From an uncultured Bacilli bacterium (GTDB lineage: Bacteria > Bacillota_I > Bacilli_A > RF39 > UBA660), in NCBI GenBank assembly GCA_934130105.1, contig CAKOXL010000004.1, positions 1 through 63,681 on the forward strand: a DNA stretch of 63,681 bases, given 5' to 3'. Positions 1 through 63,681 of this stretch are shown here, piece after piece. The notes under the pieces are model-generated. The model did not search any database. It had not been told where the DNA came from and saw nothing but the letters and a program-made list of their open reading frames with translations. The number at the start of each line of letters is the position of its first letter. Position 1 is the stretch's first letter. Position numbers and translations under genes: made by a program.

Positions 1-75
1 TCCAACTGTTATCAATATTAAACTTAATACTGCTATTAGTGTCAAAAATATCTGCTTCTTCTTACTATTTTTCAT
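1..75 (-). CDS. 5' end (first 25 codons, truncated by window edge) of a third paralog of the DGR-target-type secreted protein
   Basis: nt 1-75 are identical to 19379-19453 and encode MKNSKKKQIFLTLIAVLSLILITVG. A GGAGG-type RBS lies just upstream on the minus strand. Confidence 0.75.
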   Translation of the reverse strand, partial: MKNSKKKQIFLTLIAVLSLILITVG

Positions 76-195
76 AAGATAACCTCCATACTACTTAGTC
101 TTATCTTTTTATATTTTTTTATAAGTCTACATTTACTATCGTTAATATTTTATACTCTATTAACATTTTAGCATTCAAATGAATGCTAGTCAACT
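76..195. repeat. About 120-bp conserved upstream/leader region, shared with 50590-50710 (paralog 2)
   Basis: Hand alignment shows near-identity with a few substitutions and one 1-nt indel. It contains the perfect palindrome TAGCATTCA-AA-TGAATGCTA at 169-188. Confidence 0.8.
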
Positions 196-301
196 TGACT
201 AAATTATAAATTTTATCAGTTACAATAAAAAATAACTTAAGACACATCAGAAAAATCATGCTTCTTAAGTTATAAGCTATCAATATAAAGTTCATAGTAA
301 A

Positions 302-1573
302 CTAATTTATTAATTTTTCCCAATAAACATTATTACTATTTTGAACACTGCTAAAATTATCTCTTAACTGATTACTAATTAATACAGCCTTATTATAAAT
401 TGGAGTATTTTTGTTTAAATAAGGATATTTTGTGTTATTTGTCATTAAATTTGAAAATAGTACTGCCCTATCTTCTAAATAATTTGTTTTACTGTAATTA
501 GATAAAAAATATGCTGTATTAGCTGTTAGAGAATCATAGTAATTATATACATATGATGAATCAGTGTTACCATAAGTAAAATTATCTGGATTTACATCTT
601 TCATACTGTTTGCAATTACTCCTGAACCTAAATTAAATGAAATATATGAATCAATAAAATGCATTATTTCATGATGTAGTGTTATTTCAAAAGAGGTTAT
701 GCTAATGGTATTAATCATTAAAATTACATTACTACGATTACTACTATCAGTTAAACCAGCTACTCCTATATCTATACTTTCAACCATATATATAGTAAGA
801 TTCATTCTTGTATTTTTTATTTCTTGAAAAAAGTTAGTTGGATATTTCTTTAGTGCTGTTTCTATTTTTTGCAAGTAGCTATAAATGGTATCATCGTTTG
901 TTTGTTTAACAGGATTTTTATAACCATTCATAGAATAATTACCCATTTCATCTTTATATGCTATATTAACTGAATATTTATTCTGTATCTGTTTACGATA
1001 TTCATCATTAATTTCGGCCTTAGTTTTAGTAACAGGTGGTTCTGTTTTTGATGGTTCTTTGGTTGGAGTTGGGGTTGAAACAGGATTTGGAGTTTCAGTT
1101 ACTTTTGGGTTTTCATCACTTGGTTTTGGAGTCGGTGTTAAAGTAGGACTAGGTGTGTTATTTGGTGTTTGGGATGGTGTTGGCACTATATCATTATTAC
1201 TATTAGAATTTTCTTTATCATTATTAGTCTTTTCATTTTTATCTTTAACTTGATTATTAATATTTTCGTTAGTTGGCTTTTTAGTATCAGTCTCACTATT
1301 ATCTTTATCAGTAACATTTTCTTGTTCTTGCTTATTATTTTGTTCCTGATTAATCTGTGATTCGTTATCTTTTATATTAATATTATTATCTTCTATATTA
1401 TCTTCAAAATTATCTTTATTTTCATTTGATACAATCTCTTGTTTATTTTCATTTTTTAAATTTATAACATTAAAATATAGTAAACTTATAAATATTACTG
1501 CTAATAAAACTAGTAAAATTAAAATAAGATATTTACTTTTTAAGTACTTCTTCATAAATAAACTCCACTTCAT
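302..1573 (-). CDS. Membrane-anchored protein with a low-complexity N/E/K/T/P linker and a C-terminal HExxH (zincin-like) putative metallopeptidase domain
   Basis: N-terminal hydrophobic anchor (YLILILLVLLAVIFISLLYF), a TP-rich linker, and the motif LHHEIMHFID in the C-terminal globular part. Confidence 0.5.
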   Translation of the reverse strand: MKWSLFMKKYLKSKYLILILLVLLAVIFISLLYFNVINLKNENKQEIVSNENKDNFEDNIEDNNINIKDNESQINQEQNNKQEQENVTDKDNSETDTKKPTNENINNQVKDKNEKTNNDKENSNSNNDIVPTPSQTPNNTPSPTLTPTPKPSDENPKVTETPNPVSTPTPTKEPSKTEPPVTKTKAEINDEYRKQIQNKYSVNIAYKDEMGNYSMNGYKNPVKQTNDDTIYSYLQKIETALKKYPTNFFQEIKNTRMNLTIYMVESIDIGVAGLTDSSNRSNVILMINTISITSFEITLHHEIMHFIDSYISFNLGSGVIANSMKDVNPDNFTYGNTDSSYVYNYYDSLTANTAYFLSNYSKTNYLEDRAVLFSNLMTNNTKYPYLNKNTPIYNKAVLISNQLRDNFSSVQNSNNVYWEKLIN

Positions 1574-1673
1574 ACATGTTTTACCAATACATCTTTTAAG
1601 TATTAATATTTAAAAAAAGATGTACGGATAACATCAGCATACATCTATAAAATATATGGTATCATAATTTTTA

Positions 1674-1940
1674 TTAAATATTATTAGATTTTCTATCATT
1701 TTCTTTTTCTAATTTTAATTTTTTCTTATCATAGTCAACAACACAAATTCTACCCAATAGTATAATTACTATTCCAAATAATGTTGGCATAATAAGAAAA
1801 GCTGTAATAGCTAGTACTTGCTTTACTCCTGCATAAACTAGGCAAGGAATAAGTACAATCTCAAGTAATAATAAAACTAGTAAAAAGATTAATAAAGTTT
1901 TATTCTTATTTTTATGTGTATTTTTTTTATTTTTCTTCAT
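1674..1940 (-). CDS. Small two-TM membrane protein, unknown function
   Basis: 88-aa ORF with a basic N-terminus and two hydrophobic segments. Confidence 0.4.
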   Translation of the reverse strand: MKKNKKNTHKNKNKTLLIFLLVLLLLEIVLIPCLVYAGVKQVLAITAFLIMPTLFGIVIILLGRICVVDYDKKKLKLEKENDRKSNNI

Positions 1941-1952
1941 AGCAACACCATC

Positions 1953-2528
1953 CTATTTTTTTACTAGCCAATAAATACTTGATATAATTCCACCTAATGT
2001 AGCTATTAGCATATCAGTCATTGTATCATCTACACCGGTTTTTAAAACCCACTGGGCATCTTCGTTGAATAACTTATCACAAAAAAATTCAAAATATTCC
2101 CAACAAGCAGCTATACTAATGGTAAATGCAATGACAAACAAGAAGCCAAACCACTTGTATTTATTAGTAGTAAGATTATTTTTACTAAGTAAGATAAAAG
2201 CAATGACACTTGTCATAATACCTGATAAAAAATGAGTAAATAAATCAAACCACCAAATTTTATAGTAAAGTTTTAATATACATCCCATTACTAATGCTAG
2301 TAGTAAAAATACATAGTAGAAAAATATTAGGTACTCATTCATGTGATAAAGTTTTATCTTATCTAATATGTATGGTACCATAATTAAAGGTAAAATGCAA
2401 AGAAGTATCAATAATTTTGACAATTTAATTGAGGGAAGACTATTTACAAGCATGTATCCCATAAAGCAAACAAAGAAAATAAATAATAGGCTATTTACTA
2501 CTTTAAGTAGCTTATTCAATATTATCAT
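1953..2528 (-). CDS. Polytopic membrane protein, YjdF/DUF2238-like
   Basis: Multiple TM segments. WWFDLFTHFLSG and the C-terminal DDTMTDMLIATLGG resemble the YjdF family as I recall it. Confidence 0.4.
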   Translation of the reverse strand: MIILNKLLKVVNSLLFIFFVCFMGYMLVNSLPSIKLSKLLILLCILPLIMVPYILDKIKLYHMNEYLIFFYYVFLLLALVMGCILKLYYKIWWFDLFTHFLSGIMTSVIAFILLSKNNLTTNKYKWFGFLFVIAFTISIAACWEYFEFFCDKLFNEDAQWVLKTGVDDTMTDMLIATLGGIISSIYWLVKK

Positions 2529-3549
2529 CTCCTAATTTAGCAACCTCTACCTGATTTATCATTTCAAACTTCTTAGATATTTTCTCAGCTGTAATATGAA
2601 CACTTTCTACATCTTTATTGACTGTTTGGATGCTCTTAGCAAGTTTATCCCAACGATCTTTATATCTTGAAAATTCTAGACCTAGCTTATTTAATTCTTC
2701 ATGAATGATGGAAGTATATTTATCACGTTCTATATTTTTTATAATCATTTGAATAACACTTAAAGTGGAAATTAAGGTAGTTGGTGATGAAATCCAAACC
2801 TTTTTACGGTAAGCATACTCAAGTATATCTTGATGATATGCATTAATTTCAGCAAAAATAGCTTCAGCTGGTAAAAACATAATAGCTTGTTCTGATGTTA
2901 CTCCTTGAATAATATACTTGCTACTAATAGCATCAATATGTTTTTTTACATCAATTTTAAATTGTTTTTCATGAACTGCTCTTTCCATTTGAGATAATTT
3001 TTTATCAACCATTAATTGATAATTTTCAAGAGGAAATTTAGAATCGATTACAATCGTTCCTAGTGGTTCTGGTGCATATAAAACACAATCAGCAATAGTA
3101 TTATTTGGCAAGCTACATTGAAGTTTATAAATTTTATCATTAACACCAAAAACATTCTCCATAATATGTTTTAAATTTACTTCCCCGTAAATACCACGTG
3201 TTTTTTTATCAGTTAAAATACTTTGAAGAGATACGATATCACTAGATAATGTCTCAATTTTTTTCTGAGCTTCATCTATTTTACTAAGACGCTCTAATAC
3301 TGAAGTAAATGTTTTATTAGTTTTTTCAAAATTCTGATCAAGTCTTTCATTTACTTTGTCATTAATAGCATTAAGACGCATTTCCATCTTATCGTTTAAT
3401 CCCGTAAAGTCTTGGTTCATTTCTTTCATAATATTTACTTCAAATCTTCCAAGCCTTTCGGTCATATCACTGTTATCATGCTTTTTAAATATTAGCATAA
3501 GTAATAAAACAATTACCACTATCAATAAAACAATAATTAATATTTCCAT
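2512..3549 (-). CDS. rmuC: DNA recombination protein RmuC
   Basis: N-terminal TM, a long coiled coil and a C-terminal nuclease-like core (VIDSKFPLENY, MFLPAEAIFAEI), typical of RmuC. Confidence 0.85.
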   Translation of the reverse strand: MEILIIVLLIVVIVLLLMLIFKKHDNSDMTERLGRFEVNIMKEMNQDFTGLNDKMEMRLNAINDKVNERLDQNFEKTNKTFTSVLERLSKIDEAQKKIETLSSDIVSLQSILTDKKTRGIYGEVNLKHIMENVFGVNDKIYKLQCSLPNNTIADCVLYAPEPLGTIVIDSKFPLENYQLMVDKKLSQMERAVHEKQFKIDVKKHIDAISSKYIIQGVTSEQAIMFLPAEAIFAEINAYHQDILEYAYRKKVWISSPTTLISTLSVIQMIIKNIERDKYTSIIHEELNKLGLEFSRYKDRWDKLAKSIQTVNKDVESVHITAEKISKKFEMINQVEVAKLGDDNIE

Positions 3550-3575
3550 AATACACCTCTACTAATTATATTCAA

Positions 3576-4157
3576 TTACTTTAATTTTAATCTTTTTTCT
3601 ACTATCTTTGATAATAAGAAAGCAATAACTAATAATAATGCTATTTTAAATAGAACAGTTATATCAGTTAAACTTTCTAAAAGGGATGTTCCTATATATC
3701 CCCAAAAATATACCATTATCATTTTTCCTATTAAAATAGCTAAAAAGAACTTTTCTATTTTAATTTTAGATAATCCACCAGCTATATTAATCAAAAAGGC
3801 TGGCGAAAAAGGAATAGCAATTAGAATTACTAAATTACTAAAACTTATATTAGAAATAGCTGACATAATACTAGCAAATTTGACTTGTTCCTTATTTTTG
3901 ATGAACTTATATAATTTATCACTAAAAAAATGCCTAAATAGTGTAAATGATAACATACATCCAGCTGTTGTTGAAAGCCAAGATATTAAAAAGCCAAAGA
4001 AAGAACCAAAACTAACCATATTTAAGGTAATAAATACTGATAATGGTAACATTGGTAGGATTGATTCTGAGATAATTAGTATAACGCCAGCAAAGGGACC
4101 TAAACTAGTTAATATTTCTGTTGAATGTGTTACAAAGGTATCTATAATTTCACGCAT
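3576..4157 (-). CDS. TVP38/TMEM64 (DedA-related, SNARE-associated) membrane protein
   Basis: Polytopic membrane protein with a DedA-like core. The start is moved to MREIID because the upstream NNGDDM codons look like a GGTGA RBS. Confidence 0.6.
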   Translation of the reverse strand: MREIIDTFVTHSTEILTSLGPFAGVILIISESILPMLPLSVFITLNMVSFGSFFGFLISWLSTTAGCMLSFTLFRHFFSDKLYKFIKNKEQVKFASIMSAISNISFSNLVILIAIPFSPAFLINIAGGLSKIKIEKFFLAILIGKMIMVYFWGYIGTSLLESLTDITVLFKIALLLVIAFLLSKIVEKRLKLK

Positions 4158-4237
4158 ATCATCACCATTATTATTATAGTACATAAACAAAGATATTAAA
4201 AGTAAAAGCTAGTTAAATTTAATTAGTGATGATACCA

Positions 4238-4822
4238 TTATTTTTTTATTTTTTGATATAACCATCTTATTATTAATAGGCATAATAATATTAAAATAGG
4301 CACTTTCAATCTAGATGTATAATGGGAAAGAAGTACCCAATTATTGCCAAGCGAATAGCCTACATATACAAAAGCGAAAGTCCATGGGATACTACCAAGG
4401 GTTGTGTATAATAAAAATTTAGTAAAACTTAGTCTAGTCATTCCTATTGGTAATGATATAAAGGTTCTAATAATAGGAAAATTTCTACCAATAAAAGCAG
4501 CAAACATCCCATATTTTGCAAACCATTTATCAGCTTTATCAATATCCTCTTTTTTCATAAAAAAGTATTTTCCAAACTTTTCAACAAATGGTCTGCCGCC
4601 AAAATAACCCATAGCATAGATGATAATTGCACAAAAAACGCTACCAAATAACCCTACTAAAAATGCGTTAAAAAAAGAAAATATCCCCTGACTTGCCAAA
4701 ATGCCACCAGTTGCCAAGATTAGTTCACTTGGTATTATTATAATAATAGCTTCTAGTATCATGGATAAAAACATTCCTAAATAGCCAAAGTTTCCAATCA
4801 TTTCTAACACAAAATTAGTCAT
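4238..4822 (-). CDS. DedA family membrane protein
   Basis: 194 aa with the typical DedA pattern (GYLGMFLSMILE...PSELIL..G, FIGRNFPIIRTFISLPIG). Confidence 0.75.
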   Translation of the reverse strand: MTNFVLEMIGNFGYLGMFLSMILEAIIIIIPSELILATGGILASQGIFSFFNAFLVGLFGSVFCAIIIYAMGYFGGRPFVEKFGKYFFMKKEDIDKADKWFAKYGMFAAFIGRNFPIIRTFISLPIGMTRLSFTKFLLYTTLGSIPWTFAFVYVGYSLGNNWVLLSHYTSRLKVPILILLCLLIIRWLYQKIKK

Positions 4823-4872
4823 ATAATCACCACTAAAGATTATGTCTAAAATATTGATATAATGAATTTATT

Positions 4873-5559
4873 CTACTTTTCATCTAGTTCAAAGGCTTTT
4901 TCTAATAACATCATTTTTTTAACTTGTCTAATTGAAATTATGTATAATAATATAACGAATATTATATATATAATATAAAAGATATAGCTTTTACTCAACA
5001 AACAGAAATCATAAAAGCCATGTAATATAAATGGCATAAAAATACTTAGAAATAGGTATTTATTTTTTTTAGTTTTTTCACGTCTTTCTTTAGCAAATGA
5101 GAAAAAGTAACCACTACTTATACCAAAAAAAGCATGAGCCGGTACAGTCGTTATTGCCCTAATTATACCAGTTAATACGCCTCCTGTAACAGTATATAAT
5201 ATATTCTCAATAGTAGCAAAACCTAATGAGATAAAAGTCGCATATACTATTCCATCAAATAAATAATCAAAGTTTTTATTATTCTTTAAAAATAAATAAG
5301 TACAGATCCACTTTGATAATTCTTCAATTAAACTAATACCAATAAAAGAATAGATAATTGTATTTATAATGGTATCACTATTCATATTATTTACTTTAAA
5401 TAGATGTGATAAGACTAATGTTATAAAAACAGAGATTATTCCCATAAAATAAGCTTTAATAAGTTCTACTTTGGGTTCTTTTTCTTGTTTATAAGAATTA
5501 TATATTATTAAAGATATAACTAAACTAGGTAAAATAGATAACCATACTAAAAATTTCAT
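4873..5559 (-). CDS. prsW: PrsW family intramembrane protease
   Basis: EELSKW, HAFFG and HGFYDF motifs within a multi-TM protein. Confidence 0.7.
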   Translation of the reverse strand: MKFLVWLSILPSLVISLIIYNSYKQEKEPKVELIKAYFMGIISVFITLVLSHLFKVNNMNSDTIINTIIYSFIGISLIEELSKWICTYLFLKNNKNFDYLFDGIVYATFISLGFATIENILYTVTGGVLTGIIRAITTVPAHAFFGISSGYFFSFAKERREKTKKNKYLFLSIFMPFILHGFYDFCLLSKSYIFYIIYIIFVILLYIISIRQVKKMMLLEKAFELDEK

Positions 5560-5648
5560 TATATACCACCTTAGTAATCATATCATATTTTTTTTAATAT
5601 TTAAAAAAAAGAAGAAATTTCAAAATTCATGAAAATTCTTCTTTCTAT

Positions 5649-5987
5649 TTATTCTTCATTTATTTTTTCTATTAGTTTTTCTATTTTATTTCCATATTCA
5701 ATTGATTCGTCATAGATAAATCTAATTTCTGGTGTGTGCCTTATTTCTATTTTTTTAGCTAGTTGGCCTCTAATAAATGATGAGGCTTTTTTTAATGCTT
5801 CTATGGTTTTATCTTTTTTTTCATCATCTAAAACCGTAAAATACACTTTACAAAAGCTTAAATCATTAGTGATTTCACAACCTGTAATTGTAACAAAATT
5901 AATATCACGATCTTTTATTTCAGTTTTTAAAATCATGCTAATTTCTTTTTGAAATTGATCATTTAGTCTTTCTATTTTTACACTCAT
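5649..5987 (-). CDS. rbfA: Ribosome-binding factor A
   Basis: 112 aa, RbfA-like sequence, located immediately downstream of infB. Confidence 0.9.
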   Translation of the reverse strand: MSVKIERLNDQFQKEISMILKTEIKDRDINFVTITGCEITNDLSFCKVYFTVLDDEKKDKTIEALKKASSFIRGQLAKKIEIRHTPEIRFIYDESIEYGNKIEKLIEKINEE

Positions 5988-6032
5988 TTTTTTCTTCCTT
6001 TCTACGATAATTGGAATTTATTTATGTAAATT

Positions 6033-8138
6033 TTATCTTTTTGTCTCAACTAGTTCATATGATTCGATGATATCATTTTCCTTTATATCTTGATAATTTT
6101 CTAAAGTTATACCACAATCATAGCCTTTAGTAACTTCTTTTACTTGGTCTTTTTCTCTTTGAATAGATGCAACTTTACCAGTATAAATTACTACACCATC
6201 ACGGATAAGTCTTGCATTTGAGTTAGCTTTAATTACTCCATCTGTAACATGGCAACCAGCAATATTACCAACTTTAGAAAATTTAAATATTTGTCTAATT
6301 TCAGCTTCACCGTTTACTTTTTCTTCATAAATAGGATCAAGCATACCAGTTATAGCTTTTTCCATATCTTCTACTACTTTATAGATAATATCGTAAAGAC
6401 GGATTTCAACACCGTTTTCTTTAGCAATTTCAGCTGTTTTAGAACTTGGTCTTACATTGAAACCAATTATAACTGCATCACTTGCTTTAGCTAAAGTTAC
6501 ATCGCTTTCAGTAATAGTACCTACACCACTACGAATTACTTTAACTCTAAAATCTTCTACTTCGATTCTCTCAAGTGATTTTTTAACAGCTTCACTACTA
6601 CCATTTACATCTGTTTTTAAAACTACATTTATTTCATGTATACCTTCTTTTATTTTGCCAAATAAATCATCCAAAGTCATTCCTGATTTATTAGAATCTT
6701 TTTCACGGCTTCTTAATTTTCTTTCTTCTGCAACACTTCTAGCTTGTTTTTCAGTTTCAAATGCCATGAATTTATCACCTGCTTGAGGTGGTTCGTTAAG
6801 TCCTGTTATTTCAACTGGAGTAGATGGTAGAGCTTCAACTATATCTTGTCCTTTATCATTTTTTAAAGTACGGATTTTACCAAAGCTTGTTCCTACTACA
6901 ATAGGATCTCCTAAACGTAGTGTACCATTTTGAATTAATAGTGTAGCTACACTTCCAATTTGTTTATCTAACCTAGATTCAATTACGGCACCAGTTGCAT
7001 AACGATGAGGATTAGCCTTTAATTCAGCCATTTCACTAACTAGTAAGATATTTTCTAATAACTCTGGAATGCCTTCATGAGTTTTAGCTGATATTTTAGA
7101 TACAATTACATCTCCACCCCATTCTTCTGGAGTTATTCCGTATTGAGTTAATTCTGTTAAAACTTTTTCAGGATTTGCGTCTGGCTTATCCATTTTGTTA
7201 ATAGCTACAATTATTGGAACTTTAGCTGCTTTAGCATGATCTATTGCTTCCTTAGTTTGAGGCATAACACCATCATCAGCAGCAACTATTATAATAACGA
7301 TATCAGTAACACTTGCTCCTCTTGCTCTCATTTCAGTAAATGCTTCATGACCTGGAGTATCAATAAAGGTAATCTTTTTACCATTAACTTCTACTTGGTA
7401 AGCACCTATTGCTTGAGTGATACCACCTGCTTCACTATTTACTACACTTGAATTACGAATAGCGTCTAATAATGAGGTTTTACCATGATCGACATGACCC
7501 ATAATAGTTACAACTGGTGGTCTTTCTTCTAAGTTTTCAGCATTATCTATTATCTCAAAACTTTCAAAATTAGAAATATCTTGAGTATCTTCATTTTTTA
7601 ATACTTTATCATAATCTGCTACTAGTATTTCACTAACTTCAAATGAAAGTGAATTATTAAGATTAGCCATTATGCCAAGGTTCATTAATTTTTTAATAAG
7701 TTCACTTGGTGTAGTATTTAGGTTATCAGCTAAATCTTTAACTGTCATATTTTCTTTATATATGATGATATTGTCATCTACTTTTTCATTTGTCATTAGT
7801 TTTTCACGATGCTTATAGATTTCTTTTTTATTTTTTAAAAAGTTACCAACATCTTCACTTTGAACATTTTTCTTCTGCTTGATTTTTGTTTTTTGTTTTT
7901 CATTAACCATTTTAGTGTTTGCTGCAAGTGATTCTACTTTTTCAAAAAATTCATCGTCATCATATTCACTTACTTCGTTACTCATTGAATTTTCAATTTC
8001 ACTATCTAATTCAGTAATATCATCTTGACTTAATAAATCTTCACTAGTTGATACCTTTATATTTAATTTTTCGCACAATCTCAAGATTTCTTCTACCTGT
8101 TTATTTACATCTTGTGCATATTCTAAAACACTCATCAT
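6033..8138 (-). CDS. infB: Translation initiation factor IF-2
   Basis: GTPase motifs GHVDHGKTSLLD, DTPGHEAF and NKMD, plus the IF-2 C-terminal domains. Confidence 0.97.
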   Translation of the reverse strand: MMSVLEYAQDVNKQVEEILRLCEKLNIKVSTSEDLLSQDDITELDSEIENSMSNEVSEYDDDEFFEKVESLAANTKMVNEKQKTKIKQKKNVQSEDVGNFLKNKKEIYKHREKLMTNEKVDDNIIIYKENMTVKDLADNLNTTPSELIKKLMNLGIMANLNNSLSFEVSEILVADYDKVLKNEDTQDISNFESFEIIDNAENLEERPPVVTIMGHVDHGKTSLLDAIRNSSVVNSEAGGITQAIGAYQVEVNGKKITFIDTPGHEAFTEMRARGASVTDIVIIIVAADDGVMPQTKEAIDHAKAAKVPIIVAINKMDKPDANPEKVLTELTQYGITPEEWGGDVIVSKISAKTHEGIPELLENILLVSEMAELKANPHRYATGAVIESRLDKQIGSVATLLIQNGTLRLGDPIVVGTSFGKIRTLKNDKGQDIVEALPSTPVEITGLNEPPQAGDKFMAFETEKQARSVAEERKLRSREKDSNKSGMTLDDLFGKIKEGIHEINVVLKTDVNGSSEAVKKSLERIEVEDFRVKVIRSGVGTITESDVTLAKASDAVIIGFNVRPSSKTAEIAKENGVEIRLYDIIYKVVEDMEKAITGMLDPIYEEKVNGEAEIRQIFKFSKVGNIAGCHVTDGVIKANSNARLIRDGVVIYTGKVASIQREKDQVKEVTKGYDCGITLENYQDIKENDIIESYELVETKR

Positions 8139-8152
8139 AAAAAAACCTCCTT

Positions 8153-8803
8153 TTATTTATTATATAGTATTTTTTTAACCGGATTTTTTCCTACTTTTCT
8201 AATAGGAATATCTGATTCTTCTATTAAATCGTGACTAATTTTATCAAAGTAATCACCATCATAAACAATTTCTTTTACTCCTAAATCAATTAACATTCTA
8301 GCACATATTGAGCATGGATAAGTAGTAACATAAAGTGTACTATCACTAATAGAAATTCCTTCTTTAGCGGCTTTAGTGATTGCTCTTTGTTCAGCATGAA
8401 TTGCCTTACAGTGTTCTTGCATAGTACCGGATTTTATATTATCTTTTTCTCTCATGCAACCGTCTAATTCTTGACAAGATTTAACTCCATTAGGTGCACC
8501 ATTATAGCCAGTTACTAATATTTTTTCATCTTTCACAAATACCGCACCAACATGTCTTCTACAAGTAGAAAAATTACTTTCTTCTTGCGCTTTTTTCATA
8601 AAGTACTCATCAATTTCTAAATTAGATACTACCTCAGTTGTTTTAGAATCTGTAAAACGCTTAACAATGTTTTGTATTTGATAAGATGAAGTTTGCACTT
8701 CTTTTTTTATAAAATCACGCTCTACATTATAAGGACGGTAACTAATGCCAGCTGCATCAAACATTTTCTTTGAAATGTTAACTAAATCGCTCTTAGCATA
8801 CAT
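8153..8803 (-). CDS. dCMP/cytidine deaminase-fold protein (ComEB-type zinc deaminase domain), with the C-terminal remnant of an upstream deaminase fused in frame
   Basis: HAEQRAI ... PCSICARMLI zinc-deaminase motifs. The N-terminal 60 aa continue the PCNECAKLIIQAGIKEVVY frame of the disrupted upstream copy. Confidence 0.7.
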   Translation of the reverse strand: MYAKSDLVNISKKMFDAAGISYRPYNVERDFIKKEVQTSSYQIQNIVKRFTDSKTTEVVSNLEIDEYFMKKAQEESNFSTCRRHVGAVFVKDEKILVTGYNGAPNGVKSCQELDGCMREKDNIKSGTMQEHCKAIHAEQRAITKAAKEGISISDSTLYVTTYPCSICARMLIDLGVKEIVYDGDYFDKISHDLIEESDIPIRKVGKNPVKKILYNK

Positions 8804-8858
8804 TGCAAGATAAACTACTTCTTTAATACCTGCTTGAATAATTAACTTTGCACATTCA

Positions 8859-9098
8859 TTACAAGGAAATTAAGATATCTCCTATCTTCTCACCACTACT
8901 ATCCCAACAAAATTCATCATCATTCATTCCAACAGTAAGACCATTATAACCAATCGATAATGGTTTATTATCTTTAGTAATATATGCTCCAACTTGAGTG
9001 GATGGATCTTTACTTCTAAGAGATGCTAATAAAGCTATTCCCATAGAATATTCGTCCCAAGATAGATAACTTTTTCTTTTACCAGGCATCAACTTCAC
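8859..9098 (-). pseudogene. N-terminal fragment of a eukaryote/phage-type dCMP deaminase lacking the HAE catalytic segment
   Basis: SWDEYSMGIALLASLRSKDPSTQVGAYI..GYNG matches a dCMP deaminase N-terminus. The frame stops at 8859. FPCNECAK resumes in another frame at 8869, leaving no room for the HxE motif. Confidence 0.55.
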
Positions 9099-9110
9099 CC
9101 CCTAGTATCA

Positions 9111-9374
9111 TTATTTCTTAATGATACTTTCTATTTCATCATAAATACCATCGGTAATTTCTGTTTCTAAGCATCTTGCTAAAGCTTTAGATTTTCTAGC
9201 TTTTTCTAGTACTTCTAAATCTTTTTTAATATATGCTCCATGACCGTTTAATTTTCCAGTTAAATCCACTTTAACTTCTCCTTCCGGTGTTTTCACAACC
9301 CTAAGTAGTTCTTGCTTTGGAAATCTCTCACGTGTTACAGAACACATTCTCATTGGAATCTTTTTTACTTTCAT
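9111..9374 (-). CDS. ylxR: YlxR family RNA-binding protein (DUF448)
   Basis: PMRMCSVTRERFPKQELLRVV motif. The start is placed at MKVKK, 1 nt after the nusA stop. Confidence 0.85.
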   Translation of the reverse strand: MKVKKIPMRMCSVTRERFPKQELLRVVKTPEGEVKVDLTGKLNGHGAYIKKDLEVLEKARKSKALARCLETEITDGIYDEIESIIKK

Positions 9375-9375
9375 A

Positions 9376-10467
9376 TTATTCATTCCTAAAGTTAATACCA
9401 AGTTCACTAGCTTGAGTACTAGTTTTTACATCTATTTTGTATTTAGTTAAGCGTGATGCAAGACGTGCATTCATTCCTTTTTTACCAATAGCTAGAGAAA
9501 AATCATCACCATCTGCTACTACTAAGGCTTCTTGTTTTTTAGGATCCATAATTAAAACTTTTAGGTTTTTAGCTGGAGCTAAAGCATTTTCAATAAATAT
9601 AGCTGGTTCTTTATCATATTTAACTATATCTATTTTTTCACCATTTAACTCTTTTAAGATATTACCAATTCTACTTCCTTTTTCACCAATGCATGCACCA
9701 ATTGGATCAACATTTGCTTTTTCTGAATATACTGCTACTTTACTACGAGAACCAGCATCACGAGCAACACTATATACTAAAACAGTACCATCATTAATTT
9801 CTGGAATTTCAAGTTCAAATAGTCTTTTAATAAAACCATAGTGTGTTCTAGATAGTAATATTAGTAAGCCTTTACTGTTAGAGTCAACCTTACTTACATA
9901 TACTTTGATTTGACTACCCATTTTTATTTTTTCGCCAGGGATACATTCTTTCTTAGGTAAAATACCATTACTTCTTCCTAAATTGATGTAATAGTTATCA
10001 GTATCTTCAAGTTCAACAGTACCAATTAATAATTCATCTTGTTTATCACCAAAGTCATTTAAAATACTATTTCTTTCAGCTTCTCTAATTTTTTGAATTA
10101 ATACTTGTTTAGCTGTTGATGTTGCTACTCTACCAAAATCTTTTGGTGTAACTAAAGTATCAATTGTATCACCTATATTTAAAGACTTATTAATTTTTCT
10201 TGCATCAGTTAAACTTATTTCAGTATCTAAATCAATATCGTCTCTTTCTAAATCATCTGGATCTTCATCTTCTACTACGGTAATATAAGAATAAACCTTT
10301 ATATCTCCTGTTTTCTTATCAATTACTACTTTAGAATTTTGAATGCCAGTATCTTTTTTATAAGCTGCCATTAAAGCATTTTCCATAGCTTCAAATATAA
10401 TATCACGATCGATACCTTTTTCTTTTTCAACTAAATCAACTGCTTTAATAAACTCTTTACCATTCAT
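9376..10467 (-). CDS. nusA: Transcription termination/antitermination factor NusA
   Basis: NusA N-terminal, S1 and KH domains (GACIGEKGSRI, AIGKKGMNARLA). Confidence 0.95.
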   Translation of the reverse strand: MNGKEFIKAVDLVEKEKGIDRDIIFEAMENALMAAYKKDTGIQNSKVVIDKKTGDIKVYSYITVVEDEDPDDLERDDIDLDTEISLTDARKINKSLNIGDTIDTLVTPKDFGRVATSTAKQVLIQKIREAERNSILNDFGDKQDELLIGTVELEDTDNYYINLGRSNGILPKKECIPGEKIKMGSQIKVYVSKVDSNSKGLLILLSRTHYGFIKRLFELEIPEINDGTVLVYSVARDAGSRSKVAVYSEKANVDPIGACIGEKGSRIGNILKELNGEKIDIVKYDKEPAIFIENALAPAKNLKVLIMDPKKQEALVVADGDDFSLAIGKKGMNARLASRLTKYKIDVKTSTQASELGINFRNE

Positions 10468-10717
10468 TATTTACATCTCCTTTTTCCTTTGCATATACAT
10501 CAAGTGTATAACTTTCATCAATTAAATCAAGTTTGTCCAAAATTGGATTAATAATTCGTGTTGCCATTACTACCTTATTTAAAGGAATAATTTCATTGCT
10601 ATCTAAAATAATTGTTAATGTATTTTCATTATCTACTTTACCGTAAGTAATATCACTAATAAAAACATTTAACTCACTAAGCTTATCTTTAGTAGCTTCC
10701 ATTATTTTTTCTTTCAT
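10457..10717 (-). CDS. rimP: Short RimP-like ribosome maturation factor (N-terminal domain only)
   Basis: Position immediately upstream of and overlapping nusA. The sequence resembles the RimP N-domain but is only 86 aa. Confidence 0.6.
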   Translation of the reverse strand: MKEKIMEATKDKLSELNVFISDITYGKVDNENTLTIILDSNEIIPLNKVVMATRIINPILDKLDLIDESYTLDVYAKEKGDVNNEW

Positions 10718-10743
10718 GATTCCTCCTTTTTACTAAATAAAAT

Positions 10744-10761
10744 CGAGTGGTTTCCCACTCG
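10744..10761 (-). promoter_or_regulatory. Terminator-like hairpin in the rimP-nusA leader (candidate attenuator)
   Basis: On the minus strand, CGAGUGG-GAAA-CCACUCG is followed by AUUUUAUUU. It lies between an extended -10 (TGATATAAT, 10772-10780) and the rimP RBS. Confidence 0.35.
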
Positions 10762-10876
10762 CTGTAACTAAATTATATCATATAAATAGTATTTTACATA
10801 GAAAAATTAATCAATTTATGAAAAAAAAGACAGTTTTTATAAAACTTATGATAATATTATATTAGAAAGAAGGTAG

Positions 10877-11809
10877 ATGATGGATAATTTAAGTATTACG
10901 GTAATGTTAGGTATGTTTGTTACCTTGGTACCTTATATTATGTATAATTTTAATAGTATTAGAGTTGATAAGAATAAAACTATATTATGGGGTATAATCT
11001 CATTTATACTTAGTTTATTAGTATTTAAAATAACTGGTACTATTTTTAATTATATTGGGTTAATTACTACTATAATAGTAGCTACTATGTTTAATCTTTT
11101 TATAGTAAAAAAAGATGTTGATATTAAAAAAATACCTAAATCAATTTTAGTTATTTTACTATTCTTTTTTATTTCATTAGTACAACTTATTCCTATTTAT
11201 TTATTTAATCTAGATATTAATAATCTAACTACTATGCAAACTTTATTATTAACATTATTTTCTAATTCAATTTTATTAGTTATATTAATATCTATGTATC
11301 GTGATACGTTAAAAGATGATTTTAAAAAAACTAAAAATAACTTTAATGAAATGATGGATACTGGAATAAAGTGTTGGTTAGTGGGTTTAATTATTATGAT
11401 AATTTCTAATGTTATTATAGGATTATTTATTCCACTTGCTAATGCTGGCAATGAGCAAGGTGTTCAAGAATATATTTCAACATCTGGTATTGTATCAATG
11501 TTAGCTATTGGTATAATTGCTCCTATAATTGAAGAATTAACTTTTAGAAAAGCATTTAGAGATATTTTTAAAAGTAAATGGCTATTCATTTTATCATCAG
11601 GATTAATTTTTGGTTCTTTACACGTTGTATTAAGCTTAAATAGTTTATGGGATTTATTTTATATTATTCCGTATAGTTCACTAGGAATAGCTTTTGGTTA
11701 TATGTATTATAAAACAGATAATATTTATACATCTATTATTATGCATATGTTTCACAATACAAGTTTAACTCTTTTATCTATTATTGGTGGAGTTATGGTT
11801 ATATTATGA
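10877..11809 (+). CDS. CPBP (CAAX) family intramembrane metalloprotease
   Basis: EELTFR, FGSLH and HMFHN motifs within a polytopic protein. Confidence 0.8.
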   Translation: MMDNLSITVMLGMFVTLVPYIMYNFNSIRVDKNKTILWGIISFILSLLVFKITGTIFNYIGLITTIIVATMFNLFIVKKDVDIKKIPKSILVILLFFFISLVQLIPIYLFNLDINNLTTMQTLLLTLFSNSILLVILISMYRDTLKDDFKKTKNNFNEMMDTGIKCWLVGLIIMIISNVIIGLFIPLANAGNEQGVQEYISTSGIVSMLAIGIIAPIIEELTFRKAFRDIFKSKWLFILSSGLIFGSLHVVLSLNSLWDLFYIIPYSSLGIAFGYMYYKTDNIYTSIIMHMFHNTSLTLLSIIGGVMVIL

Positions 11810-12726
11810 TGAGTCGTAGTGAAAAAAATCAAGTATTAGAAGAAGAAATAAAAAAAGAAGAGAAAAAGAAAAAAAAGGATAGAATTAGAAGAAGGATTCT
11901 TAAAACTATACTTATCTTGATTTTTCTTTTGATAGTTTTACTATTATATATGCATTTTATTGGTACTAAAGGTTTAAGTGCTAGAGAGTATAAAGTTGAA
12001 AGTAATTTAATTCCTGATTCATTTCATGGATTTAAGGTGGTACAATTTTCTGATTTACATTACTTAACTACTATTCACGATAAAGAACTTAAAAATATAG
12101 TAAAAAAGATTAATGAATTAAAACCTGATATAGTTGTATTTACTGGTGATTTAATTGATAGTAAGGAAGAGGTAACTGATAATCAATTAAATAATTTAGT
12201 AAGTAGTTTAAACGAAATTAAGGCAACTACTGGGTTATATGCAATTAAGGGAAATCATGATTATAATAATGATAATTTTGAAAAAGTTTTTAATCAGACA
12301 GCGTTTAAGATACTTGATAATAGTTATGAACTAGTCTATTATAAATCTAGTACTCCTATTATGATAACTGGTGTTGGTAGTATTATTAATAATGACTGTG
12401 ATATTGATAAGGCTTTTAGTTATGATAAAATGGATAATTTATATACAATATCATTAATACATGAACCAGATGTTATTGATAATATTAGGGAAAAATATCA
12501 AGTTAATTTAGCTTTAGCTGGACATTCTCATAACGGTCAAATTAGATTACCGGGAATTGGGGCTATTATGAAAGTTGAAGAAGGAAAAATTTATCCGAAT
12601 GAAGAATATACATTAGGTGATACTAAATTATATGTATCTGGAGGACTTGGTACTAGTATGTATGAATTTAGATTATTTACCCACCCTAGTATTAATTTAT
12701 ACAGACTAACAAAAGAAGCGGAATAA
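11806..12726 (+). CDS. Membrane-anchored calcineurin-like metallophosphoesterase (YkuE-like)
   Basis: SDLH, GDLID, GNHD and GHSHNGQ motifs. Its ATG overlaps the upstream TGA stop. Confidence 0.85.
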   Translation: MMSRSEKNQVLEEEIKKEEKKKKKDRIRRRILKTILILIFLLIVLLLYMHFIGTKGLSAREYKVESNLIPDSFHGFKVVQFSDLHYLTTIHDKELKNIVKKINELKPDIVVFTGDLIDSKEEVTDNQLNNLVSSLNEIKATTGLYAIKGNHDYNNDNFEKVFNQTAFKILDNSYELVYYKSSTPIMITGVGSIINNDCDIDKAFSYDKMDNLYTISLIHEPDVIDNIREKYQVNLALAGHSHNGQIRLPGIGAIMKVEEGKIYPNEEYTLGDTKLYVSGGLGTSMYEFRLFTHPSINLYRLTKEAE

Positions 12727-12735
12727 TTATAGTAA

Positions 12736-13866
12736 TTACTCTGCTTCTTTTCTATTATAATTAAAGTTTAAAGGTTTTAGTTCATCTAATACAAACATAC
12801 CATTTTTTCTTATTAATACATCATCGAAATAGATTTCTCCACCACCATAATCTTCTCTTTGAATTAAAACCATATCCCAATGAATCCCAGAATCGTTTCC
12901 GTTGTAACAATCTTTATAAGCTTGACCTGGTGTGAAATGAATGCTTCCTAGTATTTTCTCATCATATAATATATCTCCCATTGGATATAAGATTTCAGGA
13001 TTAAAGCCAAGTGAAAATTCACCTACATATCTAGCACCTTCATCAGTATCAAATATTTCATTTAGTTTTTCATTATCTTCATCACAAGTAGCATGAATAA
13101 TTTTACCATCTTTAAATTCTAATGATACGTGGTTATATACTCTTCCTTGATATGGACTAGGTGTATTGTAAGTAATAGTACCATTGACTGATGTTTTTAC
13201 TGGAGCACTATAAAGTTCACCATCTGGTATGTTCATTTCTCCTACACAAGGGATACTGCCCATTCCTTTAATACTAAAGGTTAGATCAGTACCAGGAGAT
13301 ACTATTCTTACTTTATCTGTTTTATCCATTAATTTTTTTAATGGTTTTATTAGCTTGCCCATTTCTTCATAATTAACAGTCATAACATTAAGAGCAAATT
13401 CCATAAACTCGCGTGATGTCATTTTGGCTTTATAGCTATCAAGTAATGATGGGTAATTTAATAATACCCATTTTCTTTGGTTTACTCTTACATCACTTGA
13501 TGGAAGTAAGGCTTGACTTAATTTCTTTGACATTTCTCCAGATGCATTTTTGTTTTCATAGTCATTAGTAGCATAACGGATATTAATAAATGAATCAAAT
13601 AACTCTACCTCATTTTCCTGAATTTTTTTAAGTAGTTTAATTCTACCATCATTATTTCCTTCAGTAAGTTTAGCTCCAAGTATAGGATCATTAATTTTTA
13701 AACATGGTACTCCGCCATTTTTATAAATTTCATCAATTAAATAAGAAATAAATTCTCTTGTTTCCATTGATTGTGTTGTGATTAATACTTTCTCATCTTT
13801 TTCTACTCTAATTGAATAATTAACAATTAAACTTGCTAGTTCTTTTAATTTATCACTCATTTTCAC
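12736..13866 (-). CDS. Aminopeptidase, M29 (AmpS/PepS) family
   Basis: Overall M29-like sequence (IPDGELYSAP, GFNP, HWDMV). Confidence 0.8.
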   Translation of the reverse strand: MKMSDKLKELASLIVNYSIRVEKDEKVLITTQSMETREFISYLIDEIYKNGGVPCLKINDPILGAKLTEGNNDGRIKLLKKIQENEVELFDSFINIRYATNDYENKNASGEMSKKLSQALLPSSDVRVNQRKWVLLNYPSLLDSYKAKMTSREFMEFALNVMTVNYEEMGKLIKPLKKLMDKTDKVRIVSPGTDLTFSIKGMGSIPCVGEMNIPDGELYSAPVKTSVNGTITYNTPSPYQGRVYNHVSLEFKDGKIIHATCDEDNEKLNEIFDTDEGARYVGEFSLGFNPEILYPMGDILYDEKILGSIHFTPGQAYKDCYNGNDSGIHWDMVLIQREDYGGGEIYFDDVLIRKNGMFVLDELKPLNFNYNRKEAE

Positions 13867-13907
13867 TCTTTCCTTTCTTAAACATAAAATACTTTAGAGG
13901 TGATTTT

Positions 13908-14159
13908 ATGTATTCATACAATAATAATATGGATAAATATTCTAGAAATATGTATAGTCAAAATATAAATCCAAATAACGAACGTTTTGCTGGTGGATTT
14001 GTTGCACCATTACTACTTGGTGGCGTTGCTGGTTACGCAATAGGAAATACTAATAGACCAAATTACTACTATCCACAACCATATCAACCATACTATTATT
14101 ATCCTTATCCATACCCTACTTATTATAGCAATAATTATTACTATAATCCATATAATTAG
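13908..14159 (+). CDS. Small protein with a Gly-rich TM segment and a Tyr/Pro/Asn-rich tail
   Basis: AGAGGTGA RBS followed by an ATG at 13908. Sequence includes FAGGFVAPLLLGGVAGYAIG, then YYYPQPYQPYYYYPYPYPTYY. Confidence 0.45.
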   Translation: MYSYNNNMDKYSRNMYSQNINPNNERFAGGFVAPLLLGGVAGYAIGNTNRPNYYYPQPYQPYYYYPYPYPTYYSNNYYYNPYN

Positions 14160-14190
14160 TAAGAAGAGCTTAATTATTTTAAGTATAAAA

Positions 14191-14210
14191 AAGGTTGCAT
14201 TAACAACCTT
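14191..14210. terminator. Bidirectional intrinsic terminator
   Basis: AAGGTTG-loop-CAACCTT hairpin flanked by an A-run and a T-run, between convergent genes. Confidence 0.5.
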
Positions 14211-14224
14211 TTTTATTTATAACT

Positions 14225-15055
14225 TTATTTTGATAATTTTTTTATAGTATCGATATCTAATCCTGTTAAATCAGATATAGTAGAAATATCCATATCTTTA
14301 GCAAGCATGTTTTTAGCGATTTCTAATTGCTTCTTACTGGCACCTTCTTCAATACCATCTTCATAAGCTATTGCTTTTTCGGTATTTTTAATTAGTTCTT
14401 GGTCTTCTTCATAACTCATAAAACTTTGAAATGTTTCTTGATTATTTAAATCTGTCAATTTATCTTCATACTCTTTCACAAAATCATCTCCAATCGATAT
14501 TTTGTCAAGGTTATTTTGGTCTAAATCCAACATAATTAAATGTTTATATTCATTAACCTTGTTGTTATCTAAATTGTACCAATAATCAGTAATTTTGTCC
14601 ATATTGAATTCAATAATTTCAAAGTTATCAATATACCTTTTATCATTCTTATTCATAACATAATAATAAGAAACATCATCTACTTTTTTACTTAATCCAT
14701 AACTTAAATCAATATGTATGAATTTAGTTTTATAATCATACCTTTTACCACGGATTACTTTTCTAGAATAAATGTTAGTAAAATAAATAAAATTTCTAGT
14801 ATGCAAATAATCAGAATAGTTACAGTTTAACTCGATATGTAGATATTCATCACCATCTTTAACTAACACATCTACTATTTTAACTTTATCAATAGTACTA
14901 ATTACTGGTAATTCGTTTCTTAAAAATTCTATAATTTCTACATCCTTTTTTAAGATTCTAGATAATAATTTTTTTAATAATATGGGATTATCCTCATCAC
15001 AAAAGATAGTTTTAAATACTCGATCATATTTAGCCGTATAAAACTTAGTTACCAT
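14225..15055 (-). CDS. PD-(D/E)XK nuclease family transposase / Rpn-like recombination-promoting nuclease
   Basis: The N-terminus (YDRVFKTIF...) and the C-terminal helix-turn-helix-like tail (AKNML..ISDLTGLDIDTIKKL) are typical of this family. A paralog lies at 63496-63681. Confidence 0.7.
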   Translation of the reverse strand: MVTKFYTAKYDRVFKTIFCDEDNPILLKKLLSRILKKDVEIIEFLRNELPVISTIDKVKIVDVLVKDGDEYLHIELNCNYSDYLHTRNFIYFTNIYSRKVIRGKRYDYKTKFIHIDLSYGLSKKVDDVSYYYVMNKNDKRYIDNFEIIEFNMDKITDYWYNLDNNKVNEYKHLIMLDLDQNNLDKISIGDDFVKEYEDKLTDLNNQETFQSFMSYEEDQELIKNTEKAIAYEDGIEEGASKKQLEIAKNMLAKDMDISTISDLTGLDIDTIKKLSK

Positions 15056-15139
15056 ATTTTTCCTCCTTTTGTGCCATAATAACAGATAATAATAAGTATG
15101 TAAAATGTTCTATTTTATAAATTCAATGCAAAATAAAAA

Positions 15140-15177
15140 CCAATTTTAAATAATTACTAAAGAAAACTTAAAATTGG
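15140..15177 (-). terminator. Intrinsic terminator downstream of the DGR RT
   Basis: Minus strand: CCAATTTTAA...TTAAAATTGG stem followed by TTTTTATTTT. Confidence 0.55.
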
Positions 15178-15210
15178 CTTCATTATTTACTTTAATTTAC
15201 AAAAACATAT

Positions 15211-16242
15211 CTATTTTAAATAATCTTTGATAATAAACCTATCATGATATTTATTAATTAAATGGTAAGTATTAGCATGTCTTGCATGTGCTCTCCATGA
15301 ATTATAGCACATACGAATATTCGTAAAATCGAGCCTGTTATTTATAAAGTCAGTGTTTGCTTTTTTAACTAAAGCTTTTATTTTTTGCTTACTTCTTTTT
15401 CTGATTAAAAGATGGGTTTCATAAATTCGATATCCGCAAAAATCAACGCCTAAATTGTTAGGATAGTATTTACTTTTCCTATTAAGGTTAAGTTTTAATT
15501 TTTGATTTAAGAAAACTTCAATAAGTAATTTATATTTTCTTGCTTCTTTTTTATCGTTAACAAGTAATATAAAATCATCCATATAGCGGACATAATATTT
15601 AATCTTAAGGACTTCTTTTATATAATGATCAAGCTCATTTAAATATATATTAGCAAAGAATTGGGAGGTATAATTTCCAATAGGAATTCCTTTTCTATTA
15701 TTAGTATCATAAATTAATTTTCTAGTAAAAGTTAATAGTTTTTTATCACTAATATGGTGTTTCATAATTTCAAACAAAATATCTTTATCAATACTATAAA
15801 AATACTTTTGAATATCGCATTTTAAGATATAGTAATTATGTTTATTATGCCACATGATTTGCATATAATGTTGCAGTTGTTTTACCGCTTTATGAGTGCC
15901 TCTATTTTTAATGCAAGCATAAGTATCTTTTATGAACTTAGGTAAAATATATGGTAGTATAAACTCTTCAACATACCACTGATGGATAATTCTATCACGG
16001 TAAGGTAATGATTGAATAACTCTTTCTTTAGGTTCTGAAATTATAAATTCGTGATACTTTCCAACTTGGTAAGTATTATTTTTTACACTGCTATACAAAT
16101 TCATAAGGTTATTTTCTAAATCCATCTCAAATAAAATTACATCACTACGATTTCTTTTATTCTTAGAAGCTCTAATATGAGCATTATAAAATAGTATATA
16201 ATCAAGTTTATTATCAAACTGCTGTTTTATCGTTTTTGGCAT
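15211..16242 (-). CDS. DGR-type reverse transcriptase
   Basis: RT motifs KCDIQKYFYSID, IPIGNYTSQFFANIYL (the DGR-typical IGxxxSQ) and YVRYMDDF, with an adjacent TR/VR pair. Confidence 0.92.
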   Translation of the reverse strand: MPKTIKQQFDNKLDYILFYNAHIRASKNKRNRSDVILFEMDLENNLMNLYSSVKNNTYQVGKYHEFIISEPKERVIQSLPYRDRIIHQWYVEEFILPYILPKFIKDTYACIKNRGTHKAVKQLQHYMQIMWHNKHNYYILKCDIQKYFYSIDKDILFEIMKHHISDKKLLTFTRKLIYDTNNRKGIPIGNYTSQFFANIYLNELDHYIKEVLKIKYYVRYMDDFILLVNDKKEARKYKLLIEVFLNQKLKLNLNRKSKYYPNNLGVDFCGYRIYETHLLIRKRSKQKIKALVKKANTDFINNRLDFTNIRMCYNSWRAHARHANTYHLINKYHDRFIIKDYLK

Positions 16243-16586
16243 GATTTAATCCATCCACCTAATAAATTACATATGTTGGTTATTTTTTTACTCCATGCTT
16301 TATAATTATTGTTGTTAATATATTTTCTTTTATATGAAACTCTAACTAGTACTTTTAAAAATTTTATTTCATTATCTAGTAATGATAGATTATTTAATTT
16401 ATCGACTTTATCATATTGTTTATAAGCATTAATTATATATTTAATACCATTATAAGTAGTATTTTTAATTGTAGATACTAAAGATAATTTTTCACATTTA
16501 GGATATTTTTCAGTAATCATCTCTGTATAATAAATAAGTTCTATATATTGCTTATAAATTATTAGCTCTTCTACTACTTTAATCAT
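16227..16586 (-). CDS. avd: Avd-like accessory variability determinant (four-helix-bundle / 23S rRNA IVS protein family)
   Basis: 119 aa, basic and helical, with a KYPKCEKLSLVSTIKN..Y motif like the FPKxEKxxL family. It overlaps the RT start. Confidence 0.75.
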   Translation of the reverse strand: MIKVVEELIIYKQYIELIYYTEMITEKYPKCEKLSLVSTIKNTTYNGIKYIINAYKQYDKVDKLNNLSLLDNEIKFLKVLVRVSYKRKYINNNNYKAWSKKITNICNLLGGWIKSCQKR

Positions 16587-16974
16587 TTAGTATCACCTTT
16601 AATTCATAAAGAAAGTTGATTGCTTCAAGTGGTGTTAGTGTATTTATATCTATATTTTTTAATTTCTGTTCTAATTTAATATATTTTTGGGGAATTTCAG
16701 TCTTTTTTATTATGTTTTCTATTTCTTTTGTTTCAACTATCTGGATATCTAATTTATGATTATGGAAAACGCGCATATAATCTTCTAGTTTAACGTCTGG
16801 GAAACCACATTTATTTACTTCGTTCGTAAATTTGGTTTGTTTTAATACTACATACTGATTAATAGTATTAGCATCTTCTGATATGAAAATATAAAATTTT
16901 CCATTATGAAAAAGATATAATTTATCAGGATTATCTTGTTTTAATTTTAAATATTCATTATAAATTTTACTCAT
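16579..16974 (-). CDS. MutS domain-I-like small protein (DGR MSL-type accessory)
   Basis: YLKLKQDNPDKLYLFHNGKFYIFISEDANT...CGFP...Y resembles the MutS mismatch-binding N-domain (YxxxKxxxPDxxLLFRxGDFYExFxxDA...AGxP). A GAAGGAG RBS precedes the ATG at 16974. Confidence 0.6.
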   Translation of the reverse strand: MSKIYNEYLKLKQDNPDKLYLFHNGKFYIFISEDANTINQYVVLKQTKFTNEVNKCGFPDVKLEDYMRVFHNHKLDIQIVETKEIENIIKKTEIPQKYIKLEQKLKNIDINTLTPLEAINFLYELKVILND

Positions 16975-17001
16975 ACTACTCCTTCTTTCTAAAAAATATT
17001 T

Positions 17002-17032
17002 AAAAAAAAGCAGCACAAAAAAATTGTACTGC
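17002..17032 (-). terminator. Intrinsic terminator between the TR spacer and the accessory genes
   Basis: Minus strand: GCAGTACA-ATTTTTT-TGTGCTGC (8-bp stem with one G-U pair) followed by T8. Confidence 0.55.
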
Positions 17033-17340
17033 TAATCATGATATCTGATATTCGTATATTACTACTAACCAAATACCACTATTTATGTGTTTCTTTGAAG
17101 TTCAAAGAGGAATTTGATTTCTACGATAAACACTCAAAAATTATCCTTGAATAATTTTAATAGAATGAATTTAATTAAATTTTATATTGTAGTCTAAGAG
17201 CGAGAACGACACGGAACGAAATGTTGGTGTTCGTACCACCTGTGTTGTTGTTGAACGCAAAGGAACCGGCTTCAGTGCCATTGTTCCAATTGCCACCACG
17301 TTCGAACCAAGGGTTAGAAGAATTAACAAAGTTGGCGTTT
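17010..17340 (-). ncRNA. Putative DGR RNA (TR plus about 165-nt spacer ending at a terminator)
   Basis: The TR is noncoding: its frame runs into a stop after VVLALRLQYKI and has no RBS. A noncoding spacer and a terminator hairpin follow it. Confidence 0.45.
17198..17340 (-). repeat. DGR template repeat (TR)
   Basis: 143-bp match to 17554-17696. All differences are at plus-strand T, which is A on the coding strand. The frame is rich in AAC (Asn) codons. Confidence 0.92.
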
Positions 17341-17430
17341 GAAAAATGAGAAAAAAATACTACCTTTACAATCAAATCCCTACATTTGTACTATATATAT
17401 TTCAAAATTACAAATGCCATAATTTAAAGT

Positions 17431-17467
17431 CTCCCGATTTTTTTCAAAAAAGGGAAAAAATCGGGAG
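17431..17467. other. Perfect 13-bp-stem hairpin between VR and TR
   Basis: CTCCCGATTTTTT (17431-17443) pairs with AAAAAATCGGGAG (17455-17467) around an 11-nt loop. No canonical U-tract follows on either strand. Confidence 0.6.
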
Positions 17468-17542
17468 CCATAGAACTTACCGCAGTAAAAAATATGAAGA
17501 TAAAGATTTTATCATACTATCTACTACGGGGTTAATAGCACA

Positions 17543-19453
17543 TTACTGTGCTGGAGCGAGAACGACACGGAACGAAATGCTGGTGTACGTACCACCTGTG
17601 CTGAGGCTGAACGCAAAGGAACCGGCTTCAGTGCCATTGCTCCAATGGCCACCACGTACGAACCAAGGGTAAGAAGAATGAACAAAGTAGGCGTAATCTT
17701 TATACCAACTAGATTTATATCTAGTACTACCATCTGGATCTTTTTCACTACCAAATGGTCCCATCTCTCCTGTTGCATCTCCTAATATTCTGTTATTATA
17801 ATTTGTATTTACAGTTGATGCATATTTATTCCAGTACTTAGTGTAAGTACTATCACTAAAGAAATTAGGATATAAACTAGTTATACCACTTGATCCACCA
17901 ACTGTTGTTGCTTTAGTAGTATATCCCATTACATACTCCCATGCGCCACCTGACATATCATATATTCCACTATAATTACCAGTTGTTGATGAAACAGTAG
18001 AATTATTATTAAAATAATTAACGGTATATGTTCCATCAACACCTAAACTAGTTGACTCTACTCTATTACCTTCTATACTTATTCCGCTATTATATCCTAA
18101 GGTTGGTTCACTTGTTCCAGAATATCCGGTTATATAACTTGAGTTATTATTTATTCTTACACTTGCTTGACTACCATATACTGAATGCTGTAAATAAGCT
18201 ACTGCTCCCCATTCTGTATTTTTCATCATATGACTATCTAAATTACGATTATAATCATAACTATTCTTGAATGCGTTCCCAACAGTTATACTTCGCCAAC
18301 TATATACATTGGGTTTTATGATAATTTTACTTGTATCTACACTATTTACTTGGGCAGACGTCGTTGATGTTGCTCCATCATATCCTGTTTCAAACTTTCC
18401 TACCCATAAACCATTTGTATCAAAAGCTATGAATGCTGGATGAGTTAGATATGTTCCTACCGTACTTCCAGTAGATGGTGTTGTTTCTTTATTTTCAAAT
18501 ATAATATCTATTGTTTGAGTAGAATTTCCAATACTTGTTAGTCCTGTATATGTTCCTTCATTAAATATTTTATATCTATATCTTGGTATCCATACAAAGT
18601 ATGATTCAATATTTGTTTCTGGTATTACTTCTCCATCTTGGTAAGTAATACTTTCATCTTTTAAGATAACGCTATTAGCCCACTTTTTATCAGCATAACT
18701 ATACCAAGCTGTTGTAGTATCCGCTTTAGTTACTACTCCTGTATCTGATATTACTACTGGTATTAGATTATCAGATATAACTGGATATGCTCCATTTAAA
18801 ATGGCTTCTTTATAAGCTATTTTATCTTGCTCTAATACTTTACCTGTTGAATATACATTTACTGTTATCGTAAACGCTTTATTATTTATGCTTCCATCTG
18901 AAAAATCAGTATCATCTGATAACCACATTCTTAATCTAAAATTCTTTTCATAGTTTGATGTATTAGCTGATACTTCTCCTTCATAGATAGTCTTTTCTAT
19001 TACCCCATCCGGTACTTTAGTATTAGTTTGAATTAGATTTGAATATTTATCTAATAGTATTTCCTTTTCAGTTCCATCTACTTCAGTTAAGTATAACTTT
19101 ACGTCATCTTCATCTAAGGTAGAATCACTCTTTTTTCTTGCTGTTACTTCATATGAAATACTAGAGTTCATTTCTATTGTTGAGGTTATCTTAAAATCAA
19201 ATACCTTTCCTTCACCTGTTTGAAGTTTTCCTTCTTCATCACTTATTGGAAATGCATCAGTTAAACTTATACCTTTTCCTATTCCACTTACTTCAGTATA
19301 TAGAAAGTTTATCTTACCTGTTTTTACGATATTATCAGTTACACCTGTTTTAGAATAAGTGAATAGTGAATAACTTACTCCAACTGTTATCAATATTAAA
19401 CTTAATACTGCTATTAGTGTCAAAAATATCTGCTTCTTCTTACTATTTTTCAT
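17543..19453 (-). CDS. DGR target protein: N-terminally anchored or secreted, with a C-terminal FGE-sulfatase/C-type-lectin-like (CLec) domain carrying the VR
   Basis: Signal/TM sequence and a VSYSLFTYSKTG motif that may be a SipW/TasA-like signal. FGE-like GGAWEYVMG. The C-terminus RGGHWSNGTEAGSFAFSLSTGGTYTSISFRVVLA equals the VR. Confidence 0.9.
   Translation of the reverse strand: MKNSKKKQIFLTLIAVLSLILITVGVSYSLFTYSKTGVTDNIVKTGKINFLYTEVSGIGKGISLTDAFPISDEEGKLQTGEGKVFDFKITSTIEMNSSISYEVTARKKSDSTLDEDDVKLYLTEVDGTEKEILLDKYSNLIQTNTKVPDGVIEKTIYEGEVSANTSNYEKNFRLRMWLSDDTDFSDGSINNKAFTITVNVYSTGKVLEQDKIAYKEAILNGAYPVISDNLIPVVISDTGVVTKADTTTAWYSYADKKWANSVILKDESITYQDGEVIPETNIESYFVWIPRYRYKIFNEGTYTGLTSIGNSTQTIDIIFENKETTPSTGSTVGTYLTHPAFIAFDTNGLWVGKFETGYDGATSTTSAQVNSVDTSKIIIKPNVYSWRSITVGNAFKNSYDYNRNLDSHMMKNTEWGAVAYLQHSVYGSQASVRINNNSSYITGYSGTSEPTLGYNSGISIEGNRVESTSLGVDGTYTVNYFNNNSTVSSTTGNYSGIYDMSGGAWEYVMGYTTKATTVGGSSGITSLYPNFFSDSTYTKYWNKYASTVNTNYNNRILGDATGEMGPFGSEKDPDGSTRYKSSWYKDYAYFVHSSYPWFVRGGHWSNGTEAGSFAFSLSTGGTYTSISFRVVLAPAQ
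17554..17696 (-). repeat. DGR variable repeat (VR) with a GC-rich IMH-like 3' end
   Basis: See the TR entry. The 3' end on the coding strand, CCGTGTCGTTCTCGCTC, is identical in TR and VR; the flanks then diverge (VR CAGC, TR TTAG). Confidence 0.92.
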
Positions 19454-19972
19454 AAAACTTCTCCTTCTGGTATCTAAGTTATATACTTAAACACTAGAAG
19501 ATGTCTGAATTAGCCTTAATACATAGGAAAATAGTTAATTATTGTAGTAAATCGTTTGTTGTTTTTTTATGTGTAGCAATTATTAAAAGTCGCAAAATAA
19601 AAGACTATAAGATAAACTTGATAGTCTCTAATTATATAACTTAAGGCCCTATTTTTACGATTTAATTGTATCAAATAGTAATTTTAAAAGCAAGGATAAA
19701 TTAAAAATTTAAAAAACTATCATAACAATTTAGATGTAATTTAATTATAGATAATTAATTCTTTAACAAAGAAACAGAAAAGACCTTTCAAAATTTGAAA
19801 AGTCTTTTTTAGTAGGAGTAATTTTATTTATGAAAACTTTTATACAAAGTTTAATTGATATATTAATATATATCAGGATTTATTATTTATTATCACTTCT
19901 CCTTTCAACACTACCAGTATATAAAATAATTATGATAAAAATATAAAATAATTATGGGAAATTATGGGAATG

Positions 19973-21514
19973 TTATAACTTAATTTTATCAATCATTTTA
20001 GGATAACTATTAATTAGTTCTTTAACAAATATTGACTCATTTTTTGTTGGTACTAATAAATAAGCATAATTTTTGGTTCTAGTTAGGGCAACATAAAATA
20101 ATCTTCTTTCTTCGCTATAAACTTTCTCATTATTATTTGATACAAATCTAAGTACTTTTTCATCTTTTATTTTATTAGGAAAACCAAGTAAATTATTTTC
20201 TAGATTAATAATAATTACATTTTCTTCTTCTAAGCCTTTTGATTTATGGACAGTTAAATAATAGATATTTATATCTGGATTTATTTTGTATATAATCGTT
20301 CCATCTTCTTTTAAAGTGTAATCATCATCTAACAATTTGCAAATATCCTTATTGTTTCTACCAAGAATTAAAATTGGTTTTAATGTATCAGCATATATTT
20401 TTTCTATTAATATTTTGAACTTTTCCTTTATGTTAGTATAATAAATTATCCTAATTGGTTTAGTGAGTGTCTTATTTGAGTGCAAATCTTTATAAATTTG
20501 TCTTTTGTTTTTCATAACAAAATTACCAGCTACTTTTATAAGTTCTTGACTATTCCTGTAAGTATTTTGAATTTTCATTATTTTGGCATCTTTAAAATAA
20601 TTAGAAAAATCTAAAAATAGTGATAAATCACAACCAGTAAAACGATAAATAGATTGAAAATCATCACCAACAACCATTAATTTAGCATCTGTTATAGTAA
20701 GTATATTTTGAATTAAGTTAAATCTAATAAATGATGTATCTTGGTACTCATCAATTATTATATATTTATAATTTTTTTTCATATTATTTCGTTTTACTTT
20801 TTCTGTTGCTTTTATTATCATATCATCAAAATCTATTTCATTATTCTCTTCTAAATATTGGGAGTATATTAGATAAATATTCAATGCTAGTATTAGGAAA
20901 ATTTTTTCATGCTTATACTTTGAATATGAAAATGTTTTTCTAGCTTCTTTTAGAAATTTTGTGAAATCATTTATAGAATAACTGTTACATTTTAATAAAT
21001 GAATAAAAGTTGATAGTAATTTTTCGAGTAATTTAAAACTATTATTATTTTTAATATAAGCTTCTAAGTAGCTATCTTTTATATTCTTTTTAGTTTTTAT
21101 ATCTAAGTAACTTAATACCAATTTCATATAACTATCATAGTTAATAATCGTTTCATAAAAATATTCATGAATTATATCTTCTAAGATATTATCGTCTGCT
21201 ATATTATAAGTATCTTCTGATAATATTTCTAAAGCTAATTTATGGAAGGTATAAACAGATATATCAAGACTAAACTCTTTTTTTATTTTTTCTTTTAAAC
21301 TGGTTGATGCTTTCTTAGTAAATGAAATACATAAAATTTCATTAGGATTTATTTTTTGGTATTTTACTAAATAATTTATCTTACCTAAGATAGTTAATGT
21401 TTTACCACTACCAGCTCCAGCTACTACTAAAAGGTATTTACTATCATCCAATACAATTTTTTGTTGTTCACTATCTAGATAATAACCATTTATTTTTTCA
21501 TTCATTAATATCAC
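19973..21514 (-). CDS. UvrD/Rep-like superfamily 1 helicase (short, 513 aa)
   Basis: Motifs AGAGSGKT, IIIDEYQDTS, VGDDFQSIYRFTG, TYRNSQ, TVHKSKGLEE and FYVALTRTK. Confidence 0.85.
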   Translation of the reverse strand: MILMNEKINGYYLDSEQQKIVLDDSKYLLVVAGAGSGKTLTILGKINYLVKYQKINPNEILCISFTKKASTSLKEKIKKEFSLDISVYTFHKLALEILSEDTYNIADDNILEDIIHEYFYETIINYDSYMKLVLSYLDIKTKKNIKDSYLEAYIKNNNSFKLLEKLLSTFIHLLKCNSYSINDFTKFLKEARKTFSYSKYKHEKIFLILALNIYLIYSQYLEENNEIDFDDMIIKATEKVKRNNMKKNYKYIIIDEYQDTSFIRFNLIQNILTITDAKLMVVGDDFQSIYRFTGCDLSLFLDFSNYFKDAKIMKIQNTYRNSQELIKVAGNFVMKNKRQIYKDLHSNKTLTKPIRIIYYTNIKEKFKILIEKIYADTLKPILILGRNNKDICKLLDDDYTLKEDGTIIYKINPDINIYYLTVHKSKGLEEENVIIINLENNLLGFPNKIKDEKVLRFVSNNNEKVYSEERRLFYVALTRTKNYAYLLVPTKNESIFVKELINSYPKMIDKIKL

Positions 21515-21722
21515 CGTGGTGTATTATATTTAATTTTTTATTTTAAGCAAATTGATTATTTTTAATATTTAATGGCTATTTTTAATTAATTTTTATTTTT
21601 CTTATAGCAAAATTTACTTTTTACTAATGTTTATTTTTTTAAAATTATTTTTTTACTTTAAAATTTATACTGATACCCTATTTATTTTTATAAATATAAT
21701 ATACTAGAAGGGAGTTGATATT

Positions 21723-21830
21723 ATGCCAGGTTATGGTAATAATAGCTATAATCAAGGTTCTTGGTTATGGATAGTATTAATTATCTTTTTAGTACTTATT
21801 ATTTGTCCTAATAGAAAAAAAGAATGCTAA
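21723..21830 (+). CDS. 35-aa hydrophobic peptide (YjcZ-like small membrane peptide?)
   Basis: GGGAG RBS (agaagggagttgatatt), then ATG. Sequence MPGYGNNSYNQGSWLWIVLIIFLVLIICPNRKKEC, followed by a terminator. Confidence 0.3.
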   Translation: MPGYGNNSYNQGSWLWIVLIIFLVLIICPNRKKEC

Positions 21831-21836
21831 ATGACA

Positions 21837-21864
21837 AAACCAGTTATTTAAAAATAACTGGTTT
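21837..21864. terminator. Bidirectional intrinsic terminator (end of essC / small ORF)
   Basis: AAACCAGTTATT-loop-AATAACTGGTTT with T-runs following on both strands. Confidence 0.55.
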
Positions 21865-21868
21865 ATGT

Positions 21869-24800
21869 TTATTTTATATCAAATTCTTCAACATATTTAA
21901 CATAATCAACCCTACCACGCTTTACAACAAAGCAATAATTATTTGGGATTGTTTCTTTCATTTCTGGTATCTTTTGATTTATTTTAATAGAAAACTGATC
22001 GTTAATACCATTTCCTACCCAAATACCATAATTATTGGTAACACATTCTTTATACCAAGATTCAAACTCATTTTTCTTAATTTTATCAATACTATCTATT
22101 ATAATAAATTTAATTATTCCTAATTTATTAGCTTTTAAAAACATATTATTAAATTCATTTTTATTTTCATTATTTAATCCTAGTTTAAATTGATCAATAC
22201 CAATTATTAAGCATATTAATTTATTAATTTCTTTAGAATTATTATATGCTTCTTTACTGATTAAATAATTACTTAATTCTGTAAATATTAAATCAAAGTT
22301 AGAATCGACATATCTATAATCGCTTTTATTTTTTATATCATAATCAAGCGCATTTATAACTAGTAGAGTTTCATTTTTATATAGTATTTGGTTTATAAGA
22401 GGATTTACTAATGGTTCTGTTTGGTTTACATCATTTGCTGTTATAATAGAGACTGTATTTTTATTAAAGTCAAACTCATTTACTAATAAATCTTGCTTGT
22501 TTAAACCTATTATATAATTGTTAGTATTTAAATATTTTTCTATAACATTTCCATTAACAATTGTTGGAAGCATTGGTATCTTTGGTGCTGATGTAGTATT
22601 ATTGCTATACTCTAAACATTTTTCTTTAATAAATCTAGGGATATCATCCTTATCACTAACTAATGCTGTTTGAAATTCATAGACATCATCATCTTTAAAT
22701 ATTCCACGTCCAAATATTTTACTAGGATATGTTTTATGAACATTACCTAAAATAGTAGTAAAATCGTCATTATTATTTTGAGCTAGTGCATAAATTAAAC
22801 TAAAGTTTTGTTTTAGTTTAAATCTAACACCATTAGGTGTATTAGCTAAAACTATGAAATAGATGCCATATTTGTTACAATCTCTAGTAATACTATTTAA
22901 AATATCATCATATTTATTAGAAAGCTCCGTAAATGCCTCAAAATTATTTATAATAATTATCATTGATGGTACTTGGCTACCACTATTTCTACAGTAATTA
23001 TAATAATCACCATTATAATCCTGAAAAAGATTTTTTCTTTTATTAATGTTCGTTTCTATCATTTTAAATAAATTTTCTAGTTTGTCACTATCATCTGATG
23101 TAACAATATCACCAACAATAGTAGAATCTTTAAACATATTAAGTGCACCTGTACCATAGTCAACTATGTAATAATTTACTTCTTTAGCATTATAGTAAAG
23201 CATAGAAGAATATATTAAGGTTGTTATGAAGTTTTCTTTTCCGGAACCACTTGCACCATATATAATAGTATTGCCATTCTTGGATATTGGAAGTGTTAAA
23301 AGTTTTTGCTCTTGTCTTTTAGGTATATCATATTCACCAATTATTGGATTAATAACAAACATTTGCTTTTCATAATTATATTTAAGCGCTAAATCTTCTA
23401 TTTTTATCATATCAGGTATTTTTTCTAACCATAAAGGTGTTGTTATTACATTTAATTGATTTGCTTCATTTTGTAAATACTTGACAATGTTAACTAACTC
23501 CTCACCATTTGATTTAATGTTAGTTTCTTTCTTTTTCGTTTCAACATTTTTATAAATATACCCAATATTATTAATAAAATCGATATTAGTATCAATATTT
23601 TTTTTAGCTTTTTCACGTGGAATATATTTACCACCTGCCCAACTAGCTTGTCCTAAAACAAACACTTCATTGTAACCAACTTGAAAATAAAATCTACCCG
23701 TTTGTTTTAAATAAGCAGCATCAGGGCATTTTATAACTTCATTGGAATCCGATTTTTCTTGTACACGCATGCAAACTCTAAATCTAGTATTACTCCAAAT
23801 TTGAGGATCTACAACGCCACTTGGCTTTTGCGTTGCTAATATTAAATGAACTCCAAGTGATCTACCTATACGAGCTGTTGATATTAGTTGTTGCATAAAT
23901 TCTGGTTGTTGGCTTTTAAGTTCAGCAAACTCATCACTTATTATAAATAAATGGGATATAGGAATATCAACGATTTTATCTCTATACATTTTTTGATATT
24001 TATAAATGTCTATTGTACTTTCACCAGATAACTCCCTTGCTTTATTGAATAGAGTTTGCCTACGTTTAAGCTCTGATTCAATAGATGCTAAACTTCTTTT
24101 TATCTCATTGCTATCTAAGTTAGTAATTGTGCCAACTAAGTGTGGTAATTTTAAACCTGTTGTTTTATTTTCAAAAGCACCAGCTAAGCCACCACCTTTA
24201 TAATCTATTAATATAAATTGAACTTCATATGGATGGTAATTAATAGCCATAGATAGAATATAAGTAATAATAAATTCACTTTTACCACTACCCGTCGAAC
24301 CTGCTATTAAACCATGTGGGCCATGATATTTTTCATGCAAATCAATGCTAATTTTTTCTTGATTTTTTCCTAGACCAACTGGGGCTTGTAAACTTAGTAT
24401 TGGATTATTGTTTTGCCATCTATTAATAGAGTTTAATTGTTCAACTTTACCAACATCAAACATTTCTAAAAAGCCTAACTTATTAGGAAGTTTACCGTCT
24501 TTTGATGATTGAATTTCAATTGGAATATTAGCAAGTTTTTTTACAGTACTGTAGTAATCTAAAACTTGATTTATATCGTATTTAAACTTTAAAGGTTCAA
24601 TATAATATTGCCCAACGTGCATTTCTCCTGTACCATTGTTTAAAGTTATAAAAGCTTTACATTCACTTGGCAAATCCGTAATTTTCTTATCTATTATAAC
24701 CATAGAAAATCCCAAATTAACTTTAGATTTAACTATATTATTTATAAAATCGTAATTTCTGATTGCTTTATAGCTATCGGTTATAATTAAATAAGTTTCA

Positions 24801-26449
24801 GTTAATTCATCTCTTTTAATTTCTCTATTTAATTCTTTTCTTTGATTAAAGATTCTATCTAAATAGTAGCATACTTCTTTATATTCATCATTGTTAGTTG
24901 CATAAAAACGGATTTCTCTATCATTAGTAAATAAATGTGGCAAATCTTTTAAATAAGCGTAATCTTTTTCTTTTTCTGAATCGGTAAATATAACTATTTT
25001 TAAATTATCATAGCTTTGATTGGTGATACATTCTAAAATGATATTTTTTAAATATTTATTTGTTTCACTATAATTACCAATTAATCCAGTAACATAATTA
25101 TCATATAGAGAATAAATAATTGGAACATTTGAAAGTAATTTTGGTTCCGTACCTAGTGAATGTAACATATCTTTTAAATTATCTTGAAATAAAGAAAAAT
25201 GTTCTTCTGGATATTTAATATCTATTTTCATAGGATAGTTACCAATACCAAGTCTAATAACTAAATAATCATCGTCTTCTATTCTTCTTTGCCATAAAGT
25301 AGTATATTTGTTTAAAATAATTTCTTCGCATTCTTTTAATCCTGGGTAATTATTATTTAGTATTTCTGATTGCCTGTTTTTAGCATTTTTTATTTCTTGG
25401 CGTTTATCCTCAATATAAGCGCTGTATTTTTTTTGTCTTTCTTTTTCTTTCTTTTTTCTATTTCTTAATTCAACTTTTTTTGATATAGTCGGCCAAATAA
25501 GTACACTTGCAAACATAGCACCACACATAACAAGTGATGGAATAGCATTTTTGATACTTGAATTACCATTCATTATATTGTTAACAGAAGTATATGCTGA
25601 CACTAAAGATGTCATTGACATTGTTAGCATTGGTCCGATTGTTAAAAGAAGAGATGATTCTTTTTCTTCTGCTTTATTAGGTGGTGCATCAACATTTAAT
25701 GTTAATGTTTGAATTTTAGGAATGAATCTTGGTGTTTTATGGAAGTAATCTGATTCATCGTATAGTTGTATATCTTGTTCTTCTTGTTCCACTAACTCCT
25801 CATTTGATTGATTTTTGATATCAATAAGATTTGTTAATAATAAATTTGCCTGAACTTCTAAATTATTAGAATTATTTAAATATAGATAATATATGTCGCA
25901 TGCTTCATGCTTTTTTATGACATAAAGCATAATACCTTCAATAAAAACAATATCAGCATTTTTTAGTACCATTTTATTTACTAATCTCATATTGCTAACA
26001 TAAATTGGAACCTTACTATTATCATCAATGATAACTAAATCTTCATTTTCTTTTTTGATAGTTATATTAACTTCATTAAGAAGAGGCGAAGTTATTGAAC
26101 CTAATTGTCCTATCTTAAGTCCGGTTAAAATATAATTAGTTATATCATAGCAATTATATTTTTGAAAAACATTAGAGCAATATAAAATGATATTTTCATT
26201 AGTTTCTTTATTTTTTAAAAATATAAATTGGTTATCTATTAACACCTTAAATGGTTCTATAACACCATTATTTATAATATAGACATCATCATTACTAATT
26301 AAGTGCCAAGTATTATCAGTTGCTTCAATATTAATTAAATTTTTTCTATTACCAGCTTTATCCAAATCTGTTATCCAATAACTACCACTAATCTGTTCTG
26401 GTAATATTAAGTCTATTTTTTTATCTTTTTTTATAAGTGATACTCTCAT
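21869..26449 (-). CDS. essC: T7SSb FtsK/SpoIIIE-family ATPase EssC/YukB
   Basis: FHA-like N-terminus and two TM segments. D1 has an intact Walker A/B (GSTGSGKSE, IISDEFAEL, ATQKP). D2 has GASGSGKEN and a NNFE Walker B. D3 has no P-loop. Confidence 0.9.
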   Translation of the reverse strand: MRVSLIKKDKKIDLILPEQISGSYWITDLDKAGNRKNLINIEATDNTWHLISNDDVYIINNGVIEPFKVLIDNQFIFLKNKETNENIILYCSNVFQKYNCYDITNYILTGLKIGQLGSITSPLLNEVNITIKKENEDLVIIDDNSKVPIYVSNMRLVNKMVLKNADIVFIEGIMLYVIKKHEACDIYYLYLNNSNNLEVQANLLLTNLIDIKNQSNEELVEQEEQDIQLYDESDYFHKTPRFIPKIQTLTLNVDAPPNKAEEKESSLLLTIGPMLTMSMTSLVSAYTSVNNIMNGNSSIKNAIPSLVMCGAMFASVLIWPTISKKVELRNRKKKEKERQKKYSAYIEDKRQEIKNAKNRQSEILNNNYPGLKECEEIILNKYTTLWQRRIEDDDYLVIRLGIGNYPMKIDIKYPEEHFSLFQDNLKDMLHSLGTEPKLLSNVPIIYSLYDNYVTGLIGNYSETNKYLKNIILECITNQSYDNLKIVIFTDSEKEKDYAYLKDLPHLFTNDREIRFYATNNDEYKEVCYYLDRIFNQRKELNREIKRDELTETYLIITDSYKAIRNYDFINNIVKSKVNLGFSMVIIDKKITDLPSECKAFITLNNGTGEMHVGQYYIEPLKFKYDINQVLDYYSTVKKLANIPIEIQSSKDGKLPNKLGFLEMFDVGKVEQLNSINRWQNNNPILSLQAPVGLGKNQEKISIDLHEKYHGPHGLIAGSTGSGKSEFIITYILSMAINYHPYEVQFILIDYKGGGLAGAFENKTTGLKLPHLVGTITNLDSNEIKRSLASIESELKRRQTLFNKARELSGESTIDIYKYQKMYRDKIVDIPISHLFIISDEFAELKSQQPEFMQQLISTARIGRSLGVHLILATQKPSGVVDPQIWSNTRFRVCMRVQEKSDSNEVIKCPDAAYLKQTGRFYFQVGYNEVFVLGQASWAGGKYIPREKAKKNIDTNIDFINNIGYIYKNVETKKKETNIKSNGEELVNIVKYLQNEANQLNVITTPLWLEKIPDMIKIEDLALKYNYEKQMFVINPIIGEYDIPKRQEQKLLTLPISKNGNTIIYGASGSGKENFITTLIYSSMLYYNAKEVNYYIVDYGTGALNMFKDSTIVGDIVTSDDSDKLENLFKMIETNINKRKNLFQDYNGDYYNYCRNSGSQVPSMIIIINNFEAFTELSNKYDDILNSITRDCNKYGIYFIVLANTPNGVRFKLKQNFSLIYALAQNNNDDFTTILGNVHKTYPSKIFGRGIFKDDDVYEFQTALVSDKDDIPRFIKEKCLEYSNNTTSAPKIPMLPTIVNGNVIEKYLNTNNYIIGLNKQDLLVNEFDFNKNTVSIITANDVNQTEPLVNPLINQILYKNETLLVINALDYDIKNKSDYRYVDSNFDLIFTELSNYLISKEAYNNSKEINKLICLIIGIDQFKLGLNNENKNEFNNMFLKANKLGIIKFIIIDSIDKIKKNEFESWYKECVTNNYGIWVGNGINDQFSIKINQKIPEMKETIPNNYCFVVKRGRVDYVKYVEEFDIK

Positions 26450-26466
26450 AATATACCTCTTACATA

Positions 26467-26988
26467 TTAAATAAAATGGCTTTTATTATTAATATATATT
26501 CCAAATTTTAAAACAGCTATTTTCATATTTATTTTTTTAGATAGTTCATCTTGAATGTAGTTTAAAATGTCACATATGAAATTTTCTTGTTCTTCGGTAC
26601 AATCAAGACTATTATAGTGAAATGCTATAGCAATTGAATCATTTGGTGCAGCTTGTTCTTCCCTATCACCATATTCTATATATTTACTTTCTGTTTTAGC
26701 AAATAATAATTTAGAGATATTCTTATTTAAAAATGCATATAGTTCGCTAGTATTTCCTTTTTGGTAGTTTTGATAACTTGTTTTTAAGTAATCTAGTTCA
26801 TCTTGACTTAGATTCTCTAAATGAATGCCATTTAACAAGAAAAAATAATTTGATACTAATGAAATGCTAGTTGGATTTTCAATATTTTTTGATTTAATAC
26901 CTGCTTTTATTATTTGACTTTCTAAATTTTCTAGTCCTAAATTATTATATATACTATTAAAAATTATTAATTTTAAATGTTCTATCAT
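26467..26988 (-). CDS. Hypothetical 173-aa cytoplasmic protein (candidate immunity protein or chaperone for the upstream effector)
   Basis: AAGGAG RBS then ATG at 26988, directly after the effector stop at 27003. No TM segment and no recognisable motif. Confidence 0.55.
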   Translation of the reverse strand: MIEHLKLIIFNSIYNNLGLENLESQIIKAGIKSKNIENPTSISLVSNYFFLLNGIHLENLSQDELDYLKTSYQNYQKGNTSELYAFLNKNISKLLFAKTESKYIEYGDREEQAAPNDSIAIAFHYNSLDCTEEQENFICDILNYIQDELSKKINMKIAVLKFGIYINNKSHFI

Positions 26989-27002
26989 AAATAACTCCTT
27001 TT

Positions 27003-30000
27003 TTAATTCCAATGTATAGATGATGTTCCAATTCGAAAACAACCACCGTCAAATAAATCTTCAAATTTAATATAATATTTATTTCCCCATGAACTTATGA
27101 TAAATCCATAATCAGCTATACCTGTTATAGTAACAGAATGTCCTACTATACTTGGAGTTTCATTTCCCCTATCTTCATGCCAATCATTTGTAGAAATAGA
27201 ACGATAACTTTGAGGATCATAGGAATATGCAACTATTTGGTGAGTTGAATCTATTAATTTATAATAACCCATATCAAGTGCAATTTCATCATCATTTAAT
27301 ACCTTAGTCAATAAAGCTATTATTTGTTTTTGCTCTTCAATTGGATATTTAGTTGTATCAAAATTATCAATAAAGAAACTAGATTCATAACTCAACTTTT
27401 GATCTTTACTCTTTAAGAATTTATTTATTGTATCATCATCTCTTCCTTCACTTCCTGACATATATTTTTGTTTTTTTGCTTTCAATGTATCTCTTCCATA
27501 TATATCAATAGTTTCTGGACTAAAATATTCTTTATTTAATTCATACCCTCCATTAATATTTTTCTTTATAAAATGTCCACCATTTTCTTCACTATTTGCA
27601 AACACATATAAGTCTAATAATAATTCAGAAGAATTGAATTGTCCATTTTGTTTATACATATCATAACCAAATATTTTTTTAAAATAACCTTCCCTGTTCC
27701 TAAATAAATAATATATATTATTACATACACTTGCATATGAACAAGCACCAGCTGCATTTACAGTATCCATTATTACAGCAGAATCGTTAGATGTAAATCC
27801 CATGTTTATAAGCTTATTTTTTAAATAAGTATACTCTTGGGTACTTATTCTTTTAAAATGAGGAATAACTTCTCCATTTTGCTTTGCTTCTTTAATCATA
27901 CTTATAGCTGTACTATAATTATATTTTTTACCGTTTAATTCATAAACAGATAATTTTTCAATAGCCGCCTGGTCTACTCCGTAATCACCTTCTATATGAT
28001 CATTAAAGAAATTATATGTTTCAAGCCTTTTATCAGTAAAATCCAAATCTAGTAAATATTCTTGTATATACTCAGTTGGTATATCGGATATTTTTTGTTT
28101 TACATCATCAACTGCTATTTTATTAATATCATCAGTGCTAAAATACTCTTTTAATTGTTTAATTCCAACATTTTTTCCGAGTCTTTGGTCAATAAGATTA
28201 ACCAACGAATCTATGTCGCCATAGTAATTTCTGACATCGTTTGCATCTGAGTTAAATTCATGTTCGAATAATTTTAATTCTCTATGAATTTGTAGCATTT
28301 CTAAATCTTGAATGGTATAGGATGGATTCTGATTATTTTTCATTTTTGTTATAAAATCTTGATATTCTTTTGTTTTTGAAATTTCTAATAAATCATTATA
28401 CCTTTCCATTTTTTCTTGAACTGTATTTATTTTTTCTTTTTTTGCATTTGTAATATTTAATTTAGATCCAATAGCATCAAAAAAGTTATATTTATATCCG
28501 GCAATACCATTTTCACTTTTTGTTTTAAATCCCGATAAAGTTAGTTCATTTAAATCATGCGTACTAACTTCAATAATACCCGTATTCTCATGGTATGCAA
28601 AATATTTATATGTACCATCTTCTTGTTTAATTGAAGTAATATTTATTAATTCTACTTTTCCATTTGATTTTAATCTATATAAATCGGTTCCACTTATAAT
28701 ATCTGATTCTGTTGCAGATAAACTTTTAACAAGAGACAATATATAAGATTTTGCTTCTACATATCCTAATTTTGATAAATCAGCTACTTCATTTAGTTTT
28801 AATAATTTACTCTCAACTAAATTAGATAAATTATCACTGGAAACATCAGTATTTGCTATGTTAGAGCGAACTGTATCTAAAACATTATTATAACTTTTTT
28901 TAATATAGTTTAAACCTTTATCAATTTCTAAAAGTTCATTATAAAACGATTTTTGATCATCAAGATTTGCATTAAAAAATGGATATTTACCTGATTGTGC
29001 ATCTTCCAAAGTGGTAAATTTACTAATAGGATAAAACATATCTGTTTGTTCACCTTGTGATATTTTTGCTAAATCATTTAAATAAGAATTGTTTTTAGTT
29101 GCATCAGCTAGAAAATATTTCCCATCAACTTCAAATTCAACCCACGCATGATTTGCTGATTTTATTTCAGAATTAATTCCAACACTTAAAAGTAATTCAT
29201 TATAAATTTTAGACCAACTTTTGCATATAATCTTACCATTTAAAATAGAATTATCATTAATGTCTTTACTATCAGTTAATATTTTAAATCCAATATTTTC
29301 ATTCGGATTACTATTTAAATTTTCATCAAATCCTACTCTTTTAGATAATTCTAAATATAAAAATCTTGCTTTTTCAAAATCAGTTAAACCACTAGGAATT
29401 GACTCTATTATATTTTGTTTTAAATCTCCGACGGTTGTAATATTATCATTTTCATTTACTTTTTTAATCAAATCTGTATATTTTAAATTACGTAATTTTT
29501 GACTATTAATGTTTACGATATTCTTTATATTATCTTTAATACTAGTTAACTCTGATAAAATAGATGTTTTTATATTTAAGAATTTATTTTTTACATTAAG
29601 TACAAAATTTTTCAATCCAAGGTACTTAGGATTAATGTTTAAGTTTTTTGCTATATTTGATACTTTGCCGTTTATTGAATCATACATTGTCATTATTTCA
29701 TGATCTAGTAATGCCATTTCATTTTTAATTTTTAAAAATTCTGTTTCACTATCATATATTTCTATTGTGTTTTCTGAATTCAATTTTTCAATGAATGCTT
29801 TATATTCTGGGGTATTAGTTTTATCAACTAATTCTTTATATCTATCCATCTTTTCTTGTAATATTTTTTCTAAATCAATATTTGAATTTGATACTTGCTG
29901 TTTACCAGAATCAGTTATACTATTACTATTAAGTTTATCATTTATACTATTTATTTCATCACTAAGCAATGCTCTATATTCTGGTGTATCAAGTTCTTTT

Positions 30001-32753
30001 GGTAAATTGTTAAACAAATCAATTTTTTCTTGTAATATCTTTTCTAAATCGATATCTGAATTAGATATTTTTTGTTTACCAGAATCAGTTATACTATTAC
30101 TATTAAGTTTATCATTTATACTATTTATTTCATCACTAAGCAATCCTATTTCATTTTTAATCTTTAAAAATTCTGTTTCACTATCATATATTTCTATTGT
30201 GTTTTCTGAATTCAATTTTTCAATGAATGCTTTATATTCTGGGGTATTAGTTTTATCAACTAATTCTTTATACCTAGCCATTTTTTCTTGTAATATTTTT
30301 TCTAAATCAATATTTGAATCAACACTGTTAAAATCTTGTTCTTTTATTTTGATACCTGACTCATCCATTTTAGTTACATCAGAAATTAATTCGTCCATCT
30401 TATTTCCTATTACATTGGCCTTTTTATTCATAGCATCAAAATCAGTTAAATTATTATTAGATATAAAATCATTAAATGCATTTTCTAAATTATCATTATA
30501 ATCTTTTAAATTTATAGTATCTTTATTTACTGCACTTGCAAATTCAACTAATGTTCCCAGTTTAATACCTTTTTGTTTAAATTTAACTGCCGTTCCTGCT
30601 AAGGTGGCGGTAAAAGAAGCACCATTCATTAGCCCCGCTGTAACTGAACCTAATACACCACTATATAATGCTTCTTTGCTAGTTTCTGCTAAATCAATTT
30701 CATCACCAAAAAAAACATAATTAGAAAAAGCCTCAACATATGTTTGTGAAAATTCTTCAAGCCCTTCAGATACAATATGTCCAATTGCATTACCAGCACT
30801 TTTAGCAACAAGCTTTCCACACTGACTAATTGCCAATTTTGTTGCAATTGACTCACCTATATTTTCTGTTGCTCTACTTAAAATAGCTGATATACCAGTA
30901 CTTGATGCAATATGTTTAATACCACCCATAAAAACTTCTAAAGCAAAATCTGAAGTAGCTACTACCGTAGCATTGGCAATAGATGCTTTATAATCGTTTC
31001 CTGCAACTAAACTTTGGTTAGCTGTATTTCCAAATGAGCTAATAAGCATAGTTGCTTTTACACCAGCTTGAATTAAACTAGATGATCCGCCTGTCAAACA
31101 GCTAAGTATTACGGTAGGTGCCATATTACCAGTAGCTTGACCTACTTGATAATCGAAAGTTAAACCGCTTTTATTAGCTAAATAACTTCCTATATACATT
31201 TGAGTATATTGATTATCTGTTATTATTGGATTATCTTTATCCATTATAACTCTATAAGTGTTTTCAAATCCTTCTAAAAAGGATTCAACACCATCACCAA
31301 ATCCCTGTTTAAAGGTTGTTGCATATTTTGAAAAACCATCTTTAAAACTTATATCTAATGCATAACTACAACTGTTTAAGCTTCGTTCTATATCCGTTAT
31401 ATAATTGTCTGCTACTTCTTTACCATAAACTTTTTTTAAATTGCTGTAAGTATTGATTATAGAAATAACTGAATTTGATGAATCAGTTACCAAATATTTT
31501 TCATCTATAATATTATAAGCATTATATGCATCAATTAAATATTTATTTATTTCATTTAAAATTTCTAAATCTTCACTAGAAAACTTTTCGGTAATAGATG
31601 CTATTTTATTATTTTCATCTATATTAGATTCACTATATTCTTTAATAAAATCAGAAAAGGCATTTTGATCGGTTATTTTTGCCATATATGCATCTGCTTC
31701 TGCCTTACCTTTATTTTGATTTATCTGATCTTCATATGCCTTTAGCATATCTTTTACAGCTTTTTTACCTTGCGTTTTTGCTAAATACATAGCAAGGTAT
31801 TTCTCTTCATCCGATAAATATTGATAACTAGAAGCAATATCAGCATAACCACTTTTAAAGTATTTATAAAATTCTGTAACATCTGGTATTTTTTCACTTT
31901 CTTGATACTGATTAACAAATTCCAAGAAATCGCTACTTTGCATCATTTCCAAATATGGTTCTTGTTTTATTTCTTGCTTTGCAGCATATATTAATGCTTT
32001 ATTTGTAGCTATTTCTGTTTCATAATAATTCAATTCTATTAAATATTGCTTTAAATCAACATTTGTTTTATTTTTTTCTTTTGTCAATAGTTCACTAAAC
32101 CATTCGGGATTATCTTTTAAATAAGAAAATATCTCATCGTTTCCGAATATCCAATAGCCATCATTTGTATTATTAGGATCATTTTTAAATATTATAGCAG
32201 TAAGTTCATCATAATTATCTTCTATAAATTGATCCATACTGGATTGATATTTTTCTTCTAAAGCTGCTTTTGCTTCTATATATTGACTAATCAACGTTTC
32301 ACTTATATTTTTTTGCTCTTCGCCTGTTTTTTGCTCTTCATCTGTTTTTTGTTCAATATCATCCATTTGGCTGGCATTAAAGTTAGCAAACTGTTCAACA
32401 TTTAAGGTATCACTTTCTATGTTAAATAACTTGCTATCAATATAATTTCTTATATTATCATCATTGATATTACCTAATGATATATTTTTAGCAAGTACAT
32501 TTTCTATATTAATAGCTAATGCATAATAACTATCTAACCAGTCTATTATTTGTTTGTATGAATTATTAACATTTGAATATAGATCAGATAATTGTGATTC
32601 CATATTGCTTAAAAGAGATGAGTATGGATGATTTTTTAAATAACCATTAAGATAAGTTTGATATGTGCTATTAGAAAAGGTGGAATATTCATTTTTTAAC
32701 TGATTTAACTTGTCATTCAAGTTATTAAAGTCAACTTTATATATAACGCTCAA
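27003..32753 (-). CDS. Giant (1916 aa) LXG-like T7SS effector candidate with a Gly-rich hydrophobic region, tandem repeats, a transglutaminase-like Cys-protease core and a C-terminal papain-like domain
   Basis: TTG start with a GGAAAGGG RBS. Helical N-terminus with L35-N-G37. GKIICKSW...NHAWVEFEVDGKYFLADAT (Cys-His-Asp core). GACSYAS ... VGHSVTITG..SSWG (papain-like Cys/His). Confidence 0.65.
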   Translation of the reverse strand: MSVIYKVDFNNLNDKLNQLKNEYSTFSNSTYQTYLNGYLKNHPYSSLLSNMESQLSDLYSNVNNSYKQIIDWLDSYYALAINIENVLAKNISLGNINDDNIRNYIDSKLFNIESDTLNVEQFANFNASQMDDIEQKTDEEQKTGEEQKNISETLISQYIEAKAALEEKYQSSMDQFIEDNYDELTAIIFKNDPNNTNDGYWIFGNDEIFSYLKDNPEWFSELLTKEKNKTNVDLKQYLIELNYYETEIATNKALIYAAKQEIKQEPYLEMMQSSDFLEFVNQYQESEKIPDVTEFYKYFKSGYADIASSYQYLSDEEKYLAMYLAKTQGKKAVKDMLKAYEDQINQNKGKAEADAYMAKITDQNAFSDFIKEYSESNIDENNKIASITEKFSSEDLEILNEINKYLIDAYNAYNIIDEKYLVTDSSNSVISIINTYSNLKKVYGKEVADNYITDIERSLNSCSYALDISFKDGFSKYATTFKQGFGDGVESFLEGFENTYRVIMDKDNPIITDNQYTQMYIGSYLANKSGLTFDYQVGQATGNMAPTVILSCLTGGSSSLIQAGVKATMLISSFGNTANQSLVAGNDYKASIANATVVATSDFALEVFMGGIKHIASSTGISAILSRATENIGESIATKLAISQCGKLVAKSAGNAIGHIVSEGLEEFSQTYVEAFSNYVFFGDEIDLAETSKEALYSGVLGSVTAGLMNGASFTATLAGTAVKFKQKGIKLGTLVEFASAVNKDTINLKDYNDNLENAFNDFISNNNLTDFDAMNKKANVIGNKMDELISDVTKMDESGIKIKEQDFNSVDSNIDLEKILQEKMARYKELVDKTNTPEYKAFIEKLNSENTIEIYDSETEFLKIKNEIGLLSDEINSINDKLNSNSITDSGKQKISNSDIDLEKILQEKIDLFNNLPKELDTPEYRALLSDEINSINDKLNSNSITDSGKQQVSNSNIDLEKILQEKMDRYKELVDKTNTPEYKAFIEKLNSENTIEIYDSETEFLKIKNEMALLDHEIMTMYDSINGKVSNIAKNLNINPKYLGLKNFVLNVKNKFLNIKTSILSELTSIKDNIKNIVNINSQKLRNLKYTDLIKKVNENDNITTVGDLKQNIIESIPSGLTDFEKARFLYLELSKRVGFDENLNSNPNENIGFKILTDSKDINDNSILNGKIICKSWSKIYNELLLSVGINSEIKSANHAWVEFEVDGKYFLADATKNNSYLNDLAKISQGEQTDMFYPISKFTTLEDAQSGKYPFFNANLDDQKSFYNELLEIDKGLNYIKKSYNNVLDTVRSNIANTDVSSDNLSNLVESKLLKLNEVADLSKLGYVEAKSYILSLVKSLSATESDIISGTDLYRLKSNGKVELINITSIKQEDGTYKYFAYHENTGIIEVSTHDLNELTLSGFKTKSENGIAGYKYNFFDAIGSKLNITNAKKEKINTVQEKMERYNDLLEISKTKEYQDFITKMKNNQNPSYTIQDLEMLQIHRELKLFEHEFNSDANDVRNYYGDIDSLVNLIDQRLGKNVGIKQLKEYFSTDDINKIAVDDVKQKISDIPTEYIQEYLLDLDFTDKRLETYNFFNDHIEGDYGVDQAAIEKLSVYELNGKKYNYSTAISMIKEAKQNGEVIPHFKRISTQEYTYLKNKLINMGFTSNDSAVIMDTVNAAGACSYASVCNNIYYLFRNREGYFKKIFGYDMYKQNGQFNSSELLLDLYVFANSEENGGHFIKKNINGGYELNKEYFSPETIDIYGRDTLKAKKQKYMSGSEGRDDDTINKFLKSKDQKLSYESSFFIDNFDTTKYPIEEQKQIIALLTKVLNDDEIALDMGYYKLIDSTHQIVAYSYDPQSYRSISTNDWHEDRGNETPSIVGHSVTITGIADYGFIISSWGNKYYIKFEDLFDGGCFRIGTSSIHWN
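29717..30319. repeat. Intragenic near-identical DNA repeats: two about 172-bp copies (29717-29888 and 30148-30319) bracketing two identical 70-bp copies (29901-29970 and 30075-30144)
   Basis: Read directly from the sequence. They encode the repeated modules DLEKILQEK..TPEYKAFIEKLNSENTIEIYDSETEFLKIKNE and SDEINSINDKLNSNSITDSGKQ. Confidence 0.9.
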
Positions 32754-32775
32754 AACACTTCAACCCTTTCCTACT

Positions 32776-33282
32776 TTAAACAAAATTTATAATATTTCTT
32801 TCAATTTCTTCCATAGCCATTTTATTATTTTGTATTTCATTTTCTTTTGCATTTATTTTATTTTGTACATCATTATTTATTTTGGTTACTGTTCTACTTT
32901 TTTTAACTACTTTATTTATTGGTTCATCAAATGTTCCAACATTTTCCCAATCTTCATATTCTTCGGTAACTTCGTAATACAATTGTTTTTTTAATTCTAT
33001 TATTTCTTTAGTTAAGTTTTCATTATCTATACTATATTGTTGATAAGATTCTATTTTAGGTATTAATGTATATTTATAATCATTTAGTTTTGATTCTAAT
33101 TGTTCATAAATTTTTGTGAATTCTTCTAAACCATTTTTTATATTTTTTTTGCAATCATTTATCCAAAGGGATGAAGCCATAATCGAACTTGCTAGTTCTT
33201 TACTTGAACTTCTATTTATTTTGTTAAGGCAATCATTAATAGCTGTTTTTAAATATTCAACATTTATACTATTTAAATTCAT
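32776..33282 (-). CDS. Helical 168-aa protein, candidate LXG-effector partner or targeting factor
   Basis: All-helical, coiled-coil-like, lacks a WxG motif, and lies immediately upstream of the effector. Confidence 0.45.
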   Translation of the reverse strand: MNLNSINVEYLKTAINDCLNKINRSSSKELASSIMASSLWINDCKKNIKNGLEEFTKIYEQLESKLNDYKYTLIPKIESYQQYSIDNENLTKEIIELKKQLYYEVTEEYEDWENVGTFDEPINKVVKKSRTVTKINNDVQNKINAKENEIQNNKMAMEEIERNIINFV

Positions 33283-33284
33283 AT

Positions 33285-33605
33285 TTAATCAATCCTAGAC
33301 ACTTTGTAAAATATATTTGAAAACTTATCTTTAACTACTTTTTCTGTTTCTTGATAATGATTGTATGCATTTTGCATCTTTGAAGTTATATTTAAAATTT
33401 GATTATTTATTTCATCTATTTGGTTATGCATTTGATTTATATCTTTTGTATAGTTATCAGATACTATTCCACTCCATGCCGAATCTTTTTGTAATGATGT
33501 TCCAAATTGAACATAATTGTTCAAATTTTCATTCATTTCTTTATTTAGACTTTTTAGGTTATCTATACATGAATTGAGTTTTTGATAATCAACATTTAGT
33601 GCCAT
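33285..33605 (-). CDS. WXG100-like small helical protein (W-S-G)
   Basis: 106 aa with a central DSAWSG and a C-terminal YQETE (YxxxE). Confidence 0.55.
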   Translation of the reverse strand: MALNVDYQKLNSCIDNLKSLNKEMNENLNNYVQFGTSLQKDSAWSGIVSDNYTKDINQMHNQIDEINNQILNITSKMQNAYNHYQETEKVVKDKFSNIFYKVSRID

Positions 33606-33613
33606 AAGACCTC

Positions 33614-33907
33614 CTATATATTAATTTTTTTACTAGTATATATTTCATCTAATAAATCATATAAACCTGGAATATTTTTTAAATATATTTGATATTTTAA
33701 CATTTCAGAATATAGTGTATTTATGTTTTCGTTATAAAGTTTTTGCATATCATTTAGGCAATCATTGGCATCACTATTACCATTCCAAGCTTCTGCTATA
33801 TCATTAGCTATATCTAAAAAATGTGATATTTGATTTTTGAATTTTTCTACACACTCTAACATATTATTAGATGTATTTTTTATATCATCTTTATCAACAT
33901 TAACCAT
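33614..33907 (-). CDS. WXG100-like small helical protein (W-N-G)
   Basis: GAAGG RBS then ATG at 33907. Central EAWNG and C-terminal YDLLD (YxxxD). Confidence 0.55.
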   Translation of the reverse strand: MVNVDKDDIKNTSNNMLECVEKFKNQISHFLDIANDIAEAWNGNSDANDCLNDMQKLYNENINTLYSEMLKYQIYLKNIPGLYDLLDEIYTSKKINI

Positions 33908-33977
33908 ACTAAACCTTCTCTCACAAATAGATGGTATAAAACCATCCATTTGTCAAAGACTCTATTTCTAGAGACTT

Positions 33978-34274
33978 TTATTGGTTAAACACTTGATTAA
34001 CTTCTTGATCAACATTTCTATAATTAGAAACTGCTGTATTTATACTTTTTACATCGCCTTCAATTATAGAAACTACATCCAACAATCCTGTATATAATTG
34101 ATTAAGAGATTGTCTAGCTGTCTCTGCAGCATCTCCTCCCCAATCTTCACCATCCATTCCAATTTTTGAAAATAGATTTCTATTCATATCTTCTGTAATA
34201 TCTTTAATTTCTGTATTTAAACCATTCAATTTAGCAGCACATTCTTCTAGTTTAACATAATCTGTATCAATCAT
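33978..34274 (-). CDS. WXG100 family protein (W-G-G)
   Basis: 98 aa with a central GEDWGGDAA and C-terminal YRNVD (YxxxD). Confidence 0.8.
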   Translation of the reverse strand: MIDTDYVKLEECAAKLNGLNTEIKDITEDMNRNLFSKIGMDGEDWGGDAAETARQSLNQLYTGLLDVVSIIEGDVKSINTAVSNYRNVDQEVNQVFNQ

Positions 34275-34288
34275 ATTTTTCTCCTTTC

Positions 34289-34579
34289 TTATGCGACATA
34301 AGTACTATTTGCATTTTGAGCTTCCTCATAATCCTGTACAGCACTTTTCAATACATTACCTATTAATATTGCAGTTTGAAATAGGTTTTCGATTTCGTTG
34401 CATTGTTGTGTTAGTCTTTCAGAATAATTAGTTGCATCTTTTCCTGCCCAAGCTTCTTGGATTTCAGTATTAACATTTTCAACTTTTTTTATTAAGTCAA
34501 CTAAAGATTCTGATTTAGAAATTATTTGTGTCCCGATATTTGTTGCATTGTCTGATACATGTATACTTTTTGAATCCAT
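34289..34579 (-). CDS. WXG100 family protein, EsxA/YukE-like (W-A-G)
   Basis: 96 aa with a central EAWAGKDA and a helix-turn-helix hairpin layout. Confidence 0.8.
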   Translation of the reverse strand: MDSKSIHVSDNATNIGTQIISKSESLVDLIKKVENVNTEIQEAWAGKDATNYSERLTQQCNEIENLFQTAILIGNVLKSAVQDYEEAQNANSTYVA

Positions 34580-34591
34580 TATTCCACCTCC

Positions 34592-34843
34592 TTATATAAT
34601 TACAATTTTAGTTCCGTTTTGAATAGAAGAATCTTTAACCATAATACTATCATCAAAAATAATACCAGTTTCTTTATCAATAAATGTAACTTGTCCTTTT
34701 TGATCATATATACCATTTGATAATTGAACTAGTGATGATAAAACTGTTTTTTTTATCGTACCTATTTGTTTATTGATCGGAATATATGCGTCGAACTCCA
34801 TTTCTATACATGGAACTATAAAAGTAATCAAGTATTTATTCAT
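34592..34843 (-). CDS. esaB: EsaB/YukD ubiquitin-like T7SS protein
   Basis: 83 aa with a beta-grasp-like pattern ending in ...SSIQNGTKIVII. It is the first gene of the T7SS operon. Confidence 0.65.
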   Translation of the reverse strand: MNKYLITFIVPCIEMEFDAYIPINKQIGTIKKTVLSSLVQLSNGIYDQKGQVTFIDKETGIIFDDSIMVKDSSIQNGTKIVII

Positions 34844-34888
34844 TGTCCCCTCCTATTCTTAAAACTATAATAACACATTTTTCGACAA

Positions 34889-34939
34889 AGTTGTACTATT
34901 TTTACAATATTTTTATACTTTTTTCAAAATTGTTGTACT
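34889..34939. promoter_or_regulatory. Candidate operator sites in the divergent T7SS/regulator intergenic region
   Basis: GTTGTACTA occurs at 34889-34897 and 34931-39, 42 bp apart. The first lies within TTGTA-N7-TACAA dyad symmetry. Confidence 0.3.
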
Positions 34940-34994
34940 AATACTAATACATATTTTACTATTTTTTATTAGATAATATTAGTAAGGTGATGTT

Positions 34995-35393
34995 ATGGAC
35001 TTTAAAAAAGAAGACGAAAACTACATTTATGGTGTCATTGGTAAAAATGTTAAGAAATACAGAAAAAAGAAAAATTTAACACAAGAACAATTAGCTAATC
35101 AAATAGATTATTCACTTTCTTTTGTATCTGGCTTAGAAAGTAAAAAGCACCAAACATTTTCACTTGGTGCTTTATGGCGTATATCATTAATATTGGGTAT
35201 TGATATGTACAAATTGTGTATTGATGATAATAATCAACCTCCTAAGTTTGTAACCTATAAATGTGACAGTTGTAATTATACTACTGATATACCATATAGC
35301 TTGCTTAATGATTTAATAAGAGATGATAAATATCCTATTTTTGATTGTTGCAAATGTAATTCTGTAATAAGAAAGTATGATAGTAAAAAATAA
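34995..35393 (+). CDS. XRE-family HTH regulator with a C-terminal Cys4 zinc-ribbon-like tail
   Basis: LTQEQLANQIDYSLSFVSGLE HTH motif, plus CDSC...CCKC. Confidence 0.8.
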   Translation: MDFKKEDENYIYGVIGKNVKKYRKKKNLTQEQLANQIDYSLSFVSGLESKKHQTFSLGALWRISLILGIDMYKLCIDDNNQPPKFVTYKCDSCNYTTDIPYSLLNDLIRDDKYPIFDCCKCNSVIRKYDSKK

Positions 35394-35625
35394 ACAATTG
35401 TAAATTGAAATAAAAAATAAAAATTTTTATAAGTGTTTTTTAGTTAACGGATTATATCTTGTATTTTATAGAATATAATCCTTTTAATTTTGTTTTAATA
35501 ATATTATTAAATCTATCGCTGTATTAATTAGTTTTCTATCATCTTTTAAGTTATTTTTTGATTTAATATTTTTATATAAACAACATAATATCTTTATAAT
35601 TTATAAGTTAATTTTTACATATTAA

Positions 35626-35658
35626 AAATCCCGTTTATATATTTAATAAACGGGATTT
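35626..35658 (-). terminator. Intrinsic terminator downstream of the ThyX-like gene
   Basis: AAATCCCGTTTAT / ATAAACGGGATTT stem followed by TTTTTAAT on the minus strand. Confidence 0.6.
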
Positions 35659-35674
35659 ATATTATATTAATTAT

Positions 35675-36877
35675 TTAGATTTCTCTTATTAATCTCTTGC
35701 CTTCTTTAAATTTGCAATCACGAGGGCAATCAAAATCTTTAAATGTACATCTTGCACCATGTGAATATTGTTCAATATCTTGAGCAAGTACACTGCCTGA
35801 ATCTTCTAAAGCTTTTTTATAATTAGCTAATGTTTCTTTTACTTGATTCATTGTTTCAAGTTGAGCATCAGTACATAATCTTTCTTTGCACTTTAAAATA
35901 AAATTCTTATATTCTCCAGTTTCACAAACATAAACAAGTTCACCTTGAGGATTAACACCCTTTACTTTATCCATATCGTTAAGCCACTCATCAACAAGTG
36001 CATTATCATCAGCAATAATTGGTGGTACAAAATACTCTTTATCATTAAGCATTTGCATTTGATAATTTAATGTTCTATGCCTTTGTTGTTGTGCAAGTTG
36101 GGCAAATGATGCTTTATAAGTAGTTTGATAAACATCTCCAAAATAATCTTTCTTCTCATCTAAATTATTTCCGAATAATGATAAGCTTCTATGCTTTTCA
36201 TTCTTCATTAATCCATCAACAAGCACATTAGCACCATCTAACTGTTCTATAAAAGCTTGCATAGCTAGTGATAATTTTTGTTCAAAAGAATTATCCTTAT
36301 TAGCATCTTCAATATATTTTTGCATATATGAAGCAAGATAATTAATTTGTCTTAATGAAGTTGTATAAATCATTTGAGTTGGAGCGAATGTTGTTACTAA
36401 ATATCTAGCATTCTCTCTAGCTAATTTTAAAATTCTGTTATCATCATGGACAGAGCCATATCTTGATTTAATTTTAATTTGAAAAATGTTAGTCCATTTT
36501 TTATAAAGCTGCTCTTCTTCTGTTGTTATAATTGAATCATCTGTTCTTACAATTGTTGTATATCTTGCTGATTTTTCACTAGTTGTATATTGATGTTCAT
36601 TATTTAATACCATTGCTAGTATTTTAGGTATATTTTGTAGATTAAAACTTATATTGATATGATCATAAACACTATGATGACCATCTCTCAGTGTTTTTTC
36701 AATCCTACCAGTTGTTTGTTTTAAAGGTTCATTTTCAAGATGTTGAAATCCTTCTCTGTCGTAACATACACCTGCAATTTTACCTGATAAAATTAGTGCG
36801 TTATCTTTATCAAAGGTTCCATCACTTTTTAAGAATGTATTTGGTAAAATACCAATTTTAAGATTTTTAAATTCCAT
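35675..36877 (-). CDS. ThyX-fold (FAD-dependent thymidylate synthase family) protein, divergent and extended, with a Cys-rich tail
   Basis: GHHSVYDH...SEKSARY and ARENARYL..SLRQINYL match the ThyX layout, but the RHR of the ThyX motif is replaced. An RHR occurs later (QQQRHRTLNY). The C-terminus has CTFKDFDCPRDC. Confidence 0.45.
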   Translation of the reverse strand: MEFKNLKIGILPNTFLKSDGTFDKDNALILSGKIAGVCYDREGFQHLENEPLKQTTGRIEKTLRDGHHSVYDHINISFNLQNIPKILAMVLNNEHQYTTSEKSARYTTIVRTDDSIITTEEEQLYKKWTNIFQIKIKSRYGSVHDDNRILKLARENARYLVTTFAPTQMIYTTSLRQINYLASYMQKYIEDANKDNSFEQKLSLAMQAFIEQLDGANVLVDGLMKNEKHRSLSLFGNNLDEKKDYFGDVYQTTYKASFAQLAQQQRHRTLNYQMQMLNDKEYFVPPIIADDNALVDEWLNDMDKVKGVNPQGELVYVCETGEYKNFILKCKERLCTDAQLETMNQVKETLANYKKALEDSGSVLAQDIEQYSHGARCTFKDFDCPRDCKFKEGKRLIREI

Positions 36878-36978
36878 GTTTACCTCCTAATGATATTTTC
36901 CTTTTTACCCTTTCATACATATTATTTTGTCATATATTTTATTAAATGTAAATGGAAAATACTATTTTTAATACCAAT

Positions 36979-38484
36979 TTATTGAATTAATGAATCTCCA
37001 TCCATTTCAACTGGGATTGGGATATTTAGTAAATCCAACATAGTTGGCGCAATATCAGCAAGCTTGCCTTCTTCTTTTAATGAGATATTTTCTCTTGTAA
37101 CTATAAATGGAACCTTATTTGTAGTGTGTGTTGTACAAGGTGTACCATCTTCATTAATCATGACATCACAATTTCCATGATCTGCTGTAATAATTAGTGT
37201 ACCATTTTTTTCTTCTACTTTTTGATATAATCTTCCAATACATTTGTCTAAAAATTCAACTGCTTTTACTGCTGCTTCATAATTACCAGTATGTCCAACC
37301 ATATCACCATTGGCATAATTTAAGATAACTAAATCTAGATAATCTTTATCTAATTCATTAAGCAATTTATCTGTTACCTCTTCTGCAGACATTTCAGGTT
37401 TTAAATCATATGTTGCTACTTTTGGTGAATTTACTAATATTCTTTTAGAATTTTTTAAATCAAGTTCTACTCCACCGTCAAAGAAGTATGTAACATGTGC
37501 ATATTTTTCAGTTTCAGCTATACGTAATTGATTAAGTCCTAAGTCATCAACGTATTTACCAAAAGTGTTGTTTAATTTTTGAATATCAAAAGCTGTTATT
37601 CCTCTTACTGAGTCATTAATAGGCATCATTGATACTAGTTTAACATTATTAAGCTTTATAGTATCCATATCAACTGCATCAGGATTAGTAATAGCAGTAA
37701 ACATTTCTCTTAATCTATCAGGTCTATAATTAAATACAATTATTCCATCATTATCAGATAATTTGCCATCTGCTAAGACTGATGGTTTTATAAATTCATC
37801 TGTAATATTTTTGCTATATTGATCATCAAATAGTTCCTCTGGTGTATTATATTTTTCACCAATACCACTAACAATCGCATCGTATGCTAGCTTTAATCTA
37901 TCATAGTTGTTATCTCTATCCATTGCATAGTATCTTCCTGAAATGGTTGTAATTGTCCCTAAATTATTTTCCTTTATCTTATCCTCTAACTGATTAACAA
38001 ATTTTTTACCGCTATGGATATCAGTATCACGACCATCAGTAAATAAATGAAAATATATTTTATCTAGTCCTTCTTTTTTACATGTATCTACTAATGCCAG
38101 TAAATGGTTAATATGTGAATGAATTCCACCATCACTTATTAGTCCCATGATATGAAGTTTTGAATTATTATTTTGCGTATGTTGAATAACTTTTAAAATA
38201 TTATCATTTTTATAGAATTCTTTTGTTTCTATAGCATGATTAATTAATTCTAATGGTTGATATACAATTCTTCCTGCTCCAATATTGATGTGACCTACTT
38301 CTGAATTTCCCATTTGATTTTTTGGAAGTCCAACTAATTGTCCTGATGCTTCTAAAATAGTATGTGGATACTTTTGTAATAACAAATCAAAATTGGGTTT
38401 ATTAGCATTTTTAAAAGCATTGCCTTTTGTCTCTTCTCTTAAACCACACCCATCTAATATACATAAAACAAGTGGTTGTTTCAT
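36979..38484 (-). CDS. gpmI: 2,3-bisphosphoglycerate-independent phosphoglycerate mutase
   Basis: Full-length iPGM-like sequence (ILDGCG, SEVGHINIGAGR, ADHGN). Confidence 0.95.
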   Translation of the reverse strand: MKQPLVLCILDGCGLREETKGNAFKNANKPNFDLLLQKYPHTILEASGQLVGLPKNQMGNSEVGHINIGAGRIVYQPLELINHAIETKEFYKNDNILKVIQHTQNNNSKLHIMGLISDGGIHSHINHLLALVDTCKKEGLDKIYFHLFTDGRDTDIHSGKKFVNQLEDKIKENNLGTITTISGRYYAMDRDNNYDRLKLAYDAIVSGIGEKYNTPEELFDDQYSKNITDEFIKPSVLADGKLSDNDGIIVFNYRPDRLREMFTAITNPDAVDMDTIKLNNVKLVSMMPINDSVRGITAFDIQKLNNTFGKYVDDLGLNQLRIAETEKYAHVTYFFDGGVELDLKNSKRILVNSPKVATYDLKPEMSAEEVTDKLLNELDKDYLDLVILNYANGDMVGHTGNYEAAVKAVEFLDKCIGRLYQKVEEKNGTLIITADHGNCDVMINEDGTPCTTHTTNKVPFIVTRENISLKEEGKLADIAPTMLDLLNIPIPVEMDGDSLIQ

Positions 38485-38741
38485 TTTATCCCTCTTTTCT
38501 AAAAATATTTTACCACATTTTTAACATTATTAGTAAATTATAGAATAAAAATATTTAAATTATTGGTGTAGAATTTAACTATTCAATAGCCACATATAAA
38601 TGCATAATTTATTATCTTCTATTACTTTAAATAGTGATAAAATTTAATACACTAGGATTTAAAAATTGGGTATCAAAGTCATTAATAATTATTAAATTAA
38701 TTATATTTGATATGTTATAATAACTACAACAGGTGATAAAA

Positions 38742-39668
38742 ATGGATTCTATAATAAAGAAGATAGACTTCTTTAGTAATGATGCTATCTTTGAAGCAAT
38801 AAATGACAGTAATTCTGGAGCAATTTTAAAAAAGGTAACAGACAATCAAAAAACATATTTTTTAAAAATTGTTCCAAAAGATAGTATAGATATAGATAAA
38901 ATTTTAAAGACAATAGAAATTTATAAAAATAATAATATTAACACAGTTCAACTATTATCATATGGGACTACCAAAGATAAAGTATATTTAATTTATAATT
39001 TTATTAATGGTAATGCACTTAATACAATTTATGATGAATATGATATGGCTAGTTATTATGATATTGGTCTTCAAATTGGAAATAGTTATAGAATAATAAA
39101 TTTTAACTGTAAACCAGATAACATTTTTAGGCAAGATTATAATATTGATGACTTGATAAATTCAATAACATCTAAATTCATTGATTTATATAATGGAAAA
39201 CTAGCATATTTAAAAGATATTATTGCGGAAGATAAAATAAAACTGTTAACAAATAAAATAAAAGAACTATTACCATGCTTTTATAATGAGGATAAAGTAT
39301 ATATTCATGCTGATATGCATCCTAAAAATATAATGATAGATAAGAATAATCAACTATATATTATTGATATTGAATCTTTTCATACTGATTACTTTGTTAT
39401 GAATTTTAGATGGTCTATTATGGCTTCTTTTAAAAATGATAAAAATAAAGCTTTCTTCAAAGGATTTATAGATGGCTACTATAATCATACAATAAGTGAT
39501 GATTTCGATAAACAATTAGTTATTATTTTAATAATTAATTTTATGGAACATATTATTAACTTTAGTGATGGTAAAAGCTTAGAATATATTAGGAATTATG
39601 CTACTAAAGTAAATGAGATATTTAACACTATTAATATTTATAGCAAAAATAATAAAATTACATTTTGA
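38742..39668 (+). CDS. Aminoglycoside/choline-kinase-like phosphotransferase (APH fold)
   Basis: IHADMHPKNIMID...IIDIE catalytic and Mg-binding motifs. An AGGTGA RBS precedes the ATG at 38742. Confidence 0.7.
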   Translation: MDSIIKKIDFFSNDAIFEAINDSNSGAILKKVTDNQKTYFLKIVPKDSIDIDKILKTIEIYKNNNINTVQLLSYGTTKDKVYLIYNFINGNALNTIYDEYDMASYYDIGLQIGNSYRIINFNCKPDNIFRQDYNIDDLINSITSKFIDLYNGKLAYLKDIIAEDKIKLLTNKIKELLPCFYNEDKVYIHADMHPKNIMIDKNNQLYIIDIESFHTDYFVMNFRWSIMASFKNDKNKAFFKGFIDGYYNHTISDDFDKQLVIILIINFMEHIINFSDGKSLEYIRNYATKVNEIFNTINIYSKNNKITF

Positions 39669-39701
39669 TTTTCTAATATTACTGATATAAATAATAACTT
39701 A

Positions 39702-40289
39702 TTAAGCATTATCTATCTGTTCAATAAGACAATCATAATTAAAATTATCATTTATAAAAACTATTTCCTTGCCGATATTTATTGAAGTATATTTATCTGT
39801 TTCATAATCGTATTTTAGTTCTTCATAATCTAGTTCGTTGGTAGATTTATATTTATCTTTTTCTTTTAAATTGTAACTAGTTAAGGCATGACTTGGGTGC
39901 CTTTTTTTAGTATTATTTCTATTATCTAATCTTTGAAAAATTGTATCATAATCTTTTCCCTTAACTTTAATAGTTATGGCTTTATAATTATACTTACCTA
40001 CTAGTTTTTTTAGTTTATTTTCCCAACTATTATTAAATGGATACTCTATTATAATGTTTTCATCATTTCTTCTCATACACTCATTTAATAATTCTATAAA
40101 GGTATTATATATAATTGGTTTTAAATTTTGCTTTTGTTCAGAATTATTAAAACCTACTAAGTCATAAATATTTTCCTTTAAAACATCCATTGATATAAGC
40201 GTTGAATTTTTATAATGATTGTATATATAATTTGATATTGTGGATTTTCCACTTCCACTTATACCTGTTACAATAATTAATCTGTTCAT
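39702..40289 (-). CDS. P-loop NTPase / small-molecule kinase-like protein
   Basis: Walker A motif GISGSGKST at the N-terminus; 195 aa. Confidence 0.55.
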   Translation of the reverse strand: MNRLIIVTGISGSGKSTISNYIYNHYKNSTLISMDVLKENIYDLVGFNNSEQKQNLKPIIYNTFIELLNECMRRNDENIIIEYPFNNSWENKLKKLVGKYNYKAITIKVKGKDYDTIFQRLDNRNNTKKRHPSHALTSYNLKEKDKYKSTNELDYEELKYDYETDKYTSINIGKEIVFINDNFNYDCLIEQIDNA

Positions 40290-40517
40290 TAAACCACTCC
40301 TACAAGGATTATATCATGAAAATATACATTTTTTCATATATAACGATTAATAGTTACAGCTTATTAAAAATTTAATTAATTGTTTTTATAGTGTTTAATA
40401 AAAATTCGATTATATTTTCTTATCTTTTATGTTTACTAAATTGACAAAATAAAACTACTTTCATAATTAGAAAGTAGTTTATATATTATCTCGAAAAATT
40501 CCGAGTTTAGTAGCAAT

Positions 40518-40603
40518 TGGTGGGCGTGGTGGGACTTGAACCCACACAGTATCGCTACTATTGGTGTTTGAGACCAACGCGTCTACCATTCCGCCACACG
40601 CCC
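40518..40603 (-). tRNA. tRNA-Leu (anticodon CAA), with encoded CCA
   Basis: Minus strand: GGGCGTG acceptor stem, anticodon loop CT-CAA-AC, long variable arm, GGTTCAAGTCC T-loop, and CACGCCC-A-CCA. Confidence 0.9.
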
Positions 40604-40890
40604 AACTTTAGTTATAATAACTAAAACTATATAACTGTTGTTATTATAACATAACTTTTTTAAATTAGTCTATCATTTTATAACAAAATGTAATTTTTAA
40701 CATAATTTTATTAAATATGTTCTATTAAATTACAAAAAACGTAAATTTTTATTTGAATGTCCGTTTTAATAAAAATTTACGTAATAAATATTATTAAAGG
40801 ATTTCGTCACTTTCAACTTTAATTGATACTTCAGACTTTTTAAGTATAAATATTTGATTATTTACTTAATTAAACTGATAAATATGAAAA

Positions 40891-41070
40891 TTAAACTATA
40901 TACTTATTGATTAATAATACTGATGGAAAGTAAAATAATGTAACTCGATAGTAAAAAGGAAAGTACATCAACAAATCAATTATCTTAATATCATTTATTT
41001 TAACTTCAAATGTAGCATTTTTAACTTTATCAACTACATTTCCAATTTTAGATATATATTCATTTGCCAT
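40891..41070 (-). CDS. 59-aa small protein with a hydrophobic aromatic C-terminus
   Basis: AAAGGAA RBS then ATG. Sequence MANEYISKIGNVVDKVKNATFEVKINDIKIIDLLMYFPFYYRVTLFYFPSVLLINKYIV. It falls just below the ORF-track cutoff. Confidence 0.3.
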   Translation of the reverse strand: MANEYISKIGNVVDKVKNATFEVKINDIKIIDLLMYFPFYYRVTLFYFPSVLLINKYIV

Positions 41071-41261
41071 AATTCAATTCCTTTCTACTAAAAACTTGTA
41101 TATATTTTCTTTCAAATAATATTGTACACACTTTCTAGAATTTAAGCAAGAAACTACAAAATAGTGAAATAATTTAAAACATTCCTACAATTTTTCCCAC
41201 ATTTGGGATAGTTCTAACCATAATAAAAGAGTTGCCAACACCTTGACAACTCTTGTAAATA

Positions 41262-42008
41262 TTAACCAAAATAAGACTGCAATATTTTTTTCTCATCAAA
41301 TACATTATTATTACTTATTAAATAATGAGTGTAATTTCTTCTCATATTTTTTACACTATTTATTTCTTTTAGACGTTTGAAATTGTAGTCATTAATGTAT
41401 CGTTCCATTAAAAATTTATGAAAATAATACTTAGCATTTTCTATTTCTTTTAATAATTGAATTCCTAATAATAAAAATATTAATAGCATAACAAGGTTGG
41501 TTTTAAAAAATAGAAAATAGAAAAAAAGAATAATATACGTAATATAACTAAAATAAAGAGCATACTTTAAACTACCATAATATGATAGTAGTAAACATAA
41601 TAAAATATGTAATAACCTACCACCATCTAATGGATATATTGGTAATAAATTAAATGCTAAAATGAAGAAATTATATGTATAAAAATAACTAGGAACATTT
41701 ATGTTAAAATAATAAACCAATAATAGAAATAGTACCTGTACGATTGGTCCTGCTACTGTAACTATTAATTCTTTTACTAAAGAAATATTAATATCATACT
41801 CTAATTTACTGCATCCTCCATAAGGGTATATTTCAATTTCTTTTAAATTAAAATGAAATAATAAGCCGGTTATAGAGTGACCTAGTTCATGAATAATGAT
41901 TATGATAGTAAAATAGAATAAATTACGAAAGTGACCTGTTAATAAACTTATTAAAATAAATATATAAAATAGTGGATGAAAATTAATTTTAAAGATATTC
42001 TTTATAAT
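41262..42008 (-). CDS. M50 site-2 protease (SpoIVFB-like)
   Basis: HELGH (near 41890) and FNLLPIYPLDGGRLL. The frame is open to 42008 with no ATG, GTG or TTG. An ATT at 42008-42006 lies 9 nt after AAGGAG. Confidence 0.75.
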   Translation of the reverse strand: MIKNIFKINFHPLFYIFILISLLTGHFRNLFYFTIIIIIHELGHSITGLLFHFNLKEIEIYPYGGCSKLEYDINISLVKELIVTVAGPIVQVLFLLLVYYFNINVPSYFYTYNFFILAFNLLPIYPLDGGRLLHILLCLLLSYYGSLKYALYFSYITYIILFFYFLFFKTNLVMLLIFLLLGIQLLKEIENAKYYFHKFLMERYINDYNFKRLKEINSVKNMRRNYTHYLISNNNVFDEKKILQSYFG

Positions 42009-42591
42009 CTAAAAATTCTCCTTCTTTTTGATAATATAAATATATCTCATTACTAATAGCTTCACCCAATAGACTACCTTTTTCTACGTAATCATAAATT
42101 TTAATATTACTATTTTCTACTCCAACATACCAAACATCTATTCCATTTACTTGCTGAATAATGATTACATTACCATAATTATCTTTATTTCCAATAAATA
42201 CTACAATCCCACTTTCAATAATAGGTACTAGATAATTACTAGTTACTGTTAATTTTACCCCTTCCTTATAATCTTCTTTTTTAGAATAAGTTAATTGTTC
42301 ATTAAAAACAGTAGCAGTAGTAAAATCTAATTTAGGAAAGATACTACCAAAATACTTTTCATATGTTTTATTGATCTTGGCAAAAGAAATATTGGTTTGA
42401 TAAACATTTTTTTTAATCCAATCTTTAAAAGTAGTATTAGTCTTCATTATACATAAAATGGTTAATAATAAAATTCCAGATAATAAGATATGACTTAAAG
42501 TAGTGTAAATAAAATTACTCTTTGGTTTTATATCTTGCTTATTACGTTTTAGATATTTCTGTACTGATTTATATTCTTCCATATCTTTCAC
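41989..42591 (-). CDS. Membrane-anchored degenerate LytM/M23-like protein (SpoIVFA-like position)
   Basis: N-terminal TM segment and a C-terminal beta-rich GNKDNYGNVIIIQ..VWY..V....I..Y..V..G..LG pattern. It lies upstream of the M50 protease. Confidence 0.4.
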   Translation of the reverse strand: MKDMEEYKSVQKYLKRNKQDIKPKSNFIYTTLSHILLSGILLLTILCIMKTNTTFKDWIKKNVYQTNISFAKINKTYEKYFGSIFPKLDFTTATVFNEQLTYSKKEDYKEGVKLTVTSNYLVPIIESGIVVFIGNKDNYGNVIIIQQVNGIDVWYVGVENSNIKIYDYVEKGSLLGEAISNEIYLYYQKEGEFLDYKEYL

Positions 42592-42604
42592 CTAATAATT
42601 TATA

Positions 42605-43075
42605 TTAACCTTTTTTCTTTTTTATACCTAAAAGTAAGTAAATAATAATTGCATATATCAAATTAATAAGTAATGCTGAAGATATTTGAGTTAATAAAAA
42701 ATGATTAGAATAACTATGCCCCATTAGTAAAGATAAAAGATATTTTAAAAATATAAATAATAATAAGGAAAACATATAAATAATTATATGAGTTAGATGG
42801 CAATTATTAATTGTATGTAATATTAGGGTTATTACATAATATAGAATAATAAATATGAATGTGTATAATAAAAAGATATTTCCAAAAAACAAATCATAAA
42901 TAATGCTGCTTGCTAATAAATAATAGTATGTTTTTTTATCTTTATAATTAATAATCAAATATACAATTAGAAAAGTAACAAAAAACATAGGAGTTATACG
43001 TATATTAATGAATATGGGTAAATAGTAGTTTAATAATAACTCTAATAAGTATGAAAAAATACTAAATATTATCAT
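42605..43075 (-). CDS. mreD: Rod shape-determining protein MreD
   Basis: 156-aa polytopic membrane protein immediately downstream of mreC. Confidence 0.6.
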   Translation of the reverse strand: MIIFSIFSYLLELLLNYYLPIFINIRITPMFFVTFLIVYLIINYKDKKTYYYLLASSIIYDLFFGNIFLLYTFIFIILYYVITLILHTINNCHLTHIIIYMFSLLLFIFLKYLLSLLMGHSYSNHFLLTQISSALLINLIYAIIIYLLLGIKKKKG

Positions 43076-43077
43076 TA

Positions 43078-43812
43078 TTAACTCCTATCTATAACTGAGA
43101 CAAATCTAATGTTATCGTATGATGATGTTTTTACTTTTAGTATTTTGTTAAGACCTAATGAATCTTCTGTTACTTCAACTACTTCTCCTACATATATTCC
43201 AGCTGGATAAATGCCACCTAAGCCATCAGTATAAACAATAGCGCCAATATCTATATCACTTGTTTTTAAAACGTTATTTACTTTAAGTACATTTTCTTTT
43301 TCTAAATAGGCATCAATTATCCCATGTGCTTCAGTATTAGGTGTTTTGATAGTAACTGATACTTTCATATCATTATTATTGGTAGTTAATAATTTAACTG
43401 TACTATTTGAATAAGTGGTTTTAGTTACTCTACCAATTAAACTATCATTGGACACTACGGCCATATCACTTTTTATACCGTCTTTTTCACCTTTATCAAT
43501 AGTTATTTCTTGGTACCAATTTGTATCTCTTTTTATTACACTAGCTTGAATAAATTTATAGCTAGATTCATTAAGATTTAGCATCTGTTTTAATTCGTTT
43601 AATTCTAGCTCTAATTCTTTATTGATACCGTCATTAACATTATCAAGTTCAAAATTAGTTGGTATTAATTTTTTTTCAATATAGCCACCTATTTCATGAG
43701 ATATTTTTTCTATTTTTGAATAATTTTTATTTGAATAAAAAATGCAAATTAAAATAAAAACAAAAGTAACACTAATAAGCAATATATACTTCTTTATTTT
43801 CACTTTATTCAT
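43078..43812 (-). CDS. mreC: Rod shape-determining protein MreC
   Basis: N-terminal TM, a coiled coil, and beta-barrel repeats (GRVT......V.LLT, GIYPAGIYVGEV). Confidence 0.85.
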   Translation of the reverse strand: MNKVKIKKYILLISVTFVFILICIFYSNKNYSKIEKISHEIGGYIEKKLIPTNFELDNVNDGINKELELELNELKQMLNLNESSYKFIQASVIKRDTNWYQEITIDKGEKDGIKSDMAVVSNDSLIGRVTKTTYSNSTVKLLTTNNNDMKVSVTIKTPNTEAHGIIDAYLEKENVLKVNNVLKTSDIDIGAIVYTDGLGGIYPAGIYVGEVVEVTEDSLGLNKILKVKTSSYDNIRFVSVIDRS

Positions 43813-43822
43813 AATAAGCCTC

Positions 43823-44506
43823 TTACATATTTATTATTTTTCCATCCTCATAAAAACTATAATAATTATCCCCACCAATAATAATATGATCGACAATAGG
43901 AATGCCATTAATATTACCTAGTTCAACTAATGAGCGTGTAAGTCTTATATCTTCCTTACTAGGTGTAACATCACCACTTGGATGATTATGAACGCAAATG
44001 ATTCCTGATGCACTATACAAATAAGCATTTTTAAATACTTCCCTAGGATGAACTATACTTTTATTTACTGTTCCCATAAATAATAATTTCCTTTCTATTA
44101 GTTCCTGCTTTGAATTAAGGTATAGACAATAAAAATACTCTTGGTTTTTTCCAAGTAAATCATACTTCATGTAATTACATATCTTATCAGAAGAATTTAG
44201 TACTAAGCGCTTAGAAAAATTATTGTTAATATATATCCTCTTTCCTAGTTCAACTACACTTAATATAGTTATAGCCTGTACTTCACCAATTCCTTTTATC
44301 TTTTTTAATTGTTCTACTGTTACATCTTTTAATTTTTCTATACCAAATTCTTTTATAATATCCTGTGCTATATCTTTTACTGAATTTTTGTAATTACCAC
44401 TTTTTAAAATAATAGCTAATAATTCTTCGTTTGATAAACTCTCTTTACCATAGTTTAATAATCGTTCCCTTGGCCTTTCTAATAATGCTAAATCTTTTAT
44501 TTTCAT
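43823..44506 (-). CDS. radC: RadC-family JAB-domain protein
   Basis: HhH motif (IKGIGEVQA) and the JAMM motif HNHPSGDVTPSKED. Confidence 0.9.
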   Translation of the reverse strand: MKIKDLALLERPRERLLNYGKESLSNEELLAIILKSGNYKNSVKDIAQDIIKEFGIEKLKDVTVEQLKKIKGIGEVQAITILSVVELGKRIYINNNFSKRLVLNSSDKICNYMKYDLLGKNQEYFYCLYLNSKQELIERKLLFMGTVNKSIVHPREVFKNAYLYSASGIICVHNHPSGDVTPSKEDIRLTRSLVELGNINGIPIVDHIIIGGDNYYSFYEDGKIINM

Positions 44507-44548
44507 ACTACCACCTATAAGTATTATTTATAATAATTTATAAATTAC

Positions 44549-45001
44549 TTAAGGATTTAAAATAATTTCATCATATGTAGCTAACACGGTTTTTAAAACA
44601 GAATTAATTTCAGTTAAATTTTTACTTGCTTCTAACAAAATATCGTATTGATTTAATTGACTGATAAAATCATTGTTATCTAAATAGCCTGATTTGATAT
44701 AAATATCTACTCCTTTTTCCTTATACATTGATTGAATATTTTTAGCTACATCACTATTTGCAGTCATTCCAATGTATGAATAGTATTTTTCTCCCTCCTT
44801 AATGGTTATTTTTTCACTTATACCGTTAATTGCTTTTTCACTTGCTTCTTTGTTTGTATAAGCACCACATTGTAAGTAGTAGATATTGGTATCATCGTTA
44901 AATGCGAGATTTAGTGCGCCATACTGATTGAAAATAAAAGATGCACAAAGGTATCCCAGTAATACTGCACAAATAACTGGTATTATAATATTCATTTTCA
45001 T
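44549..45001 (-). CDS. Membrane-anchored SPOR-like domain protein
   Basis: TM anchor then YYLQCGAYTNKEASEKA (SPOR-like). The start is moved to MKMN, after a GGTGA RBS. Confidence 0.4.
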   Translation of the reverse strand: MKMNIIIPVICAVLLGYLCASFIFNQYGALNLAFNDDTNIYYLQCGAYTNKEASEKAINGISEKITIKEGEKYYSYIGMTANSDVAKNIQSMYKEKGVDIYIKSGYLDNNDFISQLNQYDILLEASKNLTEINSVLKTVLATYDEIILNP

Positions 45002-45096
45002 GTCATCACCATTATTAGTATAAATTAACAAATATTAAAAAAATGTCGAAAAAAAGAAAACATTTCTGTTTTCCTTAATCTTTTTATATTATATTT

Positions 45097-46530
45097 TTAG
45101 TACTGTTTACCCCAGTATACTAAGTGTTTAGCATCGTTTCCACAAACCAAACATTTACCATTATTATCATCGCCATCAAATGGAATGCATCTTGAAGTAA
45201 TACCAGTTTCTTCTTTTATTTTATCTTCGCAAGAACGATTTCCACACCAGTAAGCTTTAATAAAGCCATTTTCTTTTTCAGATAATTTTTTCATCTCATC
45301 TAATGTTGATACTGAATGAGTCATAGAGTCACGTCTTATTTTAGCTCTTAAATACATACTATTTTGAATTTCTAATAGTAATTTAATGATTTCTTCTACT
45401 ATATTATCTAAAGATACTTCCATTTTTTCTAAAGTATCACGTCTTACTAAAACACATTTATTTTCAGCTAGATCTCTTGGGCCTATTTCAATACGAACAG
45501 GAACACCTCTCATTTCAGCTTCTGCAAATCTAAAACCAGGAGATTTTTCTGATAAATCAATACTACAAGTAATACCTTCTAATTTTAGTGATTTAGCAAT
45601 ATCATAACTCTTATCAATTACTTCAGTATTATTTTTACCAATTGGAATGATTGTTACTTTAGTAGGTGCGATATTAGGAGGTAATACTAATCCATGATCA
45701 TCACTATGAGTCATAATCATTGCTCCAATAATACGAGTAGTCATTCCCCATGAAGTTTGATACATATATTTTTCTTTATTATCGCGATCCATAAATGTCA
45801 TATTAAAAGCTCGAGCAAAATTATCGCCAAAATAATGACTAGTTCCTGATTGTAAAGCTATACCATTATACATCAAAGCTTCAATTGTATAAGTATTTTC
45901 AGCTCCAGCAAATTTTTCTTTTTCGGTTTTTTCACCTTTTACAACAGGGATTGCTAAAATATCTTCACAAAAATCAGCATAGATATTTAACATTTTTAAA
46001 GTTTCTTCTTTTGCTTCTTCACTAGTAGCATGAACAGTATGACCTTCTTGCCATAAAAATTCACGGCTTCTTAAAAAAGGACGGGTTGTTTTTTCCCAAC
46101 GTACTACACTACACCACTGATTATAAAGTTTTGGTAAATCACGATAGCTTTTTATCGTATTAGCATAATGATCACAGAATAATGTTTCACTAGTAGGTCT
46201 TACACATAATCTTTCAGCTAACTCTTCACTACCACCATGTGTTACCCAAGCAACTTCTGGTGCAAATCCTTCTACATGGTCCTTTTCTTTTTGTAATAGT
46301 GATTCTGGAATAAACATTGGCATATATACATTTTGATGGCCGGTTTCTTTAAATTTTTTATCTAATTCCTTTTGAATATTTTCCCATATAGCATAACCAT
46401 AAGGTCTAATAATCATACATCCTTTTACACTTGAGTAGTCAATTAATTCTGCTTTTTTACAAATGTCAGTATACCATTTAGCAAAATCAACATCACGACT
46501 AGTTATTTCTTTTAACTCTTTTTCTTCCAT
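45097..46530 (-). CDS. proS: Prolyl-tRNA synthetase (archaeal/eukaryote-like type with a C-terminal Zn-binding domain)
   Basis: 477 aa with class II motifs. No INS editing domain. C-terminal C..C...C..C. Confidence 0.93.
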
Positions 46531-46726
46531 AATTTCACTTCCTAGTAAGATTATACAGTAATTTCTTAAAAATTAAAACAAAAATAGGAAATTAAATTGG
46601 TATTTTATAGTAGTTTTTAAAAATAGTAAACTACCTCTAATATTATTACTGTTTTTACTTATATCTGTATTAAGATAATGACTCGCTAAGTTATAACTAC
46701 ATATATTATGGTGGAGAAGTGATTAT

Positions 46727-48595
46727 ATGGAAATAATAGATAGTCAAAGTGTAAAGGTATTTACTAGCCAAGATTTAAAGGAAGCATTAGAAAATGATAA
46801 TGGTTATTTAAATATATATTTAGCTAATGATATTACTTTAGAAAGTGGAATTACATTAAATTCAAATAAGGAAAAAATTATAATTGATGGTACTAAAGAT
46901 AATAAGTATACTTTAACTGGTATGAATAGTGTAGAGGTGGCTGATACTATCGTAGCAACTTCATCCAATAAAGAAATTGTAGTAAGAAATATGAATATTA
47001 GTTATACAAATACTTATGGTGTAGTTTATGTACCATTAGATACTAATTATGCTGGTATTTTAACTACTTATGATAGTACTAATTTTAAAGGTACACGACT
47101 AGCTTATAATCCTTATGGAAAAGTTAAAATAGTAGATAGTTATATCGTAATTGAAGAAACCAATGGCGTAGCATCTCTTGAAGTATGTATGGGTAATTAC
47201 GTAATTATTGGTGGTAAGACTACGGTAACTAGTAGTAGCACTAATGGTTCATTATTCTATTTTAGAAATAATTTAAGTCCTTCTATTGTTTTCTTGTGTC
47301 AAAGTGATGTTAGTCTTTCAACAGATACCAAAGAGTTTATGACTGGTACTAATAGATTAAATTTTACTATTTTACATGATACAAAAGTAAATATTGTAAC
47401 GGCAAATGGTTTTATTTCTAATCCCGTATATGGTACTAATAATGTTTTAATAGATGAAAGGGCTACTCTTGTTTTAATTCAAAAATCTCATCAAAGAGTT
47501 CCTATGTGGTCAGTTTTTGGTAACTTTGTGATGAAAAAGGGTTCTAATTTAGAAATTATTAATTCTTATGAAAATACACCAGCTGATAATTATAATCTCC
47601 ACTTTAAAGGTAGTAGTTGCAAACTTATTTTAGATAATCCTAATTCCGTAATTTTGTATAGTAAAAATGCCAATATTTTTTATGCAAATAATCAAGTAGA
47701 ATATCAAATTAAATGTAAGAAAATTAACTTATGGAGTAGTTCAAAAACTTTAACTAGCGCAGGTGATATTAATGATTTACCTCTATATTCTTGGTACAAA
47801 GATGATGATCTAATTGAAATTAATGGTACATTTGATTCTACTACTACATCAATTACTAGTCATAATTTAACAGAAGAAGAACTAACAAACTTACCAGAAT
47901 TAAGTAATTTTCTTTTCCAATCTAAGAAGCAATTATCAATTGGTGATGCAGTAATAAATGTTCATCCTATTAATGCTAGTAAAAATAAGATAAGTGGTCA
48001 TACGACAAGCATGGCTGATGTTTTAATAAAATATAATGATGTTTTTCAAATTGTTGCAGCTGATAGTGATGGACTTTTTGAATATAGTATTACTGATATA
48101 ATAACAGATGGTACTGAAATTGAAATTATTTCTAATGTTTCTAGTAGTTTTATTTATGGTACTCGTAAAATAACTTCACCGTTTGAGGGTGAGTTATCAA
48201 TAATTAATGCTACCAAAGTGTTTACATTTTCTTTAGTTCCTCTAGCTACTAGTCCTACTATTTTTCCAAAAACTAATGATTTAACTATTAATGTTGTTGA
48301 TAGTAGAACAACTAGTTCTAATTGGAAAATCTATGCTTATATTAAGACGCCACCAACTAGTCAGGCTGGTTATGTTTTAAACGATGCACTGATATTTAAG
48401 AATTTTGAAGATGAAAATATTGTTTTAGATGAAAATCCAAAAGTAGTATTTAATGGTGTTGATAGTGGTGGAGTTGTTGAAAATAATATTATCAATTGGT
48501 CTAAAGAAAAAGGGCCTCTTTTAGATTTAACCAATGAATTTTTAGAAGCCAATGAAGAATATTTTGTTGAAATTTATTTTATACTTGAAGAATAA
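46727..48595 (+). CDS. Large beta-rich protein (possible beta-helix adhesin-like N-terminal part and WxL-like C-terminal domain), with no signal peptide
   Basis: The N-terminus DLKEAL.N....I.L..DITL...I.L resembles pectate-lyase-like adhesive domains. The C-terminus has VVDSRTTSSNWKIYA...INWSKEKGPLL. Confidence 0.35.
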   Translation: MEIIDSQSVKVFTSQDLKEALENDNGYLNIYLANDITLESGITLNSNKEKIIIDGTKDNKYTLTGMNSVEVADTIVATSSNKEIVVRNMNISYTNTYGVVYVPLDTNYAGILTTYDSTNFKGTRLAYNPYGKVKIVDSYIVIEETNGVASLEVCMGNYVIIGGKTTVTSSSTNGSLFYFRNNLSPSIVFLCQSDVSLSTDTKEFMTGTNRLNFTILHDTKVNIVTANGFISNPVYGTNNVLIDERATLVLIQKSHQRVPMWSVFGNFVMKKGSNLEIINSYENTPADNYNLHFKGSSCKLILDNPNSVILYSKNANIFYANNQVEYQIKCKKINLWSSSKTLTSAGDINDLPLYSWYKDDDLIEINGTFDSTTTSITSHNLTEEELTNLPELSNFLFQSKKQLSIGDAVINVHPINASKNKISGHTTSMADVLIKYNDVFQIVAADSDGLFEYSITDIITDGTEIEIISNVSSSFIYGTRKITSPFEGELSIINATKVFTFSLVPLATSPTIFPKTNDLTINVVDSRTTSSNWKIYAYIKTPPTSQAGYVLNDALIFKNFEDENIVLDENPKVVFNGVDSGGVVENNIINWSKEKGPLLDLTNEFLEANEEYFVEIYFILEE

Positions 48596-48619
48596 GTATA
48601 TGTTTAAAAAATTAAAAAA

Positions 48620-48649
48620 CCAATTTTAAGGAACAAAACTTAAGATTGG
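48620..48649. terminator. Bidirectional intrinsic terminator
   Basis: CCAATTTTAAG / CTTAAGATTGG stem flanked by A6 and T7. It is related in sequence to the terminator at 15140-15177. Confidence 0.55.
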
Positions 48650-48687
48650 TTTTTTTATATATTTTTAATTTATCAGAGTATATAAAA

Positions 48688-50589
48688 TTATGGTGCTAAG
48701 ACAATACGGAATGAAAATGAGGCATGCATGCCACCTGTATGGTGGACGAATGCAAAAGAACCAGCTTCAGTGCCATGGTTCCAATCGCAACCACGTGCGA
48801 ACCAAGAGTTAGAAGAAAAAGCAAAGTAAGCATAATTTTTGTACCAACTAGATTTATATTTAGGACCACCATCTGGATCTAATTCACTACCAAATGGTCC
48901 CATCTCTCCTGTTGCATCTCCTAATATTTTATTATTATAATTTGTATTTACAGTTGATGTATATTTGTCCCAGTATTTTGAATAAGTGCTATCGCTAAAG
49001 AAATTAGGATATAAACTGGTTATACCACTTGCTCATCCTACTGTTTGATCTCCAGTAGCGTAACCCATTACATACTCCCATGCGCCACCACTCATATCAT
49101 ATATTCCACTATAATTACCAGTTGTTGATGAAACATTAGAATTATTATTAAAATAATTAACGGTATATGTTCCATCAACACCTAAACTAGTTGACTCTAC
49201 TCTATTACCTTCTATACTTATTCCGCTATTATATCCTAAGGTTGGTTCTATAGTGGCGGAATATCCAGTTATATAACTTGAGTTATTATTTATTCTTACA
49301 CTTGATTGGCTACCATAAGCTGAATGCTGTAAATAAGCTACTGCTCCCCATTCGGTATTTTTCATCATATGACTATCTAAATTTCTTTTGTAATCATAAC
49401 TATTTTTAAATGCGTTTCCAGCAGTTATATTTCGCCAACTATATACATTGGGTTTTATTATAATTTTACTTGTATCTACACTATTTACTTGTGAAGCTTC
49501 AGTTGTAGTCGCACCATCATATCCTGTTTCAAACTTTCCTACCCATAAACCATTCGTATCAAAAGCTAAGAATGCTGGATGAGTTAGATATGTTCCTACT
49601 TTAGTTCCAGTAGATGGTGTTGTTTCTTTATTTTCAAATATAATATCTATTGTTTGAGTAGAATCTTCAATACCTGTTAATCCTGTATAAGTTCCTTCAT
49701 TAAATATTTTATATCTATATCTTGGTATCCATACAAAGTATGATTCAATATTATCTTCTGGTATTATTTCACCATCTTGATAAGTAATACTTTCATCTTT
49801 TAAGATAACACTATTAGCCCACTTTTTATCTGAATAACTATACCAAGCTGTTGTAGTATCTGCTTTAGTTACTACTCCTGTATCTGATATTACTACTGGT
49901 ACTAGATTATCAGATATAACTGGATCTGCTCCATTTAAAATAGCTTCTTTATAAGTTTTATCTTGCTCTACTACTTTTCCATTTGCATATACATTTACGG
50001 TTATTATAAATGTCTTATTATTCATATCCCCTTGGGAAAAGTCTGTATCATTATCTATCCACATTCTTAATCTAAAGTTCTTTTCATAATTTGTTGTATT
50101 AGCTGATACTTCTCCTTCATAAATGGTCTTTTCTACTACGCCATCTGGTACTTTAGTATTAGTTTGTGTTAGATTTGAATATTTATCTAGTAGAATCTCT
50201 TCTTCTGTTCCATCTATTTCGGTTAAATATAATTTTACCTTATCTTCATCTAAGGTAGAATCACTCTTTTTTCTTGCTGTTACTTCATATGAAATACTAG
50301 AGTTCATTTCTATTGTTGAAGTTATTTTAAAATCAAATACCTTTCCCTCGCCTGTTTGAAGTTTTCCTTCTTCATCACTTATTGGAAATGCATCAGTTAA
50401 ACTTATACCTTTTCCTATGCCACTTACTTCAGTATACAAGAAGTTTATCTTACCTGTTTTTACGATATTATCAGTTACACCTGTTTTAGAATAAGTAAAT
50501 AGTGAATAGCTTACTCCTACTGTAATTAGTATTAAGCTTAATACTGCTACTAGTGTTAAAAATATTTGTTTCTTTTTATTACTTTTCAT
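48688..50589 (-). pseudogene. Paralog 2 of the DGR target gene, interrupted by a single in-frame TGA (49033-49035)
   Basis: ORFs 49033-50589 and 48688-48903 are in the same frame. The protein is collinear with the 636-aa target (..GAWEYVMGYATGDQTVG*ASGITSLYPNFF..). Confidence 0.75.
48693..48835 (-). repeat. Degenerate VR-like segment (VR2)
   Basis: Aligns without gaps to the TR, with about 37 mismatches. About 20 of these are at non-adenine positions, and the GC-rich IMH-like end is replaced by AT-richer synonymous codons. Confidence 0.75.
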
Positions 50590-50710
50590 AAGATAACCTC
50601 CATACTACTTAGTCTTATCTTTTTATATTTTTTTATAAGCCTACATTTACTGTCGTTGATATTATATTATTCTATTAGCATTTTAGCATTCAAATAAATG
50701 CCAGTCAATA
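50590..50710. repeat. Conserved upstream region (copy of 76-195)
   Basis: See 76-195. The palindrome is degenerate here (TAGCATTCA-AA-TAAATGCCA). Confidence 0.8.
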
Positions 50711-50778
50711 AAATAACATTATACCGGTTAACTATTACACTCTTAAATATTAAAACACTATTTTTTTAAATATAATTA

Positions 50779-51414
50779 TTACTTTAATCTTAAATTGTTT
50801 ATGTTTTCTTGAAAGTCATTACTATTCGTTATATAAGATCCTGATACAACCATATCAACATATTTATTTACTTTATTAATTGTAGTGTTGTTAATTCCTC
50901 CATCAACATTTACTATTACCTTTAATTTATTATCTGTAATATACTTTCTAATTTTTTTAAGTTTATCTTCCGTAGTTGGAATAAATTGTTGACCACCATA
51001 TCCAGGAGTAACACTCATAACTAATATTAAGTCAATCATTTCTATATATGGCTTTATTTTATCAAAGTCTGTATCAGGATTAATAGCTAGCCCACATTTT
51101 ATACCATAACTATGAATCATATTTATGTACTTCTCAATATTTTCTAATACTTCTATATGAAATGTAATATACTCACAATTAAGCATTGAAAATTTCTTTA
51201 TATACTTTTCTAATTTATCGGTCATCAAATGAATATCTAACCTTTTTGATGATATCTTACTTATCTTTTTCAATTTGTGAAAAGGTATTTTTTTTCCTTT
51301 TACGAAATTATTATCAATAAAATCAACATGTATATAATCAACATCAGTCATGTTTAATTTTTTTATTGCTGGGATTATTTTTTCACATGATAAGAAAGAC
51401 GCTGATACTTTCAT
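50779..51414 (-). CDS. rpe: Ribulose-phosphate 3-epimerase
   Basis: HVDFID, HLM, MSVTPGYGGQ and VDGGIN motifs. Confidence 0.85.
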   Translation of the reverse strand: MKVSASFLSCEKIIPAIKKLNMTDVDYIHVDFIDNNFVKGKKIPFHKLKKISKISSKRLDIHLMTDKLEKYIKKFSMLNCEYITFHIEVLENIEKYINMIHSYGIKCGLAINPDTDFDKIKPYIEMIDLILVMSVTPGYGGQQFIPTTEDKLKKIRKYITDNKLKVIVNVDGGINNTTINKVNKYVDMVVSGSYITNSNDFQENINNLRLK

Positions 51415-51419
51415 TTTTA

Positions 51420-52253
51420 CTACCCCCTATTATCTGATATTATTTTTTTATAGTTTTCGTATCTAGTTGGCAATATAGAGCCATTATTTACTGCTTCTAT
51501 AACTTTACATTCTTTTTCTTTTAAGTGCATGCAATCATGATAAGGACAATGATAATTAGAAAATTCTATAAATCCATCTTTTATATCTGATTTAGTTAAG
51601 TCTTCAAAACTAATAGAAGAAAAACCTGGTGTATCTAGTACTTTACCTTTAAATAATTCTATTAATTCTACATGTCTTGTGGTATGTTTTCCTCTACCTA
51701 GTGCTTTAGATATTTCTCCTGTTTCAAGATTTAACTTTTTATCTAATTTATTTATAAGTGAACTTTTTCCAGCACCTGTTTGTCCTGTAAACACTGTTGT
51801 CTTATTTTTAAATAGTCTTTTTATTCTAAATAAATTATTATTGTATAAAACAGTATAACCTATTTTTTGATAATACTTTTTTATTTTTTTAATACTTTTT
51901 AATTCTTCTTTAGTTAATAAATCTTTTTTTGACAAGCAAATTATTGGCTTTATGTGATTAAACTCTAAAATTACTAATAATTTATCCAATAAATTAGAGG
52001 AAAAATCAGGACTTTTGCAACTCGTTACAATTAGAGCTTGATCGATATTACTAACTAGCGGTCTAATTAAAAAGTTTTTTCTAGGTAATATTTCTAAAAT
52101 ATAATTATTTTTATCATCAAATACAACATAATCTCCAACTACTGGCGTAATATTATCATTTCTAAATTTTCCTCTAGAGTGACATTCATAAATATTACCA
52201 TTACAGTTTACAGAATATAAGTTACTAATTATTTTAACGATTTGTCCTTTCAT
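51420..52253 (-). CDS. rsgA: Ribosome small subunit-dependent GTPase A
   Basis: Circularly permuted GTPase (SKKDL, GQTGAGKSSLIN) with a Zn knuckle (CPYHDCMHLKEKEC). Confidence 0.9.
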   Translation of the reverse strand: MKGQIVKIISNLYSVNCNGNIYECHSRGKFRNDNITPVVGDYVVFDDKNNYILEILPRKNFLIRPLVSNIDQALIVTSCKSPDFSSNLLDKLLVILEFNHIKPIICLSKKDLLTKEELKSIKKIKKYYQKIGYTVLYNNNLFRIKRLFKNKTTVFTGQTGAGKSSLINKLDKKLNLETGEISKALGRGKHTTRHVELIELFKGKVLDTPGFSSISFEDLTKSDIKDGFIEFSNYHCPYHDCMHLKEKECKVIEAVNNGSILPTRYENYKKIISDNRG

Positions 52254-52267
52254 ATTTCCTCCAAGAA

Positions 52268-54058
52268 TTATTGATCTTGATTATTATTTTCATCATTATC
52301 TGTAGTACTATCAGATGGTTCAACTGGCTTTATGTCGTTATTTACTTCTGGAACTTTTGCTACAACAATTTTTAAAGTAGAGCCACTAATAATTGGTGTC
52401 TTAGGTGAACGTGATTGACTAATTAATGTTCCTTCTTTATACTGTAATGTCTCTTCATAATCAATTTTTAAAGTTATATTGTATTTAGTACAAAATGCTT
52501 CTACATCCTCTATTGTCCATTCTTCTTCTACCATATTAGGATATCCATCCATTATATTAGGTATATATAGTGTTATTTCATCGCCTTTTCCAAGCTGGGT
52601 ACCAGCTGGAACACTTTGACCTATTATCTCTTGTTCACTATAATCTTTAGTACTATCAACATCTTTTTTCTCAACTGTTACTTCCAAGCCATGAACTTCT
52701 TTTAAAAGTGTTCTAATTTCAATATAATTATCACCGGTATAATCTTCAACTGTATATGTTTCAGCGCCAAGAGATTCATATAATGTTATAGTACTACCTT
52801 TTTTAATAGTTCTTCCAGCTTGAGGATCGGTTTTAATTACTTTTCCTTTTTCAATTTCATTATTTTCTTCTTTTTTAGTTTCTAGTGCTACTTCAAAGCC
52901 ACTATTTTTTAATTCTAATTCAGCATCAATTACACTCATATTTGTAACATTAGGTATTTTTATATCCGGTATCCTAGTAAAGTATGGAACAATAAAAAAT
53001 ACTGAAACTAATGCAATTACGATAATGGTAAAAATTGATGCTAAAACCCAGATTACAACATTAGTTTTTTTAACTATTTTATCTTCTTGTTCATTATTTT
53101 CATTAGCTTCTGTTGATGTTACATTATTATTTAATTTTTCATCCGTTTTTTGTTTAACTACTGAAATTGTTTTAGTATTTTCATCAACTTCATGCTCTGG
53201 ATATTTAAAAACTAATTTTGGTTCATTCATTCTATCGTCATTTAATACTGTTAGTAAATCAGCATGCATTTCTTTACTATCGCTATAACGATTTTTAGGA
53301 TTTTTAGCTGTTGCCTTTAATATTACATTTTCAACACTTTGAGGAATAGCTGGATTCTTTTTACGAACACTAGGAATCTCATCTCTCATTTGCTTAAGAG
53401 CAATTTCAACAGCATTATCACCCTTAAATGGTAATGTCCCTGTTAATATTTCGTAGAATAAAATACCCATAGAATAAATATCACTACGAATAGTAGAGCC
53501 TTTACCACTAGCCTGTTCTGGTGGAAGATAGTGAACACTACCCATTACAGAGTTTGTTTGTGTAAGTTGAGTAGAATTAAGTGCCATCGCAATACCAAAA
53601 TCAGTAATTTTAATGGTTCCATCTTCTTTAATCATGATATTTTGAGGCTTTAAATCTCTATGAATAATATAACTATCATGAGCTTGACTAATACCATCCG
53701 TAATTTGAAGCATAATATCAATTGCTTCACTTAAAGTTAGGGCACCACGTTTTTTTATTAATTGCTTTAGTGTTTTACCTTCAATATACTCCATAACAAT
53801 ATAATAAATTCCGTTATCTTCTCCTACATCATACATCTCAACGATATTAGGATGTGACAAACTTGATGCTGATAATGCTTCTCTTTGAAAACGTCTTACA
53901 AACTTTTCATCGTTTGATAAATCTCCTCTTAGTACCTTTACAGCTACTCTTCTATCTAATATAGTATCATAGGCTAAATAAACATTAGCCATACCACCTT
54001 CACCAATACTTTTAATGACTTCATATCTGTCATTAATTTTTTGCCCCTTTTCTATCAT
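52268..54058 (-). CDS. prkC: Ser/Thr protein kinase with PASTA repeats
   Basis: Hanks kinase motifs (GEGGMANVY, HRDLKPQN, DFG), a TM segment, and three PASTA-like repeats. Confidence 0.93.
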   Translation of the reverse strand: MIEKGQKINDRYEVIKSIGEGGMANVYLAYDTILDRRVAVKVLRGDLSNDEKFVRRFQREALSASSLSHPNIVEMYDVGEDNGIYYIVMEYIEGKTLKQLIKKRGALTLSEAIDIMLQITDGISQAHDSYIIHRDLKPQNIMIKEDGTIKITDFGIAMALNSTQLTQTNSVMGSVHYLPPEQASGKGSTIRSDIYSMGILFYEILTGTLPFKGDNAVEIALKQMRDEIPSVRKKNPAIPQSVENVILKATAKNPKNRYSDSKEMHADLLTVLNDDRMNEPKLVFKYPEHEVDENTKTISVVKQKTDEKLNNNVTSTEANENNEQEDKIVKKTNVVIWVLASIFTIIVIALVSVFFIVPYFTRIPDIKIPNVTNMSVIDAELELKNSGFEVALETKKEENNEIEKGKVIKTDPQAGRTIKKGSTITLYESLGAETYTVEDYTGDNYIEIRTLLKEVHGLEVTVEKKDVDSTKDYSEQEIIGQSVPAGTQLGKGDEITLYIPNIMDGYPNMVEEEWTIEDVEAFCTKYNITLKIDYEETLQYKEGTLISQSRSPKTPIISGSTLKIVVAKVPEVNNDIKPVEPSDSTTDNDENNNQDQ

Positions 54059-54816
54059 TATTCTTCACCCTTTTCTTCTACTTCTTTTTTATATCTTTCT
54101 AAATATGCAATACTAATATTATCTGTTCCACCACGATTAATAGCTTTTTTCATTAATCTGATTACTTTATCTTCTATTTCATAATCACTAAGCATTACTT
54201 TTTCAATAGTATCAACATCTAACATATTAGTAAGTCCATCACTACATAAAAATATATCTGTTACTTCTGTATCACAATCAAAAATATCTACTTCTATTGG
54301 ATCATTTGCTCCTAATGCTTTCATTAAAACATTTCTTTTAGGATGATCTTTTGCTTCTTCTTCGGTTAATTCACCAGCTGTAACTAATAAATTAACTAGT
54401 GTATGATCATATGTTATTTTATGCAGATGGTTATTTTTCATAGCAAAACCACTAGAATCGCCAATATTTCCAAATAAAACATAGTCTTTAGTACTAATAG
54501 CAAGAACTAAAGTAGTACCCATGCCTTTACTTTCAGTATGCTCTTTGGCATGGCTAAATATTAAAGAATTTATTTCTTTTACAGCATCACGTATCCATTC
54601 AACTGCTTCATCTTTACTTAACTTTAGAAAGGTATCTTGAAAGTGCTTTCCTAAATAACTAATAGCAATACTACTAGCTACTTCACCACAACGGTGTCCA
54701 CCCATTCCATCAGCTACTGCAAGTAAATATTCATCATCTATATTTCTAACGATTATAACACTATCTTCATTGTGACTTCTAACTTTCCCAGCATCTGTTA
54801 AATAAAATGACTTCAT
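54058..54816 (-). CDS. prpC: PP2C-family Ser/Thr phosphatase
   Basis: RSHNEDS, ADGMGGH and CSDGL motifs. Its stop overlaps the prkC start. Confidence 0.9.
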   Translation of the reverse strand: MKSFYLTDAGKVRSHNEDSVIIVRNIDDEYLLAVADGMGGHRCGEVASSIAISYLGKHFQDTFLKLSKDEAVEWIRDAVKEINSLIFSHAKEHTESKGMGTTLVLAISTKDYVLFGNIGDSSGFAMKNNHLHKITYDHTLVNLLVTAGELTEEEAKDHPKRNVLMKALGANDPIEVDIFDCDTEVTDIFLCSDGLTNMLDVDTIEKVMLSDYEIEDKVIRLMKKAINRGGTDNISIAYLERYKKEVEEKGEE

Positions 54817-54818
54817 TA

Positions 54819-55838
54819 TTAGTCCTCCTTTTTGCTCCTAAGTTGTCCACAGGCAGCACTAATTTTACTTCCATATTCTCTTCTTATAGTTACATTTATC
54901 TTATTCTTTTTAAGTATATCATAAAAATTAGAAATATTTTCACTTTTTGTACGTTTATAAGAAATATTATTGGTCTCATTATATGGTATTAGATTTATAT
55001 AACAATTCATGCCTTTTACTAAATTAGCTAATTCTACTGCACACTTACTGGTATCATTTACTTGGTCTAATAATATATATTCAAATGTAACTCTACGATT
55101 AGTTTTTTTAATGTACTCTTTTAAAGTATCCATTAAGACAGAAATGGGGTAAGCTTTATTAATAGGCATAATGGTATTTCTAATTTCATCATTAGGAGCA
55201 TGTAAACTAATAGCTAAATTTACTTGATATGGTAAATTCATAAATTCTTTTATTTTAGGGACAACACCACATGTAGAAACTGTAATATGACGGCTTCCAA
55301 GCTCTATTCCTTTAGGATTATTAATAATTTCAATAAATTTTACTAAGTTATCATAATTATCAAATGGTTCACCAATACCCATTACTACAACATGACTAAT
55401 TCTTGTTTTGCATTCTTCTTCAACCAATAAAATTTGTTCTATCATTTCATGTGTTTCTAGATTACGAACTTTTTTAAGTCTACCACTTTCACAAAATTTG
55501 CATCCCATATTGCATCCTACCTGGGTTGAAATACATAAACTATTACCATACAAATGGTTCATAAGTACTGCTTCTACTTTTTCATTATCTTTTAAAGAAA
55601 ATAAATATTTATTAACATCTGTATCTCTTTCTACTTTGGAAATAGAAATTGTTTTAAGCTCAAAATCTTTTTTTAACATTTCAATAATTTCTTTTTTTAT
55701 ATTAGTCATCTCGTCAAAAGATGTTATTCTTTTACGGTATAGCCAATCAAACACTTGACTTCCTTTGAATTTTTTTAAATTTTTGCTTACAAAATATTCT
55801 TCTAAATCTTCTAAACTGAGATTATATATGTTATTCAT
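54819..55838 (-). CDS. rlmN: 23S rRNA/tRNA (adenine-C2)-methyltransferase RlmN (radical SAM)
   Basis: CNMGCKFCESG radical-SAM motif and a C-terminal ACGQL. Confidence 0.9.
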   Translation of the reverse strand: MNNIYNLSLEDLEEYFVSKNLKKFKGSQVFDWLYRKRITSFDEMTNIKKEIIEMLKKDFELKTISISKVERDTDVNKYLFSLKDNEKVEAVLMNHLYGNSLCISTQVGCNMGCKFCESGRLKKVRNLETHEMIEQILLVEEECKTRISHVVVMGIGEPFDNYDNLVKFIEIINNPKGIELGSRHITVSTCGVVPKIKEFMNLPYQVNLAISLHAPNDEIRNTIMPINKAYPISVLMDTLKEYIKKTNRRVTFEYILLDQVNDTSKCAVELANLVKGMNCYINLIPYNETNNISYKRTKSENISNFYDILKKNKINVTIRREYGSKISAACGQLRSKKED

Positions 55839-56121
55839 AATTTCACCTACTTACTAATAGAACAAAAATATAATATAAAATAAAATTAATTTAATTTATT
55901 TTAATAGTAGTTAAATATAATACTTTTATTATTTACCTAGATAAACTTTAAAACGTTTATTTATTACTTAGATTTGTTCCTTTCATTATAATTTATATTA
56001 TAACTTATTTTTCTTGTTTCTGATAGTACTTTTCTTTTTTAGTTTAACAATTAATTGTATTTAAATTAAAATTAAAGAAACTTAAAAAATTCTAAGTTTC
56101 TTTTTGATATTAATGTTTATT

Positions 56122-56877
56122 TTAAGATATTTTTATTTCAAAGTCTTCAGTAGTACCAACATCTACATATTCCATATGAATATTTAGGGATGTCTCTTCA
56201 TTTTTTACTGATGTTAAATAATTACTTAAGTCTAAATCTATACTTTTTAAATCGTCATTTTCAAATGTTAATGTTATTAAGTTAGTACTGTTATTGTCAT
56301 TAGTGATACTATCTTTAAAATGTCTTGATAAGTCTGAATTAGATATATTATATTTTATGGTATTTGCATTAGTAGTAGATATTTCATTTTCTATTACTAA
56401 AAGAATTGTATCTATACTACAATATTTTAAAAAGTTACTAGGTCTTTTAGTTATGTGATAAGTACCATTATCAAGAATTAAGTAATTATCACCAATAATA
56501 GCATATTCAGTTATAGTATTATCACGCATTAGTGTAAATCTTTCTTTATTACCGTTTTTATTACCTAAATATATTTCTTTTTCGTCATTATAGTATATTG
56601 TATATGAATAACTATAATTAGTATTATCATCTTTATCACTAGCACTATCGTTATTAGTATTATAATCACTATTAGTATTTGATGGCGTAGTTATATTTTC
56701 CTTATCAGAATAGGAAGTATTGGTTTCATTTTTGTTAACGCCACTTATACGTATCATTACTATTACGATAGTAAAAATAATTCCGTAAATTGCTAGCATA
56801 GCAATGGCATGTGTTCTATTATCTTTTTCTTTACCAAAACTTTTTTTTAATATTTCTTTTAGATTTTCAAAATTCAT
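56122..56877 (-). CDS. Membrane-anchored protein of unknown function
   Basis: 251 aa with an N-terminal TM segment, an N/S/T/D-rich linker and a beta-rich C-terminal domain. Confidence 0.5.
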   Translation of the reverse strand: MNFENLKEILKKSFGKEKDNRTHAIAMLAIYGIIFTIVIVMIRISGVNKNETNTSYSDKENITTPSNTNSDYNTNNDSASDKDDNTNYSYSYTIYYNDEKEIYLGNKNGNKERFTLMRDNTITEYAIIGDNYLILDNGTYHITKRPSNFLKYCSIDTILLVIENEISTTNANTIKYNISNSDLSRHFKDSITNDNNSTNLITLTFENDDLKSIDLDLSNYLTSVKNEETSLNIHMEYVDVGTTEDFEIKIS

Positions 56878-56879
56878 AA

Positions 56880-57818
56880 TTACTTAAATACCTTACCAAT
56901 TAAAGTCTCTTTCTTTATGCCATTAAAATATTCTTTTACGCTCATTCTTTTTTTACCAGCTAATTGAATTTCAGTTATTACTAATTCATTATCACCTGTT
57001 GAAACACCAATTCCATCTTTATATACATTAATAATTTTTCCGCATTCAAGAGTATTAGTTTTATTATTTGTAAGATAAGAATTATAAATTTTTATATTGT
57101 TTTGATCTAGTATTGCGTAACTACCTGGCCATGGATTAAGAGCTCTTATTTGATTATGTATTTGAGTACTAGTTTTGCTAAAGTCAATTTTTTCTTCTTC
57201 TCTAGTAATGTTAAAGGCATAAGTTACATCTTCTTCATTTTGCTTTGTTAAAGTTATATCTTTAGATATAATTTTAGGAATAGTCTCTAGTAATAGTTTA
57301 GTTCCCATTAGACTAAGACGATCATGCAAGGTACCAACGTTATCATCTTCAGTGATAGTTGTCTCAACTTGAGAGATGATATCACCGGCATCCATTTTTT
57401 CTACCATGTACATGATGGTAACACCTGTTTTAGTGTAGCCATTCATAATAGCCTTGTGTATTGGAGCTCCTCCTCTTAATTTAGGTAATAATGATGCATG
57501 CACATTAATACATCCATATTTAGGAAAATCTAGTAATGCCTTGGGAATAATTTGACCATATGCACATGTTACGATCATATCAACATCTAATTTAAGTAAG
57601 TCTTCATATTCTTTTTTTATGTTAATAGGTTGATAAACAGGAATATTTTTTTCCTTTGCTAATATTTTTACTAGCGAAGGCTTTATTTCATGTTTTCTTC
57701 CTACTTCTTTATCTGGTTGGGTAACTACTGCTACAACATCATAGTTATTAATAAGGCCATTTAGGATATTTATGCTAAATTCTGGTGTTCCCATAAATAA
57801 TATTTTTAATTTATTCAT
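56880..57818 (-). CDS. fmt: Methionyl-tRNA formyltransferase
   Basis: FMGTPEF, NVHASLLPKLRGGAPI. Confidence 0.95.
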   Translation of the reverse strand: MNKLKILFMGTPEFSINILNGLINNYDVVAVVTQPDKEVGRKHEIKPSLVKILAKEKNIPVYQPINIKKEYEDLLKLDVDMIVTCAYGQIIPKALLDFPKYGCINVHASLLPKLRGGAPIHKAIMNGYTKTGVTIMYMVEKMDAGDIISQVETTITEDDNVGTLHDRLSLMGTKLLLETIPKIISKDITLTKQNEEDVTYAFNITREEEKIDFSKTSTQIHNQIRALNPWPGSYAILDQNNIKIYNSYLTNNKTNTLECGKIINVYKDGIGVSTGDNELVITEIQLAGKKRMSVKEYFNGIKKETLIGKVFK

Positions 57819-58408
57819 TTTTCCATCTCCTCTATAAAATTTTCATAGATTGTTCTTAACTCTTCTTTTTGACTATTATTCATACCATTGTATGGATTAT
57901 TATAGCCTTCTACTGTTCCTCTATGTTCACCAATAATTTTACCATTTTTTAAAAAATAAACATCAGGAACAGCTAATACTTTTTTGTCATCATTATCTAC
58001 TTCTAAATAATCATCTATTAAGCTATATAATTCAGTTCTTATCTTAGAAATATTTAGTTTATGAATATCAGCATAATATATTGTATCAATATTATGATTA
58101 TTAACAGCTTCAATTAAAATTGGTATAGCATTTCGGCACCATGGGCAACTATTATAACCAAAGTAAACAATTCCTGTACCACTTTTTAAAATATTAATGA
58201 GCTCTTCTTCATTTAAATATTTAATGTTATTATTTAGAGGAATATTAACTTTTATCTTTTTACCGTTACTATATTCTATATAATTAATATATTCGTATGA
58301 TAATTTAAACTTTAGATTATCAAATTTTAGTACTAACAAAAATAGAGTCATTACAGTTAATAAAATAACTGCTATAATAATTAAAATTTTCTTCTTCATA
58401 TCTATCAC
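57815..58408 (-). CDS. Membrane-anchored thioredoxin-fold protein (CPWC)
   Basis: TM anchor then YFGYNSCPWCRNAIP. Confidence 0.6.
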   Translation of the reverse strand: MIDMKKKILIIIAVILLTVMTLFLLVLKFDNLKFKLSYEYINYIEYSNGKKIKVNIPLNNNIKYLNEEELINILKSGTGIVYFGYNSCPWCRNAIPILIEAVNNHNIDTIYYADIHKLNISKIRTELYSLIDDYLEVDNDDKKVLAVPDVYFLKNGKIIGEHRGTVEGYNNPYNGMNNSQKEELRTIYENFIEEMEK

Positions 58409-58428
58409 GTCTAATATTATATTAAATT

Positions 58429-59766
58429 TTATGAAAAAATGAAATACATACCTAAAAAAACTAGTAATATATCTGCTATTAGGATAGTTATTAGAAAGGT
58501 CTGACTAACATTTGCTGCATTATTATTTATATTTGATTGATAGGTTTTTACTTTTTGATAATTTGCTTCTTGCATTTTTACTACTTGATTATCTTCTTCT
58601 TTTACTTGCAACCTTTCAGATACTTGTTCTAATTCGAATAATTGATTTTTATCACCACTGTTAATTATTAATATACTGTTATTTTTATCATCAGTTGTTA
58701 AATAAATATGGTTTTCAATAAAAGCAGCAACAATATTCTGGTAATTATCGTCAAACCCAAATTTCATAATATGGCTACCATTATTATTTTTAACTGCAAA
58801 TTTAAAAGAACCATTTTTATTTAAAACATGATCTTGTATTATTTGGAAAGAAAGGGAAATACCTTCTGCTTTTGTTGATAAGGTATCTAAATATGATTGG
58901 TTGGAATCGTAATTATTAATAGTAGTGCTAACTTTTTGATACATTATAGAATCATCACTACTTTTATTTTGACGATTAACAAATGATACTTTGTACATAT
59001 TTTGATCTTTATCTTTAACAAGCTTCATGTTATATTCATCTAAACTATTAACATCTGTCATCAAGACTAGTACCATCATAGCGGTGAAATTAATAGCGTT
59101 AGGATCATTTATATCATTTAGTAGTTCAATGCTATTATCATGTACTGTCACATTTGGATTATAAGATTTATTCTTTTTTGTTTCTTGACTTACTACTTCA
59201 TTAAGAAGTGTATCATCTTTAGTATTATCAAAAGTTTTAGTTATATCTTTAGAAGATAATATTACAGTATCATCTACATCTCTTGATTTATAGTAATCTA
59301 CTACATTATCGGTATTTTCTTTTAATTTATAAATATCTCTTTCTTCATTTATACTTTCAACAGAAGCACTTAGATTTTCTGTTTTAATACCAACATCATT
59401 TAAGCTAGTTTTAACATGATTTAGTGCATCCATTTTTATATCGTTAACTTCTTCTTCTTTTTCATGATATGATTTTTCTTTTTCTTCCTGATATTTTCTC
59501 ATTATATTTTCCAAATCCATTAATTTGCGATATAAAACAGTATTTTCATTAATACTAGCAATTACTTCCATAAGACTATCTTTTACTTCTGTTGGTAAAT
59601 CATTATTATCAATAAAAGTATTTACTTCTTTTATCAATTCTTCTTGTGTCTTTACACCGGTTGTTCGTAGATAAAATTGTTCTAAATTTTTATTTGCTTC
59701 TTCTAATTCTTTTTTGCTATCATCTACATCTTTTATGTAATCATTTAGCATATAAGCTTTATCCAC
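58429..59766 (-). CDS. Tail-anchored coiled-coil protein of unknown function
   Basis: 445 aa with an acidic, coiled-coil N-terminal half and a single C-terminal TM segment (FLITILIADILLVFLGMYFIF). Confidence 0.5.
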   Translation of the reverse strand: MDKAYMLNDYIKDVDDSKKELEEANKNLEQFYLRTTGVKTQEELIKEVNTFIDNNDLPTEVKDSLMEVIASINENTVLYRKLMDLENIMRKYQEEKEKSYHEKEEEVNDIKMDALNHVKTSLNDVGIKTENLSASVESINEERDIYKLKENTDNVVDYYKSRDVDDTVILSSKDITKTFDNTKDDTLLNEVVSQETKKNKSYNPNVTVHDNSIELLNDINDPNAINFTAMMVLVLMTDVNSLDEYNMKLVKDKDQNMYKVSFVNRQNKSSDDSIMYQKVSTTINNYDSNQSYLDTLSTKAEGISLSFQIIQDHVLNKNGSFKFAVKNNNGSHIMKFGFDDNYQNIVAAFIENHIYLTTDDKNNSILIINSGDKNQLFELEQVSERLQVKEEDNQVVKMQEANYQKVKTYQSNINNNAANVSQTFLITILIADILLVFLGMYFIFS

Positions 59767-59824
59767 TATACCACTTCCTATTATGGAAATGGTATCATAT
59801 TTTTTTATAAAAATAAAGTAATAA

Positions 59825-61150
59825 CTATCTTATATCTACATTTGTATAGTAATGATTTATAATTTGCTTGTAGTTATAACCTTCCTTAGCCATACCACTA
59901 GCTCCATACTGACTAAGGCCAACGCCATGTCCATAACCACGTGTCGTTATTTTGACATTATCACCAACTATTTCTAAATCAAAATCAGTTGAACGTAATC
60001 CTAGCAAATTACGTATTTCAACGCCACTATAAATTTTAGATCCTACTTTTATTTTTTCTACTCTGCCACTATTAGTAAGTGATAATATTTCTAATTTTAA
60101 ATCATCATTTTCAGAAATACCTAATGTATTTAGTAAACTCTTTAAATCTTTTTCAATTTCCTTTGAGTAAGATGGTGATGATTTATCCCAGCTACTTTCA
60201 ACACTTTTTAAATATGGAATATCAATTTTCCAAACAACACTGGCATCCTCTGTTTTACCATTGCTAGTAGAATGATATACTGCATCAATATGTTTATTAT
60301 TATAATAGATACTAATACCTTTTGTTGAGTCTACTGCTTGTTTTATTTTTTTATAGTAAGTTTGGTAATTTTCTTTCCACATAGTTTTTAATTCTTGATT
60401 ATCTTTATAGCTTTGAGTGGAAGTTGAATCAGTTAACTTAGTATTTTCCTCTATTTTTTTCAAAGTATAGGTTCTAGCTACTACTGCTTGAGCTTTTAAT
60501 GCTTCTAACGGAAATGATGCTGGCATTTCGGCTGCTACTACACCTACTAAATATTCTTCTAAGTTAAGATTAATAACATTTCCATTACTTCTATAAATAG
60601 TTACTGTAATATCATCTTTTTTATCTTCATTAGTAGTATCACTTGTTTTTTTAGTTTCTTCATCGTTTTTTTCAATAGTTTCTTCTTTAGTTACTTTATC
60701 ATTTACAGTATCATTAGTGTTTTTTACTTGATCTGTTTTTGTTAGGTCAGTATTTTCATTATTAGTGGAATTATTGATGTTAGTATTAGTATTATTATTA
60801 ATACCAGTATCAGTACTTATTGTCTCAGTTTCCTTATTTATAGTATTTTCATTTTCTACTAATACAATTTGATTAGGCATTTCATTTAGTGTTACATAAG
60901 ACTTGCTTAAATCATTATGTGGTGTCTCTGTTAGTAATATAGTAGCTAACGTTACTCCGCCTAAAACAATAGCAATTTTTTCACCATTAAATTTTATTTT
61001 CTTAGTTTTAATATACTTTATAATTTGTTGTTTCATATTATTAATATTATGATGTGATTTAAAATCAAGACTAAATTCACTATCATAATCAAAATACAAA
61101 AATAGAACTTTTTCGCCACCAACTTGTTTGATCTTATAATTTGATATCAT
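59825..61150 (-). CDS. spoIID: SpoIID/LytB-domain protein
   Basis: ALKAQAVVARTY and GHGVGLSQYGA motifs. Confidence 0.8.
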   Translation of the reverse strand: MISNYKIKQVGGEKVLFLYFDYDSEFSLDFKSHHNINNMKQQIIKYIKTKKIKFNGEKIAIVLGGVTLATILLTETPHNDLSKSYVTLNEMPNQIVLVENENTINKETETISTDTGINNNTNTNINNSTNNENTDLTKTDQVKNTNDTVNDKVTKEETIEKNDEETKKTSDTTNEDKKDDITVTIYRSNGNVINLNLEEYLVGVVAAEMPASFPLEALKAQAVVARTYTLKKIEENTKLTDSTSTQSYKDNQELKTMWKENYQTYYKKIKQAVDSTKGISIYYNNKHIDAVYHSTSNGKTEDASVVWKIDIPYLKSVESSWDKSSPSYSKEIEKDLKSLLNTLGISENDDLKLEILSLTNSGRVEKIKVGSKIYSGVEIRNLLGLRSTDFDLEIVGDNVKITTRGYGHGVGLSQYGASGMAKEGYNYKQIINHYYTNVDIR

Positions 61151-61195
61151 TTAAATTTCACCATTTATATGTTGGCTATTTTTATAGTTTTTAAA

Positions 61196-63364
61196 CTAAA
61201 TATGTATAGGATTAAAATCAATATCTATTTTTACCTTATTATTAGATTTATAATGTTCAATTAAATCATTTAATGTTGAATATAATTTATCTTCTTTTTT
61301 ATATTTTAGAATAATTTGAAAGCGATAAATATTATTTATTTTAAATATATTAGCTATACTTGGTCCTAGTATAATTGTATTTTTTAAATTTTTGTTTAAA
61401 TATTCTGCTACTTTATTGCTTGCTGTTTTAGCTTCATCGTAAGATTTACTTAGTATTTTTATGGAAGTTAAGTAGTAATATGGCGGATAACCTAATTTAT
61501 GCCTTATTAACATTTCTTGATTATAAAAGCCTAAATAGTCATGGCTTTTAGCATATCTAATAGCATAATGATCTGGGTTAAATGTTTGAATAATAACTTT
61601 ACCTGGTTTTTCCCCTCTTCCACTTCTACCGGCTACTTGACATAATAATTGAAATGTTGTTTCACTGCTTCTAAAATCTGGAATATTTAAACTTGTATCA
61701 GCATTTATTACACCAACTAGAGTAACATTAGGAAAATCAAGCCCTTTAGCAATCATTTGGGTTCCAAGTAAAATATCATACTCCCCATTTTGGAAGCTAT
61801 TTACAATTTTTTCATGACTTCCTTTTCTACTTGTTGTATCCATGTCCATACGAATTACTTTTTTGTTAGGAAACATTTTAATTAATTGTTCTTCCACTTT
61901 TTCTGTACCTGTGCCTAGTGTTGTCATAGCTTCTTCATTACATTCGGGGCATTTTGTTTCTAAGTTGGTACCATAGCCACAATAATGACATCTTAAGGTA
62001 TTGCTACTTTTATGATAAGTTAATGTTATATCACAGTTAGGACATTTTTTTGTAAAACCACAATTTTTACATGACACAAATGATGAATACCCTCTTCTAT
62101 TTAATAGTAATATTACTTGTTCGTTTTTGTTAAGTGTATCAGTAATTGAATTTATTAAAGTAGTTGAAAAACTACCATACTTTTTTTCTTGATGCATATC
62201 AACTATTTCTATACTTGGCATTTTTTGGTGATTAACACGTTCTTTTAGTTCAATTAATTCATAAACTTTTTTCTTGCTTCTAGCATATGTTTCTAACGTT
62301 GGTGTTGCACTTCCAAGTAGTAATGGACAACTATGGTAATTACTACGCCACTTAGCTATATCAATAGCATGATATTTAGGATTAGAACTATCTTGTTTAT
62401 AACTATCTGTATGTTCTTCATCAATTATAATAATGCCAATGTTTTTAAGCGGAGCAAAGATTGCGCTTCTTGCACCTATTACTATTTTTACTTCGCCTCT
62501 AGTAATTTTACGCCATTCATCATATTTTTCACCAGCACTTAAACGGCTATGTAAAATAGCTATACTATCATTAAAACGACTTTTAAAACGTGAAACAATT
62601 TGTTCGGTTAGAGAAATTTCTGGCACTAAAACAATACTTTCTTTTCCTTCTTTTAGAAATGTTTCTATTATTTCCATATAAACTTCTGTCTTACCGCTGC
62701 CAGTAACACCATGCAATAAGAATGTTGTATTAGTATTTTTCTTTGAAATTACTTTATCAACCGCCTCTTGCTGAAGATTAGTAAGTTGATGTTTTTCTTT
62801 TAAATTAGATTTATAGTCAAGACGATATACTTCTTTTTTTTCTTCTAATATTATCTGTTTTTTTAATAGTGTTTTTACACTACTAGTAGAGATAATATTA
62901 GCATCTTTTTTTAAAATTTTTCCTTGCTCTTTTATCATATTAATGATAACTTTTTGTTTTTCGTTAAGGTCAGTGTTAATATTATCACTATTTAGTACTA
63001 AATAAGTTTCTATTTTTTTAGGAACTACAACGCCATTTCTAGCTTTTAGTGCTTTTGGTAACATAACTTGATATGATGAAATTAGGGTTGATAGGGTTGT
63101 TTCTTGAATATATTTTCCAAGTGATAAAAGTTCTTCATTTAGGATAACCTCTTCATCAACAACACCAATTATTTCTTTTAATTCATAATTGCTAGTTGAT
63201 GCTTTTTCTATTCCTAAAACAAATCCTTCTAATATTTGACTAGCAAATGGTACAGTCACACGAAGACCAACTTTTACTTTAGAAACTAATGATGATGGAA
63301 TAATATAATCAAAATTTTTGTCTATATTTTTATTTGATAATTCAACTAATACTTTTGCTATCAT
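61196..63364 (-). CDS. priA: Primosomal protein N' (replication restart helicase PriA)
   Basis: GVTGSGKTEVY, DEEH, the Cys-rich zinc region (CKNCG..CPNCD..CHYCG..CPEC), and QVAGRSGR. Confidence 0.95.
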   Translation of the reverse strand: MIAKVLVELSNKNIDKNFDYIIPSSLVSKVKVGLRVTVPFASQILEGFVLGIEKASTSNYELKEIIGVVDEEVILNEELLSLGKYIQETTLSTLISSYQVMLPKALKARNGVVVPKKIETYLVLNSDNINTDLNEKQKVIINMIKEQGKILKKDANIISTSSVKTLLKKQIILEEKKEVYRLDYKSNLKEKHQLTNLQQEAVDKVISKKNTNTTFLLHGVTGSGKTEVYMEIIETFLKEGKESIVLVPEISLTEQIVSRFKSRFNDSIAILHSRLSAGEKYDEWRKITRGEVKIVIGARSAIFAPLKNIGIIIIDEEHTDSYKQDSSNPKYHAIDIAKWRSNYHSCPLLLGSATPTLETYARSKKKVYELIELKERVNHQKMPSIEIVDMHQEKKYGSFSTTLINSITDTLNKNEQVILLLNRRGYSSFVSCKNCGFTKKCPNCDITLTYHKSSNTLRCHYCGYGTNLETKCPECNEEAMTTLGTGTEKVEEQLIKMFPNKKVIRMDMDTTSRKGSHEKIVNSFQNGEYDILLGTQMIAKGLDFPNVTLVGVINADTSLNIPDFRSSETTFQLLCQVAGRSGRGEKPGKVIIQTFNPDHYAIRYAKSHDYLGFYNQEMLIRHKLGYPPYYYLTSIKILSKSYDEAKTASNKVAEYLNKNLKNTIILGPSIANIFKINNIYRFQIILKYKKEDKLYSTLNDLIEHYKSNNKVKIDIDFNPIHI

Positions 63365-63495
63365 AATATCACCTTCAACATAAAATTATTTATCACACGT
63401 CTATTTAGCTTTAAGTATTATGATAGGCTTTTTTGAAACCTTTAGTAATACAACTTTATTAAAGCATCATATAAAAAGTAGAAATTATTCTTAGT

Positions 63496-63681
63496 TTATT
63501 TTTTTGATAATTCTTTTATAGTATCTATATCTAAACCCGTTATTTTGCTGATAGATTCAATTGGTAGATTCAAATTAAGCATATTTTTAGCTATTTCTAT
63601 ATTTCTTTGTTCCATTCCTTCTTCGTAGGCTATCCTTTTTTCAGTATTTTGAATTAATTTTTGATCCTCTTCATATGTCAT
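63496..63681 (-). CDS. C-terminal part (truncated by window edge) of a second PD-(D/E)XK / Rpn-like nuclease paralog
   Basis: The C-terminal 61 aa align to the tail of the 14225-15055 product (YEEDQ.LI.NTEK.IAYE.G...IAKNML....I..I..GLDIDTIK.LSK). Confidence 0.6.
   Translation of the reverse strand: MTYEEDQKLIQNTEKRIAYEEGMEQRNIEIAKNMLNLNLPIESISKITGLDIDTIKELSKK

Follow-up and report, generated by a model that had tools for sequence, protein, structure and literature searches.

A probable retired DGR target broken by an in-frame TGA among the lectin-fold paralogs of an uncultured Bacilli bacterium

The stretch of DNA analysed here (the window) comprises 63,681 nt of contig CAKOXL010000004.1 from the assembly GCA_934130105.1 of an uncultured Bacilli bacterium. 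This assembly consists of 50 contigs with a total length of 1.21 Mb and is 70.7% complete. The window harbors two closely related genes, T1 and T2, the former of which is accompanied by the components of a DGR (Table 1). T2 appears in the list of open reading frames as two separate ORFs of 518 and 71 aa, which the original prediction had interpreted as one frame split by a TGA at 49033-49035. This interpretation was borne out, as the translation of the complete region contains exactly one internal stop and a genome-wide protein search recovered the locus as a 1-634 match to T1 with one TGA. At the DNA level, T2 and T1 are 90% identical over 1863 nt. The protein search gave an overall identity of 88%, and the 518 codons of the 5′ part show an amino acid identity of 91%.

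Table 1. Features of the T1 and T2 loci and positions of the paralogs located on other contigs.
Feature	Position	Strand	Basis
T2, one frame broken by a single TGA	48688-50589	minus	codon translation
T2 5′ part, 518 codons (N-terminal signal/anchor, shared 208-aa family module, most of the lectin-fold domain)	49036..50589	minus	ORF list
TGA nonsense codon in T2	49033..49035	minus	codon alignment; GGA (Gly) in T1, T3 and T4
T2 3′ part, frame still open, 114 codons (includes annotated 71-aa ORF 48688-48903)	48691..49032	minus
Putative fossil VR (VR2), TR-homologous C-terminal segment of T2	48693..48833	minus	ungapped TR alignment, NNY codons, drop in third-base A; no IMH-like GC-rich end, no hairpin
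T2 intrinsic terminator, within the common 3′ flank of the paralog family	48614..48649	minus	hairpin 48620-48649 and T run; fold -13.1 kcal/mol, z -5.25
T1, apparently live DGR target, 636 aa, predicted CLec-fold C-terminal domain	17543..19453	minus	ORF; AF2 model; Foldseek
VR1, apparently active variable region	17554..17694	minus	comparison with the 141-nt TR
Stem-loop (6-bp stem, 4-nt loop) immediately 3′ of VR1, with no counterpart behind T2	17537..17552	minus	fold -7.8 kcal/mol
TR, sole template repeat found in the assembly	17198..17338	minus	TR/VR comparison, BLAST
Structured RNA after TR	17037..17163	minus	sub-threshold Rfam RT-14 match (40 bits vs gathering score 48.1, E 0.005)
MutS-like (MSL) accessory gene	16579..17016	minus	Pfam MutS_I, E 1.6e-12
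avd accessory gene	16227..16586	minus	Pfam bAvd, E 6.8e-20
DGR reverse transcriptase (RT), sole copy in the assembly	15211..16242	minus	Pfam RVT_1
Flank after RT, including terminator 15140-15177	15056..15210	minus	homology to the flanks directly after the T4, T3 and T2 stop codons
PD-(D/E)XK (PDDEXK_2) gene after the DGR	14225..15055	minus	Pfam; 75%-identical copy after T4 on contig C13 (tblastn)
T3, cut by contig end	C22:3-1376		genome-wide BLAST/protein search
T4, intact, 796 aa	C13:899-3286		genome-wide BLAST/protein search
T5, more distant	C2:49951-51735		genome-wide BLAST/protein search

A codon alignment of the four paralogs T1 to T4 clarified the origin of the stop codon. T1 reads GGT GGA TCA AGT at this site, T3 and T4 read GGT GGA GCA followed by AGT or AGC, and T2 reads GGA TGA GCA AGT. 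Since the TGA is aligned to GGA in all three other paralogs, it is attributed to a G>T point substitution of Gly codon 519 without an indel. The in-frame position of the TGA had been recognized correctly, but the earlier comparison with GGA TCA AGT in the intact paralog dropped one Gly codon and thereby implied an indel. The 5′ part of T2 has dN/dS values of 0.12-0.26 relative to T1. Relaxed constraint downstream of the TGA was not found: dN/dS is 0.28 in the 61 codons between TGA and VR and 0.26 before the stop, and the 114 codons after the TGA contain no further stops. Because these codons are still open in an AT-rich genome and their dN/dS is not raised, the lesion is probably young. Either T2 has thus become a pseudogene only very recently, or its stop is still bypassed by some form of readthrough.

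The T1 cassette shows the order target-VR, hairpin, TR, MSL, avd and RT on the minus strand. The 12 differences between VR1 and the TR all fall on TR adenines, and the DGR element therefore looks active. MSL accessory genes, with or without avd, are known in DGRs and define “Architecture D” (Wu et al. 2018, PMC5758913). The element in the window has the same composition, with RT, TR, avd and a small MutS-domain-I protein (MutS_I) in one cassette together with the target-VR. Differences from Architecture D are its lineage, gut Bacilli MAGs, and the location of T2 outside the cassette. The target-site elements described for Bordetella phage BPP-1 are a GC-rich tract, the IMH and a stem-loop with a 4-nt loop (PMC12875486). 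Similarly, the end of T1 is GC-rich, identical to the TR and at once followed by the 6-bp stem with a 4-nt loop, whereas none of these elements is present in T2. They may have a similar role in the DGR of the window. The inverted repeat of the T1 type also follows two targets in the relative G014, where two live targets share one TR. A motif search for the T1-type hairpin and the bases following it in 80 loci of RT relatives detected it in the G014 locus only, and its conservation thus applies to nearest relatives only.

Sequence searches with the target protein in Pfam, NCBIfam and PDB gave no match, and it could be named by fold search only. Residues 209-636 of T1 were modelled with AlphaFold (AF2) from 78 relatives, and the pLDDT reached 97.5. 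The best PDB matches of this model in Foldseek were the DGR variable proteins TaqVP (5VF4; E 2.9e-9), Mtd (1YU0-4) and TvpA (2Y3C), plus formylglycine-generating enzymes (FGE). As in these variable proteins, the VR forms C-terminal strands, but the TM-scores are low (0.38-0.42), the identity is 11-17% and the T1 domain is larger (about 428 aa). The model indicates that the C-terminal domain of T1 adopts a C-type-lectin fold, as is typical for targets of DGRs, and carries the VR on its C-terminal face; in T2, this fold is truncated. The TGA of T2 corresponds to model residue 312 of 428 and is predicted to remove the last 114 residues, which comprise about six strands of the core and the variable face in its entirety. 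A 518-aa product of T2 is therefore unlikely to fold.

The segment of T2 homologous to the TR is located where a VR is expected, in the last 47 codons, but its ORF is broken by the TGA 62 codons upstream of it. The predicted alignment to the TR without gaps was confirmed, with 106 of 141 identical positions, and the BLAST E-value of 8e-24 shows that this likeness is not due to chance. In place of the about 37 mismatches formerly counted at 48693-48835, we found 35 at 48693-48833. The 33 adenines of the TR account for 15 of these and the remaining 108 bases for 20 (Fisher p 0.003), the latter number being in agreement with the earlier estimate of roughly 20. The 3′ end of T2 reads CGT ATT GTC TTA GCA CCA TAA, compared to CGT GTC GTT CTC GCT CCA GCA CAG TAA in VR1 and CGT GTC GTT CTC GCT CTT in the TR. 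In the IMH-type end, ATT GTC TTA GCA of T2 differs at 6 of 12 bases from GTC GTT CTC GCT in VR1 and TR. AT-rich codons thus take the place of the GC-rich end, as had been described, but they are not all synonymous, since one change leads from Val to Ile. The stretch just 3′ of the T2 VR folds at -0.7 kcal/mol, which is no better than shuffled sequences, vs -7.8 kcal/mol for the equivalent in T1. T2 hence lacks four properties of a live target, namely adenine-only differences, a GC-rich IMH-type end, a 3′ stem-loop and an intact ORF. The 20 non-adenine mismatches, together with the missing IMH-like end and the missing downstream stem-loop, support the view, already put forward in the original prediction, that TR information can no longer enter T2. 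The silent divergence (dS) of VR2 from TR/VR1 is 0.63, and that of the gene body is 0.20-0.26. Since VR2 is not the less diverged of the two, nothing suggests that the TR overwrote T2 after the split from T1.

T2 had been regarded as the second target paralog, but the genome contains at least five paralogs with a C-terminal lectin-fold (CLec) domain (T1 to T5), and T2 is one of these. More than ten further genes have the N-terminal 208-aa module alone in common with the family. The VR-like ends of T3 and T4 show 16 and 28 non-adenine mismatches to the TR, respectively, and pairwise comparisons of T2, T3 and T4 revealed 19-28 non-adenine differences. Over the last ~25 nt, T2 equals T3 base for base, unlike the TR, and most of the changes are also found in T4. 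All three genes end with ...FRIVLAP and a stop codon, followed by a homologous 3′ flank (junction CCA TAA TTTT...). In other species of the genus, paralogs that are not targets have the same type of end as T2, ...RIVL[A/T]P(xK) and a stop. The ending of T1 and of the two targets of G014 is ...FRVVL[A/S]PAx and a stop, followed by a GCAC...GTGC inverted repeat. The AT-rich end and the flank common to T2, T3 and T4 indicate that the absence of the homing site is a state of the family and not a decay private to T2. From the former description of T2 as a decayed former target with a lost IMH, descent from a TR-templated sequence and the TGA can thus be retained, while a private loss of the IMH has to be given up, because T3, T4 and the non-target paralogs of other species have the AT-rich end in common with T2.

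A comparison of orthologous loci, proposed earlier as a way to find an intact gene or a second TR-RT cassette, yielded neither. In four related species, rsgA-rpe is followed at this locus by a gene of ~990 aa or, in G018, by a short gene with the N-terminal module, and neither a CLec gene nor a TR-RT cassette was found at the rpe-proximal locus of these four species. The missing CLec gene in the relatives identifies T2 as a lineage-specific dispersed duplicate.

The resemblance of the terminator hairpin at 48620-48649 to the one following the RT at 15140-15177 had been taken as a hint of a deleted DGR cassette. The resemblance itself is real, each hairpin folding at about -13 kcal/mol, and in a whole-genome BLAST search the RT flank, comprising ~155 nt behind the RT stop, matched the T2 flank with 72.6% identity over 73 nt (E 2.7e-4). 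The same search aligned the RT flank with 77 nt of the T3 flank and, as the strongest match among the paralog flanks, with 157 nt of the T4 flank (73%, E 9e-17). Since this flank also follows T3 and T4, the likeness is not specific to T2, and the hint of a cassette deleted there loses its basis. The ~2.3-kb cassette (hairpin to RT stop) appears as an indel with a gene end typical of the family on one side and an equally typical flank on the other, and would represent either an insertion in the ancestor of T1 or a deletion in the ancestor of T2-T4. Recombination between VR and TR was also considered as the origin of the cassette-free junction and was rejected, as it would not yield the observed junction. 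A former TR-MSL-avd-RT cassette immediately 3′ of T2, lost at that place by a deletion that spared the terminator, is unlikely. Homology between the flanks of the RT stop and the T2 stop would be expected after such a deletion, and so would the DGR footprints in the T2 tail described below. However, the RT flank is most similar to that of T4, with a PDDEXK_2 gene after both, and the junction common to T2, T3 and T4 points to one event at most, which did not necessarily occur at the T2 locus. In addition, both a CLec gene and a cassette are missing from this locus in the relatives, and an insertion in T1 and a deletion in the T2-T4 ancestor are both compatible with the data.

In this genome, TGA terminates 78 of 783 long frames, and only two of those 78 are followed by a long open frame. 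A tRNA with a UCA anticodon (suppressor type) was not found in the genome. An alternative genetic code in which TGA encodes Gly (code 25) or Trp, tempting since the TGA of T2 aligns with Gly, is ruled out by these observations. In a second, non-identical assembly, a contig of 44,431 nt encodes a 518-aa protein which is identical to the first ORF of T2 at 514 of 518 positions and has the same last residue (protein-level evidence from cluster tables). The 71-aa ORF after the T2 stop occurs with identical sequence on three contigs. Because the same truncated product is present in a second, non-identical assembly, the TGA of T2 can be taken as real and as present in at least one strain assembly besides that of the window, although this second assembly might stem from a related sample. 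It is accordingly quite improbable that the TGA is a minority allele or an artefact of sequencing or assembly and that T2 is intact, frozen and functional like T4. Consensus sequences of MAGs are error-prone in multi-copy families, and the unrelaxed constraint downstream of the stop would agree with an intact gene; against this, an artefact would have to account for a product that stops at exactly the same residue despite four amino acid differences, and for gene callers splitting off the same 71-aa ORF on all three contigs. With the stop in two assemblies and TGA acting as an ordinary stop codon, T2 carries the real and heritable disabling mutation that characterizes a pseudogene.

The codon usage of the T2 tail preserves traces of the TR. 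At TR AAY positions, 11 of 12 codons in T2 are of the NNY type. In T2-T4 together, 33 of 36 such codons end with C or T vs 48% in the gene bodies (p 4e-8; the paralogs used in these footprint tests are mutually related, so that p-values overstate independence), and none of the 36 encodes K, E, Q, M or W, residues with a combined share of 16.7% in the gene bodies. Four-fold codons without adenine in the TR have A as the third base in 2 of 17 cases in T2 and 5 of 49 in T2-T4, compared to 59% in the gene bodies. Along the genes, the fraction of third-base A at four-fold codons is 0.5-0.7 up to and including the 61 codons that precede the VR and falls over the final 53 codons to 0.11 in T1, 0.28 in T2, 0.22 in T3 and 0.27 in T4. 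In T2, it drops from about 0.57 just upstream of the VR to 0.28 inside, with a sharp step at the boundary. The TR-type footprint is thus confined to the VR-homologous segment, as expected of a fossil VR. These NNY-codon and adenine-avoidance footprints support descent of the T2 tail from a TR-templated sequence. They could have been acquired in an ancestral target and do not imply homing into T2 itself after the duplication.

The same footprints were detected in the relative G007, whose genome is 94% complete and in which no DGR RT was found. Its six paralogs show NNY codons in 68 of 72 cases at AAY positions and third-base A in 13 of 96. At four-fold-degenerate residues in AAY positions, 21 of 24 codons are Y-ending vs 40% in the gene bodies, and Ser is encoded by AGY in six of six cases. 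More distant paralogs in G014 and G018 have a partly decayed footprint, with third-base A at ~0.33. These data make it very improbable that T2 was never linked to a DGR, its likeness to the TR being a paralogy that predates the capture of T1 by the DGR and its variable positions being under ordinary diversifying selection. Within the genus, the paralog family is indeed far wider spread than the RT, and the hypervariable positions of CLec proteins are the ligand-binding ones, but ordinary selection does not explain the avoidance of adenine at silent third positions in the last 53 codons with its sharp boundary, nor the preference for Y-ending codons and AGY serines in G007.

No second TR or RT was found in the 70.7% complete assembly. 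Its 50 contigs were searched by BLAST with the TR, the region of VR2 and the two genes, and at the protein level with the RT as query; apart from the TR and VR1, the only matches were the ends of T3 and T4 that resemble a VR. That T2 is still a live target, with a second TR and possibly a second RT encoded in the unassembled ~30% of the genome, is scarcely credible, for although the incompleteness of the assembly and the two live targets per TR in G014 leave room for it, T2 lacks the GC-rich end and the hairpin, VR2 is identical on three contigs and preceded by a premature stop, each of T2, T3 and T4 would need a TR of its own given their non-adenine differences, and G007 has six such paralogs with no RT found.

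We consider it likely that T2 is a frozen duplicate of a DGR-written gene end, which was uncoupled together with its sisters and later broken by the TGA. T2 would be a dispersed duplicate within a large and presumably secreted or surface-located family with a C-terminal C-type-lectin-fold domain, of which T1 would be the member rewritten by the DGR. The last 141 nt of T2 would stem from a TR-templated variable region and would have kept its TR-like composition and the NNY codons at ligand-contacting positions. As T2 has neither a stem-loop nor a GC-rich IMH-like end and departs from the TR at non-adenines as well, its binding surface would be fixed. The uncoupled state common to T2, T3 and T4 may have been inherited or spread by gene conversion, rather than having arisen by private decay. 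In the proposed order of events, the G>T substitution that turned Gly codon 519 from GGA to TGA came later, and with the loss of the last 114 residues it would have left T2 as a young pseudogene that has probably lost its function.

Beyond this reading of T2, a two-tier repertoire may be envisaged, which we regard as speculative and rather doubtful. One DGR-coupled copy per genome would explore specificities, and duplication or gene conversion would store successful ones in uncoupled, germ-line-like paralogs. Stop-bearing copies such as T2 would then be silent cassettes that could be restored or donated by gene conversion, and the paralogs in genomes in which no RT was found would be remnants after loss of the writer.

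Retired paralogs of DGR targets are already known from cyanobacteria. The CLec paralogs of variable proteins described there are dispersed, have no RT in their vicinity and show “remnant TR-VR homology”, for example all3226 of Nostoc PCC 7120 (Vallota-Eastman et al. 2020, PMC7517822). The authors proposed that diversification is removed once a variant has been selected or fixed (PMC7517822). Like these genes, T2 is an intragenomic duplicate of a target with recognisable TR homology at its 3′ end and appears to be uncoupled from the retroelement. In contrast, its family has another N-terminal module (signal/anchor and 208-aa domain) and occurs in small genomes of gut Bacilli, and the retired state of T2 is documented at the codon level by NNY codons, adenine avoidance and a nonsense codon. 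The codon-level scar and its persistence where no RT was found are a useful detail and not a new principle or mechanism.

T2 would illustrate how DGR targets exit the system, leaving a sharply delimited scar made up of NNY codons and silent sites devoid of adenine. Such a scar can flag former targets even in genomes that have lost the reverse transcriptase, and may help to annotate the very large families of lectin-fold surface proteins in uncultured gut Bacilli and to date the loss of diversification. The family of T1 and T2 comprises 3764 clusters at 50% identity (E<=0.001), and the RT has more than 555 relatives in GTDB genomes, with record titles naming uncultured gut Bacilli, Candidatus Onthousia and CAG-793.

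A strong terminator-like hairpin with the arms CTCCCGATTTTTT...AAAAAAATCGGGAG separates the live DGR target gene T1 from the template repeat (TR), so that transcription of the TR RNA probably starts at a promoter of its own. On the other side, immediately 3′ of the TR, lies a match to the Rfam family RT-14, which falls below the gathering score of 48.1 for this family. In DGR RNAs, this is the position of the structured spacer that primes cDNA synthesis. The cassette also harbors a small gene with a MutS domain I (MSL), located between the TR and avd. MSL is an already known but unexplained DGR accessory (PMC5758913). Because a mismatch-binding domain here adjoins a mutagenic homing system, the question arises whether MSL might shield A:N heteroduplexes from repair.

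Features detected in the window (positions without contig name), on further contigs of the same genome (C13, C11) and in the genome of a related species (G014)
Feature	Position	Strand	Remark
Inverted-repeat pair, ~20 nt each	19455-19680	minus	upstream of T1
Terminator-like hairpin, strong	17420-17462	minus	between the variable region of T1 (VR1) and the TR
Rfam RT-14 RNA match, sub-threshold	17037-17163	minus	40 bits, E 0.005
Small MutS-domain-I (MSL) gene	16579-17016	minus	Pfam E 1.6e-12
PDDEXK_2 genes	14225-15055, 63502-63681; C13:3-713; C11 end		
Lectin-fold genes with live-target-type end	L035 = G014:C100; L039 = G014:C87		

In the related species, two lectin-fold genes end with ...FRVVLSPAx, the stop codon and a GCAC...GGTGC hairpin. 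Only one TR-RT cassette was found in this genome versus the two genes with live-target-type ends, which suggests that a remote second target can be served by this DGR lineage.

The leader of T1 carries an inverted repeat with the arms GGCCTTAAGTTAnnTAATTAGAG and CTCTAAkTAnnTAACTTAGATACC. About 170 nt of AT-rich DNA are located between these arms, and the RBS follows directly. Leader inverted repeats also precede members of the T1 family elsewhere in this genome, on contigs C22, C10, C29, C7, and C45, and their arms covary from one member to another. Such a pair could represent either a long-range stem of the leader RNA or an invertible segment with a phase-variable promoter. The repeats are absent from the TGA-interrupted paralog T2 and from one member on C9; these two genes have a common leader unlike the inverted-repeat type.

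The 208-aa N-terminal module of T1 occurs in more than 10 genes with differing C-terminal domains, and 15-27 family matches per genome were obtained in relatives with genome sizes of 1-1.5 Mb. Many contigs, including C45, C24, C34, C23, C22, and C13, have ends at which the assembly breaks in this family, and positions 1-75 of the window match the initial 75 nt of T1 in reverse-complement orientation with 100% identity. Several copies of PDDEXK_2 genes, belonging to the PD-(D/E)XK nuclease/transposase family, are present in the genome, and there may be a connection between them and the shuffling of the T1-like family. They come after the DGR cassette and after the intact paralog T4, and also occur at contig ends.
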